A stretch of 64,000 nucleotides of DNA from a phage. The stretch lies in sequence record PZ452579.1; one strand, written 5' to 3'. This document shows positions 1 to 64,000 of this stretch, one piece after another; position 1 is the stretch's first letter, and the number at the start of each line of letters is the position of its first letter. Under the pieces are notes generated by a model. The model ran no database searches. It had not been told where the DNA came from and saw only the letters and a program-made list of their open reading frames with translations. The position numbers were made by a program, and so were the translations under genes.

Positions 1-768
1 TTTTTTAACTCCACTTGTAGTTGGAGTATAGCTAAATGTAGAGTTAGTTTCTCCACCAACTTGTGAATCATCTACATACCACTGATACGTAGCAGACGCT
101 CCAACTGGTTGAGAAGCTAAGGCAGCAGTAAATTGAACTGGGGTTCCAATTACTCCAGCTGAAGGACTATCAGGAGTTACTGCCAAAGTAGTTGTCTGTG
201 TCTTTTTATTAACAGTCAGTGACACTTCATTAGAAGTAACGCTTAGTGCGTCATAATCTGTTGCGGTTACTTGAGCCACACACTTAATTCTTTTTACCCC
301 GCTTTCGGCAGGAGTGTAATTGAACGTAGCGTTAGTTGCTTCGCCCACAGGAGAATCATCTACATACCACTGATACGTAGCGTTTGCGCCCGATGGCTGC
401 GAAGCTAAAGCGGCAGTAAATTCAATAGCTGTTCCGATTACTCCAGCGTCAGGGCTATTAGGAGTTACAGCTAAGGTGGTCGTTTGTGTCTTATTTTGAA
501 CTGTGATAGTTGTAGTAGCTTCTGCTGTTTCAGCATCAGTATCTGGAACTGTATTTGTTGCAACTACTTTAATAGTCTTTTGACCGGCAGGTCCTTTTAG
601 TACATAACTAAAAGTTGCTTCAGCTCCATCTTGTGGAACATCATCTACAGTCCAAGCATATGTAATAGGTCCATCCCCAGTTTGACCACTGGGTGTAGCA
701 GTAAACTGCTGAGTCTGATCTATAACTCCAGTAGGTGTTTTAGGAGTTATATCAACTGTAAAAGCCAT
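1..768 (-). CDS. hoc: Hoc (highly immunogenic outer capsid protein), N-terminal part; gene runs off the window start
   Basis: Minus-strand ORF with ATG at 768..766; translation MAFTVDITPKTPTGV... matches remembered T4 Hoc N-terminus; tandem Ig-like domain repeats visible at DNA level. Confidence 0.85.
   Translation of the reverse strand, partial: MAFTVDITPKTPTGVIDQTQQFTATPSGQTGDGPITYAWTVDDVPQDGAEATFSYVLKGPAGQKTIKVVATNTVPDTDAETAEATTTITVQNKTQTTTLAVTPNSPDAGVIGTAIEFTAALASQPSGANATYQWYVDDSPVGEATNATFNYTPAESGVKRIKCVAQVTATDYDALSVTSNEVSLTVNKKTQTTTLAVTPDSPSAGVIGTPVQFTAALASQPVGASATYQWYVDDSQVGGETNSTFSYTPTTSGVKK
60..560 (-). repeat. Tandem duplicated ~290-bp segments inside hoc (Ig-like domain repeats)
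   Basis: Motif catctacataccactgatacgtagc recurs at ~69-93 and ~358-382 with similar flanks. Confidence 0.6.
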
Positions 769-777
769 AAGTTATCC

Positions 778-1446
778 TTATTTTAATGTTACGAAAGAAG
801 AATTACGAGTTTCACGAATTAAAACTGATCCATCGCGATTAATGTAATAAATTAAGCTAAATAATGTTTGGTGAGCAGAAGCATGCACAAAACTAGTTGG
901 GCGAGATTTCCAATCTGGGGTTTCGGCTATCCATTGATAAATCCACCAAGGAACAGTAACATACCCTAGGCCTTTGCCTAATTTAATGAGTGTAGGACTA
1001 AAATTTTCAGGCAGAACAAATTTTACTTCTTTATTTACCTCTGTCTCAGGCTCTTTTTCAGATTCAACAACCTGAGTAATTGCTTCTTCGAATTTATCAT
1101 GGTCAAATTCTTTTTCTTGTTCGACAACTTCTAATACTTCAACTTGTTCTGTTGGAGAATCAAACAACAGAATAGCTTCTTCTTTAACTTCTTCGTTGGT
1201 GAAATTAACACCGTCCACATCATCTGCGGCAGTAATTAAATCGGTGATAGATAATCCATCAGTTTCAGGTAATGGTTCATCAGCCAGTGCGTTAAGAGCT
1301 TCTTCGATATCAATAACAATATTATCGAATGATTTTGTTTTCTTAACACTAATGCCAAATTGTTCCGCATATTCAAACAGTTTAGCTTTGGCTTCCTTTT
1401 TATCAGAAAGAGCACGTAACTCTTCAATATAGTCTTTATCGATCAT
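778..1446 (-). CDS. inh: Acidic 222-aa protein between hoc and uvsW; probable Inh (prohead protease inhibitor) by synteny
   Basis: Track ORF; position and size match T4 inh (~226 aa); GAGG RBS before ATG at 1446; sequence identity not confirmed from memory. Confidence 0.5.
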   Translation of the reverse strand: MIDKDYIEELRALSDKKEAKAKLFEYAEQFGISVKKTKSFDNIVIDIEEALNALADEPLPETDGLSITDLITAADDVDGVNFTNEEVKEEAILLFDSPTEQVEVLEVVEQEKEFDHDKFEEAITQVVESEKEPETEVNKEVKFVLPENFSPTLIKLGKGLGYVTVPWWIYQWIAETPDWKSRPTSFVHASAHQTLFSLIYYINRDGSVLIRETRNSSFVTLK

Positions 1447-1459
1447 GATATTTCCTCGT

Positions 1460-1467
1460 TATAAATA
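1460..1467 (+). promoter_or_regulatory. T4 late promoter TATAAATA upstream of uvsW
   Basis: Exact TATAAATA 30 nt upstream of uvsW ATG. Confidence 0.6.
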
Positions 1468-1496
1468 TAACTATATTTATTACATGGTAATTTGAC

Positions 1497-3011
1497 ATGA
1501 CTGACATTAAAGTACATTTTCATGATTTTAGTCACGTGCGCATTGAATGTGACGAAAGTACGTTTTACGAACTTCGTGACTTTTTTAGCTTTGAAGCTGA
1601 CGGGTATAAATTTAACCCAAAATATCGCTATGGGCAATGGGATGGTAGAATTCGACTTTTAGATTACAACCGTTTGTTACCATATGGACTTGTAGGACAA
1701 ATAAAAAAGTTCTGTAACAATATGAGTTATTCTGTATGGATTGACCCTAAAATCTTTGAGACTGAAGACCTTACCAGGGAAGATTTTGACGCATGGCTTT
1801 CTAAACAAGAAATTTATTCAGGCAACGCCAAAATCGAACCACATTGGTATCAAAAAGATGCAGTATATGAAGGACTAGTTAATCGTCGTCGAATTTTAAA
1901 CCTTCCGACATCAGCAGGTAAATCACTAATCCAAGCACTTTTAGCTCGGTATTATCTAGAGAACTATGAAGGTAAAATTCTCATTATCGTCCCTACAACA
2001 GCATTGACAACCCAGATGGCTAATGATTTTGTTGATTATCGCTTGTTTAGTCATTCGATGATTAAGAAAATTGGCGGTGGTGCTGATAAAGCGGACAAAT
2101 CTAAAAGCGATGCTCCAATTATTGTTGGCACATGGCAAACGGTAGTTAAGCAGCCTAAAGAATGGTTCTCTCAGTTCGGTATGATGATGAACGATGAATG
2201 CCACTTAGCAACAGGCAAAAGTATTTCTTCAATCATCTCAGGATTAAATAATTGCATGTTTAAATTCGGTTTATCTGGCTCATTAAGAGACGGAAAAGCC
2301 AATGTAATGCAGTATGTAGGCATGTTCGGCGAAATCTTCCGTCCTGTTAGCACGTCTAAATTAATGGAAGACGGACAGGTAACTGAGCTTAAGATTAATA
2401 GTATTTTCCTTCGTTATCCGGACGAATTCACCATTAAATTAAAAGGTAAAACATACCAAGAAGAAGTTAAAATTATTACCGGACTAAAACGTCGTACAAA
2501 GTGGATTGCTCAACTTTCGGTCAAATTGGCTAAGAAAGACGAGAACGCCTTTGTAATGTTTAAACACGTTACACACGGTAAAGAAATATTTGAAGCTATT
2601 AAAGAGCTTGGATATGAAAAAGTTTATTACGTATCAGGTGAAGTTGATACTGAAACACGTAACGCGCTTAAAGTCATGGCAGAAAATTGTAAAGGCATTA
2701 TTATTGTTGCATCATATGGAGTATTCTCTACTGGTATTTCAGTCAAGAATCTTCATCATGTTATTTTTGCCCATGGTGTTAAATCAAAAATTATCGTACT
2801 TCAAACCGTAGGTCGTGTGCTTCGTAAGCATGGTTCTAAAGCTGTTGCTACAGTTTGGGATCTCATAGATGACGCAGGTGTAAAACCTAAATCATTAAAT
2901 ACTAAAAAGAAGTATACTCATCTTAATTACTTGTTAAAACACGGTATTGATCGTATCCAACGTTACGCTGATGAGAAATTTAACTATGTAATGAAAACAA
3001 TTAATTTATAA
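1497..3011 (+). CDS. uvsW: UvsW recombination/repair DNA helicase
   Basis: 504 aa; near-identical over long stretches to remembered T4 UvsW (MTDIKVHFHDFSHVRI..., PTSAGKS Walker A, DECH box). Confidence 0.97.
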   Translation: MTDIKVHFHDFSHVRIECDESTFYELRDFFSFEADGYKFNPKYRYGQWDGRIRLLDYNRLLPYGLVGQIKKFCNNMSYSVWIDPKIFETEDLTREDFDAWLSKQEIYSGNAKIEPHWYQKDAVYEGLVNRRRILNLPTSAGKSLIQALLARYYLENYEGKILIIVPTTALTTQMANDFVDYRLFSHSMIKKIGGGADKADKSKSDAPIIVGTWQTVVKQPKEWFSQFGMMMNDECHLATGKSISSIISGLNNCMFKFGLSGSLRDGKANVMQYVGMFGEIFRPVSTSKLMEDGQVTELKINSIFLRYPDEFTIKLKGKTYQEEVKIITGLKRRTKWIAQLSVKLAKKDENAFVMFKHVTHGKEIFEAIKELGYEKVYYVSGEVDTETRNALKVMAENCKGIIIVASYGVFSTGISVKNLHHVIFAHGVKSKIIVLQTVGRVLRKHGSKAVATVWDLIDDAGVKPKSLNTKKKYTHLNYLLKHGIDRIQRYADEKFNYVMKTINL

Positions 3012-3023
3012 GGGCTTCGGCCC
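3012..3023 (+). other. Intercistronic GGGC-UUCG-GCCC tetraloop hairpin between uvsW and uvsW.1
   Basis: gggcttcggccc directly after uvsW stop; no U-tract; RBS of next gene follows. Confidence 0.55.
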
Positions 3024-3036
3024 TTAGGAGATAAAA

Positions 3037-3267
3037 ATGGTACTTGAATTTAAACAATTTTTATACGAAGCATCTATTGACGAATTCATGGGTAAAATTG
3101 CTAGTTGTCATACCTTAGAAGGGCTTGAAGAATTGGAAGCTTATTATAAGAAACGTATAAAAGAAACGGAATTAAAAGATACAGATGATATTTCTGTCAG
3201 GGATGCCTTAGCAGGTAAGCGTGCCGAACTTGAAGGCGATGATGAGGATGCGGAAGAAGACTTCTAA
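3037..3267 (+). CDS. uvsW.1: UvsW.1 small acidic protein
   Basis: 76-aa ORF immediately downstream of uvsW with AGGAG RBS; synteny with T4 uvsW.1. Confidence 0.8.
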   Translation: MVLEFKQFLYEASIDEFMGKIASCHTLEGLEELEAYYKKRIKETELKDTDDISVRDALAGKRAELEGDDEDAEEDF

Positions 3268-3270
3268 TTA

Positions 3271-3298
3271 AAAAAGGCCCGACCTTTTTGGAAGGGCC
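3271..3298. terminator. Probable bidirectional hairpin terminator between convergent uvsW.1 and uvsY.-2-like gene
   Basis: aaaaagg-cccga-ccttttt and ggccc...gggcc inverted repeats flanked by A/T runs. Confidence 0.45.
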
Positions 3299-3324
3299 AA
3301 AAACCATAGGCAAAAAAGGTAACA

Positions 3325-3492
3325 CTATAGTAAAAGTTGGGTTTCGTTCAATTGCTCTTCTGAACTTTCTGAAACCGGCAATTGTTGGACATAATTATAA
3401 CAAGGACCAGGATGTGCTGGACCTTTGTCTGTTTCAACAACCAATGCAGAATCGATTGGAGTTTTACAGACAACACAAATCTTATCTGACAT
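3325..3492 (-). CDS. Small CxxC protein (55 aa), uvsY.-2-like; absent from the ORF track
   Basis: Manual translation MSDKICVVCKTPIDSALVVETDKGPAHPGPCYNYVQQLPVSESSEEQLNETQLLL; late promoter motif just upstream. Confidence 0.45.
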   Translation of the reverse strand: MSDKICVVCKTPIDSALVVETDKGPAHPGPCYNYVQQLPVSESSEEQLNETQLLL

Positions 3493-3517
3493 GATTGTCT
3501 CCTCTGAATTATATATC

Positions 3518-3525
3518 TATTTATA
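3518..3525 (-). promoter_or_regulatory. T4 late promoter (TATAAATA on minus strand)
   Basis: tatttata on + strand 26 nt upstream of the 3492 start. Confidence 0.5.
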
Positions 3526-3629
3526 ACCCCATCTTAAAACGCATTTCTTGTACACGCTTTAAACATGCTTCCATTTCTGCTAAAAGTCTAAATACTTCTT
3601 TATAATTTGTCATATTTACCCCATATCTC

Positions 3630-3842
3630 TCATATGCATATCAATGCCCATATCTTTAGAATAAAAATATTCATCAAGATATCCGGCAAATTTTCCTTTA
3701 ATATAAAGGACATCTTCACCACACGGGTGGTCGTCAGGATACGAATATCCTGACGACGTAGACGATACTTTTCCATTAAGAATTTAATTTCAGTTTCAAA
3801 TTCTTCATCATTATTAAAGGCATCTTCAATTGAATAACGCAT
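3630..3842 (-). CDS. UvsY.-1-like small protein
   Basis: 70-aa ORF directly downstream of uvsY; synteny. Confidence 0.6.
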   Translation of the reverse strand: MRYSIEDAFNNDEEFETEIKFLMEKYRLRRQDIRILTTTRVVKMSFILKENLPDILMNIFILKIWALICI

Positions 3843-4255
3843 TATTGCCCCGCTTCAAATTCTCGCATATCCTGGATATGTTTAAGTGCAAAACTACGAG
3901 ACTTAACTGCGTCAAGTGCACCACTACAGAACTCAAGTAAAATTCCCCAGTATTGTAAAGTAGTCTCTATTTTAAGCACATCTTTATCTGCAGCCAGGAC
4001 AGTTTTCATTTCAGATTTCTCGTATCGGTCCATACTGAATTCATCACCATCACCTCGTCCCGAGTAGTAGTCTAATCTTGCTTTTAGAGCAGTTTTCTTC
4101 TGAGTCTCTATACGCAACATTTCTTTACGAATAAATGAGTGCTTACGTAGCCATTTGCTGTATAACTTAACATTATTCGCCGTCTCATATTGCAACTTTG
4201 TCGTATCAATAGCTAAGTCTGCGTCTAACTCTTCCTGTAAATCTTCCAGCTTCAT
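3842..4255 (-). CDS. uvsY: UvsY recombination mediator protein
   Basis: 137 aa from internal Met (MKLEDLQEEL...); matches remembered T4 UvsY (LQYWGILL, SGRGDGDEFSMDRYEKSEMKTV); track ORF extends further 5' through the upstream region. Confidence 0.93.
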   Translation of the reverse strand: MKLEDLQEELDADLAIDTTKLQYETANNVKLYSKWLRKHSFIRKEMLRIETQKKTALKARLDYYSGRGDGDEFSMDRYEKSEMKTVLAADKDVLKIETTLQYWGILLEFCSGALDAVKSRSFALKHIQDMREFEAGQ

Positions 4256-4310
4256 AATATTCTCTCTTTTAACTAATAATCTCCCGGCTGTATCGGAAGG
4301 ACCTAAAACC

Positions 4311-4335
4311 ATTATACATAGGTTGCCTTGAAGCA
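4311..4335 (-). promoter_or_regulatory. MotA-dependent middle promoter for uvsY
   Basis: Minus strand reads TGCTTCA - 12 nt - TATAAT, about 55 nt upstream of uvsY ATG. Confidence 0.5.
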
Positions 4336-4734
4336 TTACACTCTATTGCTTGACGCTAACTGAAGTTTAATTTGTTCAATATCGTCAGGGTTGTCTACGA
4401 CCGAAAATCTAATCTCTACTATAACCGTATAGTCGTCATATACTGGCGTTACACTTACAGAAAGTTTGTCGATGCGTGGCTCATAGTTACGAACAGCTGC
4501 CTGGATATTACGCTCAATCGTATCGGCTGTAAGTGGTGTCATGTTCTCGAAAAGTTCATCGACCAAATCGCATCCAAATTCAGGGTCGAAGGGGCGTGAG
4601 CCTTTTCTAGTTGTCACTATGCCAAGAAGACTATTTTTAATAGAACGAAGTCCTACAGAACGAGCAACGTCCTTGTTCCAATCCATACGCATTTCTGGGT
4701 CGATATCTGAATAAAGTTTATTGATATTAGACAT
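4336..4734 (-). CDS. 25: Baseplate wedge protein gp25
   Basis: 132 aa; MSNINKLYSDIDPEMRMDWNKD... matches T4 gp25; synteny. Confidence 0.93.
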   Translation of the reverse strand: MSNINKLYSDIDPEMRMDWNKDVARSVGLRSIKNSLLGIVTTRKGSRPFDPEFGCDLVDELFENMTPLTADTIERNIQAAVRNYEPRIDKLSVSVTPVYDDYTVIVEIRFSVVDNPDDIEQIKLQLASSNRV

Positions 4735-5360
4735 TATAGTAACTCAAAGAATTCTTTGAGGCCTCGTATTGTGTGAACGTGTGATGCCCCACATTTGGGA
4801 CATTTAATAGGGGTTGCCAGATAAATTGATGGCGATACCAAAAGATTTTTAATATTGATCATGTCATCTTCTGTTATAAGGCCGTAAAGGTCGTTTATTT
4901 CCGCTTCAGTTAAATCTTCAACAGGGATGGACTCTCCATTGACAAAAACAGCCTCAATACATGAAGCAATCATTAATGCGATATTTTTATCGTCAAATAA
5001 TTTAGGTTGACGGAACTTAATTTTAATACCACTAAACGAATACCAGGGATCGGCCTGTTCATCCAATTGAGTGTGCAATAAATTCATATAGACTTGAAAT
5101 GAATGCCCACAGGAACAATTCCAGGTGTGTTCTTGATTCACTTCACCTAACGAATGTGCCCACAGATTTACCAACAATAGCTCGGCTTCTTGTTTAGTCA
5201 AGTTTTTAGCATTAGAGCAATTAGTGATAATATTGTTCACTGCTGATTCAATAGTACCGGTAGCCAGCGCACCTATGAGTCCTAAATATTCTTTTAAAGT
5301 AAAGGCTCTACAATTCACTTCTTTATCGCCTAAACGTACGGTAAACGTATATTTGTACAT
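4734..5360 (-). CDS. 26: Baseplate hub protein gp26
   Basis: 208 aa as in T4; position between 25 and 51. Confidence 0.85.
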   Translation of the reverse strand: MYKYTFTVRLGDKEVNCRAFTLKEYLGLIGALATGTIESAVNNIITNCSNAKNLTKQEAELLLVNLWAHSLGEVNQEHTWNCSCGHSFQVYMNLLHTQLDEQADPWYSFSGIKIKFRQPKLFDDKNIALMIASCIEAVFVNGESIPVEDLTEAEINDLYGLITEDDMINIKNLLVSPSIYLATPIKCPKCGASHVHTIRGLKEFFELL

Positions 5361-5378
5361 GTTAACTCCTTTATTGTG

Positions 5379-5386
5379 TATTTATA
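5379..5386 (-). promoter_or_regulatory. T4 late promoter for genes 26-25 (overlaps the divergent gene 51 late promoter)
   Basis: tatttata on + strand, 19 nt upstream of gene 26 ATG. Confidence 0.6.
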
Positions 5387-5390
5387 AATA
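5383..5390 (+). promoter_or_regulatory. T4 late promoter for gene 51
   Basis: TATAAATA 18 nt upstream of gene 51 ATG. Confidence 0.6.
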
Positions 5391-5407
5391 ATAGAAAAGG
5401 AGTAATT

Positions 5408-6160
5408 ATGGCTAATATAATTCGTTGTAAATTACCGGATGGTGTTCATCGTTTCAAGCCGTTCACCGTGGCGGATTATAGAGACTTTTTACTAGTTAGA
5501 AATGATATCGAACATCGTTCGCCACAAGAACAAAAAGAAATAATTGCCGATCTGATTGATGATTATTTTAACGAATACCCTAAAACATGGCAACCATTTA
5601 TATTCCTGCAAGTTTTTGCAGGCTCTATAGGCAAAACAAAAGTTCCCGTTATTTTCACTTGCCCTAAATGCTCTAAAGAAAAAACTGCACCATTTGAGAT
5701 ATATCAAAAAGAACTAGTCGAACCTGAACTTGATGTTGCTGGTATAAAAATACGTTTTTCTTTCCCTGAAAAGTTTTATGACAACAAGGCATTAATGATA
5801 AGTGAAAACATAAAAGAAATATATTATAATGATGAATGGTACCCATGGAATGATTTGACTGAAGAGAACCAAATCCAAGTAATAGAAGCAATAGACATTG
5901 ACTCGCTCGAGAAGGTTATTGCTTCTATGAACCCTATTAATTTGACCCTTAGATTAGGTTGTTGTGAACGTCATGTTAAAACATATACTGATATCTTAGA
6001 GGTTTTTAAATTGTTAGTTAACCCTGATGAGATTTTTACATTCTATCAGATAAACCATTCACTAGTAAAGAGTCAATACACATTGGATTCTATTATGCAA
6101 ATGATTCCTGTTGAACGTGGTATTGCTTTAACATTAGTAGAAAAGGACCATAAAAAATGA
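5408..6160 (+). CDS. 51: Baseplate hub assembly protein gp51
   Basis: 250 aa; synteny and size match T4 gp51. Confidence 0.85.
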
Positions 6161-7329
6161 CAGTATTCCAACGTCCAGGATATCCTAACTTAAGCGTTAA
6201 ATTATATCAAGATTATTCGGCTTGGCAAGAAAATAGATACGTTGAACTCGCGGCAACAATAACAACTTTAACCATGCGAGATTCGCTATATGGAAGAAAT
6301 GAAGGGATTCTTCAATTTTATGACACTAAAAACATCCACACTAAAATGGATGGTAGACAGATAGTCCAAATCTCTGTTTCAAATTCAAACACACCTCTCC
6401 AAGTTAGAACTCGAATTTACGGATGTAGACATTATTCTGTGTCTGTGGACTCAAAAGGTGACAATATTATTGCAATTGAGCTTGGAACAATACATTCTAT
6501 AGAGAACCTTAAATTTGGGCGACCATTCTTCCCAGACGCAGGAGAATCTATACGTGAAATGTTAGGTGTCATATATAAAGACCGTACGTTAATTACTCCG
6601 CCAATAAACACTATTAATGCTTATGTTCCTGATATTCCTTGGACAAGCACATTTGATGATTATTTGGCATATGTCAGAGAATTAGGACTTGCTACAGCGA
6701 GTGATAAGTTCGTATTCGTATGGCAAGATATTTTAGGCGTAAACATGATTGACTACGATACTCTTATTGGTCAGGAAGGCATTAAGATGGTTGTAGGCGA
6801 GCCAAATACCGTAGGTCAGTATATTCAAGAGCTTGAGTATCCATTAGTATGGGATTTCACCTGGATGACTAAAGCTAACCAATTCACAAGAGACCCTATT
6901 AAAAACGCCACGATATTCGCCCATTCATTTTTAGATACATCTATTCCGGTTATTGTTACAGGCGATGGTGATAATGCTATTGTTGTGTCAAGATCCGGTG
7001 GATATTCCGAAATGACCTATCGTAATGGATTTGAAGAAGCAAGTCGTCTTCAGACAATGGCTCAATATGACGGATATGCTAAATGCACTACTACAGGTAA
7101 TTTTAACATAACGCCTGCTACTAAAATTATATTTGTTGACCAAAAGAACCAATTCAAATCCGAATTTTACGTCGATGAAGTTATTCATGAGTTATCAAAT
7201 AACAACTCACAAACTCATCTGTACATGTTTACCAACTCAATGGTGTTAGAACCTGTTAACCCAGTTAAGGTTAAAAATGAACTTAAATCTGATTCTACCT
7301 CTAAAGAAAATAATTCTACCACAGTCTAA
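6157..7329 (+). CDS. 27: Baseplate hub protein gp27
   Basis: 390 aa (T4 391 aa); synteny; start overlaps gene 51 stop. Confidence 0.9.
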
Positions 7330-7810
7330 TAAAAAGGTAATGATTCCAAAATTAGGGCTCAAACATTATAATCTTTTAAAGGACGTTAAAGGTCCTGACG
7401 AAAACATGAAAATCTTAGCTGATTCTATTTGTAAAAATATGAGTCCCGCAGATTTTGATTTTGCATGTCTACACATATTGGAATTTAATAACAAACTTAA
7501 GTCTGAAGTTGAAAAAGATGGATTCACTTATAAACTAGATGACGTCTATGTATGCCAACGAACAGAATTCCAATTTCAAGGTAATACTTTTTATTTTAGA
7601 CCCCCAGGCAAATTTGAACAATTCGCTACAATCAGTGAAATGCTATCAAATTGCTTAATAAAAGTTAATGACGAAGAGAAAGAAATTTCTTTCCTTGAGA
7701 TGCCTGCTTTTGTAATCAAATGGGCAGAAGACCTTTCGACAACTATTGCTATTCCAGGCCCTAATGGTCCTATTAAGGGTATAGCAGAAATTATTGGATT
7801 GCTTGAATGA
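7277..7810 (+). CDS. 28: Baseplate hub distal subunit gp28
   Basis: 177 aa as in T4; overlaps gp27 3' end by 53 nt; an alternative start at 7340 is possible. Confidence 0.8.
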
Positions 7811-9579
7811 AACCTGAAGAAATGAAATCCATGCGTAGAAATAAGGTCATTGCCGATAATAAACCACAAAAAGTAGCTGCAACAGCAGCTACCGATTCAT
7901 TAGAAGCATTGAATGACATTTCATCAAAACTAGACGATGTCCAAGCCGCGTCTGAACTCACATCACAAAGTGTAGAAGATAAAGGCAATGGAATTATTGA
8001 ATCAATTGGAGACTTAAAGAATTCGACAGATAATACTGCTGAAGGCACAGAGCTTATCGCAGAAGTTATTGAAAAACAAACTGAAGTCACTAAAAGTATA
8101 AACGAAGTTTCTAGTGCAATAAGCTCTAAGTTAGACCGATTAGCTACATTATTAGAGCAAAAATTACAAACATCTACCGCTATTCAAAATACAGGAGGCA
8201 CCTCTCTTGAAGTAATTGAGAACGCAATACCTGTTAAAGTGGTTGAGAATGAAACTTCTGACGAGTTGTTTAAAGCATTCCCTACACCTGAAAAGATTGA
8301 TAATAAGCCAGACGAAGATTTCTTCCCAGCCCCGGTTCAAGAAAGTGCTAATTCTACTTCCGATTCTAAAGGCGGAATTAGCTTTAAATTGAGCGATAAA
8401 ATTGCAATGCTCACCAAAACAGTTCAAACCGGGTTTAATAAATCAATATCAATTTCAGACAGAATTGCTGGGATGCTTTTCAAATACACTATAACGGCTG
8501 CTATTGAAGCAGCAAAAATGGCCGCACTTATTCTTGGTATTGTTATCGGTATTGATTTATTGATAGTCCATTTCAAATATTGGACAGACAAGTTCACTTC
8601 TGCCTGGGATTTATTTGATGAAAACTTTACTAAATTCTCCGATGAAGCTAAAGAGTGGGGTAAATTCTTAAGTGATATATTCACTTCTATTGACTCGATA
8701 AAACAATTGTGGGAAGCTGGAGACTGGGGTGGTTTAACCATTGCTATTGTCAAAGGTGTAGGAACAGCATTAATGAACTTAGGTGAACTAATTCAATTAG
8801 GAATGGCTAAACTCTCCGCGTCTATATTGCGTGCTATAGGTTTTGGTGATACCGCGGACGAAATAGAAGGACGTGCTTTGGAAGGATTCCAAGAAACTAC
8901 TGGGAACAAATTAAAGAAAGAAGACCAAGAGAAAGTCGCCAAATATCAAATGAAGCGTGACGGCGGGGAATTAGGAACCGTTTCTAAAGGTCTTGATATG
9001 TTACAACGCGGCAAAACATTCGTTACTAACTGGGTTCGTGGTAATGACAATAAAGAAGAGTTTAGTACAAGCGATGAGCGTGCTGCGGAATCGGCAAAAT
9101 TAAAAGAGTTACCTGAAGAGGAACGTAAAGAGGCATATATAAAAGCTAATGAAACTCGGGCAGCCTTAGTTAGATTTGAGGATTATATCGATAAAATCGA
9201 TATGACTAATCCGGAAAATGCTAAAAACGTTGAGAAGTCTTATGCCGATTTAAGTAAACTTATTAAAGACCCTGAACTTAATAAAACTCCTGTTGTTAAA
9301 AAGGAATTAGATGCTAGATTTGAAAAGCTAAATAATAAAATGGCTGAAGCCAAAAAAGCTCAGACAACAGTTAAGCCTGAATCTTCAACTAAATCTCCGG
9401 AAGCAAAACAAGTTCAGTCAATAGAGAAAGGACGTGCTTCTGAATCTAAACAACAGCAACCGGTAGCGACGATTAGTAATACAAATAATGTCGTCAAAAA
9501 GAATACCGTAGTCCAGAATATGACCCCTGTAACAAGTACAACGGCTCCTGGAATTTTCCATGCCACCGGTGTTAATTAA
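7807..9579 (+). CDS. 29: Baseplate hub / tail tube length determinator gp29
   Basis: 590 aa as in T4; ATGA overlap with gene 28. Confidence 0.9.
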   Translation: MKPEEMKSMRRNKVIADNKPQKVAATAATDSLEALNDISSKLDDVQAASELTSQSVEDKGNGIIESIGDLKNSTDNTAEGTELIAEVIEKQTEVTKSINEVSSAISSKLDRLATLLEQKLQTSTAIQNTGGTSLEVIENAIPVKVVENETSDELFKAFPTPEKIDNKPDEDFFPAPVQESANSTSDSKGGISFKLSDKIAMLTKTVQTGFNKSISISDRIAGMLFKYTITAAIEAAKMAALILGIVIGIDLLIVHFKYWTDKFTSAWDLFDENFTKFSDEAKEWGKFLSDIFTSIDSIKQLWEAGDWGGLTIAIVKGVGTALMNLGELIQLGMAKLSASILRAIGFGDTADEIEGRALEGFQETTGNKLKKEDQEKVAKYQMKRDGGELGTVSKGLDMLQRGKTFVTNWVRGNDNKEEFSTSDERAAESAKLKELPEEERKEAYIKANETRAALVRFEDYIDKIDMTNPENAKNVEKSYADLSKLIKDPELNKTPVVKKELDARFEKLNNKMAEAKKAQTTVKPESSTKSPEAKQVQSIEKGRASESKQQQPVATISNTNNVVKKNTVVQNMTPVTSTTAPGIFHATGVN

Positions 9580-9587
9580 GGATTATT

Positions 9588-10697
9588 ATGATTAGTGTAA
9601 AAGAAATAGTAGTAGATGCAAAGGATTTAAATAAAGCAATCCCAGTCTCAGAAAGTGCTGGGCAAAGCACTAAAACCGAAACAACTACTAAAACTTATGT
9701 TGCTCAATTTCCTACAGGAAGAGCAGCCGGAAATGACTCCACAGGAGACTTCCAGGTAACAGACCTTTATAAGAACGGATTATTATTTACCGCGTACAAT
9801 ATGTCTGCACGCGATTCAGGATCCCTAAGAAATTTACGTCCGGCATATGCCAGGACTTCATCTAATGGTATCTTATCAGATTTAACTGATAACGTGAAAG
9901 ATGCAGTGACTAAATTCTCAAGCGGATTGCTTCCTGCCGGAGCTAATAAATCTACTATAAATAAAACTCCTGTTGCCAATATCCTTTTGCCGCGTTCCAA
10001 ATCTGACGTTGATACAACTTCACATCGTTTTAATGATGTCGGTGATAGTCTTATTACTAAAGGTGGAGGTACTGCTACGGGTGTTTTAAGTAACATTGCT
10101 TCTACTGCAGTTTTTGGTGCATTAGATTCTATTACTCAAGGGCTTATGGCTGATAATAACGAACAGATTTATACGACTTCTCGTAGTATGTATGGCGGTG
10201 CTGAGAACCGTACCAAAGTCTTTACATGGGATTTAACTCCACGTTCAACTGAAGACCTTATGGCTATTATAAACATTTACCAATATTTTAACTATTTCTC
10301 ATATGGTGAGACAGGTAAATCACAATACGCCCAAGAGATTAAAAGTTATTTAGACGAATGGTACCGTTCAACGTTTATTGAGCCTATGACACCAGACGAT
10401 GCAGTAAAAAATAAGACACTGTTTGAAAAGATTACTGCGTCATTAACAAATGTATTAGTTGTAAGCAACCCTACAATTTGGATGGTTAAAAACTTTGGAC
10501 ACACGTCTAAATTTGACGGGTTAACTGATGTATTTGGCCCATGTCAAATTCAAAGCGTACGTTTTGATAAAACTCCAAATGGACAATTTAATGGTCTCGC
10601 TGTTGCTCCTAACTTACCATCGACATTTACGTTAGAGATAACAATGCGAGAAATTATTACATTAAACCGTTCTTCACTTTATGCGGGGACTTTCTAA
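9588..10697 (+). CDS. 48: Baseplate tail tube junction protein gp48
   Basis: 369 aa; synteny. Confidence 0.88.
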   Translation: MISVKEIVVDAKDLNKAIPVSESAGQSTKTETTTKTYVAQFPTGRAAGNDSTGDFQVTDLYKNGLLFTAYNMSARDSGSLRNLRPAYARTSSNGILSDLTDNVKDAVTKFSSGLLPAGANKSTINKTPVANILLPRSKSDVDTTSHRFNDVGDSLITKGGGTATGVLSNIASTAVFGALDSITQGLMADNNEQIYTTSRSMYGGAENRTKVFTWDLTPRSTEDLMAIINIYQYFNYFSYGETGKSQYAQEIKSYLDEWYRSTFIEPMTPDDAVKNKTLFEKITASLTNVLVVSNPTIWMVKNFGHTSKFDGLTDVFGPCQIQSVRFDKTPNGQFNGLAVAPNLPSTFTLEITMREIITLNRSSLYAGTF

Positions 10698-11659
10698 TGT
10701 ACTCTTTAGAAGAATTTAATAACCAAGCTATAAATGCAGATTTCCAACGAAACAATATGTTTAGTTGTGTATTTGCTACTACACCATCAACCAAATCGTC
10801 TTCACTAATTTCGTCAATTGGTAGTTTTGCTTATAATAACTTAGGGTTGGATTCAGATTGGCTAGGATTGACTCAAGGTGATATCAATCAGGGCGTAACA
10901 ACCCTGATTACAGCAGGAACACAGAAATTAATTCGAAAATCAGGTGTAAGTAAATATCTGATTGGAGCAATGAGTCAACGTACGGTACAAAGCTTGTTAG
11001 GTGAGTTCACAGTAGGAGCTTATCTGATAGACTTCTTCAATATGGCATATAATAATACAGGTTTAATGATTTATTCTGTAAAAATGCCTGAGAACCGATT
11101 ATCTTATGAAACAGATTTCAACTATAACTCACCGAACATCCGAATTACCGGCCGTGAAATGGACCCATTAGTAATAAGCTTTAGAATGGATTCCGAAGCA
11201 TCTAACTTTAGAGCAATGCAGGACTGGGTAAACTCAGTCCAAGACCCTGTAACAGGTCTTCGCGCTTTACCACAAGACGTCGAAGCAGATATTCAGGTTA
11301 ATTTACATGCACGAAATGGTTTACCACATACCGCTGTCATGTTCACCGGATGTATTCCTGTTAGTGTCTCTTCTCCTGAGTTAACGTATGATGGTGATAA
11401 TCAGATAACAGTTTTTGATGTAACATTTGCTTATCGCGTTATGCAATCAGGTGCTGTAAATAGACAGGCTGCTTTAGAATGGCTGGAATCAGGACTTATT
11501 AGTAGTGTTTCAGGAATGTTTGGAAATAATCAGAATGATTCTGGTCTAGGAAGTGCAGTATCAAGACTTTCTAGATTAGGTGGGACTGCTGGAGGTGTGT
11601 CTAATATAAACACATTGACAGGTGTGGTGAATTCTGCGTCAAGAGTTTTAGGACTATAA
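10697..11659 (+). CDS. 54: Baseplate tail tube initiator gp54
   Basis: 320 aa as in T4; synteny. Confidence 0.88.
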   Translation: MYSLEEFNNQAINADFQRNNMFSCVFATTPSTKSSSLISSIGSFAYNNLGLDSDWLGLTQGDINQGVTTLITAGTQKLIRKSGVSKYLIGAMSQRTVQSLLGEFTVGAYLIDFFNMAYNNTGLMIYSVKMPENRLSYETDFNYNSPNIRITGREMDPLVISFRMDSEASNFRAMQDWVNSVQDPVTGLRALPQDVEADIQVNLHARNGLPHTAVMFTGCIPVSVSSPELTYDGDNQITVFDVTFAYRVMQSGAVNRQAALEWLESGLISSVSGMFGNNQNDSGLGSAVSRLSRLGGTAGGVSNINTLTGVVNSASRVLGL

Positions 11660-11660
11660 G

Positions 11661-11690
11661 AAAAAAAAAGGGAGACAACGTCTCCCTTTA
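11661..11690. terminator. Bidirectional hairpin terminator between gene 54 and the alt operon
   Basis: A9 run - gggagac aacg tctccc - ttt; GC stem flanked by A-run and T-run between convergent genes. Confidence 0.65.
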
Positions 11691-11695
11691 GGGGT

Positions 11696-11989
11696 TTATT
11701 TACGGAATGAAAGGAATGCTGGTGCTCGGAATGGAGTATCATCTTTAGAGTATTTAACTAATACGACCATTGGTACCTCTGTTTCTAAATGACCTGTCAC
11801 TACACCGATAAAAATTTGATCAGTGTGCTCAGGGTCACGAAAGTTTTTAAGAGGTTCCATAGCAATATGGAATGCACCTGGGAATACTCGATTCAATTCG
11901 TCAATCACAGCTTCGTTAAAAACATCATCCGCTGGGATAGCATCTTCAACTACTAGTTCTTGACCATTAAAGCGAAGCATAGATTTCAT
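11696..11989 (-). CDS. Alt-downstream small protein (alt.-1/alt.-2 position)
   Basis: Start moved to in-frame Met (MKSMLRF...) with GAGG RBS, because an early promoter lies inside the longer track ORF. Confidence 0.6.
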   Translation of the reverse strand: MKSMLRFNGQELVVEDAIPADDVFNEAVIDELNRVFPGAFHIAMEPLKNFRDPEHTDQIFIGVVTGHLETEVPMVVLVKYSKDDTPFRAPAFLSFRK

Positions 11990-12018
11990 AACGTTTTCCT
12001 CATGTTGTTGATGGGATG

Positions 12019-12048
12019 ATAGTATCACACATCCATGTGTTTGTAAAC
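12019..12048 (-). promoter_or_regulatory. T4-type early promoter (minus): -35 GTTTACA, 17-nt spacer, -10 TACTAT
   Basis: + strand atagta...tgtaaac; followed by GAGG RBS and ATG at 11989. Confidence 0.55.
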
Positions 12049-14135
12049 TATCCTTGGACAAATTTAAACGGAACTGATTCTAAATCCATTAAAGATGCTA
12101 ACAATTTCAATCCTTTAGGAGCACTAGTTTTTTCTACAAATGAGGAGAACGATACCGGCTCATCTGATTCGATTTCACCTGTCATAGCAACCACCTCGCC
12201 TGTTTCCATGAGAACATCACCATCGTAAATGACAGCTTCATCCAACTGGTCTGAGGACATGACTTCAGCTTGAATAAATTTAAGGTTGGATTCTAAACCT
12301 GCACCAGTGTCAGATGACGCATCTGTAATTTTATTTATCTGCAAGAGAATGCCTCTAGGCAAAATAATTTCTTGCTCGTTAGGGTGATTACTCAACTGTC
12401 CTGGATAAATCACGTTAACTTTATGAGCGCCATCAATAGCCCATCCAACGTTAACACGGATTTGTTCTGGCGCATGCATAGCTGTTCTTACTTGACTAGG
12501 AGAAATAGTAACACCTTCGTCATTATTGTCAATGTTAAGCTCTTTGCGAACTTCTTCAGGAGCAAGTCCAAGGGCAACGTTCTCTTTAAACCCACCGAAA
12601 ATAATAGGAGCTAGTGAAGTGGAAACATAGTTTCTGAAGTAGAATACCTTATTTTTAACCATTGCTTCGTAAATAGGCATTCTGATAGACTGAGCTCTAT
12701 ATAACGTTAGTCCTTCAGGTAAACGGTCTCCATTTAAAAACGCCGAATCAAGACCATCAATAGCGCGTTTAACTTCATCTTCATCCGCAACATCGTAAAA
12801 ATCTGGTTTATAACGACCTAACAACATATTATTGATATCGGTATACGCAGAAGAGGCATATTCACTAATAGCTCGTTTTTCAGCAACAGAGTATTGTTTA
12901 GGGTCCCGATTCATTGTTATATTAAAGGTGCCTCTAGCCGATTCTCGTGCATAAGTATACATCACATTAGACAAGAACGCTGATTTACGTTGTTTCCAAG
13001 TTCTTTCAGATACTTCAGCTAAAACGTCGTCGGCCAGTTGGAAATTATCACGTCTAAAATCTTCAAACCATCCGTCTTTAATAGAGTCTGCAATTTCATT
13101 TGCAGCTTCAACAAAAGCAGCTAATGCTTTAACAGATGTTGTTTTTTCAGTTTTAATTTTCTTAGCAAACTTTTCTAAAGCCGGCTTAATAACACCACCA
13201 TAAGAAACTTCATCAGCAAATTTAAAGGATTCATCAATACGATTATAAATCTTATTTTCGATATCAGCAACTAAAGTGCCTTTTGCTGTGGACGATGCTT
13301 GGGCTAGTACTATTTCATATGCTTCAGGAAGTAATTCGGCTGTAGCTGGGCCACTAACTTCTTTAGCAGAATTTTCGTATTTCTGGAATAACTCACCTTC
13401 TTGTCGGTCCGCTTCTAAAGATTGACTTGCTGCAATAGCACGACGAGAAATTTTAGTACGAGCAATAACAGGCTTATCTTTACGTTTTTCTTCTACAGCA
13501 GCAATAGAACCAGCTATAGCCGTTTCTTTGGTGACCTTTTCGCCGGTCTTTTTACTCACATAAACTTCGCCAACATCAGAATCTACTTTAGTGTACAACT
13601 CTGTGTTAATGTTAGGGATGCCTTTAATATCTTCAATGTTGGCATTTTTACGAACCATCATCACATAGGTGTGTTTACCTGTGAATTGATACATTGCCGA
13701 CAATACTTTAAAACGACCACCTGTTTTAGTAGAAACTAAACGAGCAAGAAGAGTTTGAAGCTGCTGTCCACGTCCTTTCAATTTCTTGGTAGGGAATCGG
13801 AACAGAACTGCATCCATACGAAGAGCTTTAACCTGTTCATATACTGTATTGAAAATGGTGTTGATTGCATCAATAGGAGCAGGACCAAGGCCATTTTTCA
13901 ATTCAGCGAGATTACCCTTTTCAGATAGACTCATAATAACAACATGAGCGTATTTGTCGCCAAGTTTAACTTGTTTTACAGCATCACCTTCGGAAAGGTA
14001 AGAGAATAAGCGAACTACGATGTTTGTATCGATATCACCAATTTTCCAGACTTGTGGAACTTTAGCTTTAGGGTTCAAATTGACGACAGGAAGACTGCCT
14101 TCAGATTCAAACACTTCATTTAATTGTTCAGACAT
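12048..14135 (-). CDS. alt: Alt, packaged ADP-ribosyltransferase
   Basis: 695 aa; matches remembered T4 Alt including C-terminal ...KFVQG and RSE-type ART motifs (YRAQS, STS, QEIILPRG). Confidence 0.92.
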   Translation of the reverse strand: MSEQLNEVFESEGSLPVVNLNPKAKVPQVWKIGDIDTNIVVRLFSYLSEGDAVKQVKLGDKYAHVVIMSLSEKGNLAELKNGLGPAPIDAINTIFNTVYEQVKALRMDAVLFRFPTKKLKGRGQQLQTLLARLVSTKTGGRFKVLSAMYQFTGKHTYVMMVRKNANIEDIKGIPNINTELYTKVDSDVGEVYVSKKTGEKVTKETAIAGSIAAVEEKRKDKPVIARTKISRRAIAASQSLEADRQEGELFQKYENSAKEVSGPATAELLPEAYEIVLAQASSTAKGTLVADIENKIYNRIDESFKFADEVSYGGVIKPALEKFAKKIKTEKTTSVKALAAFVEAANEIADSIKDGWFEDFRRDNFQLADDVLAEVSERTWKQRKSAFLSNVMYTYARESARGTFNITMNRDPKQYSVAEKRAISEYASSAYTDINNMLLGRYKPDFYDVADEDEVKRAIDGLDSAFLNGDRLPEGLTLYRAQSIRMPIYEAMVKNKVFYFRNYVSTSLAPIIFGGFKENVALGLAPEEVRKELNIDNNDEGVTISPSQVRTAMHAPEQIRVNVGWAIDGAHKVNVIYPGQLSNHPNEQEIILPRGILLQINKITDASSDTGAGLESNLKFIQAEVMSSDQLDEAVIYDGDVLMETGEVVAMTGEIESDEPVSFSSFVEKTSAPKGLKLLASLMDLESVPFKFVQG

Positions 14136-14171
14136 AGTGTTTTCCTTTTAGTAATAATTTATATTTATGCC

Positions 14172-14191
14172 AAAAAGAGCCCGAAGGCTCT
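14172..14191 (-). terminator. UUCG-tetraloop hairpin terminator (minus strand)
   Basis: Minus RNA AGAGCC-UUCG-GGCUCU followed by UUUU. Confidence 0.55.
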
Positions 14192-14379
14192 TAATCCACA
14201 ATCCGGAGCAAAGTACGATAAACTTCAAAATTAGGGCCTTTTTCGTACTTATCAAAATTGTCCATAAAAATATGATAGGAATCGTTATTAGGAAAATCTA
14301 ATACAATTTGGGAACAAGAGGTGGAAACATCACCACCATCTTTATTAGCGACAACTACTGTTTCTAAATAAGCTTTCAT
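14191..14379 (-). CDS. Hypothetical small protein between ligase and alt
   Basis: 62-aa ORF; stop overlaps ligase start region. Confidence 0.5.
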   Translation of the reverse strand: MKAYLETVVVANKDGGDVSTSCSQIVLDFPNNDSYHIFMDNFDKYEKGPNFEVYRTLLRIVD

Positions 14380-15872
14380 TATAAACCCGTCTGGTCCCAG
14401 GACCCAAATACGTCTTCAAACGAATCCGCTTCTGTTTTATCAAAACGGAACCCTTTAATAATTGGAAGGAAAATACCTACAGTACCTTCACGGCCTTTAG
14501 AATGAACCCAACCATTACATTCACAATCAGCGATACGTCCAATCAATTTACCTTCACGAGCTTCGGACATTAATCGTTCACGGTCCAAATCATGACGCTC
14601 GTCTAAAGGAATAAGAACCTTTACACCGTCAACTGTTTTATGAGTTGTATCTTTAAAACCTGAACCACAATCAGTTGTAATACGACGACAACGTGATACG
14701 AGTTCGACACCACCCAATTTGTTAGGGTCTTTAGAGTGTTCATAGTATCCTACAACTTCTAAAGCGATATCAATAACTTCTTTAAATTTAATTAGGTTCT
14801 TAGAGCGTTTGTTTTCCCAATATGAATCACGGTTTTTAAGGATAATACCTTCAAGACCTTGGTCAACATATTTTTTATAAACCACTTTAGCTTCGTCAAG
14901 ATTACGAACTAACTGATTTTCAATTGGCTCAATTCGCTTAAAGCCTTCAGCCATATTTTCAAGAGCAGCAAAACGAACATCGTATTTCTGACCTTTAATT
15001 TTGCCATCAGAATAGACTTCATCTAAAGGAACATAGTCCCAGGCTTGAAGAACCATACCTTCAGCTTCTTTAGGAGAAATAGTCCCTTGAAGAGATTTAT
15101 TTGCTAAACCATTTGAAGTGCTACGGTCTGCAACCTGTACTTCTTCGGATTCTTCATTATCACCAAATAAGAACGACAGGCCATTTCCTGAGCTCACAGC
15201 CTTTTTAATATCAAATGAATGATAAACTAATTCGCCGTCGATTAAAACCCCATTAGGGTGTCTTTCACGAGCTTCTTTAGTCATTTCCATTAGTTCATCC
15301 GCTAATAGAGTAAGACCATGGTATTCGTTACCGGCACGAGAAAAGAATTGAACACCATCATCGCGAACTTCAGCGAAACAACGAGCACCATCGGCTTTTA
15401 ATTGAGCAAATGCAGGCCATTTAATATTTTTAGTAATCAATTTCTCATCATATGCAGATGCTAACATCTGTGGTTGCAATTGAATAAGTCCAGGCCACAC
15501 CTTATTCGCGATAGACACTGAAGCACCTACTTCAAGGTCGCGCATCATTACACGACGAAGGACTTCTACATCATCAGGTTTACCGTCAGCGATATAACCC
15601 ATGAGCTCTTTAATTGCAGCATTACCAGTGAGTTTACGAGTGGCTAATGTGAACTCAATAAAATCCAACATGTCATCTAATTCGAGAAGTCCATACGCTT
15701 GAGACCTTTCACCTGGTCCTGGCCATTTCTTAATATAATACTGGATACCACGTGCATATGTTAAACGATACACACGTTCAAGTAATTTGTTGTCCTTATT
15801 TTTCTTAAGGATTTCTTGTTTTGTTTTAGTAGAACCGATCGCAGCTATTTGGTTTAAAATATCTAAAATCAT
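14379..15872 (-). CDS. 30: ATP-dependent DNA ligase gp30
   Basis: 497 aa; matches T4 DNA ligase (MILDILNQIAAIGSTKTKQ..., KADG adenylation motif in QLKADGARCF, C-terminal FEDVFG). Confidence 0.96.
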   Translation of the reverse strand: MILDILNQIAAIGSTKTKQEILKKNKDNKLLERVYRLTYARGIQYYIKKWPGPGERSQAYGLLELDDMLDFIEFTLATRKLTGNAAIKELMGYIADGKPDDVEVLRRVMMRDLEVGASVSIANKVWPGLIQLQPQMLASAYDEKLITKNIKWPAFAQLKADGARCFAEVRDDGVQFFSRAGNEYHGLTLLADELMEMTKEARERHPNGVLIDGELVYHSFDIKKAVSSGNGLSFLFGDNEESEEVQVADRSTSNGLANKSLQGTISPKEAEGMVLQAWDYVPLDEVYSDGKIKGQKYDVRFAALENMAEGFKRIEPIENQLVRNLDEAKVVYKKYVDQGLEGIILKNRDSYWENKRSKNLIKFKEVIDIALEVVGYYEHSKDPNKLGGVELVSRCRRITTDCGSGFKDTTHKTVDGVKVLIPLDERHDLDRERLMSEAREGKLIGRIADCECNGWVHSKGREGTVGIFLPIIKGFRFDKTEADSFEDVFGSWDQTGL

Positions 15873-16138
15873 TTGATGTCCTCGATTTTGGTTACGGTTC
15901 TATTATAAGCCACTTCATCTAGAAGCGATTTCAGCGTTTTCTGATAAGTGGTAATCCATTTACCGAGCCCTTCAACATAGTATTCTGAAATGTAGATGAA
16001 CCCTTGTTCAACACACTCTTTAAATATTTCTGCGTCTTTTACTGAACGAAACAATGGCCAGTCTCGAAAGAACATGTTAACGTGACCGTAGTCACGCGTT
16101 GTGTTTTTACCATCTGTAATATCATGAACTACAAACAT
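15869..16138 (-). CDS. Hypothetical protein (30.1 position)
   Basis: 89-aa ORF upstream of ligase in the same operon. Confidence 0.6.
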   Translation of the reverse strand: MFVVHDITDGKNTTRDYGHVNMFFRDWPLFRSVKDAEIFKECVEQGFIYISEYYVEGLGKWITTYQKTLKSLLDEVAYNRTVTKIEDIK

Positions 16139-16147
16139 AATTATCCC

Positions 16148-16963
16148 TTAACAATTTATAGACCAAGTCCATTTAGACGAATCTAAAGGAAAGTTTTGAA
16201 TCGTCCACCACGGCTGCATATCGGTTGGACCTGGGGTTCGCCAGGTATACGGATTCGACGGAGCGCCAATTTGATTAGGCCATGCACCTGGACTTGTTGC
16301 ACCAGATTCTTTAAGCAAATCCGCCAATCGTTTTAAAAGGTCTTCATGATCTGAATCTGAATTATGCTCGGGTGGAACCAAACGAGATTCAATATCATCC
16401 CACGTGTGTACACGTTGTGCAGTGCGAGGAATATCATCACGTTCACCACGAGCCAACCAATAAATCGGTACATTAAGAATTTCTGCCGCATGGTCACAGT
16501 GATGAGCTAAATCGTCAACGTAACAAATCACGTTATATTTTGTTTTAGCTAGTTCGAATAATTGTTCCTTTGAAGAATCATGACCACACATCATTACTTC
16601 AGAGAAAGCGCCTGGGAACAAAGCATTCAAATTAAATTGTCTATTCAATCGAGCATCAATTGAATCACCTAGCGCCGTCACGGCTACAAAATTATAGTCT
16701 TCTTTTAGTTTATTGATAACTCGAAGAGCATCCGAATAAGGCGCTAAGTAACGAATAAAATCAGAGCGATTATATTTTTCTATTAATTGTTTACCAAGGT
16801 TATCGTCGGTATTGAACAGTTTACCAGGAGAAATAAATTTTTCGTCCTGAATCATTTTTAAAATATGTTCTAATGGAAGATTATATTTTTGGGCAAAATA
16901 AGGAAGACCAGATTGCCAGCTTAAACATACACCATCAATATCAGTCAAAATAGTAGGCTTCAT
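16148..16963 (-). CDS. HAD-superfamily hydrolase-like protein (30.2 position) with W/P-rich C-terminal tail
   Basis: N-terminal DxDGV motif (TDIDGVCL) typical of HAD phosphatases/nucleotidases; 271 aa. Confidence 0.6.
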   Translation of the reverse strand: MKPTILTDIDGVCLSWQSGLPYFAQKYNLPLEHILKMIQDEKFISPGKLFNTDDNLGKQLIEKYNRSDFIRYLAPYSDALRVINKLKEDYNFVAVTALGDSIDARLNRQFNLNALFPGAFSEVMMCGHDSSKEQLFELAKTKYNVICYVDDLAHHCDHAAEILNVPIYWLARGERDDIPRTAQRVHTWDDIESRLVPPEHNSDSDHEDLLKRLADLLKESGATSPGAWPNQIGAPSNPYTWRTPGPTDMQPWWTIQNFPLDSSKWTWSINC

Positions 16964-17418
16964 AAAGAGTCTCTTAATAGGTTTAACACATCAATAAATT
17001 CAGCTTCAGTTAGTATTGTATCATCTTTTGTTAGACCACTAGCCATGCTGTGCTTCAAAATTTTTCCTTTAGAGGCTTGTAAGGCATCACGAAACCCCTT
17101 GTTTTGGATCGCGGCTTCAAAATATGCATTTGTGTATAATTCTTTCCACGCTTCGGAGTATCTTGAAAATGGAACTCCTAACCAGAAGAGAGTCCCACGG
17201 TCCTGAGCTCTTGCATAAGACCTTCCTGCTTGCTGTGCAGCCAATCCAGACAACCCAAATATACGTCTTTGTTGTTCAACATTTTTCACCTTACATCCTT
17301 GGAGAAATCCTTCAAGACCTCCGAATTGAATACCATCCATAACAAAAGGCCATTGAGCAAAGTTACTTAATGCACATGACGGCCACTTGAAATTACTTCT
17401 TATTTCTAACTCAGGCAT
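16960..17418 (-). CDS. Hypothetical protein (30.3 position)
   Basis: 152-aa ORF, overlaps neighbours by 4 nt. Confidence 0.6.
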   Translation of the reverse strand: MPELEIRSNFKWPSCALSNFAQWPFVMDGIQFGGLEGFLQGCKVKNVEQQRRIFGLSGLAAQQAGRSYARAQDRGTLFWLGVPFSRYSEAWKELYTNAYFEAAIQNKGFRDALQASKGKILKHSMASGLTKDDTILTEAEFIDVLNLLRDSL

Positions 17419-17603
17419 TTTAAACCTTTAATAGGAGATAGTTCTTTACCCATACGTATGTCAGAAGTCCCATCAACCCATTGAACAGCATACGCTTCAT
17501 TGATAATTCCAGCGGCGGTTTTAAATTCATGGAGAACTTTAAAAATCATCCCAGGGATTCCAACACCTTTTAATTGGACTGTTTGTGCTATTAAAAATTT
17601 CAT
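17406..17603 (-). CDS. Hypothetical small protein
   Basis: 65-aa ORF with early promoter upstream. Confidence 0.5.
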   Translation of the reverse strand: MKFLIAQTVQLKGVGIPGMIFKVLHEFKTAAGIINEAYAVQWVDGTSDIRMGKELSPIKGLKCLS

Positions 17604-17627
17604 ATTTTTCCACTTACTAAAGAAATC

Positions 17628-17658
17628 ATTATACTCTAATCCGTCCTTGGATGTGAAC
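17628..17658 (-). promoter_or_regulatory. T4-type early promoter (minus): -10 TATAAT, -35 GTTCACA
   Basis: + strand attata - 17 nt - tgtgaac; member of the ccttgg subfamily. Confidence 0.45.
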
Positions 17659-18272
17659 TACTTAACGAAATTAATTTCTACCGGATGAACAACAGGTTGA
17701 GCAGTGATATATTGAGTAATTGCTTTCATGACTAGAGCTTCAGAACCAGGATTTTTCTCAACGAATTCACATGCTTGGTTATGAGCTTCAAGTTCACTTA
17801 GTAAACCACTTCGTTGGCATCCACGGTCTTGAGTACCCTGTTCAGATAAAAAGACGACGTTGTATTTTTCATCGTCATACGGTTTAGACGGTTGAGCAAA
17901 TGTTCCTTTACTTCCAAAAGGAGAGTTATGACGCCACATCACGCCGTGAGGAGTTTCAACCTTCGTATATTCATGCGGGCCATTTTTCTTAGTTTCTTGA
18001 TGTGGAACTTCGTAGACCTTAGGGTTAGGACATTCAATAAAATGCTCATCTAAATCAGTCGAGAATATTAAAGAAAAACAATTACTGAATTTACCAACAC
18101 CTGCCTGATAAATTTTACCTTCAGAAGTTCTAATTTCACAAACCGAGCCGGCATCAGTAACTTCTAAAACTTCAAAAGGCTCAATAAGGTCATATGAGAA
18201 CATGTTTTTAAGGCGTGGAGTAATATCCCCATTTTTAAAATTCATTTTATAAAAAGTATTAACTTTAAACAT
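17658..18272 (-). CDS. Hypothetical protein (30.x region)
   Basis: 204-aa ORF. Confidence 0.6.
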   Translation of the reverse strand: MFKVNTFYKMNFKNGDITPRLKNMFSYDLIEPFEVLEVTDAGSVCEIRTSEGKIYQAGVGKFSNCFSLIFSTDLDEHFIECPNPKVYEVPHQETKKNGPHEYTKVETPHGVMWRHNSPFGSKGTFAQPSKPYDDEKYNVVFLSEQGTQDRGCQRSGLLSELEAHNQACEFVEKNPGSEALVMKAITQYITAQPVVHPVEINFVK

Positions 18273-18284
18273 AATTTCCTCAGT

Positions 18285-18300
18285 GGGAGCCGAAGCTCCC
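18285..18300 (-). other. Intercistronic UUCG-tetraloop hairpin
   Basis: gggagc cgaa gctccc between two co-oriented ORFs, directly upstream of RBS. Confidence 0.5.
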
Positions 18301-18307
18301 AGTTAAA

Positions 18308-18673
18308 TTAGATATCGAATTCGTTAAGAACTACATCAAAGATTGCTTCGAGATGTTCAGGTTTAGCTCGGTTACTCAGGATACGACGAATCCAAGTTTT
18401 AACCAGAAGTTTACGATTAACACCGTTCCAGCAAGGATGAGTACCTAAATCACGCTGACGGAAATCATCATCTAATGCAATTTTGAAGTTGGAACCTTCC
18501 ATCGTGATTGAAACCGTGATGCCATTTTCAAATCGCATATAAACGTAATTAGGAGTCATATACTGCTCAATTTCACATACTGTACCGTTTTCGTGTTTCC
18601 ATAAGCAAATAACTTCAGAAGAACCAGCGATACCGTTAGAAACATATTTACGTTCGAAGTTGATGTAGTTCAT
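18308..18673 (-). CDS. Hypothetical protein (30.x region)
   Basis: 121-aa ORF, GGAG RBS. Confidence 0.6.
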   Translation of the reverse strand: MNYINFERKYVSNGIAGSSEVICLWKHENGTVCEIEQYMTPNYVYMRFENGITVSITMEGSNFKIALDDDFRQRDLGTHPCWNGVNRKLLVKTWIRRILSNRAKPEHLEAIFDVVLNEFDI

Positions 18674-18714
18674 TTTATTCTCCAGATGTTTAGGTTGTTT
18701 GTTGATACAGGTCT

Positions 18715-18744
18715 ATAATAACATAACCTGTACCAAAGTAAACT
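18715..18744 (-). promoter_or_regulatory. T4-type early promoter (minus)
   Basis: + strand ataata - 17 nt - agtaaac, within a gttgatacaggtctataata PeSL-like context. Confidence 0.5.
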
Positions 18745-18747
18745 GTT

Positions 18748-19116
18748 TTATGCAACTTTAATCCAATTGTCTAAATTTAAAACACCTTTGGCTTTCATTT
18801 TTTCGATCAGGTTATCTGCTGTAATGCGTCCATTTTGATACCATGTAACATCTTCAGAGTAACCAGTTTCTTCGTCAACATATGTTTCTGAACGAATTTT
18901 ACCGGTAATAATAGTTTTTAATTCGTATGTGTCACCTGTGAAAAAGTTTGCTAACACAATTTTCCAAGAGAAATCATTTGAAGGACCTTCAGGGGTCATA
19001 CAACCTACGAACTCAAATTGCTCTTTGTATAACATCCACTGGAATTCTTTAATTTCGATAGCTTTATAACCGTCGTGGTCTTTACATTTGATGTATGAGT
19101 TCAGATTGATTTTCAT
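18748..19116 (-). CDS. Hypothetical protein (30.x region)
   Basis: 122-aa ORF, GGAG RBS. Confidence 0.6.
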   Translation of the reverse strand: MKINLNSYIKCKDHDGYKAIEIKEFQWMLYKEQFEFVGCMTPEGPSNDFSWKIVLANFFTGDTYELKTIITGKIRSETYVDEETGYSEDVTWYQNGRITADNLIEKMKAKGVLNLDNWIKVA

Positions 19117-19156
19117 TTTGTTCTCCGGTTTGTTTTATCGATTAGGTGGTACAAGT

Positions 19157-19187
19157 CTATAGTAACACATCCTACAGGAGAGTAAAC
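19157..19187 (-). promoter_or_regulatory. T4-type early promoter (minus)
   Basis: + strand ctatagta...agtaaac. Confidence 0.45.
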
Positions 19188-19217
19188 ATCTTTTTAAACT
19201 TTTTCTGCCCTAAACGC

Positions 19218-19241
19218 ACAAAAGGGAGACCGAAGTCTCCC
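19218..19241 (-). terminator. UUCG-tetraloop hairpin terminator (minus)
   Basis: gggagac cgaa gtctccc; minus RNA hairpin followed by U-rich tract; identical stem-loop to the gene 32 terminator. Confidence 0.55.
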
Positions 19242-19246
19242 TAAAA

Positions 19247-19426
19247 TTATGCAACAACCTTTCCAAAACGAGAAGCATCATCTCGAAGAACTGCACGTGC
19301 TCTGCGCATGATCTTCTCAACTGTTTGATTAATACGAGAGTTCGACCCACGCTTGTATCCAGCGCGTTTAGAGGTACCATCAACTTTCTTTTCAACTGCT
19401 TTCTTTGCTTTAGCTTGTTTTGCCAT
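19247..19426 (-). CDS. Small basic protein (59 aa), 30.9 position; absent from the ORF track
   Basis: Manual translation MAKQAKAKKAVEKKVDGTSKRAGYKRGSNSRINQTVEKIMRRARAVLRDDASRFGKVVA; terminator hairpin follows. Confidence 0.55.
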   Translation of the reverse strand: MAKQAKAKKAVEKKVDGTSKRAGYKRGSNSRINQTVEKIMRRARAVLRDDASRFGKVVA

Positions 19427-19720
19427 TATAAATTCTCTTTAAATGAAAATGCAGGACTTATTGACATTGCCTGCGCAAGCCCTCAATGGGAACATAGGTT
19501 TTGGATATTTAACGACAGGATAACCATAAACCCGTCATCATACCAACCACGACTTAGACAGATAACCTTTTTCTGACGCGTGATAGTACAAAATACATTC
19601 AAGAGGTACACCGTAAAACTGCCGGGGTCTTAAAACTATAATGATTCGCAAATCATTAATCAGACAGTTCGACGGCTCCTCGATTTTCTAGCCGCACTAA
19701 GGTAGCGAATCACCTAAAAC

Positions 19721-19969
19721 TTATTTAAGGGTAATAACAAAATGACGTACTGCTTTACGAGCTGCAGAAGCCAAAGGCTTAGCATATTTCAGTTCATCTT
19801 TTGCTTCCAGTTCAGAGGCCAAAGCCGCCTGTACCGGGTTCAGATGTTTGAAATAACGCAGGATTTCCAGTGCTTCGGCTTCAACATCAATTGACGCGCC
19901 GTAGTTTTCATGACCGTTATTCCATGCGTTGCGTTGCAGTTCAAGAGCGTGTTGTAATTGTTTAATCAT
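19721..19969 (-). CDS. rIII: rIII lysis inhibition accessory protein
   Basis: 82 aa; near-identical to remembered T4 rIII (MIKQLQHALELQRNAWNNGHENYGASIDVEAEALEILRYFKHLNP...). Confidence 0.93.
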   Translation of the reverse strand: MIKQLQHALELQRNAWNNGHENYGASIDVEAEALEILRYFKHLNPVQAALASELEAKDELKYAKPLASAARKAVRHFVITLK

Positions 19970-20085
19970 TTTAAATTCTCAATTCGAGATAATATTTAGT
20001 AGCCACGTTCGTCTGAATTTCACCTTCTTTCGACAAGTCTCTCAGTTGTAGGCTACCGCTTAGAAGAGTGTTCTCTTCATATAGT

Positions 20086-20093
20086 TATTTATA
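20086..20093 (-). promoter_or_regulatory. T4 late promoter TATAAATA (minus) upstream of rIII
   Basis: tatttata on + strand ~117 nt upstream of rIII ATG. Confidence 0.4.
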
Positions 20094-20426
20094 TCACTTA
20101 TAAAGACACGGAATAGCTTTATAGTGGCATGTTACGAATTTCTGTTTAATTTCTTTAGGTTGTTTAAGTCCTAAAGCCACAAATGGATGTGGAACATTTC
20201 GAATTTGTCCAACTGGTAGTGGAGTCAAATCACCGACTTCAACAAAACCTTCAGGAACATCAGGACCTACAGAATGAACTACACATAGTTCAGGAACTTC
20301 ACCTTGAACACGTTTACCAATCACAAGTCCTGATTCGGTAACTTCTTCATCACCTGCTTGAGCGGGTTCAGAAACCAGAATGACATATTCACCAACAGCA
20401 CGAATTGGGAGTTGTACTTCAGACAT
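20094..20426 (-). CDS. 31: gp31 co-chaperonin (GroES analogue for capsid folding)
   Basis: 110 aa; matches T4 gp31 ([29 protein letters not shown]...KAIPCLYK). Confidence 0.95.
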
Positions 20427-20456
20427 CTTATTTCCTTGTTGTTTGACGATAGATTA

Positions 20457-20481
20457 ATAATACCATACTATTCGTAAAGCA
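20457..20481 (-). promoter_or_regulatory. MotA-dependent middle promoter for gene 31
   Basis: Minus strand TGCTTTA - 12 nt - TATTAT, then AAGGA RBS. Confidence 0.5.
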
Positions 20482-20483
20482 TA

Positions 20484-20792
20484 TTACATAAGAAGCAAAC
20501 GTTCTACCGGAGTACCATCAACCGAAATTACTTTATCAAGGCGGAAAGAACGCCACTGACCTAACTCGGTATCAAATGCTCGAACTGATTCGCGAGGTTC
20601 AGAACGAACTTCTGTTGCCGGATTTCTATTTTCATATTTGACCTCAAGTTCATCGCGGGAGGCAAACATCGTACGAATATCACCGTTAGCCTTTTCAAAT
20701 ACAACACAATGAACGCCTACAGACAGAATAGTTTTAATACGTTCACGAAGAACCATAGTTTCTTGTTCAGTTAAAATCATATTATTCACCAC
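20484..20792 (-). CDS. Hypothetical protein (31.1 position)
   Basis: 102-aa ORF between cd and 31. Confidence 0.6.
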   Translation of the reverse strand: MVNNMILTEQETMVLRERIKTILSVGVHCVVFEKANGDIRTMFASRDELEVKYENRNPATEVRSEPRESVRAFDTELGQWRSFRLDKVISVDGTPVERLLLM

Positions 20793-21363
20793 AAAAGTTT
20801 CGGATTTGTTCCCAATTCAGAGAACGAAGATTATTACGAGAGTACTGAATTACTTCAATACCAGCTTGTTTTAGAATGTCAGCCCAATTTTCAGGAGATC
20901 TGTCATATAATTCTGCGTATACAACCTTTTTAATACCTGACTGTGTAATAGCTTTAGTGCAATCAGGACATGGAGAAAGCGTCGTATATAACGTAGCACC
21001 TTCAATAGAATTACCTTTACGAGCTGCAAACAAAATTGCATTCAATTCTGCATGGATTTCATTATTAGCAGACCATGCACTATGAGCGGCCCGATGTTCT
21101 TTAGCCAAAACAAAATTATCTGCCCGTCCAAATGCTGTAGTGCCTTCTTTATGACCAGCAACGATGACCGGGCTTGGTTTATTCTTCAACCAGCCGTTTT
21201 CGGATGCATGTTCGCAACAGTTAACACCACCTGAAGGAGAGCCATTATAACCTGTAGAAATAATGCGTCCATCTTTTTCAATGACCGCACCTACTTTCCA
21301 TGAACAACATTTTGATTCTTGAGAAATCAAATAAGCAATTTGAAGATATGTGCTAGCTTTCAT
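20782..21363 (-). CDS. cd: dCMP deaminase
   Basis: 193 aa; zinc deaminase motifs HAELNAI and PCPDCTKAI; synteny. Confidence 0.93.
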   Translation of the reverse strand: MKASTYLQIAYLISQESKCCSWKVGAVIEKDGRIISTGYNGSPSGGVNCCEHASENGWLKNKPSPVIVAGHKEGTTAFGRADNFVLAKEHRAAHSAWSANNEIHAELNAILFAARKGNSIEGATLYTTLSPCPDCTKAITQSGIKKVVYAELYDRSPENWADILKQAGIEVIQYSRNNLRSLNWEQIRNFCGE

Positions 21364-21599
21364 TATAGTGTTCCGTATACGCGAGTTGCTTCAACTAAAC
21401 CGTCACTGCCTAATTTAAGGCTAGTAATCTGGTCACCATCTTTAGGATTAACAATTATGAGAAAAGAACGTGGAGATTCTTGAATAACTCGTAATGTTGC
21501 ATCCTGGAAACGTTCAGACACTTTATTTATGAGTGCTTGAGCAAATTCTTTTACTTTAATCTGAAATTCGTGCACTGTAATTGGGTTTTCACTTAGCAT
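21363..21599 (-). CDS. Hypothetical protein (cd.x)
   Basis: 78-aa ORF with GAGG RBS and early promoter upstream. Confidence 0.6.
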   Translation of the reverse strand: MLSENPITVHEFQIKVKEFAQALINKVSERFQDATLRVIQESPRSFLIIVNPKDGDQITSLKLGSDGLVEATRVYGTL

Positions 21600-21628
21600 T
21601 TCGATTTCCTCATTGTGTTGGTAGAGTC

Positions 21629-21658
21629 ATAGTATCACAACTCCACCATGTTGTAAAC
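21629..21658 (-). promoter_or_regulatory. T4-type early promoter (minus): -35 GTTTACA, -10 TACTAT
   Basis: + strand atagta - 17 nt - tgtaaac. Confidence 0.55.
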
Positions 21659-21660
21659 CA

Positions 21661-21936
21661 TTAAATTGCTTTGCATTCAATTTTTTGTGTACCGAAATTG
21701 ATATCACATTGGATAACTAAATCGCCGTCAAGATCAAATACCACGATGACGTGTGCAGACCCAGGGAGAAGAGTAATAGCAATAGAATCTACTTGGTCCG
21801 GGAGCAAAGCATTGAGTACATGAGTTACTTGAGCATGAACTCTGAGTTCGGCTGCATTATCAAGCACTTCAAACATATTATTAGCAATAATCTGACTGAA
21901 GACTACCTTTACAATTTCAGAATAAGTTGGGAACAT
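21661..21936 (-). CDS. Hypothetical protein (cd.x)
   Basis: 91-aa ORF. Confidence 0.55.
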   Translation of the reverse strand: MFPTYSEIVKVVFSQIIANNMFEVLDNAAELRVHAQVTHVLNALLPDQVDSIAITLLPGSAHVIVVFDLDGDLVIQCDINFGTQKIECKAI

Positions 21937-21943
21937 AATTACC

Positions 21944-22168
21944 TCAGTGTACAGTATTTACTTTAACTCGAACAACAAATTGCTCGGTCGGTTCGCCTAC
22001 AGGAACAAACTCTACATGATATTCGCCTTTGTAACGAGTATTCAGGTCGTTACGAATTTCGGTAAGCTTGTTGATTAATGTAGAACTCATATTAAGTCCC
22101 ACTAGTTTACGAAGCATTTTGTATGCTTCATCTTCGATTTCATGATGTTTATCGTACATAGTTTTCAT
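21944..22168 (-). CDS. Hypothetical protein (cd.x)
   Basis: 74-aa ORF. Confidence 0.55.
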   Translation of the reverse strand: MKTMYDKHHEIEDEAYKMLRKLVGLNMSSTLINKLTEIRNDLNTRYKGEYHVEFVPVGEPTEQFVVRVKVNTVH

Positions 22169-22339
22169 TTAACCATTCAATTGCTTGGACGACGTTATCA
22201 AATATACCGCCGCCCAAACGTTCTTCATGCTCATAGTCCAGCACATCAATACCGAACTGTCCATTTACTAAAGGCCAGGCTACAAACAAATATTCTTTAT
22301 GCTGTTCGATGGCCTCAATCACTTCATATAATCGTTTCA

Positions 22340-22340
<1 letters not shown>
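22149..22340 (-). CDS. Hypothetical protein (cd.x)
   Basis: 63-aa ORF. Confidence 0.5.
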
Positions 22341-23426
<1,086 letters not shown>

Positions 23427-23427
<1 letters not shown>

Positions 23428-23726
23428 TATTTTATTCCTAAGAAAGTTTCAAGAATACGAATGTTATGCTCGCGCCGGTCTTTATTAATTTCAGCAACGT
23501 TTTTATTAATTGACGTACTTCTAACGTTTGAAGAAATAAATTTAATCATATGACTTTTGAGTTGTTGCAAATCCAAACCTTTTTCTTTAGCAGCTTTACG
23601 AAGAGCTTTACCTGCTTCATCTAGGGCCTTTGCTGCATCTTTATCATAATTGACAAGTGACATTCCACGGCAGATATCAATATACTCATCTGACCGTTTG
23701 ATGTAATTCTCTAGTAATATTTTCAT
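23427..23726 (-). CDS. Hypothetical protein
   Basis: 99-aa ORF with GAGG RBS and early promoter upstream. Confidence 0.55.
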
Positions 23727-23754
23727 TTAGATTTCCTCAATTATCCATGGGAGC

Positions 23755-23784
23755 ATTATACTCTGCTCCCGAGAGTTTGTAAAC
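23755..23784 (-). promoter_or_regulatory. T4-type early promoter (minus) with -10 inside a 7-bp inverted repeat (PeSL-like)
   Basis: + strand gggagca ttatactc tgctccc gagagtt tgtaaac; minus reads GTTTACA - 17 nt - TATAAT. Confidence 0.6.
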
Positions 23785-24008
23785 TATTTTACTAAAGATT
23801 CGATATACTCATGAAGAGCTTTAGTCGCTACTGCCCACTTGTTCTGATATTCATTTTTCAGATTAGCACGAGACTGAACTAACAAGCGGTCGTTAGTCGG
23901 AGGCAAAGATTCTAATCGTTGAATCTGACGGCCATAAATCATAGCCGCCATTTCAGAGTCATAGATAAGTCCTTTAAGGTATTCATGCTGTTCTTTAGTC
24001 ATTGACAT
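23784..24008 (-). CDS. Hypothetical protein
   Basis: 74-aa ORF. Confidence 0.5.
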   Translation of the reverse strand: MSMTKEQHEYLKGLIYDSEMAAMIYGRQIQRLESLPPTNDRLLVQSRANLKNEYQNKWAVATKALHEYIESLVK

Positions 24009-24289
24009 TTTTCCTCTTTTAAACCACTACGATAATAACATAACATAGTCTTCTGGTCATGTACATATCTTTTTACGTCGTTTAACCAGATACGAAATTC
24101 TTGAGAGTCTTCAAATGGCATTCCAACCCACGGATTACCATCGATAACTTTTACTTGCCATTTCTGACTATATTCAACAATAGATTCAGGCCACGGCGGA
24201 TGTAAAGTTTCTTTAGGGCTTAAGGGCACATCCTGGGCACATCCAGCCAAAATGCCAATAGATAATACAACTGCGGTTAATTTAATCAT
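23999..24289 (-). CDS. pseT.2: Outer-membrane spanin (o-spanin lipoprotein)
   Basis: 96 aa; signal peptide with lipobox LAGC; adjacent to i-spanin as in T4. Confidence 0.7.
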   Translation of the reverse strand: MIKLTAVVLSIGILAGCAQDVPLSPKETLHPPWPESIVEYSQKWQVKVIDGNPWVGMPFEDSQEFRIWLNDVKRYVHDQKTMLCYYRSGLKEEKCQ

Positions 24290-24642
24290 TCTGAGAGCTT
24301 CCTGAGGTCTTCCGCAAAGGAATCGAAGGACCTGTTGATTTGTTTTTCGACCAATCCTGGTTTACTTGCCACCACGTTCTTCTTCTTCGAATCCTTACGG
24401 AGCTTTTCATTTTCGGCCTTAAGTTGGTCAACTAAAACACGGTTCTTATAAGTCATTTCTTCGATTGACTGATATTGAACCTTGAAGTCGTCTAATACTT
24501 TAGCATTGTTTTTAGCGGTCTCTTTGACAGAAGCTAATTCAGTATTCAACGAATCAACTTTGTTGTTTAAGACAACTATTGTTACCGTAGAAACTAGAGC
24601 AAAAGCTGCTACTATAGCATAAATCGGATTTACTTTAAGCAT
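24286..24642 (-). CDS. pseT.3: Inner-membrane spanin (i-spanin)
   Basis: 118 aa; N-terminal TM helix then coiled-coil region; overlaps o-spanin start. Confidence 0.7.
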   Translation of the reverse strand: MLKVNPIYAIVAAFALVSTVTIVVLNNKVDSLNTELASVKETAKNNAKVLDDFKVQYQSIEEMTYKNRVLVDQLKAENEKLRKDSKKKNVVASKPGLVEKQINRSFDSFAEDLRKLSE

Positions 24643-25130
24643 GTTTTAATAATCTCAATGATTTCATCTCGGGATAATCCATTGATAAGAACGGTTTTCA
24701 AACCATCACACTGGATTTTGTACGATTCAAACAATACACACAACTCTTCTGCTGTATGATACGGGCTTGAAATTCCGAGGCGGTTGAATTTGTCGGTAAG
24801 AGGGTCGCAAATGATGTAGAATTTTATACCTGCGATATGTACGTTTGGTTGACTAATATTAATGAACACATTAGCGTCGTATTTAGTCAAATTGTTTTGA
24901 AGAAATTCTACCATGGCATTAACTGCTTCCGGCATCGCTTCGCGTTTCTCTTCAGCGTATCGGGTGGAATACTCTTTTTGTTTTACTTTCTTTTTAAGAT
25001 TTTTGGCCAGTGTAACACGGAGGTCAGTAAGATAACCAACTGGACGTCCTTTCTTAAAGACTCGGATTCCGTCGGTTGTGTCTCCAAAAGCTGTTACGAC
25101 CATATCGTTAGTAATCAATTGCATATTCAT
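24630..25130 (-). CDS. alc: Alc (inhibitor of host transcription on cytosine DNA), by synteny
   Basis: 166 aa from internal Met with GGAG RBS (T4 Alc 167 aa); lies between rnlA and the spanins. Confidence 0.55.
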   Translation of the reverse strand: MNMQLITNDMVVTAFGDTTDGIRVFKKGRPVGYLTDLRVTLAKNLKKKVKQKEYSTRYAEEKREAMPEAVNAMVEFLQNNLTKYDANVFINISQPNVHIAGIKFYIICDPLTDKFNRLGISSPYHTAEELCVLFESYKIQCDGLKTVLINGLSRDEIIEIIKTCLK

Positions 25131-25160
25131 AATTTTCTCCTCGGGTTGTTGATAAAAGCC

Positions 25161-25190
25161 ATAGTAACACCTTCCTTGGTGTTTGTAAAC
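25161..25190 (-). promoter_or_regulatory. T4-type early promoter (minus)
   Basis: + strand atagta - 17 nt - tgtaaac. Confidence 0.55.
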
Positions 25191-25192
25191 CA

Positions 25193-26326
<1,134 letters not shown>

Positions 26327-26343
26327 TCAGTTAGTTTTTTTAA

Positions 26344-26373
26344 ATTGTACCACAATCCTTGTGGTATGTAAAC
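26344..26373 (-). promoter_or_regulatory. T4-type early promoter (minus): -35 GTTTACA, -10 TACAAT
   Basis: + strand attgta - 17 nt - tgtaaac upstream of rnlA. Confidence 0.5.
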
Positions 26374-26783
26374 TACTTTTTCTTATGTTGGATATTCCAA
26401 GGCGGGTTGAACTTTTTGATAAAAAGTGGTTCTTCAAGGTCCATTGTTGCGATGGTCATTGAACCAAGTTCGTTGGTGACTGAAAGGTCAAAACATTGGC
26501 GGGCCCAGAATTCAACCTTTTTGCCTTGCATTAAGGCATCCAAAATCATAAGTGATTTTCTTGAATCTGAAGTCTGGTCTTTTCGATTTATGGCTGTTCG
26601 ATAATAGTTAATGCGTTTCTTTAAATTCTTGGTTTTACCAATATACACAAGTTCGTCATCTATAGCAATAGCATATATAACATTTTTCTTATTAGGGGCA
26701 TCAATGGTTTTAATTGTTGCATCTTCTAATAGCTCCAATTCTATATATTTAATAAAGGAATATTCGGCGGCAATATCTTTCAT
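26373..26783 (-). CDS. denA: Endonuclease II (GIY-YIG family)
   Basis: 136 aa; near-identical to T4 EndoII (VIYAIAI..VYIGKTKNL..RINYYRTAINRKD). Confidence 0.93.
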   Translation of the reverse strand: MKDIAAEYSFIKYIELELLEDATIKTIDAPNKKNVIYAIAIDDELVYIGKTKNLKKRINYYRTAINRKDQTSDSRKSLMILDALMQGKKVEFWARQCFDLSVTNELGSMTIATMDLEEPLFIKKFNPPWNIQHKKK

Positions 26784-26791
26784 AATAAAGT

Positions 26792-26805
26792 GGGACCGAA
26801 GTCCC
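26792..26805 (-). other. Intercistronic UUCG-tetraloop hairpin between nrdB and denA
   Basis: gggac cgaa gtccc. Confidence 0.45.
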
Positions 26806-26809
26806 GTCC

Positions 26810-27985
26810 TTAGAAATATTTTTTGTATGAATTGATTACATTTTGGTCTACATCATTATCAATTTGTGCAACAAGATAAGAACTGATTTCAACTTCCTGA
26901 GGAGCTGCTTGAACTAAATCAGAGTTCAGATATTCACGAATCCAAGGATAAGGATGTTTTGACGGAGCATCAGTAATTGGACACGGCAAACCACACTGTT
27001 TCATACGAGACACAGTCAAGTAATCAACAAAAGCACACATACTCTGTGTATTGATACCTGGACATGTACCGTCTTTAAAGAGGTGTGCAGCCCATTCCTT
27101 CTCTTGACTATTTACTTCCATAAAAATGTCAACTGCTTCTTGTTCACATTCTTTAGCAATTTGAACCCACTCATCGCCATCAGTACCAGATTGAAGTTGA
27201 CGGATAATGTACTGAGTACCCTTGAGATGGAGTTGTTCGTCACGAGCAATGAACTTCATAATCTTTGCATTGCCTTCCATAATTTCCATATTTTTATGGA
27301 AGTTGAAAGTACATGCAAATGATACGTAAAAACGAATAGCTTCTAAGGCGTTGATAACATGCAAACAGAGATAAAGAGACTTCATTAAATCACGCTTGGC
27401 GTTAAACATTATTTCTTCGTACATCTCAATATCATTCTGCTGACATGAGCCTATTGAACACTCATAAACTTCCTTAGCATTTTCCCAATGACGAGTCTTG
27501 ACTAGAACATCATCGTAATATTTACCTATTGATTCAGCTCGTTTCATGATTGCTTCGTCTAATACAATCTCATCAAATACTTTGGATGGATCGGTATAAA
27601 GATTTCGCATAATATGAGTATATGAACGAGAGTGAATAGTTTCACTGAATGTCCATGTTGCAACCCACGTATCTAATGAAGGGTCGGAAAGCAGTGCCAT
27701 AAGTACCGCAGATGGGGCCCTGCCTTGGATAGAATCCAATAATGATTGATACTTAAGATTGTTTGTAAAGATGTCCTGTTGGAACTGAGGAAGCTTATTG
27801 AACTGTGCAGAGTCCAACATCAAGTTTACCTCTTCGGGGCGCCAGAAAAATGACAAGGATTTTTCTATAAGTTCTTCAAAAACTTTATGACGCTGAATAT
27901 CATACCGTGCAAGACCAAGACCAGAACCAAAGAACATCGGTTCATTCAAAACATCGACTTGTTGTGTGTTAAAAACTGTACTCAT
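26810..27985 (-). CDS. nrdB: Ribonucleotide reductase small subunit (intron-less)
   Basis: 391-aa single ORF with R2 di-iron ligand motifs; no group I intron or I-TevIII ORF. Confidence 0.93.
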   Translation of the reverse strand: MSTVFNTQQVDVLNEPMFFGSGLGLARYDIQRHKVFEELIEKSLSFFWRPEEVNLMLDSAQFNKLPQFQQDIFTNNLKYQSLLDSIQGRAPSAVLMALLSDPSLDTWVATWTFSETIHSRSYTHIMRNLYTDPSKVFDEIVLDEAIMKRAESIGKYYDDVLVKTRHWENAKEVYECSIGSCQQNDIEMYEEIMFNAKRDLMKSLYLCLHVINALEAIRFYVSFACTFNFHKNMEIMEGNAKIMKFIARDEQLHLKGTQYIIRQLQSGTDGDEWVQIAKECEQEAVDIFMEVNSQEKEWAAHLFKDGTCPGINTQSMCAFVDYLTVSRMKQCGLPCPITDAPSKHPYPWIREYLNSDLVQAAPQEVEISSYLVAQIDNDVDQNVINSYKKYF

Positions 27986-28040
27986 TATATTTTCTCACTT
28001 AGTTATTAACTCATCCATGAGTAAATTATAATCAAAAGTC

Positions 28041-30296
28041 TTAAAGCTTACAAGCAGAACAATCTTCAGCTTTAGGTGTTTCTAATTCATAGTCATCTGT
28101 ACCTGACCCATCACGGGTGTTATGATAGTAGAGGTTTTTTCCGCCAAAGTACCAGAAGTAAAGCAGATCGTCAAGCATTACTGACATTGGCACTTTACCT
28201 TTCTCAAATACCGCAGGGTCATAATAAGTATTAGCAGAAGCAGATTGGCACACCCATTTCAACATGATAGCAACTTGGGTCAAATAAGGTTTATTACCTT
28301 TCTTAGCAAGTTTCCACGCGTAGTCGTAAAGACTCATGTTATGTTCGATATTAGGAACAACCTGTCGGAAGTTGCCTTCTTTAGATTCTTTAATACTTAC
28401 AGGTCCACGAGGTGGTTCTATACCATTTGTGCTATTTGAGACTTGACTGCTTGATTCACATGGCATGAGAGCACTAAGTGTACTGTTACGAATTCCATGT
28501 TCTTTGAGTTCAGCTCGAAGTTCTTCCCAGTCACAGACGTAGTTCGGGGCCGCGATTTGGTCAATCTTTTTATTGTACCAGTCGATAGGTAATTCGCCTC
28601 TAGACCATTTAGTGTCTGAATAATACTCACAAGGTCCTTTTTCTTTGGCGAGTTTGATTGAAGCTTTGATAAGGCCATATTGCAATCTCTCGAACAATTC
28701 ATGAGTCAAATCGTTAGCGTCTTCATATGAAGCAAAGTTAGAAGCTAACCATGCAGCATAGTTCGTCACACCGACACCGAGATTTCGACGCTTTTTAGCT
28801 TTTAAAGCTTCTGGAACCGGATAATCTTGATAGTCTAACAGGTTATCAAGTGCACGTACTTGTACTTCAGCAAGTTCATTAATTTTATCTTGGTCTTGCC
28901 AATCAAATTTATCTAATACAAAAGCAGATAACGTGCATAAACCAATTTCAGCATCAGGACCATTCACATCATTAGTTGGAATAGCGATTTCACAACATAA
29001 GTTACTCTGACGAATTGGAGCTTTTTCACGAATAAACGGAGTGTAGTTATTCGTGTTATCAACAAACTGTGGATAAATTCGAGCAGTACCAGAACGTTCA
29101 GTCATGAACAATTCAAAGAGTTCTAGTGCTTTGATTCTTTTCTTTCTGATTGTTGGGTCTTTTTCAGCTTTCTCATAAAGCTCACGGAATTTATCTTGAT
29201 CTTCAAAGAATGAGTAATATAGTTCGCCTGACATTTCGTGAGGGCTAAATAAAGTAATATAATCATTTTTACCAAGGCGTTCCATCATGAGGTCATTAAT
29301 CTGAATTCCGTAGTCCATATGTCGAATACGGTTTTCATCCACGCCTTTGTTATTTTTCAGAACTAATAGGTTCTCTACTTCTAAGTGCCACATCGGATAA
29401 TACGCTGTAGCAGCACCACCACGAATACCACCTTGAGAACAAGATTTTACTGCAGTTTGGAAATGTTTCCAGAATGGAATAACACCCGTATGTCGAACTT
29501 CACCCATACCGATCTTAGAACCTTCTGCACGAAGCATACCAACGTTGATACCAATACCAGCTCGTTTAGAAATATATTCAATAATTGATGCTGAAGTTTT
29601 GTTAATAGATTTTAACGAATCACCGGCTTCAATAACTACACAACTAGAGAACTGGCGAGTTGGAGTACGAGCACCTGCCATAATTGGGGTTGGCAATGAA
29701 ACTTGATGAGTAGAAACGGCATCATAAAAACGAATAATATGTTTCAAACGGTCATGAGTTTCGTCTTGGTGTAAGGCCATACCAATAGCCATGATAGCAA
29801 ACTGGGGAGTTTCATAAATCTTCCCAGTTGTTTTATCTTTAACCAGGTATTTTTCTTTAAGCTGCATAGCACCAGCATAAGTCAGGTCAAAATCTCGCTC
29901 ATGTTTAATCCGAGAATCAAGATAAATGATTTCTTCTGCAGAATATCTAGACAACAGCTCAGGGTCATATTTGCCTTCATTAACACAATAAGAAATATGG
30001 TCGATAAAAGCAGGCGGTTCAAACTGCCCGTATACATCTTTACGAAGTGCAAACATTAGCCCTTTGGCGGCGACATACTGATAATCAGGTTCTTCGACAG
30101 AAATCGAGTTAGCTGCAACTTTAATACAAATCTTCTGGATATCTTTGGTGCTCATCCCATCGACAAGATGGGTCTTAATTTCTTCGTACAATTCATATGG
30201 GTCAATTTGTGTTCCTTCACATTGCCAAGTTAAGACTTGAATAATTTTCTGTGCATCAAAATTTTGGGATACACCACTGCTCTTAGTTACTTGCAT
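28041..30296 (-). CDS. nrdA: Ribonucleotide reductase large subunit
   Basis: 751 aa; active-site NLCCEI and C-terminal CSAC pair. Confidence 0.95.
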   Translation of the reverse strand: MQVTKSSGVSQNFDAQKIIQVLTWQCEGTQIDPYELYEEIKTHLVDGMSTKDIQKICIKVAANSISVEEPDYQYVAAKGLMFALRKDVYGQFEPPAFIDHISYCVNEGKYDPELLSRYSAEEIIYLDSRIKHERDFDLTYAGAMQLKEKYLVKDKTTGKIYETPQFAIMAIGMALHQDETHDRLKHIIRFYDAVSTHQVSLPTPIMAGARTPTRQFSSCVVIEAGDSLKSINKTSASIIEYISKRAGIGINVGMLRAEGSKIGMGEVRHTGVIPFWKHFQTAVKSCSQGGIRGGAATAYYPMWHLEVENLLVLKNNKGVDENRIRHMDYGIQINDLMMERLGKNDYITLFSPHEMSGELYYSFFEDQDKFRELYEKAEKDPTIRKKRIKALELFELFMTERSGTARIYPQFVDNTNNYTPFIREKAPIRQSNLCCEIAIPTNDVNGPDAEIGLCTLSAFVLDKFDWQDQDKINELAEVQVRALDNLLDYQDYPVPEALKAKKRRNLGVGVTNYAAWLASNFASYEDANDLTHELFERLQYGLIKASIKLAKEKGPCEYYSDTKWSRGELPIDWYNKKIDQIAAPNYVCDWEELRAELKEHGIRNSTLSALMPCESSSQVSNSTNGIEPPRGPVSIKESKEGNFRQVVPNIEHNMSLYDYAWKLAKKGNKPYLTQVAIMLKWVCQSASANTYYDPAVFEKGKVPMSVMLDDLLYFWYFGGKNLYYHNTRDGSGTDDYELETPKAEDCSACKL

Positions 30297-30337
30297 ATAT
30301 TCCTCAGTATAGGTTGATAGACATTACTCCAAACGGG

Positions 30338-30367
30338 ATAGTATTTATCCCGTTAATTTATTATACA
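30338..30367 (-). promoter_or_regulatory. Possible early promoter within a 7-bp inverted repeat (PeSL-like) upstream of nrdA
   Basis: aacggga tagtattta tcccgtt; -35 match is weak. Confidence 0.35.
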
Positions 30368-30383
30368 CTTTTAAACTGAAGCG

Positions 30384-30638
30384 TTAATTATCCTTAGCAA
30401 TAATTTCTTCGTATTCTTTAGGTGTCAAGACTGTGATATTGAAATAAACCAATGGTTCTTTTTCCATACCGAATCCACCACAGAATTCACGATATTCATA
30501 AATTCGTTCGTGTGAATAGCAAATGAATCGTTCACCTTTAACTGTGATTTCACTATTCGGTGAAGGGATATCCAGTTCGGTAGGATTTTTCATTTCAAAA
30601 ATTGTGGTGCCATATGAATTAATAAAACGTAAAATCAT
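30384..30638 (-). CDS. Hypothetical protein (nrdA.1 position)
   Basis: 84-aa ORF between td and nrdA. Confidence 0.6.
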   Translation of the reverse strand: MILRFINSYGTTIFEMKNPTELDIPSPNSEITVKGERFICYSHERIYEYREFCGGFGMEKEPLVYFNITVLTPKEYEEIIAKDN

Positions 30639-30639
30639 T

Positions 30640-31500
30640 TTATACCGCCATTTTAGCTTTGATAGCTGGATGTGATTCGTAATTTTTAAGAACGAAATCA
30701 GAATGTGTCATTGTTCCAGTAACCCAGTCCATTTGGATTTTTGTAGGCCAATTCTCAAAATTACTAGGCCAATTAATTTCAAGAGAACATAACTCTTTAG
30801 GTTCACGACGAAGAACTTCTTTGCATTGTTCTACATGATTGCTGTAGATATGCGTGTTGCCGCCTGAGAACACTAAATCACCCGGGATAAGGTTACACAT
30901 CTTCGCTACAATATGCGTCAAAGCAGCGTACGAGGCAATGTTGAACGGCAGGCCCAAGAAAACATCTACACTGCGTTGATACCATTGTAAATCAAGATGT
31001 CCATTACGCACATTAAATTGATAGAACATATGACAAGGAGGAAGAGCCATTTGGTCAATTTCGGCTGGGTTCCATGCAGAAACTATTTGACGACGATCAT
31101 TAGGAAGAGCTTTAATACGGTCGATAGTTTTGACCAATTGGTCTACACCACCAAAATCACGCCATTGCTTACCATAAATAGGACCAAGTTCGCCGCTATG
31201 ATATCCAAGGTCTTTTGCCTGATTTTCATAGTTGTCGTCCCAAATAGTTTTACCTTGAATAAGACTACCATGAGTACGAATACGCAAATCATTAACATTG
31301 GTAGAACCAGACATGAACCATAATAGCTCGGCAATACAAGCTTTCCATGCAAGCTTCTTGGTTGTTACTGCAGGAAATCCTTTAGTAAGGTCCCATCGCA
31401 ATTTAGTTCCGAATAGAGCAATAGTGCCGGTACCTGTACGGTCGTCTGTTTCGTAGCCATTTTCTAAGATATCTTTAATCAAATCTTGATATTGTTTCAT
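30640..31500 (-). CDS. td: Thymidylate synthase (intron-less)
   Basis: 286-aa single ORF; active-site PCH (LPPCHMFYQF); no group I intron or I-TevI. Confidence 0.95.
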   Translation of the reverse strand: MKQYQDLIKDILENGYETDDRTGTGTIALFGTKLRWDLTKGFPAVTTKKLAWKACIAELLWFMSGSTNVNDLRIRTHGSLIQGKTIWDDNYENQAKDLGYHSGELGPIYGKQWRDFGGVDQLVKTIDRIKALPNDRRQIVSAWNPAEIDQMALPPCHMFYQFNVRNGHLDLQWYQRSVDVFLGLPFNIASYAALTHIVAKMCNLIPGDLVFSGGNTHIYSNHVEQCKEVLRREPKELCSLEINWPSNFENWPTKIQMDWVTGTMTHSDFVLKNYESHPAIKAKMAV

Positions 31501-31515
31501 TTAACACCTATATAA

Positions 31516-31863
31516 TCAATACGGTTTAGCATCAAATTTTCTTTCAATTTCAGGCGTGAAATATAATTCTTTACCACGCTTAGAAAAGCGACCGATAATA
31601 TGATAATTATTTTCGTCGAACGTGATATTACCGAGGTCCATAGCTTTTAACCAATCATCAATACTTCTGTGCAGTTTTATATCAAAATTCCAGTATTGAG
31701 AACTATTACCGCGGATACTACAAGCAGATTCAGTAAAACAACTACTATAAATCTTGTCTTTAGGAACTACTAATTGATAAACACCTTTAATAAACTGAGG
31801 ACCTTGCCACTTTGGCTGTTTCGCATCTTCTTCTAATAGAATAGGGTAATAATTAAAATTCAT
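31516..31863 (-). CDS. Hypothetical protein inserted between frd and td
   Basis: 115-aa ORF; in T4 frd and td abut, so this is extra relative to T4. Confidence 0.6.
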   Translation of the reverse strand: MNFNYYPILLEEDAKQPKWQGPQFIKGVYQLVVPKDKIYSSCFTESACSIRGNSSQYWNFDIKLHRSIDDWLKAMDLGNITFDENNYHIIGRFSKRGKELYFTPEIERKFDAKPY

Positions 31864-32447
31864 TTATATACACTCTCAGTAATTTCGGTGAGTTCATCGA
31901 TTCTGTAGTAATGAGATTCTACCATAGAACGTTGAAGCATAATATCTTGGATGAAATCTTTATCAAGTTGAACATCTGAATTAACACGACATTTCTTAAT
32001 GATTTTAGTCATCACGATTTCATCGGCATAAGGCAGGGCTTGTTTTAATAGAGCAGGGCCACCAATAACAGATACATCAACATGTTCAGTAGAAAGTTTA
32101 AACGGTACGTCAGTTGCAGGGCTAAACAGGTTAATTTCACCACCCATTACCAAGGTAATAAATTCAGATTGGGTGATATAGAAATGCGCAAATTCGTTGG
32201 TTTTGGACCTAGGCAGTTTTCTGGCCATATCAGTGACAACCACATGAGTACGATCTGGGAGTAGACGAGGTAATGATGCAAAAGTCTTAGCACCCATAAC
32301 CATTACAGTGTTTTTAGTGCGAGCAACAAAGTTACTCATATCTTGTTTGATATGCTTCCATGGAAGTCCATCACCTAATCCAAAAGCATATTCCAGTTTA
32401 TCATCAACTGTTTTAGACGGTGCGCATGCGAATACTAATTTAAGCAT
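31860..32447 (-). CDS. frd: Dihydrofolate reductase
   Basis: 195 aa; DHFR motifs GLGDGLPW and MGAKTFASLP; matches T4 Frd. Confidence 0.93.
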   Translation of the reverse strand: MLKLVFACAPSKTVDDKLEYAFGLGDGLPWKHIKQDMSNFVARTKNTVMVMGAKTFASLPRLLPDRTHVVVTDMARKLPRSKTNEFAHFYITQSEFITLVMGGEINLFSPATDVPFKLSTEHVDVSVIGGPALLKQALPYADEIVMTKIIKKCRVNSDVQLDKDFIQDIMLQRSMVESHYYRIDELTEITESVYK

Positions 32448-32688
32448 TTTTAAGTCCTTTAATAACTTTTTGGATTTGTGATTTAGACGAAACTAGTTCT
32501 GTCTGAATTTCCCAACCATCGGTTTGGTCAAATGTTGTAACACAAACACGAGGTTTTGTTGTGTATCGTCCAGACAAATCAAATGCATCACCAATGAATT
32601 CGGCCAAATCCGGATGGTCTAAATTAACTGAAGTATAAACTTCATATCCGACATCAGCGCCTTGAGAGTATTCAACAACAACATTCAT
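32440..32688 (-). CDS. Hypothetical protein (frd.1 position)
   Basis: 82-aa ORF. Confidence 0.55.
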   Translation of the reverse strand: MNVVVEYSQGADVGYEVYTSVNLDHPDLAEFIGDAFDLSGRYTTKPRVCVTTFDQTDGWEIQTELVSSKSQIQKVIKGLKNA

Positions 32689-32690
32689 AA

Positions 32691-32939
32691 TTATTTCCTC
32701 AGATTTTTCTTAACAACTTTCCAATCAGCTTTAAACGATTCAACATCAGAGTGGTGAATCCAGAATCCTGCACTTTCACCATCTTCGTAGAGTGGACATC
32801 CATCACATTCTTCGTTCCAACCCATTTCACGTAAAGCTTCTTCAGCTTGTTCAAGGAGTTCAGCGTCTTTACCAACGATGTTGAAGTACCATTTACCTCT
32901 AACTTCAGAATCTTTGATGCTCTGGCGTTGCAATCTCAT
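32691..32939 (-). CDS. Hypothetical protein (frd.2 position)
   Basis: Start set at ATG 32939 (MRLQRQS...) with GGAG RBS; the track start at 32954 corresponds to a GTG codon. Confidence 0.55.
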   Translation of the reverse strand: MRLQRQSIKDSEVRGKWYFNIVGKDAELLEQAEEALREMGWNEECDGCPLYEDGESAGFWIHHSDVESFKADWKVVKKNLRK

Positions 32940-33000
32940 TTTATTCTCCTTCACTTTTATTTGATAGGGCTATGTTATAGTAGCCCTATCTTGTTATAAA

Positions 33001-33393
33001 CTACTTTTTAAAAGTTTTTTGCAAAAGTTTGATGATTTCGTCGACGTTGGTTTCATCTACGATACAATGGATTTTTGTTACACCTAAAGTTATACCTTCG
33101 TTAGTAGGTTGAGGCTTTACTAAATCTACCTCAGTAAAGTATTTGAACTCATCATAATAAATCTCAAAATAAGTTTCAATTTCACCACCAGCAGAACATA
33201 CAGTACCATCTTCCATAGTTACACTTACTACGTTTGACGTATCGCTATCATAATCAGGTTCCATTCCGTTTACAACAAAACTAGGCCCGTGGAGTTCAAT
33301 CAATTTTAACATCTTAGCGTTATTGTGTGGTGCTTCTTGAACAAAGTCGTCTTTAAATAAAGGGTTAATGATATAAGATTTTCCGATTTCCAT
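33001..33393 (-). CDS. Hypothetical protein (frd.3 position)
   Basis: 130-aa ORF. Confidence 0.6.
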   Translation of the reverse strand: MEIGKSYIINPLFKDDFVQEAPHNNAKMLKLIELHGPSFVVNGMEPDYDSDTSNVVSVTMEDGTVCSAGGEIETYFEIYYDEFKYFTEVDLVKPQPTNEGITLGVTKIHCIVDETNVDEIIKLLQKTFKK

Positions 33394-33421
33394 TTTGATT
33401 TCCTCATGTTGTTGATAGGTC

Positions 33422-33451
33422 TATACTAACACATCCAGGGAAGAAGTAAAC
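33422..33451 (-). promoter_or_regulatory. T4-type early promoter (minus) in a gataggtctata PeSL-like context
   Basis: + strand tatact...agtaaac. Confidence 0.45.
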
Positions 33452-33482
33452 AACTTTTTCGGCAATTTACAGATACTCAAAA

Positions 33483-33500
33483 GGGAGACCGAAGTCTCCC
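33483..33500 (-). terminator. Gene 32 transcription terminator (UUCG-tetraloop hairpin plus U-tract)
   Basis: gggagac cgaa gtctccc 7 nt after the gene 32 stop; minus RNA has UUCG loop and downstream U-rich tract. Confidence 0.7.
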
Positions 33501-33506
33501 GATTTA

Positions 33507-34409
33507 TTATAGACCAGCTAACAGGTCATCGAGGTCGCCATCATCAGAGGATGAGGTAGAGCTCATGAAGTCATCTTCAGTTTTTGCAGAACTAAAGGCT
33601 TCCATGTCTTTATCAAAATCGTCAAGGTCAGAAGCAACTTTATCTGCAACAGAAGCTGCTGCGGCTGCTGCACCACCAAGAGCGGCAGTACCAAGAACCT
33701 TAGCGAAAGATTCATTTAATTTTTCAAAGGATTTGAACTGGTCTTTAGCCGTCAAAGTAGTAAGGTCTACCATCTGGTCATATAGTTCTTTCTGGAATGC
33801 TTCGTCATTAATACGAGGAATTTCAGATTGACCCAAGAATTTAGATTCGTCATAGTTACTAAAACCGGAAACCTGCTTAGCTTTCAGAACGAAGTTAGCA
33901 CCTTCAAACGGACAAGTAACATCAACTGGAGTTTCACCCATTTCGGTATCAACAGCAATCATTGCATTGATTTTGTCCCAAATCTTTTTGCCGAAACGAT
34001 ATTTAAATACTTTACCTTCGTTATCTGGAGCTTGAGGGTCTTTAACAACCAGAATATTAGCCCAATAAGAAGTTTTACGTTTCAGTTGAGAATATTCAGT
34101 TTTGTTGGTATTGTACAGGTCATTTTTACTAATGTACTGACATACAGGACAAGAGTCATAATCACCATGTGTAGAAGAGCAATTTTCAATATACCATTTA
34201 CCATTTTTCTTGAAACCGTGGTTAACAAGAATTGCAAATGGTAGTGCATCATCAGTTTTTGCTGGCAAGAAACGAATTACCGCTTGACCATTACCGGATG
34301 CATCTAGCTTCAGCTTCCATTCGCCTTTATCTTCTGAAGAGAAACCTTTGTTACCATTCAGTTTAGCCATTTGAGCAGCGAGGTCAGCAGTAGATTTACG
34401 TTTAAACAT
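33507..34409 (-). CDS. 32: Single-stranded DNA-binding protein gp32
   Basis: 300 aa; matches T4 gp32 ([23 protein letters not shown]..., acidic C-terminus DDLLAGL). Confidence 0.96.
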
Positions 34410-34480
34410 TATATTTACCTTTATTTAGATTATTTAATTTATTTACAGTTGGTTGCTACGACACTTATACCTCGTAGCTG
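34410..34480 (-). promoter_or_regulatory. Gene 32 translational operator: hairpin/pseudoknot region followed by an unstructured A/U-rich leader
   Basis: Minus-strand leader gcuacgagguauaagugucguagc hairpin then repeated UAAAUA elements up to the AUG, as in the T4 gp32 autoregulatory site. Confidence 0.5.
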
Positions 34481-34488
34481 GTATGATT

Positions 34489-34496
34489 TATTTATA
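34489..34496 (-). promoter_or_regulatory. T4 late promoter TATAAATA (minus) upstream of gene 32
   Basis: tatttata on + strand ~80 nt upstream of ATG. Confidence 0.5.
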
Positions 34497-34524
34497 AAGT
34501 AATTTTAACACACAAGAATAAAGC

Positions 34525-35178
34525 TTAATACTTACATGATTTGATTGTTTCTATGAACAATTTCTTAGCAGCATTTCCATCGATTTGAAGTATTTTTCGA
34601 TATGCCTTTAATTTGGTAGAATAATTTTGCCAGACTAAGTTATCGGTGAGTTCGTCGTGCTTATCTATAATATTCAAAAACGAGTCCAACAATAAGAAAG
34701 TTTCAAATGAAATTATATTGCTTTGTAGCAATTTAAATATGTAGCTCGACTGAACGTTGTTATTATAATCAAATATATCTTGAAGCGCACTAACTTCAAC
34801 TTTCTTACTGAAATAGTAGATGTTACGTACATCTTCAGCAAACGTCTCCTTGGCTTGTTTGAGACGTCCAATATATTCCCTATAGAAAACTAATGCATCA
34901 GCGTCCGATATCTCACCAATCCATGCGTCTTGGTTAGCAACTAAGTTGCTTATGAATATCAAGGTGAGTTCCTTCAATTTATATTTCTCTGCTAGTTTTT
35001 CAAAGAAATATTTATCTCGGCGTTTTTGATACGCATTATCCGAAACACGCATGCACCAGTTATATTTGATTACGTCATACCGACCATTAAAATGTTGTTT
35101 GCACATCAAGTATAGTTTGTATACCGATTTTCCGTTAATATAACGTTCTCCATCAGGAGGCATGCGTATTTTAATCAT
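34525..35178 (-). CDS. 59: gp59 helicase loader
   Basis: 217 aa; strong match to T4 gp59 (MIKIRMPPDGERYINGKSVYKLYLM...). Confidence 0.95.
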   Translation of the reverse strand: MIKIRMPPDGERYINGKSVYKLYLMCKQHFNGRYDVIKYNWCMRVSDNAYQKRRDKYFFEKLAEKYKLKELTLIFISNLVANQDAWIGEISDADALVFYREYIGRLKQAKETFAEDVRNIYYFSKKVEVSALQDIFDYNNNVQSSYIFKLLQSNIISFETFLLLDSFLNIIDKHDELTDNLVWQNYSTKLKAYRKILQIDGNAAKKLFIETIKSCKY

Positions 35179-35513
35179 AATAAGAAATCTAACGTATTAG
35201 TTTTTTCGCCACGAGCAACTGATGGGCGAAGCATGTTTTCGTCAATTGCTTCGCTTGTAATTTTTTCAACAATTCCTGTAGGAATAAATTTAGCAAATTG
35301 TGTTTCTGGAATAGAATTTTCTTCCAAGAAAGCAGTTGTTGCTTCTAAATAAGACATACCAAATTGTTCAACCATGGATTCGATAATGAATCCGTTTTCT
35401 TGACGGTCAAGCAATTTAGCGATATCATCTTTATCGTGTTTTACTGCTAATTCTTGTTCAGATAAACCGGTCTCATCAACCGGTTTAATATCACTTAGTG
35501 AAAACTGTGTCAT
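35175..35513 (-). CDS. 33: gp33 late transcription co-activator
   Basis: 112 aa; matches T4 gp33 (MTQFSLSDIKPVDETGLSE...DFLL). Confidence 0.95.
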   Translation of the reverse strand: MTQFSLSDIKPVDETGLSEQELAVKHDKDDIAKLLDRQENGFIIESMVEQFGMSYLEATTAFLEENSIPETQFAKFIPTGIVEKITSEAIDENMLRPSVARGEKTNTLDFLL

Positions 35514-35760
35514 AAAGCTCGACTACCTCTTCGTTTTCAGCTTCAAATTGGTCACGAGCATCTTTATGATAAAGAGCTAACAAACGATTAAACATTTTTC
35601 CATCAACGCCAAGCTCTTCTTTAGCACGAGTACGAATGTCTTTAATCAGTTCATTATAACCAGAAATTTTAAGTTTGTTATCGGAAGCTTCCTTGACTAG
35701 TTTAGCCAGTTCTTCACCATGCACATCTTGATTAAATTCAACTGCTTCTTTCTTAGCCAT
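35491..35760 (-). CDS. dsbA: DsbA double-stranded DNA-binding protein
   Basis: 89 aa from internal Met MAKKEAVEF...; matches T4 DsbA; overlaps gene 33 start. Confidence 0.9.
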   Translation of the reverse strand: MAKKEAVEFNQDVHGEELAKLVKEASDNKLKISGYNELIKDIRTRAKEELGVDGKMFNRLLALYHKDARDQFEAENEEVVELYDTVFTK

Positions 35761-35767
35761 GTTTACC

Positions 35768-36685
35768 TCAGAATTCATTAATTACACTTGTTAATTTAGA
35801 AAGACCAGATTTTACAAAGTATGAATAAATCTTGCCTTTAGGTTGTGGTTGATATGAGTTATAATACTCTATAATGGTTGAAGCAATATTATCAGGGATA
35901 TAATCAAAATCAATGAGAACCAAATTTTCTTGGTACCGTTTATATTCTTCTGCACTTAATAATACTTCAGCTTGAGAACGATCATTGGCAATTGCTTCAA
36001 TGATCGTTGTTTTCATGCTTGGAGTTCGTTCGCCTTCAACTCGAGTAAACCAGAAATCACCACGAACTCGAACAGACGCAACACCATCTTTACGGTCGCC
36101 TTTAAGAATTTTAGTCATGCAATCAATTTCGGCAGAACCATTCTTAATTTTAACCCATTTTTTCTGCGGTGGCGACCACTGTTTAACGTTAGGATATTTG
36201 TGTAATTGTGTAAAGTCACCATCTGATGCAACAATACATACCTTATGACCAGCTAATGACAAATATTTAGTTAATACACCGATATGGTCGTCCGCTTCAT
36301 ACTTGTCAATATCCATTACAACGTATGGCATGTATTTCTTAATCTCATCAACAACTTGATGGAGTGCAGTAAAATATCCTTCCCAATCCCACTTTGAAGC
36401 TTCACGATCAGTTTTACGATTTTTCTTGTAGTAGTAAGCAAAGTCGCGTCGCCAATACCCAGAAGTAGCGTTATCCATGCACAATACAAATTTTGTATAA
36501 CCTTGCTTACGGAACATCACTACGTTTTTACGAATTGAATTCAAGACTACATGACGAACCATCGGAACGGTAATTTTATCACCATCTTCAAAGTTGTTTA
36601 ATGCAGCTGCCAATGCAATGTTACTAAAGTCTGCAAGCGCAATACCTTCTTTGTAATCTTCATCCAACATCATTTCTAAATCCAT
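35768..36685 (-). CDS. rnh: RNase H (5'-3' exonuclease, FEN-1 family)
   Basis: 305 aa; matches T4 RNase H (MDLEMMLDEDYKEG...SINEF). Confidence 0.95.
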   Translation of the reverse strand: MDLEMMLDEDYKEGIALADFSNIALAAALNNFEDGDKITVPMVRHVVLNSIRKNVVMFRKQGYTKFVLCMDNATSGYWRRDFAYYYKKNRKTDREASKWDWEGYFTALHQVVDEIKKYMPYVVMDIDKYEADDHIGVLTKYLSLAGHKVCIVASDGDFTQLHKYPNVKQWSPPQKKWVKIKNGSAEIDCMTKILKGDRKDGVASVRVRGDFWFTRVEGERTPSMKTTIIEAIANDRSQAEVLLSAEEYKRYQENLVLIDFDYIPDNIASTIIEYYNSYQPQPKGKIYSYFVKSGLSKLTSVINEF

Positions 36686-36718
36686 ATGAACCTCTTGTTC
36701 AGTTAGTCAACTTGGACT

Positions 36719-36748
36719 ATAGTAACATACTAGTTCGAAAGCGTAAAT
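36719..36748 (-). promoter_or_regulatory. T4-type early promoter (minus) upstream of rnh
   Basis: + strand atagta - 17 nt - cgtaaat. Confidence 0.5.
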
Positions 36749-36763
36749 AGTCTTTTACTCATT

Positions 36764-36771
36764 TATAAATA
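36764..36771 (+). promoter_or_regulatory. T4 late promoter for gene 34
   Basis: TATAAATA 34 nt upstream of gene 34 ATG. Confidence 0.6.
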
Positions 36772-36805
36772 GTAAAATAGAACACATAATGATAAGAGGA
36801 CTACC

Positions 36806-39800
36806 ATGGTTGACATCAAACGTAAGTTCAGGGCCGAAGATGGTCTTGACGCAGGCGGTGATAAGATAGTTAACGTTGCGCTTGCTGACCGCACAGTTGG
36901 CACCGATGGCGTGAACGTTGACTTTTTGGTGCAAGAAAACACCGTACAGAATTATGACGAGACGCGCGCGTATACAAAAGATTTTATTGTTCTTTATGAT
37001 AATCGTTTTTATCAAGCTTTAAGCGATATTCCAGCTCCGGCGGGCCCTTTCTCTTTGGCTAAATGGAAGGCAACTCGTACAGATGCAGAATGGATTACAG
37101 TTCAAGGCGGAGATTTCCAATTATCAGTAGGTAACTCTATTGCGGTTGATACTTCAGCTGGCACTGATATTAATTTCACTTTGCCTCAAAATCCTTTAGA
37201 TGGCGATACAGTTATTTTGTCTGATATTGGCGGTAGAGTAGGCTATGTAAAAGTTCAAATTACTGCAGCGGCTCAAAGTATTGTAAACTTTAGAGGACAA
37301 CAGGTTCGTTCAGTTTTAATGACGCACCCAAAATCTAAAATGGTCTTCATTTTTAGCAACCGCCTATGGCAAATGTATGTTTCTGATTACGAACGTAATG
37401 CAGTCACAGTAACTCCTGCTACGCCATATCAAGCGCAACCTAATGATTTTATCATTCGACGTTTTACATCAGCCGCTCCTATTAATATTACATTGCCTCG
37501 TAATGCTAATAATGGCGATATTATTAATTTAGTGGATTTAGACAAATTAAACCCATTATATCACACAATTGTCAAAACTTACGATGATACAACTTCTATA
37601 CGAGAAGCTGGTGTTCATGTAGCAGAAGGACGTAATACTGCGGAAGCATTCTTTGTTTATGATTCTGCCAATAGTTTATGGCGTGTTTGGGAAGGTGACC
37701 AGAAATCTCGTTTACGTATAGTTCGTAATGATACTGATTTACGCCCTAATGAAGAAGTTCTTGTTTTTGGAACTAATAATGATACAATCTCGACGGTAAA
37801 TCTTACTTTGCCTACAGATATTTTGTCTGGCGATACTGTTAAAATATCGTTGAATTATATGCGTAAAGGGCAAACTGTAAAAATTAAAGCTGCTGAAGGC
37901 GATACAATTGCTAGCAGTATTTCTTTATTACAGTTCCCAAAACGTTCGGAGTATCCACCTGATGCACAATGGGTTTCTGTTAGTGAGCTGGAATTTAATG
38001 GTGATACTTCGTATGTACCTGTACTTGAGTTAGCTTATATAGAAGATTATTCATCTGAAACAAAATATTGGGTAGTTCAACAAAACACCGTAACCGTCGA
38101 ACGAGTCGATGCATCGAGCAATAACACTCGAGCTCGTTTAGGTGTTATTGCTCTTGCTTCTCAAGCGCAAGCAAATGTCGATTTAGAAAATGCTCCTGGT
38201 AAAGAACTGGCTATTACTCCGGAAACATTAGCAAATCGTACAGCAACTGAAACTCGTCGTGGTATTGCTCGTATTGCAACAACTGCACAAGTTAACCAGA
38301 ATACCGATTTTGCATTCCAAGACGACTTGATTATTTCTCCTAAGAAATTGAACGAACGTACAGCAACTGAAACCCGTAGAGGTGTTGCTGAAGTTGCAAC
38401 TCAGGCTGAAACTAATGCTGGCACAGATGATACCACTATTATTACTCCTAAGAAATTGGATGCCCGTCAAGGTTCTGAAGTTTTATCTGGTATTGTAAAA
38501 TACACATCTACGACTGGTACTACAGCTGCTACTATTCGTGGTAATGCTGGGACTAACGTTTATAACAAAGCCGTAGATAATTTAACTATTTCTCCAAAGG
38601 CTCTTGACCAGTATAAAGCTACCCCTACTCAGCAGGGTGCAGTAATTCTTGCTATTGAAAGTGAAGTTATCGCTGGCGAATCACAAGCTGGTTGGGCTAA
38701 TGCTGTAGTGACCCCTGAAACTCTGCATAAGAAAACTTCTACTGATGGACGTATTGGTTTAATTGAAATTGCTACGCAAGCAGAAACTAACACTGGAACT
38801 GATTATACTAGAGCAGTAACGCCTAAGACGTTAAATGATAGGAAAGCTACGGAAGGATTATCTGGCATAGCCGAAATTGCTACGCAAGTTGAATTTGATA
38901 CTGGAACTGACGATACTCGTATCTCGTCTCCACTGAAAATTAAAACTCATTTTGATTCTTCTGGCCGTACTAGTGTTAATTCTGATTCCGGACTTATTGA
39001 AGAAGGAACCTTGTGGAACCATTATACTCTTGATATTTCTAAAGCAAATGAAACACAACGCGGTACACTTCGCGTAGCGACCCAGGCAGAATCTAATGCA
39101 GGAACTTTAGATGATGTTCTTATTACTCCTAAAAAGCTTTTAGGGACTAAGTCCACTGAAACGTCTGAAGGCGTAATTAAGGTTGCTACTCAGGCTGAAA
39201 CTGTAACAGGAACTTCTGCTAATACTGCTGTATCACCTAAGAATTTAAAATGGATTGTTCAATCAGAACCATCATGGACTGCTACTACGGCAATTCGTGG
39301 ATTCGTTAAAACTTCATCTGGTTCTATTACATTTGTCGGTGACGATACTCAAGGTAATACCCAGGATTTGAATCTTTATGAGAAAAATAGTTATGCTATT
39401 TCTCCATATGAATTAAACCGTGTACTTGCTAACTACTTACCGTTGAAAGCTAAAGCAGCTGATAGTAATTTGTTAGATGGTCTAGATTCTCTTCAGTTCA
39501 TCCGTAGAGACATCGACCAAACGGTTAATGGTTCTTTAAGTCTTACTAAACAGACCAACCTGAGTGCTCCTTTAGTATCTACAAGCACCGCTTCTTTTGG
39601 TTCCGAAGCATCTGTTACTCGTAGATTAACTCTTAATGACTCTAGCGGTTCCGAAATAGTTTTCACTAAAGGAACCCAATCTCTTAGTAATAAAGAGAAT
39701 TTCGTTGTTAGAGCATGGGGTAATAGCGCTACAGATGGTGACCGTGATACAGTATTTGAAGCGGGTGACGAAACCGGATACCATTTCTATTCTCAGCGCG

Positions 39801-40639
39801 CTGCTGATAATAAAGTATCATTTAATATTAATGGAACACTTTATTCAACAGGCATTGTTTCTACAAATGGATTAAATGTTACAGGTGTTTCTACCTTTAC
39901 CGGGCCTATTAGTGCTACAGGCGAAATTGTTTCTAGTTCTCCTATTGCATTCAGAGCTATTAACGGTAACTATGGTGTTATGCTTTATAACGCTGGTAAC
40001 AGTTCTTATATTGCATTAACTAACTCAGGTGACCAGACCGGGACGTTTAATAACTTACGCCCGATCACGATTAACAACGCCACAGGCTTAGTTCGTCTTG
40101 ACAATGGTGTTCAAATCACAAGTGGTGCAACAATAACTACCGGTGGGTTAACTGTAAATAACAGAATTATTTCTAACGGCGTTAAAACTGCCACTGTTTA
40201 TACCGATAAACCAACAGCTTCTACTGTAGGTTTTTGGTCTATTGACATTAACGATTCTGCTGTATATAGCCAATTCCCTGGATACTGGACGCGTGATAAC
40301 AAAGGTAACCGTGACCAAGAAATTAAATATCCTGGTACTTTGACTCAATTCGGCAATAGCTTAGATTCGCTTTATCAGGATTGGATTTGTTATCCTACAG
40401 GTGCAAATGGTGGTAGCATTCGATATACTCGTACCTGGCAGAAAAATAAAGATGCTTGGACTTCATTTGCAATGGTATTTGATAGTGGCAACCCACCTTC
40501 ACCTAGCGATGTCGGTGCTATCCCATCTGATAATGCTGTTATTGGAAACCTTACTATTCGAGACTTCTTACAATTAGGAAATGTGAGAATTGTTCCAGAC
40601 CCGGTTAACAAAACAGTTAAATTTATATGGGTTGAATAA
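36806..40639 (+). CDS. 34: Long tail fiber proximal subunit gp34
   Basis: 1277 aa (T4 1289 aa); internal phage fibre repeats; synteny 34-35-36-37. Confidence 0.93.
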   Translation: MVDIKRKFRAEDGLDAGGDKIVNVALADRTVGTDGVNVDFLVQENTVQNYDETRAYTKDFIVLYDNRFYQALSDIPAPAGPFSLAKWKATRTDAEWITVQGGDFQLSVGNSIAVDTSAGTDINFTLPQNPLDGDTVILSDIGGRVGYVKVQITAAAQSIVNFRGQQVRSVLMTHPKSKMVFIFSNRLWQMYVSDYERNAVTVTPATPYQAQPNDFIIRRFTSAAPINITLPRNANNGDIINLVDLDKLNPLYHTIVKTYDDTTSIREAGVHVAEGRNTAEAFFVYDSANSLWRVWEGDQKSRLRIVRNDTDLRPNEEVLVFGTNNDTISTVNLTLPTDILSGDTVKISLNYMRKGQTVKIKAAEGDTIASSISLLQFPKRSEYPPDAQWVSVSELEFNGDTSYVPVLELAYIEDYSSETKYWVVQQNTVTVERVDASSNNTRARLGVIALASQAQANVDLENAPGKELAITPETLANRTATETRRGIARIATTAQVNQNTDFAFQDDLIISPKKLNERTATETRRGVAEVATQAETNAGTDDTTIITPKKLDARQGSEVLSGIVKYTSTTGTTAATIRGNAGTNVYNKAVDNLTISPKALDQYKATPTQQGAVILAIESEVIAGESQAGWANAVVTPETLHKKTSTDGRIGLIEIATQAETNTGTDYTRAVTPKTLNDRKATEGLSGIAEIATQVEFDTGTDDTRISSPLKIKTHFDSSGRTSVNSDSGLIEEGTLWNHYTLDISKANETQRGTLRVATQAESNAGTLDDVLITPKKLLGTKSTETSEGVIKVATQAETVTGTSANTAVSPKNLKWIVQSEPSWTATTAIRGFVKTSSGSITFVGDDTQGNTQDLNLYEKNSYAISPYELNRVLANYLPLKAKAADSNLLDGLDSLQFIRRDIDQTVNGSLSLTKQTNLSAPLVSTSTASFGSEASVTRRLTLNDSSGSEIVFTKGTQSLSNKENFVVRAWGNSATDGDRDTVFEAGDETGYHFYSQRAADNKVSFNINGTLYSTGIVSTNGLNVTGVSTFTGPISATGEIVSSSPIAFRAINGNYGVMLYNAGNSSYIALTNSGDQTGTFNNLRPITINNATGLVRLDNGVQITSGATITTGGLTVNNRIISNGVKTATVYTDKPTASTVGFWSIDINDSAVYSQFPGYWTRDNKGNRDQEIKYPGTLTQFGNSLDSLYQDWICYPTGANGGSIRYTRTWQKNKDAWTSFAMVFDSGNPPSPSDVGAIPSDNAVIGNLTIRDFLQLGNVRIVPDPVNKTVKFIWVE
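38236..39250 (+). repeat. Tandem phage tail-fibre peptide repeats within gene 34
   Basis: Recurring ~35-aa units of type ATETRRG(I/V)A.(I/V)ATQAE.N.GTDDT..ITPKKL. Confidence 0.7.
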
Positions 40640-40647
40640 GAGGTTAT

Positions 40648-41772
40648 ATGGAAAAATTTATGGCAAGGTTTGGACAGGGATACGTCCAAACGCCGTTTTT
40701 ATCGGAAAGCAATTCAGTTAGATTTAAGCTAAGTATAGCGGGTTCATGCCCGCTTTCAACAACTAATCCGTATATTTTGTTCCAAAACGAGCCTTTAGGG
40801 TTGCAGTCTTTTGGTATTGGACTAAATGTTAGGGTAATAAATCCGGAAAATGGAACTATAGTTGATAGTAAATTATACAATTTTGCGCCTACAAATAATG
40901 CAACTTCAGCTGCATTTATTTCGTTTGTTAATACATACGCAGATAATTTCATTTTCGCATTTATTTCTAATAACAAATTTAATTTGCCGCCAGAAATAAT
41001 TGAATGGTTTAAAGCTGCTGGGAGTTCAGTTATACCGTCAATTGAAGTTGCTAGTCTTGTTGATATTTCATATTCAGCGTTTTATGTTTCAGGTAAAAAT
41101 ACTATTGCATTAGAACACATAAAATACAGTAATAAGAAAACAATTTCTGATTACGCAACTCCATTAGATATTGTATATGACTCTATTGCTGATATAGGTG
41201 CTACCGGCTATCCTAGACGTACATATGAAGCTCTAGAAACGTTTTTATCTCCTGTTGGAGGAACTAACAATGAAATAAAAAGGATGCCTACATCATCCCT
41301 TGTTACTCCTATCGCAAACTATGGATTAAAACCTACAGATTTTCTTTATTTGAAATTTCAATTAATGGCTGATGAAGAATTATTAGAGGAAGGAACCACA
41401 AGACTTTCAATTCGTTTCTTTAAGACTCCATCTAGCTCTCCTATATCATCTAAAGATATAAACTTTGATGGAACTGCCGGGGAGTGGAAGTTATATGAAG
41501 AATACGTTGAAATACCAGCTGAAGCTGATGGCTTTACAGTATATTGTTACCGTACGGCCTCAGTCGGTCAAGGTGGACTAAGAAATGTTATTTTCACTGA
41601 AGTATCATGTAACGGAAGTATAGCAAAACCCGCCGAGTTTGGTATAAACGGTATTCGTGTTAATTACATTGATGAATCATTAACCGGTAATGATATAATG
41701 GACTTGCCTACTCAGTTATCTAACGACACAGGTAAGGTATTTGGGCAGGAATTTAAAGAGTACACAGAATAA
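40648..41772 (+). CDS. 35: Long tail fiber hinge protein gp35
   Basis: 374 aa (T4 372 aa); synteny. Confidence 0.88.
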   Translation: MEKFMARFGQGYVQTPFLSESNSVRFKLSIAGSCPLSTTNPYILFQNEPLGLQSFGIGLNVRVINPENGTIVDSKLYNFAPTNNATSAAFISFVNTYADNFIFAFISNNKFNLPPEIIEWFKAAGSSVIPSIEVASLVDISYSAFYVSGKNTIALEHIKYSNKKTISDYATPLDIVYDSIADIGATGYPRRTYEALETFLSPVGGTNNEIKRMPTSSLVTPIANYGLKPTDFLYLKFQLMADEELLEEGTTRLSIRFFKTPSSSPISSKDINFDGTAGEWKLYEEYVEIPAEADGFTVYCYRTASVGQGGLRNVIFTEVSCNGSIAKPAEFGINGIRVNYIDESLTGNDIMDLPTQLSNDTGKVFGQEFKEYTE

Positions 41773-41773
41773 A

Positions 41774-41793
41774 GGAGACTTCGGTCTCCTTTT
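41774..41793 (+). terminator. UUCG-tetraloop hairpin terminator after gene 35 (plus strand)
   Basis: ggagac ttcg gtctcc followed by tttt. Confidence 0.65.
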
Positions 41794-41797
41794 CGCG

Positions 41798-41805
41798 TAT
41801 AAATA
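41798..41805 (+). promoter_or_regulatory. T4 late promoter for genes 36-37-38
   Basis: TATAAATA 26 nt upstream of gene 36 ATG. Confidence 0.6.
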
Positions 41806-41831
41806 CTTTAATATTAATAAGGAGACACGAA

Positions 41832-42488
41832 ATGGCCGATTTAAAAGCCGGAAGTACAGTTGGTGGTTCCGTCATATGGCATCAAGGCAATTTTCCTTTA
41901 ATGCCAGCTGGCGATGACATCCTATATAAAACATTTAAATTATATACCGAATATAACAAGCCAAAAGCGGCTGATAACGATTTCGTATCTAAAGCAAATG
42001 GTGGGACATATCTCAAAAAGGTAATCTTTAACGAAGGTGTTGCAGTCAAAACAGCAGATGACCAAACGAATGGTATTTTTTCTGGTGGTGGTGACGCCGC
42101 GACATTCGACCAAACAAACATGGATATTGTTTCGTGGTATGGTATTGGGTTTAAATCATCTCAAGGTACAGGTGAAAGAACTGTTGTAATTGATACTCGC
42201 ACCGGTAATATAAGTTCTAAAGGCATTATTGAAGCATCTCAATTCAGAGCCACAACGTTAGCACCTTTAAATAATTACGACCTTACTCGCAAAGATTATG
42301 TTGATAGTCAAATAAATACAGTTAATGCTAATGCAAACAGTCGTGTACTCCGTTCAGGAGATACGATGACCGGCGCGCTAACCGCCCCAAACTTTTTCTC
42401 ACAGAATCCTGCATCTCAACCCTCGCATGTTCCACGATTTGACCAAATTGTTATTAAGGATTCTGTTCAAGATTTCGGCTATTATTAA
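41832..42488 (+). CDS. 36: Long tail fiber distal connector gp36
   Basis: 218 aa (T4 221 aa); synteny. Confidence 0.88.
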   Translation: MADLKAGSTVGGSVIWHQGNFPLMPAGDDILYKTFKLYTEYNKPKAADNDFVSKANGGTYLKKVIFNEGVAVKTADDQTNGIFSGGGDAATFDQTNMDIVSWYGIGFKSSQGTGERTVVIDTRTGNISSKGIIEASQFRATTLAPLNNYDLTRKDYVDSQINTVNANANSRVLRSGDTMTGALTAPNFFSQNPASQPSHVPRFDQIVIKDSVQDFGYY

Positions 42489-42496
42489 GAGGACTT

Positions 42497-45400
42497 ATGG
42501 CTACTTTAAAACAAATACAATTTAAAAGAAGCAAAACTGCAGGAGCACGTCCTGCCGCTTCAGTATTAGCCGAAGGTGAATTGGCTATAAACTTAAAAGA
42601 CCGTGTACTTTTTACTAAAGATGACCAAGGAAATATTATTGATCTGGGTTTTGCTAAAGGCGGTAGTATTGACGGGAATGTTATTCATACAGGCAATTAT
42701 AACCAAACTGGCGATTATACTTTAAATGGCGTCTTCACCCAGACTGGTAATTTTAATTTAACTGGTATTGCTCGAGTAACTCGCGATATTATTGCCGCTG
42801 GGCAGATTATGACTGAAGGCGGAGAACTTATTACAAAAAGTTCAGGTACAGCACATGTTCGTTTTCATGATTCGGCTGATCGTGAACGTGGCATTATTTA
42901 TGCACCGGCTAATGATGGATTAACTACGCAAGTAGTTAATATCCGCGTTAAAGACTACGCCGCTGGTGATGAAAGCACCTATGCATTTTCGGGCAGTGGA
43001 CTATTTACTTCACCTGAAGTGTCAGCATGGAAATCTATGTCAACTCCTCAGATTTTGACAAATAGAGTTATTACTAATAATAAATCTACGAGCGATTATG
43101 ACATTTATTCTATGGCAGACAACGTTCCATTGTCTGAAAGCACTACTGCTATTAATCATCTCCGTGTTATGCGCAATGCTGTAGGCGCTGGTGTATTCCA
43201 TGAAGTTAAAGATAATGATGGAATAACTTGGTATACTGGAGATGGCTTAGACACTTATCTTTGGTCGTTTACCTGGTCCGGTGGATTGAAAGCAGGCCAT
43301 TCTATTTCTGTTGGTACTCCTGGTGGCAATAAAGGATACTCTGAATTAGGGACTGCTTCAATTTCTCTTGGCGATAATGATACCGGGCTAAAATGGCATC
43401 AGGATGGATATTATTTCAGCGTCAATAATGGAACGAAAACATTTTTATTTAGTCCCAACGAAACAACTAGCCTAAGAAAATTTGTAGCTGGATATTCTAC
43501 TACCGGAACCGATTTAACTACTCCTCCAACTGAAAACTATGCTTTGGCCACTGTTGTTACTTACCATGATAATAACGCGTTTGGAGACGGTCAGACTCTT
43601 TTAGGATATTATCAAGGCGGTAACTATCATCATTATTTTCGCGGTAAGGGTACTACAAACATTAATACTCACGGCGGTTTGTTAGTTACTCCAGGTAATA
43701 TTGATGTTATTGGCGGTTCTGTTAATATCGATGGTAGAAATAATGCTTCTACACTGATGTTTAGAGGTAACACAACTGGTAGTAGTTCAGTTGATAATAT
43801 GACAATTTCTGTGTGGGGTAATACGTTTACTAATCCTAGTGTAGGTGATCGTAAAAACGTCATGGAAATTTCTGATGCAACTGGTTGGATGAGCTATATT
43901 CAAAGACTTACAACAGGTGAAGTAGAAATGAACGTTAACGGTTCATTTGAATCATCTGGTGTTACTGCTGGAAATAGAGGAGTTCACACAACAGGTGAAA
44001 TTTCATCTGGAGCAGTGAATGCGCTTCGCATTTGGAATGCAGATTATGGAGCTATTTTTAGACGTTCAGAAGGAAGTCTTCATATTATTCCAACTGCTTA
44101 TGGTGAAGGCAAAAATGGTGATATCGGTCCACTTCGCCCGTTTAGTATGGCTTTAGATACCGGTAAAGTTACTATTCCAGATTTACAATCAAGTTACAAT
44201 ACGTTCGCTGCGAACGGCTATATTAAATTTGTTGGTCATGGAGCGGGTGCCGGCGGTTATGACATTCAATATGCTCAAGCGGCTCCTATTTTCCAGGAAA
44301 TTGATGACGATGCTGTAAGCAAATATTATCCGATTGTTAAGCAGAAGTTTTTAAACGGTAAAGCAGTTTGGTCTTTAGGTACTGAAATTAATTCGGGTAC
44401 ATTCGTTATTCATCATCTGAAAGAAGATGGTTCACAAGGACATACATCTCGTTTTAATCAAGACGGTACAGTTAATTTCCCTGATAATGTTCAGGTTGGT
44501 GGTGGTGAAGCTACTATTGCTCGCAACGGTAATATTTTCTCTGATATTTGGAAAACGTTTACTTCTGCAGGTGATGTAACTAATACCCATGACGCTATTG
44601 CTACTCGTGTTGCCAAAGAAGGTGATACGATGACCGGGCGCTTAACTCTTAATGCAAACTCGGATGCTATTGTTATTAACAGTGCTGCAACCGAATCTGG
44701 TTATGTGAAAGGACAAAAAGCAGGCGTTGATAACTGGTATGTAGGTAATGGTGGGGCTGATAATGCTATATCGTTTTATAGTTTCCGAACTAATTCAGGC
44801 ATATATGTTAATAATGGCGGTGATATTGCTTTAAACCCGGAAGGGTCTGCTACTTTTAATTTTAATAGGGATCGAATTTATATAAATGGGTCAGTCTGGA
44901 CCGCACACCAGGCTGGCGATTGGGGAAATCAATGGCGCCAGGAAGCTCCTGTATTTGTGGATTTTGGTAATGTCGGTAATGATAGTTATTATCCTATTAT
45001 TAAAGGAAAATCTGGTATTACTAATGAAGGTTATATATCTGGTGTAGATTTTGGTATGCGCCGTATCACTAATACATGGGCACAAGGTATTATTCGTGTA
45101 GGCAACCAGGAAGGCGATTCTGACCCACAAGCGATCTATGAATTCCACCACAATGGAGTTATGTATGTTCCTAACATGGTTAAAACCGGAGCAAGATTAT
45201 CGGCTGGCGGTGGTGACCCGGTGTGGACTGGACCATGTCTTGTTATTGGTGATAATGATACCGGATTAGTTCATGGTGGTGATGGGCGAATTAACATGGT
45301 TGCAAATGGAGTGCATATTGCTTCGTGGTCTTCATCTTATCATTCTCATCCTGGCCTTTGGGATTCAAACGGTGCTTTGTGGACAGAAGTTGGCAAAGCA

Positions 45401-45808
45401 GTTATTTCTCATGGTCATTTAGTTCAGGCGAATGACAACTATTCAACATATGTCCGCGATGTTTATGTCCGCTCTGATATTCGTGTTAAAAAGAACCTCG
45501 TTAAATTTGAAAATGCTTCTGAGAAGCTTTCTAAAATTAACGGTTACACTTATATACAGAAGCGAGGCCTAGATGAAGAAGGTAATCAGAAATGGGAACC
45601 AAACGCTGGGTTAATTGCTCAAGAAGTTCAAGCTATTTTACCTGAATTAGTTGAAGGTGATCAGGATGGTGAAGCTTTACTTCGTTTGAACTATAACGGT
45701 GTAATTGGTTTAAATACAGCTGCAATCAATGAGCATACTGCAGAAATTGCAGAACTTAAGTCAGAGATTGAAGAGCTTAAAAAATTAGTTAAATCATTGT
45801 TAAAATAA
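42497..45808 (+). CDS. 37: Long tail fiber distal subunit gp37 with C-terminal intramolecular chaperone domain
   Basis: 1103 aa; C-terminal ~110 aa carry an S|DxRxK autoproteolysis motif ([10 protein letters not shown]) and coiled-coil tail, as in T2-type gp37. Confidence 0.9.
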
Positions 45809-45813
45809 TAAGA

Positions 45814-45827
45814 GGGGCTTCGGCCCC
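45814..45827 (+). other. Intercistronic GGGGC-UUCG-GCCCC hairpin between genes 37 and 38
   Basis: ggggcttcggcccc directly before the GGAGG RBS of gene 38. Confidence 0.55.
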
Positions 45828-45839
45828 TTGGAGGTTTAT

Positions 45840-46613
45840 ATGGCAGTTGAAGGACCGTGGGTAGGATGGTCTGCAAGGGTACAGACTGGAGATCCTTGGA
45901 TGGGTGGTGCCGCACAGAGATTGAGAATGGGAATTCCGTTTTGGATGAGTAATATGATAGGTCGATCTGTTGAAGTAATTCACACACTTGGAGCAGACCA
46001 TAACTTCAATGGTCAATGGTTCCGAGATAGATGTTTTGAGGCAGGTAGTGCACCTATAGTGTTTAATATCACTGGAAATTTAGTATCATATAGTAAAGAT
46101 GTTCCATTATTCTTTATGTATGGCGATACACCAAATGAATATGTTACTTTGAATATTCACGGTGGAGTTCATATGTGGGGACGAGGTGGTAACGGTACTG
46201 TAAACGGAAACCCAGGCACAAATGGCGGCGATGTAATCCAAAATGATATCGGCGGAAGACTTCGTATTTGGAACTATGGCGTTATTGCATCAGGCGGCGG
46301 CGGTGGTGGTGCAATGTCGTTACAGAATAGCTGGGCGCCAAATGCTACAGCAGGTGGCGGTGGTGGTAGACCATTTGGCCTCGGCGGAGGCGGCGTTAAT
46401 TGGCCGGGTGGTAATGCTAGTTATGACGCCCCGGGCGGTGCCGGTTACACTTCCCAATTCGGCGGAGGCAATGGCGGTGATGCTGGAGGTCGTGGCGGAG
46501 ACGGATGGGGTAATCACTTATCTAGATCTGGCGGTGGTGCTCCTGGCAGAGCAGTATTCGGAAGTTCACCGTCATGGGGTGCTACAGGCACAATCTACGG
46601 CTCCTGGATTTAA
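45840..46613 (+). CDS. 38: gp38 receptor-recognizing adhesin (T2/T6 type) with glycine-rich motifs
   Basis: 257 aa from ATG at 45840 (GGAGG RBS); conserved N-terminus ([35 protein letters not shown]) and poly-Gly islands separating variable segments. Confidence 0.9.
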
Positions 46614-46631
46614 ACGATAATACCTCTCAAT

Positions 46632-46639
46632 TATAAATA
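46632..46639 (+). promoter_or_regulatory. T4 late promoter for holin gene t
   Basis: TATAAATA 8 nt upstream of the t RBS. Confidence 0.6.
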
Positions 46640-46646
46640 TTGATAA

Positions 46647-47318
46647 ATGGGAGGTAATATGGCAGCACCAAAAGTATCATTTTCGCCTAGTGATATTTTA
46701 TTTGGGTTGCTAGACCGCATTTTCAAAGATAACGCCTCTGGAAATATTCTTATTTCAAGAGTTGCTGTTGTAGTTCTTTTGTTCCTAATGGCACTAATAT
46801 GGTACAAAGGGAATATTTTTATGGATTATTACGTGAGGTCGAAATATGATACTTACACAGAAGTAATTCAAAAAGAAAGAAATACACGATTTGAATCTGC
46901 GGCTTTAGAACAACTACAAATAGTCCACGTCACATCAAGGGCGGATTTTAGTTCGGTGTATTCTTTCAGACCTAAAAATCTAAATTATTTCGTCGACCTT
47001 ATTGCGTATGAAGGTAAGTTACCTAGCACAGTAACTGAAAAATCTATGGGAGGATTTCCTGTTGATAAAACGACAGCAGAATATTCGGTCCATTTAAGTG
47101 GACTTCACTTTACTTCTAAAACAGATTTTGCTTTCTTACCTACCAAATCAAAAACTCCGGAACTGGCGTATATGTATAGTTGTCCTTACTTCAATTTGGA
47201 TAACATATATGCGGGAACTGTTTCTATGTATTGGTATAAGGGGTCGGATGTGTTAAATGAAGAACGCTTGGCTGCAATATGCAACCAAGCAGCAAGGATA
47301 TTAGGGCGGGCTAAATAA
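46647..47318 (+). CDS. t: Holin T
   Basis: 223 aa; strong identity to T4 holin (MAAPKVSFSPSDILFG..., single N-terminal TM, C-terminal ARILGRAK). Confidence 0.95.
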   Translation: MGGNMAAPKVSFSPSDILFGLLDRIFKDNASGNILISRVAVVVLLFLMALIWYKGNIFMDYYVRSKYDTYTEVIQKERNTRFESAALEQLQIVHVTSRADFSSVYSFRPKNLNYFVDLIAYEGKLPSTVTEKSMGGFPVDKTTAEYSVHLSGLHFTSKTDFAFLPTKSKTPELAYMYSCPYFNLDNIYAGTVSMYWYKGSDVLNEERLAAICNQAARILGRAK

Positions 47319-47591
47319 TTAGTTGTTAGAATACATCGTCAAATGGCGATAAATATTTTCAAAACCTTCATTGAATTCACTAATCAGTGTTTTCTTTTCT
47401 TCGGCAGTTAAATTTGTAATTAGTTTTCTGAACGAATTCTGATTTAGCTGCCGACCATCTTTTTTAATTCCAATCTCATTCAAGAATCCGATGAAATTTG
47501 CTCGGTCTTCAACAATATCTTCCCTCGAGAATTTAATCAAAATAGAAGCAACCGTAATAATTTCACGTACAATTTCAATATCTTTATTCAT
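47319..47591 (-). CDS. asiA: AsiA anti-sigma70 factor
   Basis: 90 aa; near-identical to T4 AsiA (MNKDIEIVREIITVASILIKFSREDIVE...). Confidence 0.95.
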   Translation of the reverse strand: MNKDIEIVREIITVASILIKFSREDIVEDRANFIGFLNEIGIKKDGRQLNQNSFRKLITNLTAEEKKTLISEFNEGFENIYRHLTMYSNN

Positions 47592-47625
47592 AACGTTTTA
47601 TTCATTCCATTTGGTTGATATGAGT

Positions 47626-47655
47626 ATAGTACCATTATCAGTGTTGATTGTAAAC
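47626..47655 (-). promoter_or_regulatory. T4-type early promoter (minus) for asiA
   Basis: + strand atagta - 17 nt - tgtaaac. Confidence 0.55.
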
Positions 47656-47799
47656 AGCTTTTTCTACACTTTTAACGTAATCAGTGTAGTCTTCCTGTTC
47701 ATACGAGTGTAAGGCCAAGAATGTGGCTAATAGTTCATTATAGACTAAAGCCTCACGCTCACGTTCTGCCTCTACTACGTTCTGAAGATTATGGCTCAT
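47638..47799 (-). CDS. Hypothetical small protein (asiA.1 position)
   Basis: 53 aa from internal Met to avoid a 53-nt overlap with arn; low support. Confidence 0.4.
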   Translation of the reverse strand: MSHNLQNVVEAEREREALVYNELLATFLALHSYEQEDYTDYVKSVEKAVYNQH

Positions 47800-47800
47800 A

Positions 47801-48088
47801 TCATTCCTTATAACTATCAATGTAGTCCTGTATGTCAAAGAATGACATTTCATATTCTAGGGCGTTAAGAGCCCGTTCTTCAGTATAGTCAGAACCAAAG
47901 ACGATAGTGATTTCACCAGGCTTCATGTGATTGAAATCAACACTAAAAGGAATACGAGAACATACTTCGTCTGCCATATCTACGATAACACTACGACACA
48001 CTTCTCGGTTAACCTGATAAAGCTCTGCAAGTTCTTCGCAACGAATAACAAGTTCAGTGGCAGGATTTTCTTTTATTTTAGTAAGCAT
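47801..48088 (-). CDS. arn: Probable Arn (anti-restriction nuclease) by synteny
   Basis: 95-aa acidic protein immediately upstream of asiA as in T4. Confidence 0.6.
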   Translation of the reverse strand: MLTKIKENPATELVIRCEELAELYQVNREVCRSVIVDMADEVCSRIPFSVDFNHMKPGEITIVFGSDYTEERALNALEYEMSFFDIQDYIDSYKE

Positions 48089-48162
48089 AGTCTTTACCCT
48101 TATGTTTTTGTTTACGTTTAGATTGAAGTTCCGATTTCTTCTTGTCCTTATGGACAGAAGCC

Positions 48163-48390
48163 TTATTGAAATCGTGTTTTGCTACAAGATTGTTCATAAT
48201 GATTTATAACCTCATTTAAACATTTATAGGTAAAAGAAAACTTTTTAGCCACAGAACATTCGATGATGTGTTCTTTCAAATCTTTAGAGTCAGTATAACC
48301 CATCTCAGTAATAAAGTGGCGAATTAAAGCTTTATTCTTATCATTAACAGAATTAAAATAATCTGCTTTAGAATCAATTATTCTCATCAT
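48163..48390 (-). CDS. Hypothetical protein (arn-motA islet)
   Basis: 75-aa ORF. Confidence 0.55.
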   Translation of the reverse strand: MMRIIDSKADYFNSVNDKNKALIRHFITEMGYTDSKDLKEHIIECSVAKKFSFTYKCLNEVINHYEQSCSKTRFQ

Positions 48391-48655
48391 CTAATTTCCT
48401 TAATTGATATTGCAACGAGCTAATAATTTCTTCGTTCATTTTAATATACATGTCGCGCAAGAAAGGTTTTAACCCATCACGAATAATTGCTAACGTATCA
48501 CCTTTACATAAATTAACCAAATAAGGATGGTCTAAAGCATCCCAACCAGGCTGATTAGCATACATACCATAGTTTTCTTCCATCATATGATTAAGACGTT
48601 TGATATCTTGGATACGTGATTCAATAGCATCTTTCTGGAGTTGTTTAATATTCAT
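48374..48655 (-). CDS. Hypothetical protein (arn-motA islet)
   Basis: 93-aa ORF. Confidence 0.55.
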   Translation of the reverse strand: MNIKQLQKDAIESRIQDIKRLNHMMEENYGMYANQPGWDALDHPYLVNLCKGDTLAIIRDGLKPFLRDMYIKMNEEIISSLQYQLRKLDDENN

Positions 48656-49116
48656 TAATAAAGGTCCTCTGAATAAAGTTCTTTCTCACTTCCGCCACGT
48701 TCAATACGTACCTGTCCAGCATATGTTGCAATAATCATTGCTTCTTCACGAGTCCAGTAATTAGAGTATTGGTCGATAAAGCCTTGGTCGTCGCCACAAA
48801 CTTGTTGCGAGACTAATTGAGGACCAACTATATCAAGTACTTCAGCCATATCTTTAGAGTAATGACGAACTCCAGGAATAACCAGAGTTCCACCGCTCTT
48901 CAATTTAAACCTATTAGCTGCACATACTATAACACGTTGAACTTTTTGGTCATTATTCCAATAGCACGTTTGCCAACAGATTTCAGGAACTTCATTTATT
49001 ACATCATCAACAGAATAATTATAACCGTAGGACTGGAATTTTTCTGCTAGACTTTCAGGAGTCTCACGAGACAAGGCTAAATCTAATAACTCTAAACGTT
49101 CTTTAAATGATTTCAT
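48655..49116 (-). CDS. Hypothetical protein (arn-motA islet)
   Basis: 153-aa ORF, overlapping stop/start with neighbours. Confidence 0.6.
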
Positions 49117-49442
49117 TTAAACCATTCCTTAATACGTTGCCAAATAGATTTTTGTGCTTGTTTATTTACACCAATCGAACGAATAACCGGTTGTGACTGC
49201 TGGTATTCTTTATAATCTTCTTTATAAATTTCGTAAGCTGCATCAACAAATGAACTGATCGCTGCCATGTAGTTTTTACGAAGGCCAAATGGCGCGTCAT
49301 TATTTTCACGAATAACCGTATATTGGCCTGCTTTAATCTTTACAATTGTCCCTAAATAAGCCCCGTGGTACCAAATATCCCATCCTTCCTGAGTAGGTTC
49401 TGCACATTTACGAAGTTCGTTAATAATATTCAGCTTATTCAT
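49113..49442 (-). CDS. Hypothetical protein (motA.1 position)
   Basis: 109-aa ORF. Confidence 0.6.
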
Positions 49443-49452
49443 TATGTATTCC

Positions 49453-50085
49453 TCACAGTACGTTAGTTACAAGGGTAATGATTTCTTTGGACACATTAGG
49501 GAAGTCAATATAAGTATATTTACCACCGATCTTAATCTTAACATCATTTTCAAGAGAAGTAAACAGCTTTGATTCAGTTTCTGACATGTTGTATGCAAAG
49601 ATTCTAAGAGCGCCATCTCGACGAATTTCGATCTGACGAATACCTAGAACTCGTTTTGCAAATCGAACTTCCAAGTTACTACGGTTTTCACCAATTTCCT
49701 TAACTTCAACTTTATCTTTAATATTTTCAAAAACAAAGTTTGCTAATTCATGCATTTCAGGAGTAACTCCACGTGCTTTTCTAGTGTTACGTTTCTGAAG
49801 AAGTTCTGGAGCGTTTTCTTGGGCAAAGAGGTCTGCAGCTTTTTGGATAATATCCATTGCTTCGCCTGTTGCTACAAGTCCATCACCGGATTTTTCGACT
49901 AAACCTTTCTTAATCAATACACCAATGTTAGAGTTAACAACTGATGCATTGTATTCCGCTTCCAGAGCTTCACGGACATTGGCAGCAGTGGTGAAGTTGT
50001 TCTTAATGATATAAACCATTATTGCAGCAGTTTTTTCATTCAGAGCGTTTTCAGAAGCTTTGATGATGTAAGTAACTTTAGACAT
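49453..50085 (-). CDS. motA: MotA middle-transcription activator
   Basis: 210 aa; matches T4 MotA (MSKVTYIIKAS...VLIKKGLVEKSGDGL...). Confidence 0.95.
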   Translation of the reverse strand: MSKVTYIIKASENALNEKTAAIMVYIIKNNFTTAANVREALEAEYNASVVNSNIGVLIKKGLVEKSGDGLVATGEAMDIIQKAADLFAQENAPELLQKRNTRKARGVTPEMHELANFVFENIKDKVEVKEIGENRSNLEVRFAKRVLGIRQIEIRRDGALRIFAYNMSETESKLFTSLENDVKIKIGGKYTYIDFPNVSKEIITLVTNVL

Positions 50086-50123
50086 TTTATTTCTCCAATT
50101 TGGTTGTTTTGTTTTGATAGGTC

Positions 50124-50153
50124 TATAATATCATGTTTGAAGCACATGTAAAC
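50124..50153 (-). promoter_or_regulatory. T4-type early promoter (minus) for motA in a gataggtctata PeSL-like context
   Basis: + strand tataat/ataata - 16-17 nt - tgtaaac. Confidence 0.55.
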
Positions 50154-50170
50154 TGTTTTGTGAGAAAAAT

Positions 50171-50194
50171 GCACAAAAGGGAGCCGAAGCTCCC
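50171..50194 (-). terminator. UUCG-tetraloop hairpin terminator downstream of gene 52
   Basis: gggagc cgaa gctccc; minus RNA hairpin followed by UUUUGUGC. Confidence 0.55.
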
Positions 50195-50270
50195 TAATCA
50201 TGTTTGTCCAACCAATACAGCCAAATCACTAGTGCAGCTATTGCACTGAGAAATCCTAAGGCTAGGGCAC

Positions 50271-51596
50271 TCAAAGTGCCTCCAAGTCTTTAGTGTACTC
50301 TGTCACAACATCAGTAGACTTCCAATACTCATTTTCTTCTTTCTTAGCTTTAGCTTCTTCTGCCAGTTTACGTGCTTCGTCGGAAGTGATATGGAAGATG
50401 TTAAGACCTACCAGTTTATCGACATGTTCTTTATACATTTCGATTTGTGCTAGCTCTTCAGTCAAAGCTTTACGAGTCTTGCCCTGAATCACAATTTCGC
50501 CACTGATAACTTTTTTGATGAAGTGTGCCTTAGCAAAAGCAAGTTTAAATGCTTTTTCAGATTCAAGGATTTTGTTGTCAATACGTTTCTGAACGTAAGT
50601 CTTACGGACTTCAACAAAATCTTTGATTAAGTCCACTACGTTATCGTAGACCGCTAATTTACCCTTTTCATTAATCACTGTGATGTTTTGTGAACGACGT
50701 TCGATGAGACTGAAATCTTTCATGATTTTTTCATGACGTAGCTCTTCATCATCAGGAAGCGAGTACTCTTTACGGAACTTCACCTTAAACCCAAAGCCGT
50801 GTTCACCGCAATCATCTTCCCATGAGATTAGACCTTTATCTTCCAACGGGTCGAGAACCTTACTCACATACGTTTCACGGTCGAATTTATATGGGATTTC
50901 AGTTATCTGCATTTGAGTGCGAGATGTGAACTTATATGTTCCGTGAATCTCATAACGCCCATCAACTTCATGTACTTCACCACGGAATTCCGGGAATTCA
51001 ACTTTTGGCTTAGTGACATTTTTACCTTGAAGAGCTTGTAATACAGCCTTTTTGACTGATTTAAAACTATGAGGCAGAATATTTGTTGCGTAACCGGTTG
51101 CAATACCAGAGACACCATTCAAAAGAACTGTCGGAATAATAGGAAGATAGAATTTTGGTGGAATATGTTCTTTATCTTCATGAGCTGGAGCATATTCAGT
51201 ATCTTTATATACGTTATAGAAATTTTTACTTACACGAGCAAAAATATAACGAGATGCTGCAGCTTTTTGGACTGTTCTAGAACCAAAGTTGCCTTGGCCA
51301 TCTAACAGTGGATAGTTGTTGTTCCATGTGTTAGCCATTAATGCACCTGCATCTTGTGCAGAAGATTCACCATGGTGATAACCTAAATCTGCAACACCGC
51401 CTGCAATTGACGCAAGTTTATGAAATTTTTCTTTATTACCACGAGCCAAATCTAACGCACGATGAACCACAAAACGTTGAACCGGCTTAAATCCATCAAT
51501 CATGTTTGGGATTGCACGGTTTTCAACGGTGTACATCGCATATGCTAAGGCTTCGTTATCAATAATACTTTTTAGATTACGAGAATTCAATTGCAT
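50271..51596 (-). CDS. 52: DNA topoisomerase II medium subunit gp52 (GyrA-like)
   Basis: 441 aa (T4 442 aa); GyrA-type N-terminal domain; synteny. Confidence 0.93.
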   Translation of the reverse strand: MQLNSRNLKSIIDNEALAYAMYTVENRAIPNMIDGFKPVQRFVVHRALDLARGNKEKFHKLASIAGGVADLGYHHGESSAQDAGALMANTWNNNYPLLDGQGNFGSRTVQKAAASRYIFARVSKNFYNVYKDTEYAPAHEDKEHIPPKFYLPIIPTVLLNGVSGIATGYATNILPHSFKSVKKAVLQALQGKNVTKPKVEFPEFRGEVHEVDGRYEIHGTYKFTSRTQMQITEIPYKFDRETYVSKVLDPLEDKGLISWEDDCGEHGFGFKVKFRKEYSLPDDEELRHEKIMKDFSLIERRSQNITVINEKGKLAVYDNVVDLIKDFVEVRKTYVQKRIDNKILESEKAFKLAFAKAHFIKKVISGEIVIQGKTRKALTEELAQIEMYKEHVDKLVGLNIFHITSDEARKLAEEAKAKKEENEYWKSTDVVTEYTKDLEAL

Positions 51597-51600
51597 ATTT

Positions 51601-51741
51601 TCACCATATTAATGAACGAATAACCATTATAACATCTGAAATGAAAAGCACTACTTGGATTAGTCCAAACATCACACCATAGTACAGAACCGTAAGCAAC
51701 AACAAGAGCCCGAAGGCTCCTGCTAAGATTTTCTTAAACAT
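51601..51741 (-). CDS. Small hydrophobic membrane protein (46 aa), 52.1/ac/stp region; absent from track
   Basis: Manual translation MFKKILAGAFGLLLLLTVLYYGVMFGLIQVVLFISDVIMVIRSLIW; stop 4 nt before gene 52 ATG. Confidence 0.45.
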   Translation of the reverse strand: MFKKILAGAFGLLLLLTVLYYGVMFGLIQVVLFISDVIMVIRSLIW

Positions 51742-51887
51742 TACTCGCCTTTTAATACGTTAAGAAGAGCTAAGACCGCTAAGGTACCTTGTGATACGGC
51801 CTGTTGAAATACTGTTGTTTCGCCTGTAACTAAAGTGTTAACGAATAAAAACGACCAACACAGCAATGCAATAATCCATGCTACCAT
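51741..51887 (-). CDS. Small hydrophobic membrane protein (48 aa), possibly ac-like; absent from track
   Basis: Manual translation MVAWIIALLCWSFLFVNTLVTGETTVFQQAVSQGTLAVLALLNVLKGE; TAATG overlap with the next ORF. Confidence 0.45.
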   Translation of the reverse strand: MVAWIIALLCWSFLFVNTLVTGETTVFQQAVSQGTLAVLALLNVLKGE

Positions 51888-51939
51888 TTTAATTACCTCA
51901 AAAATAAATTAAAGGCCTATTAAGCTAGGCCTATATAAA

Positions 51940-52386
51940 TTAGTAACTCTGCAGAATGAATTTGAAATTATCTGCCAGAAGACGGTTCATTTCAGTGAGT
52001 GTTTGATATTCTGATGTATGATTGCGAGTGAATGCCAGAGCCAATTGTCCTTTACCGTAACCAGTAGTCAGGGGTTTCATGTTCTTAGCTGCAACAAAGA
52101 TTACATCATATTCAATATTGTTAGTGCCCATGGTACGGGCTAGTTGCGAACGGCCTTGACGAATGTGAGAAAGAATTGCATCCAACCCTTGTTTAGAACG
52201 TTGACGTCCTACAAAGAATCGTGCTGCTACTTGTCGCCAATCAGATGAACCTTTAACAAAGAAGTAAAAACCTTCACGAGAACGAAACTCTTTAGAAACT
52301 TCAGAACCGTATTCACCATTACGAACTACTGCAACAACTTCACCACCAACTGCCAGAAGGTCTTTACGAGTTAAATATTTGGACAT
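51940..52386 (-). CDS. ndd: Ndd nucleoid disruption protein
   Basis: 148 aa; matches T4 Ndd (NQRSKQG...[51 protein letters not shown]). Confidence 0.92.
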
Positions 52387-52430
52387 ACTAATTTCCTCAA
52401 TTGATTAATGTTTTTGTAATCCATGAGAGC

Positions 52431-52460
52431 ATTATACTCTGCTCTCAAGAGTTTGTACAA
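52431..52460 (-). promoter_or_regulatory. T4-type early promoter (minus) for ndd; near-copy of the promoter at 23755
   Basis: + strand gagagca ttatactc tgctctc aagagtt tgtacaa; -10 TATAAT inside an inverted repeat. Confidence 0.6.
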
Positions 52461-52462
52461 TT

Positions 52463-52663
52463 TTATTCGGTCATATCAGAACGTTCAAAAAGCTCTTCAA
52501 CAGTTAAACATTCGGTGTCATCCTCAATAAAGAATCGGGTCCAACACGTTGGGGCGATGCAGTTATGAGTTTGTCCGGCTATAGAAGCTACACGAATAAG
52601 CTGCTGACCATTATTCAGGACAAATTTTTCACCAATTTCAACATCTTTAAAAAGCTTAGCCAT
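52463..52663 (-). CDS. Hypothetical protein (ndd.x region)
   Basis: 66-aa ORF. Confidence 0.55.
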   Translation of the reverse strand: MAKLFKDVEIGEKFVLNNGQQLIRVASIAGQTHNCIAPTCWTRFFIEDDTECLTVEELFERSDMTE

Positions 52664-52692
52664 TTTGATTTCCTCATGTTGTTGATAGGACT

Positions 52693-52722
52693 ACTATACC
52701 ATAATCCTACCTTGATGTAAAC
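52693..52722 (-). promoter_or_regulatory. T4-type early promoter (minus): -10 TATAGT, -35 GTTTACA
   Basis: + strand actata - 17 nt - tgtaaac, gataggactacta context. Confidence 0.55.
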
Positions 52723-52914
52723 AATTAAATTACATTAAAATATGTTAAAGCCAACCATGTTCCAGTGAACGAACATGCGATGTAAAAACCCGTATCACAA
52801 ATTGTTCTTAGTACAATAAGAAGTGCATTTTTCATAAGTACCTCAATACAATTGAAAATATTATACAAATCATAGGGATACTAAGCAACCATATTCCGAT
52901 CCACATTTTAGAGC

Positions 52915-53178
52915 TCATATCTCAACTTCCGCGAGTTCCATATATCCTTTGTTGATAACCTCTTTAAGGTCTTTAGAAAGAATAACACTAAAATGGTCGT
53001 TCATATGTCCATTAACTAAACGAGTTATTTCGGCTTCAGATGACATATAAGGCACGTCTGAGTCCCAATGAGATAGACCTAAATGGGTATAAATCATCCC
53101 TTCGTCGTCTGCAGTGTTGTACATTGAAACAAATTCGCCTGTTACTTTATGTTTTGCGTAGAAAAATTTAAATTTCAT
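52915..53178 (-). CDS. Hypothetical protein (ndd.x region)
   Basis: 87-aa ORF. Confidence 0.55.
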   Translation of the reverse strand: MKFKFFYAKHKVTGEFVSMYNTADDEGMIYTHLGLSHWDSDVPYMSSEAEITRLVNGHMNDHFSVILSKDLKEVINKGYMELAEVEI

Positions 53179-53204
53179 GATGTTATCCTCTTTTAGATAG
53201 GACT

Positions 53205-53234
53205 ACTATATCATAGTCCTACTTAGTTGTAAAC
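53205..53234 (-). promoter_or_regulatory. T4-type early promoter (minus) with aggacta/tagtcct inverted repeat
   Basis: + strand actata - 17 nt - tgtaaac. Confidence 0.55.
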
Positions 53235-53246
53235 ACTTTTATGAAA

Positions 53247-53867
53247 TTAAAGATGAAGATACCACCCGTTGTAGTTGCTCTTGCGGACGATTTTCTTTAG
53301 GTCTTCATGGTCTCCCACGAACTTTATAGAATAAGAGAAGACGTCAGGTGAGGTTTCTTTGACATCTAATATAATAATGCAATCTGCGACTCGATGGTTC
53401 AAGAAGGGCCCTATATTGATTCCATTACCACCAGGATAATCACCACTGTATCCTGTGGTAACCGAAATCCATTTAGAATCTATCTGGTGCGTCTTGACTT
53501 CGACACGCAACCCGCAGTATTTAGGATGAGCTAACACGTCCCATGCATACGTGTACGGGTCTTCTACGTCTTCATTACCTTTATTAACATATCCGTCTAG
53601 CCAATTTGCTACTACATACTCTGCAAAGACTGCAACCTTACAACGTCGAACAACGTCTTCTTTTATTTGACCTGGATCTTGTTTCAACGAGTACCGAGCA
53701 GTATCAGCGATCTTAACCTTCATTTCGCTAGTCAAAAACTCATTCGACAGGATAAATGTCGGAAGACTCTTCAGCCTCAACAGCCCCAAGTTCGTCTTTA
53801 CCATAGATACCTCTGATGTGTAGTTCACCAAAATAAATGCGGTCACCTTCTTCAAGATATTCTGCAT
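53247..53867 (-). CDS. Possible endonuclease IV (denB) by position; start uncertain
   Basis: 206-aa ORF; the internal Met at 53804 would give 185 aa, the T4 DenB length; sequence not verified from memory. Confidence 0.4.
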   Translation of the reverse strand: MQNILKKVTAFILVNYTSEVSMVKTNLGLLRLKSLPTFILSNEFLTSEMKVKIADTARYSLKQDPGQIKEDVVRRCKVAVFAEYVVANWLDGYVNKGNEDVEDPYTYAWDVLAHPKYCGLRVEVKTHQIDSKWISVTTGYSGDYPGGNGINIGPFLNHRVADCIIILDVKETSPDVFSYSIKFVGDHEDLKKIVRKSNYNGWYLHL

Positions 53868-54027
53868 CTACAGGCGGAATTTCAATAACAACTTCGTCGC
53901 ATTCTAACCAGCCGTAGTGTGCATCGCCAGGATGTTTTACCAATTTAGCACAATAAACTGATTTACACTTATGATGACCACGAAGATTAGCAATTTTGGA
54001 TTCTGATACGTCAAATGGATGAATCAT
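53740..54027 (-). CDS. Hypothetical protein between rIIB and the denB-like ORF
   Basis: 95-aa ORF; overlaps the longest version of the downstream ORF. Confidence 0.5.
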   Translation of the reverse strand: MIHPFDVSESKIANLRGHHKCKSVYCAKLVKHPGDAHYGWLECDEVVIEIPPVDAEYLEEGDRIYFGELHIRGIYGKDELGAVEAEESSDIYPVE

Positions 54028-54041
54028 AATTACCCCTAAAG

Positions 54042-54063
54042 AAAAAAGGGGGCCGAAGTCCCC
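54042..54063 (-). terminator. Hairpin terminator downstream of rIIB
   Basis: gggggccgaagtcccc preceded on + strand by an A6 run (U-tract on minus RNA). Confidence 0.5.
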
Positions 54064-54068
54064 AATTA

Positions 54069-55004
54069 TTATTCTGCAAATAATTCAGTAACGTCTGAAA
54101 TTACTTCGTAACGACAAGTACGCATCTTAGCATCACCATAGTCAACTGGGATAGACACAACATCACGTGGATGAACTTTAACCTTAACAACTTTATCTGA
54201 GCTAGAACCAAAGTAACGAATATATGATTTAGCACAAACATGTAGACCACGTGAGCAGGTTTGAGTATCATCATCGTTAACACGAGTACGAGGCATTGAA
54301 ACAACTTTACCAGGCGAGTTATCAAATGTGCCGCTATAGCAATCTAAATAGTCTTTACGAACTACTTTCCACGCATAGAAATGCCCATCTTCAGTGATTT
54401 CAATATCATTTGCAACCAAGAAGTCGAATAAACGTTGTACAGCTTTTTCGCTTGGGTTTTCTAACAGGTTTTCAAGGAACGGCAGATAGAATTTAAAGTC
54501 TTCGCCTTTTTCCATAGAATCAATAATACGATTAACCAGTCCTGAACGAATTTCTATACCTTGATAAAATAAACTACCACCTTCAATAGTAACATTACCG
54601 TCAACAAACTTAGTAATAGCTTTCTTGATGTTAATAAGTTCGACAGCTTTACTAAGGTTTCCTGCGACCAAATTAGCTTTAATTTCTTCAAAATTTGCAT
54701 GACTTGATGGGGTCGCATTGTATGCTACGCGTCCTTCAATGATTGAAATAAATTTAGATGACGCGTTCCATACGATTTCTGGACGATGACCGGTAATAAT
54801 AGGTTCATTATTTTCTGGGACCTGTTCTTCGTCTTCAAATTCAGCTGCTTTCTCTTCATCTTTAAAATTCTTAACAATCTTACGAAGAGTATCTGTTGAA
54901 ATGTCGAAGTAATCGGCAATTTCTTTACGAGTCCATTTGCCCGATTCAACCAGGCCGTAAGCTTCTAACTGTTCTTCTTGGGACAAGCATTTGATATTGT
55001 ACAT
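54069..55004 (-). CDS. rIIB: rIIB membrane-associated protein
   Basis: 311 aa; strong identity to T4 rIIB (MYNIKCL..., C-terminal PRTRVNDDDTQTCSRGLHVCAKSYIRYFGSSSD). Confidence 0.95.
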   Translation of the reverse strand: MYNIKCLSQEEQLEAYGLVESGKWTRKEIADYFDISTDTLRKIVKNFKDEEKAAEFEDEEQVPENNEPIITGHRPEIVWNASSKFISIIEGRVAYNATPSSHANFEEIKANLVAGNLSKAVELINIKKAITKFVDGNVTIEGGSLFYQGIEIRSGLVNRIIDSMEKGEDFKFYLPFLENLLENPSEKAVQRLFDFLVANDIEITEDGHFYAWKVVRKDYLDCYSGTFDNSPGKVVSMPRTRVNDDDTQTCSRGLHVCAKSYIRYFGSSSDKVVKVKVHPRDVVSIPVDYGDAKMRTCRYEVISDVTELFAE

Positions 55005-55013
55005 AATGTTTCC

Positions 55014-57227
55014 TTATTTGGCCGCTTCCACGGCCTTCATGAATTTAACGATTTGAGCGACTTGTTCTTTAGAAAGAGTACCACGTCGTCCCATGTAGTC
55101 TGACACAATATGATAATTGGTTTCGAATTCAATAACCATTTTATCATCATTATCGTAAGCATTATCTTTAAGCTTATCGAAAATTTTAGCACACAATTCT
55201 AACTTCCTGTTCAGGTCTCTGTTATCAGCACCTGCGAATCGATTCCATCCCCAACGATTATTTACTGTTGAAAGTTTTGCAAAATCTTTACTTATTTCTT
55301 TGTTCTTAGAGCTAAAATACTTACTAAGGAAGTTAAGCTCTTCATTACGAGTAATATGATTCAAATAAGGCTGTGCTCTACGACTTGGTGATACATACTC
55401 ATCATAATCCACTTTATCAATTAGCGTAATATAGTCATTAATTGATTTTTCGAACAAGCATTCTACTTCACCAAGTTTACGAACTTTCTTAGCAATCTGT
55501 GGACGGACTACAGTGAACTCTTTAATACCTGACAAATCAGCGATGCGGGTCAAGAAATTAGAATCATAGTTCAACCAACCTTTATCTGCGTCAAGACATT
55601 CAGCGTTAGAACGATTACGAATTACAACATAACCTTGAATCTCATCAGCTTCACTCGCTGGAATAAAGAGATCTTCTGATACCCAAACATCGTTTTCATT
55701 CTTAAAGAACCGATGAGCGCTTGGGGATTTAGGACGAGGCTGCGATGAACGTTCTTTAACTTCAATCCATGGTTTAACTAATGCAAGAATTTCAGAGGTC
55801 TTATAAAATTTAAGGCTATCACCAGCGAAAATAACCTTTAATCGTTCCAGAAGTTTCATTGCAACTTCATCTTCCGGGTTAATGAATAATACGCTACTAC
55901 CCAGTCCGGAAGGAACCTTATCAACGAGTGTTGATGCATCCGTGGAAGTCAAAGCATCATTCAGAGCACGCATCATTGGTACTCGGCCTTTCACATCGTC
56001 AATAACAATATCAATATGCTTACGACTAATACCTAGCAGGCTATTAATTGAAATAGTTGCAGACGAGCTTCCGCTTTCACGAATACGACGAAGTCGTGGG
56101 TCTGAAACGATATCGTATACAACACCAAGGTTGCACCATTCGGGACCCATTTTAAACCGTTTGTACAACTCAGAATAAGTTAGCTGTTCTTTAGAATATT
56201 TCAGTGATTCAATATTAGAACCAGCTTTTTCCATGTATTTACGAGCAGAGTAACCAAGAGAATCGATTTCACGGAATACATGACGTGGATATTCACAATC
56301 AATCCATTTCTTAGAATCTTCAGCAAATAATTTTGCATCAATTTCTGCAACACGTTTATGGATATTTGCTACTGTACGTTTATCAAATGACAATGCTTCA
56401 CGAGACGGAGCTACATCTAGTTCACCCATAGGGAATTTAATATAAGCTGTAGTGCATCGCGTCATCATCCATGTTTGTTCTTTAATAACACTTCCGATTG
56501 GATATACAATACCACCATAAACAGCCATGATATTACCACGTTCACCCCATGGAGCTTCCTTGGCTAAATAAACATCATCGAATTCCGGGAAGTATTTGAT
56601 ATCTTTAACACCACGAACTTCTGCAATATCGCCGAGAGGACGCATAACATAAGCAATTTCGGATGCGAACTTTTCAAAATCTTCTGGGTTAACAGGCACA
56701 ACTACTTCAACGCCGGTTCGGTCATCAGGACCCATCTTATCTACGAAGGTTGGCTTAATTTGTGGACCTGTGTCATCTTGGTAGATTACGTAACCACGAA
56801 CTTCACCGTTGTGATAAGACGTAAGGTTAAATGTATCGGTATATGCTAGTGGAGCTTTAGAGCCGAGTCCGAATCCACCAATGAAATCGTTACTCGATGT
56901 TTTAGTTGAAGCAAAATATGAATTATAGATTCCTGGCTCTTCGTCATTACCTCGAATAGTGAAATCACTCATACCAGGACCAAAGTCTCGAACTACAAAA
57001 CGTGGGTCTAAACGACCTGGAGCCTGAACAATAAACTTATCAGTGCAACCATTAAGAATTTGTCCATCGATACAGTTTGTGATTAATTCACGTACACAAG
57101 CCAATTCTTTGTTTGTATAAAGGTCATTAGACAAAATCTTATAAACTTTGCTATTGCCTTGAATAGTGAATGCTGTGCTCTTACCGCCTGAACCAATAAT
57201 CGTTTCTTTAGCCGTTTCAATAATCAT
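55014..57227 (-). CDS. rIIA: rIIA protein
   Basis: 737 aa (T4 725 aa); N-terminal MIIETAKETI...; synteny with rIIB. Confidence 0.93.
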   Translation of the reverse strand: MIIETAKETIIGSGGKSTAFTIQGNSKVYKILSNDLYTNKELACVRELITNCIDGQILNGCTDKFIVQAPGRLDPRFVVRDFGPGMSDFTIRGNDEEPGIYNSYFASTKTSSNDFIGGFGLGSKAPLAYTDTFNLTSYHNGEVRGYVIYQDDTGPQIKPTFVDKMGPDDRTGVEVVVPVNPEDFEKFASEIAYVMRPLGDIAEVRGVKDIKYFPEFDDVYLAKEAPWGERGNIMAVYGGIVYPIGSVIKEQTWMMTRCTTAYIKFPMGELDVAPSREALSFDKRTVANIHKRVAEIDAKLFAEDSKKWIDCEYPRHVFREIDSLGYSARKYMEKAGSNIESLKYSKEQLTYSELYKRFKMGPEWCNLGVVYDIVSDPRLRRIRESGSSSATISINSLLGISRKHIDIVIDDVKGRVPMMRALNDALTSTDASTLVDKVPSGLGSSVLFINPEDEVAMKLLERLKVIFAGDSLKFYKTSEILALVKPWIEVKERSSQPRPKSPSAHRFFKNENDVWVSEDLFIPASEADEIQGYVVIRNRSNAECLDADKGWLNYDSNFLTRIADLSGIKEFTVVRPQIAKKVRKLGEVECLFEKSINDYITLIDKVDYDEYVSPSRRAQPYLNHITRNEELNFLSKYFSSKNKEISKDFAKLSTVNNRWGWNRFAGADNRDLNRKLELCAKIFDKLKDNAYDNDDKMVIEFETNYHIVSDYMGRRGTLSKEQVAQIVKFMKAVEAAK

Positions 57228-57239
57228 ATTTTTCTCTCA

Positions 57240-57440
57240 TCACAAGTTACGTTTAAAAATTTCTGCTACTTCAAGAAGTTCTTCTTTAGTAGCTGTATCG
57301 GTTTGTATTTTATATCGAATTTCTTTAAAGCGTTCTTTAAAGGACTCTGCTGATTCGATATCAAAAAATCTTTGGATAAGCCGGAATTCCCGGAGCACTG
57401 CTTTATCAAAAAGTTCCAAGTCCACGTTATATGTTCTCAT
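57240..57440 (-). CDS. rIIA.1: rIIA.1 small protein
   Basis: 66-aa ORF immediately upstream of rIIA. Confidence 0.7.
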   Translation of the reverse strand: MRTYNVDLELFDKAVLREFRLIQRFFDIESAESFKERFKEIRYKIQTDTATKEELLEVAEIFKRNL

Positions 57441-57458
57441 AATATTCTCTTCAGTAGA

Positions 57459-57527
57459 TTCCTAGGGCACTATTACTAAAGACCATATAATCTATCATCT
57501 TATGTGTAATAGTGCCTCAGGCTATTC
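57459..57527. repeat. Inverted repeat (about 12-bp arms, ~30-nt spacer) between rIIA.1 and the glycosyltransferase-like gene
   Basis: gggcactattac ... gtaatagtgcc with a TATAAT-containing spacer. Confidence 0.5.
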
Positions 57528-57532
57528 AGGAT

Positions 57533-58633
57533 TTACGCTGTGAAGATTTTATCCCACATCGCAACAACTGCATCTCGGTTATACTTCTTCCATACTGCTT
57601 CAGCACGTTTAACTCGAGCTTCGTACGTGTCAGTGAATTCTAATACAGCTTTTGTGTAAAGCGCAACTACTTCTTTCTTAGGAGTAGAGGAATCAATTTC
57701 TACACGCACAGTATCTGGGTCGTATTCAAATGTCGCATGAGGATAATCCTTAAAAACTAACTGGATTACAGGGACACCTTTAGAGATGGCTTCAATAGAA
57801 CTATTCTCTACCGTACCTGTGTCAGGACACGTATTAATAAGTGCTTTAGCTGTTTTAAGACGTTCCATGATTTCACTGTGTGGAGCATCAATAATAACAG
57901 GATACTTAGCCGGTGGTGCCCATTTGCTTGGACAATAACCAATACCATTTTCGCCTAGTGCTTTAATCGCTTCAAGAGCAACATCAGTACGACGCATTTT
58001 AGTGTCATAACGTTGTGCACTAATAATCAGATCAGTCGCCGGAAGAACTTCAGGTTTCTCATTCAAACAAATAACCGGATAATCTTCGGCTTCAAACAAC
58101 GGATTTGCTCGCCAATAATCATAATCAATTTTGTCAGTCAGACCTGAAGTCATATGACAATATTTGCGTTCAAATTCACGGAAGGCTTTAGTAGGAGCAT
58201 AACTCTTACCACCATTCTTATGAATTTGAATAGTCTGGTCCCAAATTTGAACAATGCCACGAGATACCGGTTCAAATGGTGTTGCCATAAAATTCTTATG
58301 AACTTTAGAGAGACCTGCGTCTTTAATTGCCTGAACGGTTAGTTTAGTCGGTTCCATAGTAACAACAAAATCGTATTCATGGATGCCGGCTAGTTCAACA
58401 ATCTTACGAGCCATAGTATAACTCATACCTAGACTGAATTTAGTCAGATGACCAACAGGATGATGATTAACTTTCCAATCACCAAATGTGTCATTATCAA
58501 AACCGATATAATCAATATCGGCACCAATAGAAACTAAATATTTCAACACATTTAAATGTACTGCTTCAAGACCACCTTGTACACGGTCAGGATTAAATGG
58601 GACTGCACGAGATGGGATAAACATAACTTTCAT
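57533..58633 (-). CDS. Putative GT-B fold glycosyltransferase (GT4-like), inserted between rIIA.1 and gene 39
   Basis: 366 aa; N-terminal MKVMFIPSRAVPFNPDRVQGGLE and C-terminal ENSSIEAISKGVPVIQL resembling GT4 donor-binding motifs; fold assignment is motif-based only. Confidence 0.55.
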   Translation of the reverse strand: MKVMFIPSRAVPFNPDRVQGGLEAVHLNVLKYLVSIGADIDYIGFDNDTFGDWKVNHHPVGHLTKFSLGMSYTMARKIVELAGIHEYDFVVTMEPTKLTVQAIKDAGLSKVHKNFMATPFEPVSRGIVQIWDQTIQIHKNGGKSYAPTKAFREFERKYCHMTSGLTDKIDYDYWRANPLFEAEDYPVICLNEKPEVLPATDLIISAQRYDTKMRRTDVALEAIKALGENGIGYCPSKWAPPAKYPVIIDAPHSEIMERLKTAKALINTCPDTGTVENSSIEAISKGVPVIQLVFKDYPHATFEYDPDTVRVEIDSSTPKKEVVALYTKAVLEFTDTYEARVKRAEAVWKKYNRDAVVAMWDKIFTA

Positions 58634-58659
58634 AATTAAGCCTTATTAAAATTAAAATG

Positions 58660-58677
58660 AAGCTCCCGAAGGAGCTT
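58660..58677 (-). other. UUCG-tetraloop hairpin overlapping the gene 39 stop codon
   Basis: aagctcc cgaa ggagctt. Confidence 0.5.
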
Positions 58678-60493
58678 AGGACATCCATTCTTTACGAAGT
58701 TCTGAATCATCACCCATCAACATTTCAAAGAGTTCTTTCCAATTTTCAGGAAGTTTAACTACGTCGTACACAGGGTTCTGAATCATTTCACGATATTCTG
58801 ACTTTTCAAGGGAGCCTAATCCCTTGATGTATCGAATACTATGCTTAGGAAGCGTATCTTTAACTTCTTCATACTCAGCTACAGTATAAAACCATTTTTG
58901 AGTTTTGCCAATTTGTGCAATAATTACAGGTGTTTTAACAAAGCGAATACGTCCTTGTTCAAACAATTCAGGCCAATTACTAAAGAAAGCAAGCAAAGCC
59001 GGATAGATACTTCCAAGACCGTCATGATCGGCATCGGTCATAATTGCAATATTACGATAGTTCGTATTCTCTGCCTTTTCACCAAGAATAAGACCCGTGA
59101 TAGCACAGATATCAAAGAGCTCTTTGTTCTTCATCATATCAGCATATGACATACCCCAGCTATTCATCACCTTACCACGTAATGGGAATCCACCGTGTAG
59201 TTCACGGTCACGAACATCAATGAGATAACCAATTGCCGAATCACCTTCTGTTAAGAACAATGTCGTATCTGCATCTTTACCACATTGGTTAGCTTTAATA
59301 TGCTTATGAACCTTAGCTTTAGTTGCCTTTTTAGCTGCTTTAGTTTCTGCAGCCTTTTCTGCCGCCAATTTACGAGCTAATGCGGCTTCAACAATAGGCA
59401 TAATCAAGGCTTCGTTTTTAAGAAGTGCCTGAGCAATTTTCTTAGCATCTAATTGGATATGATTACGAATATCACCATACGTTGACGTTAAACGTTCTTT
59501 AGTCTGAGAATCAAAACGCATGTTGCTCATGTCTCTAATAAACATCAACATTGTGAGACATTCTTTAACACGAGCTTTAGTGACTTCAATACCCTTATAT
59601 TTCTTTTTAATACCGGGCAAAAGATGTTCGCAGATATCATCCATTACACATTCAACATGATGACCACCATTTTTAGTATGGATGTTATTCACATAAGTTA
59701 AATGACGGAAGCCATCTGGTGATGTTGTGAATGCTATAGAGACTTTATCATTTTCTTGAATGATGTTATCTTCACCAAATTGTTTAGCAAATCGTTTAAA
59801 ATTACCATCAACCTTTTTACCATTAAATGTGAACTTGATATCAGGATAAACGACTGCCAATGTTTGAAGTCGGTCTAAAGTAATATCTAAATAAATTTGA
59901 GATAAATTATGCTCTTCAAATGAAGTGAAATCAGGAGTGAAGATTACTTTAGTGCCTTTACCTTTAGATTTCTTAGAAGACCATGATTTGTTTTCCATTC
60001 CGTTTGAACAGTTAACAGTGATTTCATTTTCGCCATCTGACGTGATGCCTGTAAACAACGTAGAGAAGATATTAGTTAAACTACTCCCGACGCCGTTCAT
60101 ACCACCAGTCTTGCGTTCAGAGTCATCACCAAAGTTACCACCGGCCTTTGGAATAGTCCAGGCTGCTACAGGCCCAGGAATTTGTTCACCTGTTTGGTCG
60201 GTAACTAAACCTTGAGGAATACCACGTCCGTTATCTTCCACCGAAACTTGATTATTTTTAATTTGCACATCAATTTTATTTGCAAACTTAAATGACGTAC
60301 GAATAGCTTCATCAACCGAGTTGTCAATAATCTCATCGATTAATTTAACCAGACCAGGAACATATTCAACTTGTTGATATTTACCAAACAAAAAACGCTC
60401 ATGTGCTTCTTTAGCAGAAGAACCAATATACATACCACTACGTTTCTTAATATGTTCTACATCTGATAATACCTTAATTTCATTTTTAATCAT
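58676..60493 (-). CDS. 39: DNA topoisomerase II large subunit gp39, uninterrupted GyrB-like form
   Basis: 605 aa; GHKL ATPase motif IIDNSVDEA, TOPRIM EGDSA and DADHDG; full length in one ORF with no gene 60 or bypass element. Confidence 0.95.
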   Translation of the reverse strand: MIKNEIKVLSDVEHIKKRSGMYIGSSAKEAHERFLFGKYQQVEYVPGLVKLIDEIIDNSVDEAIRTSFKFANKIDVQIKNNQVSVEDNGRGIPQGLVTDQTGEQIPGPVAAWTIPKAGGNFGDDSERKTGGMNGVGSSLTNIFSTLFTGITSDGENEITVNCSNGMENKSWSSKKSKGKGTKVIFTPDFTSFEEHNLSQIYLDITLDRLQTLAVVYPDIKFTFNGKKVDGNFKRFAKQFGEDNIIQENDKVSIAFTTSPDGFRHLTYVNNIHTKNGGHHVECVMDDICEHLLPGIKKKYKGIEVTKARVKECLTMLMFIRDMSNMRFDSQTKERLTSTYGDIRNHIQLDAKKIAQALLKNEALIMPIVEAALARKLAAEKAAETKAAKKATKAKVHKHIKANQCGKDADTTLFLTEGDSAIGYLIDVRDRELHGGFPLRGKVMNSWGMSYADMMKNKELFDICAITGLILGEKAENTNYRNIAIMTDADHDGLGSIYPALLAFFSNWPELFEQGRIRFVKTPVIIAQIGKTQKWFYTVAEYEEVKDTLPKHSIRYIKGLGSLEKSEYREMIQNPVYDVVKLPENWKELFEMLMGDDSELRKEWMS

Positions 60494-60515
60494 GTTGTCT
60501 CCTCGTTATGAAGGT

Positions 60516-60540
60516 ATTCTATCATCCGAAATCTAAAGCA
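60516..60540 (-). promoter_or_regulatory. MotA-dependent middle promoter for gene 39
   Basis: Minus strand TGCTTTA - 12 nt - TAGAAT, then GAGGAG RBS. Confidence 0.5.
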
Positions 60541-60556
60541 AAAAGGGCCGAAGCCC
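60541..60556 (-). terminator. UUCG-tetraloop hairpin terminator upstream of the gene 39 promoter
   Basis: gggc cgaa gccc; minus RNA hairpin followed by UUUU. Confidence 0.55.
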
Positions 60557-60982
60557 TTATTTAAATTTAATTTTCTGAAGTGCATCAATTGCAGCCAAAC
60601 GCCCTTGTTCACTTTTAACTGTAATGACTACATCGCCTGATACGATCACCGAACCATCAACAAATTCTATAGAGCCTTTTTTGAAATCGACAGCTGTATC
60701 TGGTTCCGGAACTTCTTCAAAGAATTTAAATTCTGCACCATAAAGCAGAATATCACCTTGCATACTATGAATAGTTCGGCCGTAATCGCCTACGGCTTCT
60801 ACAGCAATAATCGAAACGCCGTAACCAATCATCTCTTCCACAATAAAATCTTTGGACAATAAAGTAGTATGCAGATTAGTATTAAGACGTTTACCAGTCG
60901 TATTAAGAATTCTCAAGAAATTATCTTCCTGTCCTTTGATAATACGATATTTCTTACCAACTTCAAAACCTTTAAAAGCCAT
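60557..60982 (-). CDS. Hypothetical protein (39.1/39.2 position)
   Basis: 141-aa ORF. Confidence 0.6.
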   Translation of the reverse strand: MAFKGFEVGKKYRIIKGQEDNFLRILNTTGKRLNTNLHTTLLSKDFIVEEMIGYGVSIIAVEAVGDYGRTIHSMQGDILLYGAEFKFFEEVPEPDTAVDFKKGSIEFVDGSVIVSGDVVITVKSEQGRLAAIDALQKIKFK

Positions 60983-60984
60983 AA

Positions 60985-61164
60985 TTAACCCTTCTTAAGT
61001 AAGTCGTAAAAACCACCGTTCACATGTTTAGGAGCAGAAACCCGACGAGTAGACAGACGATGACATTCAGGGCAAACATCGTTTTCTCGTTCAGAAATTC
61101 TTTTAATTTTTTCATATTCATGACCACAATCTTCAGATTGGCATTTATAGTCGTATAACGGCAT
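60985..61164 (-). CDS. FmdB-type zinc-ribbon protein (59 aa); absent from track
   Basis: Manual translation MPLYDYKCQSEDCGHEYEKIKRISERENDVCPECHRLSTRRVSAPKHVNGGFYDLLKKG with two CxxC pairs. Confidence 0.6.
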   Translation of the reverse strand: MPLYDYKCQSEDCGHEYEKIKRISERENDVCPECHRLSTRRVSAPKHVNGGFYDLLKKG

Positions 61165-61166
61165 TA

Positions 61167-61595
61167 TTATTCCTTAAAATGTGCTTTCAACATTTGATAC
61201 AAAGACCATGCCTGGTCATTATTTTTGATAGTAATCGTCATCACAGGAAATTCAGACAATTCATCAAGTTCACCAGAATCTTGCTCTTCGGACGCTTGAT
61301 ACGGATTTCCAACTTCGTCAAAGAACTCTGCTTCATTCGTGGAAAGCCAGATAAAGTTTTCATCAAGGATATCACCGCCTGTTGCGTATCCAACCATGCC
61401 AGTAGATGTCACAATTTTAGTAGGACGTCCAAGATGGTCAACATCTAATACTTTAAATGGTTCCATGCCAAGACGTCGTGCATAAATCCCATTATCAGTG
61501 TGGTCTTTAATAAACTCTTCTTGGGCACGTTTATCTTTAAATTGGTACCATGAGTTAACGCGGAATTTATTAGCCATTAGTAAGTTTCCTTCCAA
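61167..61595 (-). CDS. Hypothetical protein (goF/comC-alpha position)
   Basis: 142-aa ORF; T4 goF is 141 aa at the equivalent position; identity not verified. Confidence 0.5.
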
Positions 61596-61849
61596 TAAGT
61601 TGTACCGTTTTCAGTGATTTCACGGAAGATACCATAGATAGGCATTTCATCACCGAGTTTTTCGTAAACGTAAACCACTTCGGTGTAGCATAAAAATTCG
61701 GTCCAGTTTTTCTGTACAACAACTAAATCAGGATTAAACAGAACATCTTCAAACTCATCGATGTTTGAATCAGTAGTTACGTTTTTAATGATTTGACGTT
61801 TCATAATATTCTCCTCTTGTTTTGATAGGTCTATAGTATCATAGACCAT
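61577..61849 (-). CDS. Hypothetical protein
   Basis: 90-aa ORF with AGGAG RBS and early promoter upstream. Confidence 0.55.
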
Positions 61850-61862
61850 AGTTGTTGTACAT
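61833..61862 (-). promoter_or_regulatory. T4-type early promoter (minus) with ggtctat/atagacc inverted repeat (PeSL-like)
   Basis: + strand ggtctatagtatcatagacc ... tgtacat. Confidence 0.45.
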
Positions 61863-62386
61863 CATTTTAGCAAAATAAAATCAACTTGTTCTGCCAATGA
61901 ACGTCTGAACATTAATTGACAACTTCCGAGGATGAAATCAGGTGCTTCATAGACCGCGATGTAGTATCCTTTAGCTTTCAAGAGTTCAACATCCACCTGG
62001 TCATCAAACCATGCATAAACCGCGTCAACACTTTCAAATCCAAAATAGAACCCTTGAGCCCAATCTTCACTCAATTCAAATGTATGCTCAATTCTATAGT
62101 ATCTTAAGATATTTTGTTCAAGGAGTTTGTCTTCATTTACTGTAGGACGATTAGGGACATTATAGTTGTCGCCGTGATGGTAGAAGTTACCTGAGAGTAT
62201 TCCATGCTTATCAAGGAACTCCCATGTTTCTTCAGAGTTGTCGGTGCCCGACCAACCGTATGGCGAACGAGGTTCTTTATTCCAAGAGGTTTCCCAAATT
62301 CTGACGGCTTTACCGTCTTCGATAGCAATTCCTGGTAATGATTCACGTTGAGTACAAAAACTACGTTCTACGCGGTAAACTAACAT
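61862..62386 (-). CDS. Hypothetical protein
   Basis: 174-aa ORF. Confidence 0.6.
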   Translation of the reverse strand: MLVYRVERSFCTQRESLPGIAIEDGKAVRIWETSWNKEPRSPYGWSGTDNSEETWEFLDKHGILSGNFYHHGDNYNVPNRPTVNEDKLLEQNILRYYRIEHTFELSEDWAQGFYFGFESVDAVYAWFDDQVDVELLKAKGYYIAVYEAPDFILGSCQLMFRRSLAEQVDFILLK

Positions 62387-62397
62387 ATTATTCTCCT

Positions 62398-62441
62398 CTG
62401 GTTGATATGGTTATAATATCAAAACCAGAGGAGAAGTAAAC
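62398..62441 (-). promoter_or_regulatory. T4-type early promoter with -10 in the loop of a perfect 13-bp stem (PeSL-like)
   Basis: ttctcctctggtt gatatggttataatatcaa aaccagaggagaa gtaaac; the stem includes the RBS complement. Confidence 0.6.
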
Positions 62442-62445
62442 AACT

Positions 62446-62865
62446 TTATGCGAAAGCAGCTGGGCTATATTTTTTAATTTGGAATTCAGGAACTACCATG
62501 AACTGTCCAGCGAAAACGATGTTATAAAGCTTAACACCATCTTCTACCCAACGGTCGCTAATAAATCCGGCGATTTGCTTAGTTTTCCACGGTGTTCCAT
62601 CAGTTGCCGCAGCAATAGTAAATTCATGGTCTTTTTCAACAGAAACTGATCTGCATAGTCCCCATTTGAACGCTTTTTCTTCTGGTTCAATGAATTGGCT
62701 TGAGACATAACCAATGTTACCATCAGCGTCACGAACTTTAACTTCGTTACGTCCAAAAACCGGATCACTCACAGAAAGAACTTCAACCAACTTCCCGGCA
62801 ACTTTAGAGCGAGAAGCAACGGATACATATACGTAATCACCTGTAGAGAGATTTACAATATTCAT
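62446..62865 (-). CDS. Paralog family member A (139 aa)
   Basis: Shares FKWGLC and GFISDRWVEDG.KLYNIVF.G.F.VV motifs with the next two ORFs. Confidence 0.65.
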   Translation of the reverse strand: MNIVNLSTGDYVYVSVASRSKVAGKLVEVLSVSDPVFGRNEVKVRDADGNIGYVSSQFIEPEEKAFKWGLCRSVSVEKDHEFTIAAATDGTPWKTKQIAGFISDRWVEDGVKLYNIVFAGQFMVVPEFQIKKYSPAAFA

Positions 62866-62874
62866 AATAATTCC

Positions 62875-63393
62875 TTAAGCTTTACGAGGAGACACGTAGC
62901 GAGTGATTTCAGATTCTTTAACAACTCGGAAGTCACCTAAGAATACGATATTGTATAACTTTTCACCATCTTCAACCCATTGGTCACTAATGAAGCCACA
63001 CATAGTATCAGTTTTGCTTGGATAACCGTATTCATCGATGAAGTCAAATTCTTTATCAGTCTGGAATTCAACACCTTTGCAAAGGGCCCATTTGAACTGT
63101 ACATTAGGTTCAGTAGAAGCAAAATGAGCGCTCACATGAGTTTCCAAGAATTTAGGACTTACGTAAGCGTACTGAGTTTCAGTTTTTCCAGAACTAGGAA
63201 TGATTCGAACTTTAACTTCTTTAACACGACCAGTACCATTAGTACGAAGTCCTACCACTTCAACTAGACGACCTGCAGCTTTAGAACGAGATGCAGACGA
63301 TACACGCTTAATTTCACCAATAGTAATCATAATTTCTCTCTCTTTGTTTAAATTGAATTCACTATACTCCATCCATCCTTGGATGTACAACAT
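62875..63393 (-). CDS. Paralog family member B (172 aa)
   Basis: FKWALCKGV and GFISDQWVEDGEKLYNIVFLGDFRVV motifs. Confidence 0.65.
   Translation of the reverse strand: MLYIQGWMEYSEFNLNKEREIMITIGEIKRVSSASRSKAAGRLVEVVGLRTNGTGRVKEVKVRIIPSSGKTETQYAYVSPKFLETHVSAHFASTEPNVQFKWALCKGVEFQTDKEFDFIDEYGYPSKTDTMCGFISDQWVEDGEKLYNIVFLGDFRVVKESEITRYVSPRKA
63361..63391 (-). promoter_or_regulatory. T4-type early promoter (minus), ccttgg subfamily
   Basis: + strand actatactccatccatccttggatgtacaa. Confidence 0.45.
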
Positions 63394-63887
63394 TAATTAA
63401 GGATATTAACCACAGCACTACGTGGAACTACACTAAAATCACCTGCATGAACAACGTTCAGAAGTTCAACACCGTCTTCAATCCACTGATCGGTTACCCA
63501 TCCACTCACTGGTCCTGCGAACGGACGTCGAATTGAAACAGCTTTACACAACAAATCAGTAGGCTCAATAGGCTTAATCAGAGTACCGTACATACAAGCG
63601 ATATCCATATCAATACAGATGTCTTTAACGGGTTCTACTTCTTCAATCAACAGTTCAAAGTCGGTGTTTGGAAGGGCGGTAGTAGAAATTGTACCGTATG
63701 AATTTTTAATTTCTAAGAATAACCAAGGGCCTTCAGCTTGTTTGATGAAGTTAACAATAGTGAAACTATTACCTTGAGTGGCGCCTAAAATTTCACAAAA
63801 CTTTTCATACGCTCGCACTGAAGCACCGTACCAGTTGATTTGTTTTTCGTCTTTCAGGATGTAAGTAGCCGTAGTATTGATATTCAT
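63393..63887 (-). CDS. Paralog family member C (164 aa); possibly MotB-like by position
   Basis: GWVTDQWIEDGVELLNVVHAGDFSVV motif; size close to T4 MotB (162 aa), identity not verified. Confidence 0.6.
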   Translation of the reverse strand: MNINTTATYILKDEKQINWYGASVRAYEKFCEILGATQGNSFTIVNFIKQAEGPWLFLEIKNSYGTISTTALPNTDFELLIEEVEPVKDICIDMDIACMYGTLIKPIEPTDLLCKAVSIRRPFAGPVSGWVTDQWIEDGVELLNVVHAGDFSVVPRSAVVNILN

Positions 63888-63918
63888 AATGTTTTTCCTG
63901 TTTGGTTAAGATAGAAAG

Positions 63919-63948
63919 ATTATACTCCAACCATCCTTGGTTGTAAAC
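63919..63948 (-). promoter_or_regulatory. T4-type early promoter (minus): -35 GTTTACA, -10 TATAAT
   Basis: + strand attata ctccaaccatccttggt tgtaaac. Confidence 0.55.
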
Positions 63949-64000
63949 TGGTTTTATCGCTGTTTTACACTTAACGGGTCAGGATTCTCAGGGACATCTT

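Follow-up and report, generated by a model that had tools for sequence, protein, structure and literature searches.

The motB.1, motB and second motB genes of an RB69-like, T4-type phage

The three consecutive genes located on the minus strand between positions 62446 and 63887 of the window, i.e. the whole 64,000-nucleotide stretch of phage DNA analysed here (sequence record PZ452579.1), are the motB.1, motB and second motB genes, already described, of an RB69-like (Mosigvirus) phage of the T4 type. In the order of transcription, they comprise a motB.1 orthologue coding for 164 residues (63393..63887), a motB orthologue coding for 151 residues (62875..63330) and a second full-length motB paralogue of the RB69 ORF010c type, coding for 139 residues (62446..62865). 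We consider that the best explanation as a whole combines the identity of this early gene set with a function derived from that of T4 MotB, in which the N-terminal half of MotB would be mainly responsible for coating DNA and the two other proteins would act as modulators; we give it a probability of about 0.8.

The literature already covers the protein family itself, the relationship of MotB and MotB.1 as paralogues and the occurrence of two motB copies in RB69-type phages. Patterson-West et al. 2021 (PMC7827196, section 3.2) divided 102 homologues from phages between MotB proper ('Category 1') and MotB.1-type proteins ('Category 2'), which have a common C-terminal domain and unlike N-termini, and they suggested that one of motB and motB.1 derives from duplication of the other. 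The same authors reported two motB copies and one motB.1 in RB69. This ORF010c / ORF011c / ORF012c trio of RB69 (PMC7827196) belongs to the same genus and has the same arrangement as the genes described here, so that the window represents a further isolate with no substantive difference. Relatives in GenBank have these genes labelled as MotB-like or MotB.1-like, and their annotations cite the RB69 ORFs.

Genomic context, start codons and promoter-like sites

The 3.5 kb around the trio are 98.8% identical to Escherichia phage vB_Eco_F27 and 96.7-98.5% identical to the other 24 records among the matches listed. The taxonomy was checked for five records, PhAPEC2, NBG1, SF, mar005P1 and pEK20, all of which are Mosigvirus, in the RB69 group of T4-like phages. 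The trio lies between dexA and cef, in the early region, and its genes have a common direction of transcription. On the minus strand, dexA is followed by the 164-aa, 151/172-aa, 139-aa and 174-aa genes, then by cef, a goF-like gene, a gene for a 39.2-like zinc-ribbon protein, a 141-aa gene and a fused topoisomerase gene 39+60. This is the dexA-motB-cef region of T4, and the synteny can be written as dexA, motB.1, motB, motB', motB.2-like, cef, goF, 39.2 and 39, in agreement with the GenBank annotations of PhAPEC2, NBG1, mar005P1 and ime09. The initial annotation had placed the trio at a position corresponding to the motB/cef region of T4, and this is borne out, as the Pfam and PHROG matches and the alignments with T4 proteins identify the genes as those of MotB, a MotB-like protein and MotB.1 themselves.

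The order differs from that of T4 in the place of the motB.2 homologue, which follows the motB genes in this phage, whereas in T4 it lies upstream of them. This homologue is the 174-aa gene (61862..62386, minus strand), whose product is 34% identical to T4 MotB.2 (E 2e-16) and matches phrog_1106. It was considered as a fourth paralogue and rejected, with no match to PF17613. MotB.2, which had been included in the proposed comparison with T4, therefore falls outside the MotB/MotB.1 sequence family. The segment between the 139-aa and 174-aa genes, which flanks the paralogue set and is not part of it, contains a strong hairpin (62391..62435, minus strand; dG -24.6 kcal/mol, z -5.8) that is conserved in NBG1 and pEK20. 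A promoter-like site precedes the 174-aa gene on the minus strand (62440-62413); its -10 hexamer is in the loop of the hairpin, and the 3' arm contains the GAGGAG Shine-Dalgarno sequence of the same gene.

Three consecutive open reading frames had been proposed on the minus strand, and they were all found, at 62446-62865 (139 aa), 62875-63393 (172 aa) and 63393-63887 (164 aa). Nevertheless, the middle one represents the longest possible frame, and its size of 172 residues is an over-extension. The ATG at position 63393 has no Shine-Dalgarno sequence, and that at position 63330 is preceded by AGAGAGAGAAATT. Furthermore, the upstream ATG is out of frame with the downstream one in NBG1 (61 nt) and in pEK20 (62 nt), and a promoter-like site is found within the first 21 codons of the 172-aa frame, that is, in its 5' extension. 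Because of these three features, the 172-aa reading was discarded, and the middle gene is 62875-63330, coding for 151 residues. PhAPEC2, SF and pEK20 also have a middle gene of 456 nt in their annotations, and the PhAPEC2 protein is the 151-aa form.

As for expression, the signals that suggest early transcription are sequence matches of the sigma-70/T4-early type upstream of motB.1 and motB. The first site (63919..63947, minus strand; read from 63947 to 63919) precedes motB.1 and consists of TTTACA, a 17-nt spacer and TATAAT in GTTTACAACCAAGGATGGTTGGAGTATAAT, with 11 of the 12 consensus positions; pEK20 and NBG1 have the same sequence, which the NBG1 annotation labels as a promoter. The second (63361..63389, minus strand), which would serve the pair formed by motB and its paralogue, reads TGTACA, 17 nt and TATAGT and matches 9 of the 12 positions, its -10 hexamer being TATAAT in pEK20. 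The spacers of the two sites are nearly identical, CCAAGGATGGTTGGAG for motB.1 and CCAAGGATGGATGGAG for motB. Since the promoter scan was not enriched overall over shuffled sequences (12 sites vs 10.3 +/- 3.7), these calls rest on position, quality of the match and conservation in relatives. No MotA box, the mark of middle promoters, was found in 60543-64000.

The 139-aa gene starts 9 nt past the stop codon of motB and has its own AAGGA Shine-Dalgarno sequence, and the scan yielded no promoter-like site before it. From this layout, it is probably co-transcribed with motB, and the three genes appear to form two transcription units, motB.1 on the one hand and motB with its paralogue on the other. 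The early promoter that the initial annotation had attributed to each gene thus holds for the 164-aa and 151-aa genes, which are preceded by candidate sites, and not for the 139-aa gene.

None of the three genes is disrupted, and purifying selection acts on all of them. When codons of the window were aligned with those of PhAPEC2, ime09, NBG1 and pEK20, the median dN/dS values were 0.13, 0.24 and 0.13 for the 164-aa, 151-aa and 139-aa genes, respectively, with values of 0.05-0.31 per pair and no internal stops in any of the five phages.

Relationships between the three proteins and with their T4 counterparts

Family membership was assessed with Pfam PF17613 (motB), whose gathering cut-off is 25 bits. 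The three proteins all pass, with 132.8 bits for the middle protein (151/172 aa), 76.3 bits for the 139-aa protein and 35.8 bits for the 164-aa protein, in the latter case through its C-terminal part only (residues 85-159). PHROG 1671 ('MotB-like transcriptional regulator') covers the 151-aa and 139-aa proteins from end to end, with E-values of 7.6e-65 and 1.4e-51, respectively, and the 164-aa protein matches PHROG 2333 over residues 1-164 (E 8.8e-83). The architecture of MotB proper, a KOW/SH3-like N-terminal domain followed by a MotB-type C-terminal domain from end to end, is therefore that of the 151-aa and 139-aa proteins and not that of the 164-aa protein. The latter belongs to the MotB.1 family, as indicated by its full-length profile match and by the invariant PTDLL, GWV.DQW and ELLNVVH motifs.

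Pairwise alignment, which had been put forward as a check of the kinship, gave E-values far past chance in BLASTP with compositional adjustment. The 139-aa and 172-aa sequences are 44% identical over their whole length (147 columns, E 1e-32), and the 164-aa protein aligns with each of them over its C-terminal part only (E 2e-11 with the 139-aa and 3e-10 with the 172-aa sequence). With values of 1e-32 to 3e-10 after compositional correction, the similarity is not restricted to low-complexity sequence. The C-terminal block that had been noticed, G(F/W)(I/V)(S/T)D(R/Q)W(V/I)EDG.(K/E)L(Y/L)N(I/V)V..G.F.VV, is present in all three aligned proteins, and the invariant columns of its D.W.EDG..L.N.V..G...V core include W, D, E, G, N and V. 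As for the FKW(A/G)LC motif that the three proteins were said to share, it is found in the 139-aa and 172-aa sequences; the corresponding position of the 164-aa protein reads TDLLCKAV, and only L-C-(K/R)-x-V is common to the three. The alignment also revealed an insert of approximately 16 residues in the C-terminal domains of the MotB type that is absent from those of the MotB.1 type and corresponds by position to the long first hairpin of the 139-aa model.

The three-way paralogy of the initial annotation thus stands over the full length for the 139-aa and middle proteins, but it is limited to the last 60-75 residues or so of the 164-aa protein, which begins with a domain of another kind. Likewise, duplication and divergence account for the first two, which are diverged duplicates, and the third gene combines the C-terminal domain with another N-terminal domain. 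Its kinship is a case of domain shuffling rather than plain whole-gene duplication.

The 151-aa protein, composed of a basic KOW/SH3-like N-terminal domain, a linker and a MotB-type C-terminal domain (62878-63105), aligns end to end with T4 MotB (NP_049626; PF17613, PHROG 1671) with 48% identity. The 139-aa protein, approximately 38% identical to T4 MotB, is built from the same pair of domains, and its loops and linker are shorter. Besides this identical two-domain build, the likeness with T4 extends to the location of the genes between dexA and cef, on the matching strand and behind an early-type promoter-like site. The differences are the presence of two tandem copies in this phage and the features of the 139-aa copy, in which the IIP..G..Q loop is missing, along with most of the linker, and which is near-neutral (pI 5.8), T4 MotB having a pI of 9.2. 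Orthologues of the 139-aa protein at >=80% identity are found in 208 phage records, and nearly all the full-length homologues retrieved in the protein search have exactly 139 residues.

In the 164-aa protein, a predicted N-terminal LSm/SH3-like domain (~63639-63887) is followed by a linker (~63573-63638), which is modelled with low confidence and holds a D-x-D-I-x-x-M-Y peptide, and by a MotB.1-type C-terminal domain (63396-63572). Over 99% of its length, it has 47% identity with the 143-aa form of MotB.1 found in T4-type phages (P0011; PHROG 2333). The N- and C-terminal domains are common to both, including PTDLLCKAV and GWVTDQWIEDGVELLNVVHAG.(F/Y)SVVPRSAV, but the 164-aa protein has a 21-residue insert in the linker, with the DMDIACMYGTLIKP peptide, that is missing from the T4 protein. 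The genes also differ in that motB.1 has a promoter-like site of its own here, whereas T4 motB.1 is located 10 nt after motB.2. Of the MotB.1 protein, it has been reported that the N-terminal domain adopts an LSm-like fold common to GoF and Frd.2 (Kim et al. 2025, PMC12152347). In the same study, deletion of T4 motB.1 had no phenotype, MotB.1 left the levels of reporter RNA and protein unchanged, and no homo-oligomer model was obtained (PMC12152347).

In the T4 reference sequence, motB.1 has a frameshift of one base that other T4 genomes do not have. The MotB.1 annotated in the reference is a truncated 119-aa form that ends just before the conserved block, and it appears to be the protein that was assayed in PMC12152347. 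Assays based on the T4 reference sequence may thus have tested a crippled MotB.1.

Predicted folds and modularity of the family

The AF2 model of the 139-aa protein (pLDDT 85.9, pTM 0.72) shows a pair of barrels (residues 11-60 and 73-134), both made of five strands, the last of which is preceded by a short helical turn. That of the 164-aa protein (pLDDT 78.5) comprises an N-terminal domain (residues 1-83), a low-confidence linker (86-104) and a C-terminal barrel (116-163), and its fold matches include Tudor, PWWP and BAH domains. In both models, the strands follow the SH3-like order, b1-b4, a short 3-10 helix and b5. The C-terminal domain of MotB had been predicted from HHpred to be a DNA-binding, cold-shock-like OB fold (PMC7827196). 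As no OB-fold protein was recognised in the top-60 structure-match list of either the 139-aa or the 164-aa whole model, this prediction was not reproduced; the models, which were searched whole, suggest SH3/Tudor/KOW-like barrels in tandem instead. The similarity to the KOW domains of Spt5/NusG and to the tandem Tudor of 53BP1 is one of fold only, with 9-23% identity and no detectable sequence homology. No solved relative was found in the PDB with the 172-aa sequence and profiles A3 and A4, which gave only the non-significant matches Pex13 SH3 (E 1.4) and staphylokinase (E 0.49).

The tandem formed by motB and the 139-aa gene is also found in the Tequatrovirus ime09, in which a 180-aa protein with a MotB.1-type C-terminal domain replaces MotB.1. 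This C-terminal domain is 74-88% identical across proteins with different N-terminal parts, namely LSm-like forms of 143-169 residues, forms of ~180 and of ~245-250 residues, and KOW-type forms. Among 1.84 billion representative proteins, only 31 clusters matched a profile of the C-terminal domain at E <= 1e-3. Three of them are long repetitive proteins and were taken as spurious. Among the 19 profile matches that were read, 16 have a KOW-type N-terminus and the remaining 3 are fragments or have another N-terminal part. Significant matches in a search of viral structure models are to proteins of T4-like phages. Since the KOW-type N-terminus is found in most of the matches read, we infer that the basic architecture consists of a KOW domain joined to the C-terminal domain, and that MotB.1 came about when another N-terminal domain was substituted. 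In some metagenomic contigs there is a single hybrid motB, with a motB-like front and a back of the 139-aa type joined at FKW or at DQWVEDG, which is what recombination between the tandem copies would produce.

Proposed functions and alternative readings

T4 MotB binds both unmodified and glucosyl-hydroxymethylated DNA tightly and in a sequence-nonspecific manner, co-purifies with H-NS and StpA only if DNA is present and alters the footprint of H-NS (PMC6070864, PMC7827196). It up-regulates 75 host genes, of which about one third belong to the H-NS regulon, and motB raises the burst size of T4 approximately two-fold; toxicity in E. coli is known for T4 MotB only (PMC6070864, PMC7827196). Compaction of host and phage DNA by T4 MotB was reported in a later paper, as summarised in the review PMC12449154. 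Either of the two domains of MotB could bind DNA (PMC7827196). The T7 gp5.5 and T4 Arn proteins have the same presumed target process as MotB, relief of H-NS silencing, but they bind H-NS directly, whereas MotB is seen with H-NS only in the presence of DNA (PMC7827196). They have no sequence or fold relationship to MotB.

The DNA-binding or host-takeover role that had been suggested for the trio fits the homology to MotB and MotB.1 and is predicted on that basis, function being transferred from T4 MotB at 48% identity for the 151-aa protein and 38% for the 139-aa protein. By analogy with its T4 orthologue (48% identity), the 151-aa MotB would be made abundantly from the first minute of infection and would bind host and phage double-stranded DNA without sequence preference. 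It would shift the seating of H-NS on DNA, such that genes silenced by H-NS would be de-repressed and DNA would be compacted. The charges of the three proteins are markedly different. The 151-aa MotB has a pI of 8.5, with a net charge of +6 in its N-terminal half and of -4 in its C-terminal domain; the 139-aa copy has a pI of 5.8 and two approximately neutral halves; and MotB.1 has a pI of 4.5 and a net charge of -9 overall. MotB probably coats DNA mainly through its basic N-terminal half (net +6), bearing in mind that net charge is a weak guide. The C-terminal barrel, acidic or neutral in all three proteins, more likely represents a common interaction or assembly module, and the non-basic 139-aa copy and the strongly acidic MotB.1 would then be specialised partners or modulators rather than redundant DNA coaters.

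Other readings of the locus start from the same data. That the ORFs are not real genes and resemble one another by chance or through low-complexity sequence has practically no chance of being correct, given E-values of 1e-32 to 3e-10 with compositional correction, Pfam scores that exceed the cut-off, dN/dS values of 0.05-0.31 with intact frames in five phages, and orthologues across hundreds of phage genomes. Alternatively, the trio might consist of redundant, non-specific DNA binders whose C-terminal OB-fold binds nucleic acid, the extra copies raising the dose. The published OB-fold prediction and the remark that either domain could bind (PMC7827196) are in favour of this idea, as is the conservation of the C-terminal domain, which is higher than elsewhere in the family. 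However, the C-terminal domains are acidic or neutral (net charges of -4, 0 and -3), MotB.1 as a whole has a net charge of -9 and a pI of 4.5, both AF2 models have an SH3-like strand order, and the divergence in charge of the 139-aa protein from MotB does not fit a mere role in dosage. We thus regard redundancy as unlikely.

We are similarly doubtful that the 164-aa MotB.1 acts on RNA through its LSm-like N-terminal domain, as a chaperone of the Hfq type, having only a structural module in common with MotB. The 164-aa protein is strongly acidic, attempts in the literature gave no homo-oligomer model, and MotB.1 was without effect on reporter RNA and protein (PMC12152347), although the form assayed was apparently the truncated one of 119 residues. 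We favour the reading in which MotB coats DNA and the other two proteins modulate it. It is tempting to extend that reading and to regard the C-terminal barrel as a hetero-assembly module, through which MotB (basic), the second MotB (near-neutral) and MotB.1 (acidic) would co-assemble on DNA, their ratio tuning the remodelling of the nucleoid. Across the T4-like phages, no fewer than four different N-terminal 'heads' would each have been attached to this module. This extension is speculative, and we hold it to be rather improbable.

As the family and the trio were already described, the finding carries little weight as discovery; what is added here are the SH3/Tudor/KOW-like barrel models, the charge contrast and the frameshift of the T4 reference. 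The practical value for annotation lies in the corrected start of the middle gene and in the transcription units. As for the biology of these phages, the sharp differences in charge among the three proteins make them naturally suited to testing which domain of MotB is the one that binds DNA.

A frameshift in the T4 reference motB.1

The motB.1 gene of the T4 reference genome, NC_000866.4 (L002 4292-4651, minus strand), contains one extra G, reading ATTGGAAGAT in place of ATTGAAGAT; the counterpart of this region in the window lies at 63440-63528. As a result of the insertion, the reference MotB.1 stops at 119 aa (…DQWIGRWR*), right ahead of the conserved C-terminal block. The extra G is found only in AF158101.6 and NC_000866.4 and is absent from 13 other T4 records, with a 143-aa MotB.1 annotated in both of those that we inspected. 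That 143-aa protein is also present on 256 contigs on record. Kim et al. 2025 (PMC12152347), who cite NC_000866.4 and gene synthesis, give a mass of 13.8 kDa for MotB.1. That value corresponds to the 119-aa form, so the protein behind their negative MotB.1 results may have been the truncated one.

Hybrid genes, variable linkers and a second paralogue pair

On metagenomic contigs, motB can occur as a single hybrid gene, in which a motB-type N-terminal part is joined to a C-terminal part of the type found in the 139-aa paralogue (L010 1373-1894, L011 3001-3492, L012 2199-2690 and L013 37-528). On L010 the hybrid is the sole motB gene, flanked by a 181-aa MotB.1-type gene and cef, and one side of this arrangement is visible on each of the other three contigs. 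Such genes are consistent with recombination of tandem motB copies. As for the motB linker, it is longer by 14 residues in the relative NBG1 (L004 1180-1260), where an FASS(E/D) segment is repeated, which shows that its length is free to vary among close relatives.

The linker of the 164-aa protein, the MotB.1 orthologue, is predicted with low confidence and includes the peptide D-M-D-I-A-C-M-Y (residues 93-100; window 63588-63611). Its general form, D-x-D-(I/V)-x-x-M-Y, occurs again in proteins of differing architecture, either directly before a MotB.1-type C-terminal domain or at the N terminus; the 143-aa MotB.1 of the T4 type is devoid of it. This peptide may represent a short linear interaction motif.

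Two further minus-strand genes, at 60557-60982 and 61167-61595, encode proteins of 141 and 142 aa on either side of a 39.2-like zinc-ribbon gene. Both proteins match PHROG 622 (E 1.5e-21 and 9.4e-39, respectively) as well as GoF-type PHROGs, and the 141-aa protein has an additional weak match to the MotB.1 PHROG 2333. Their common PHROG 622 and GoF-type matches identify them as a second paralogue pair in the region, belonging to the GoF/LSm-like family.

Candidate regulatory elements around the cluster

The fused topoisomerase gene 39+60 is directly preceded by a perfect match to the MotA box, TTTGCTTTA (60534-60542, minus strand), and by a terminator-like hairpin (60543-60558). MotA-box matches are enriched over the whole window, with 23 observed versus 9.7 expected.

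A strong hairpin (62391-62435, minus strand; dG -24.6 kcal/mol, z -5.8) separates the 139-aa gene from the motB.2-like gene and is kept in NBG1 and, apart from a single mismatch, in pEK20. The -35 hexamer and the spacer of a promoter-like site overlap the 5' arm of the hairpin, the -10 hexamer of this site, TATTAT, lies inside the loop, and the Shine-Dalgarno sequence GAGGAG is located in the 3' arm. The hairpin would mask the ribosome-binding site of the motB.2-like gene in read-through transcripts of the motB operon, whereas transcripts initiated at the internal promoter-like site would leave it unmasked.
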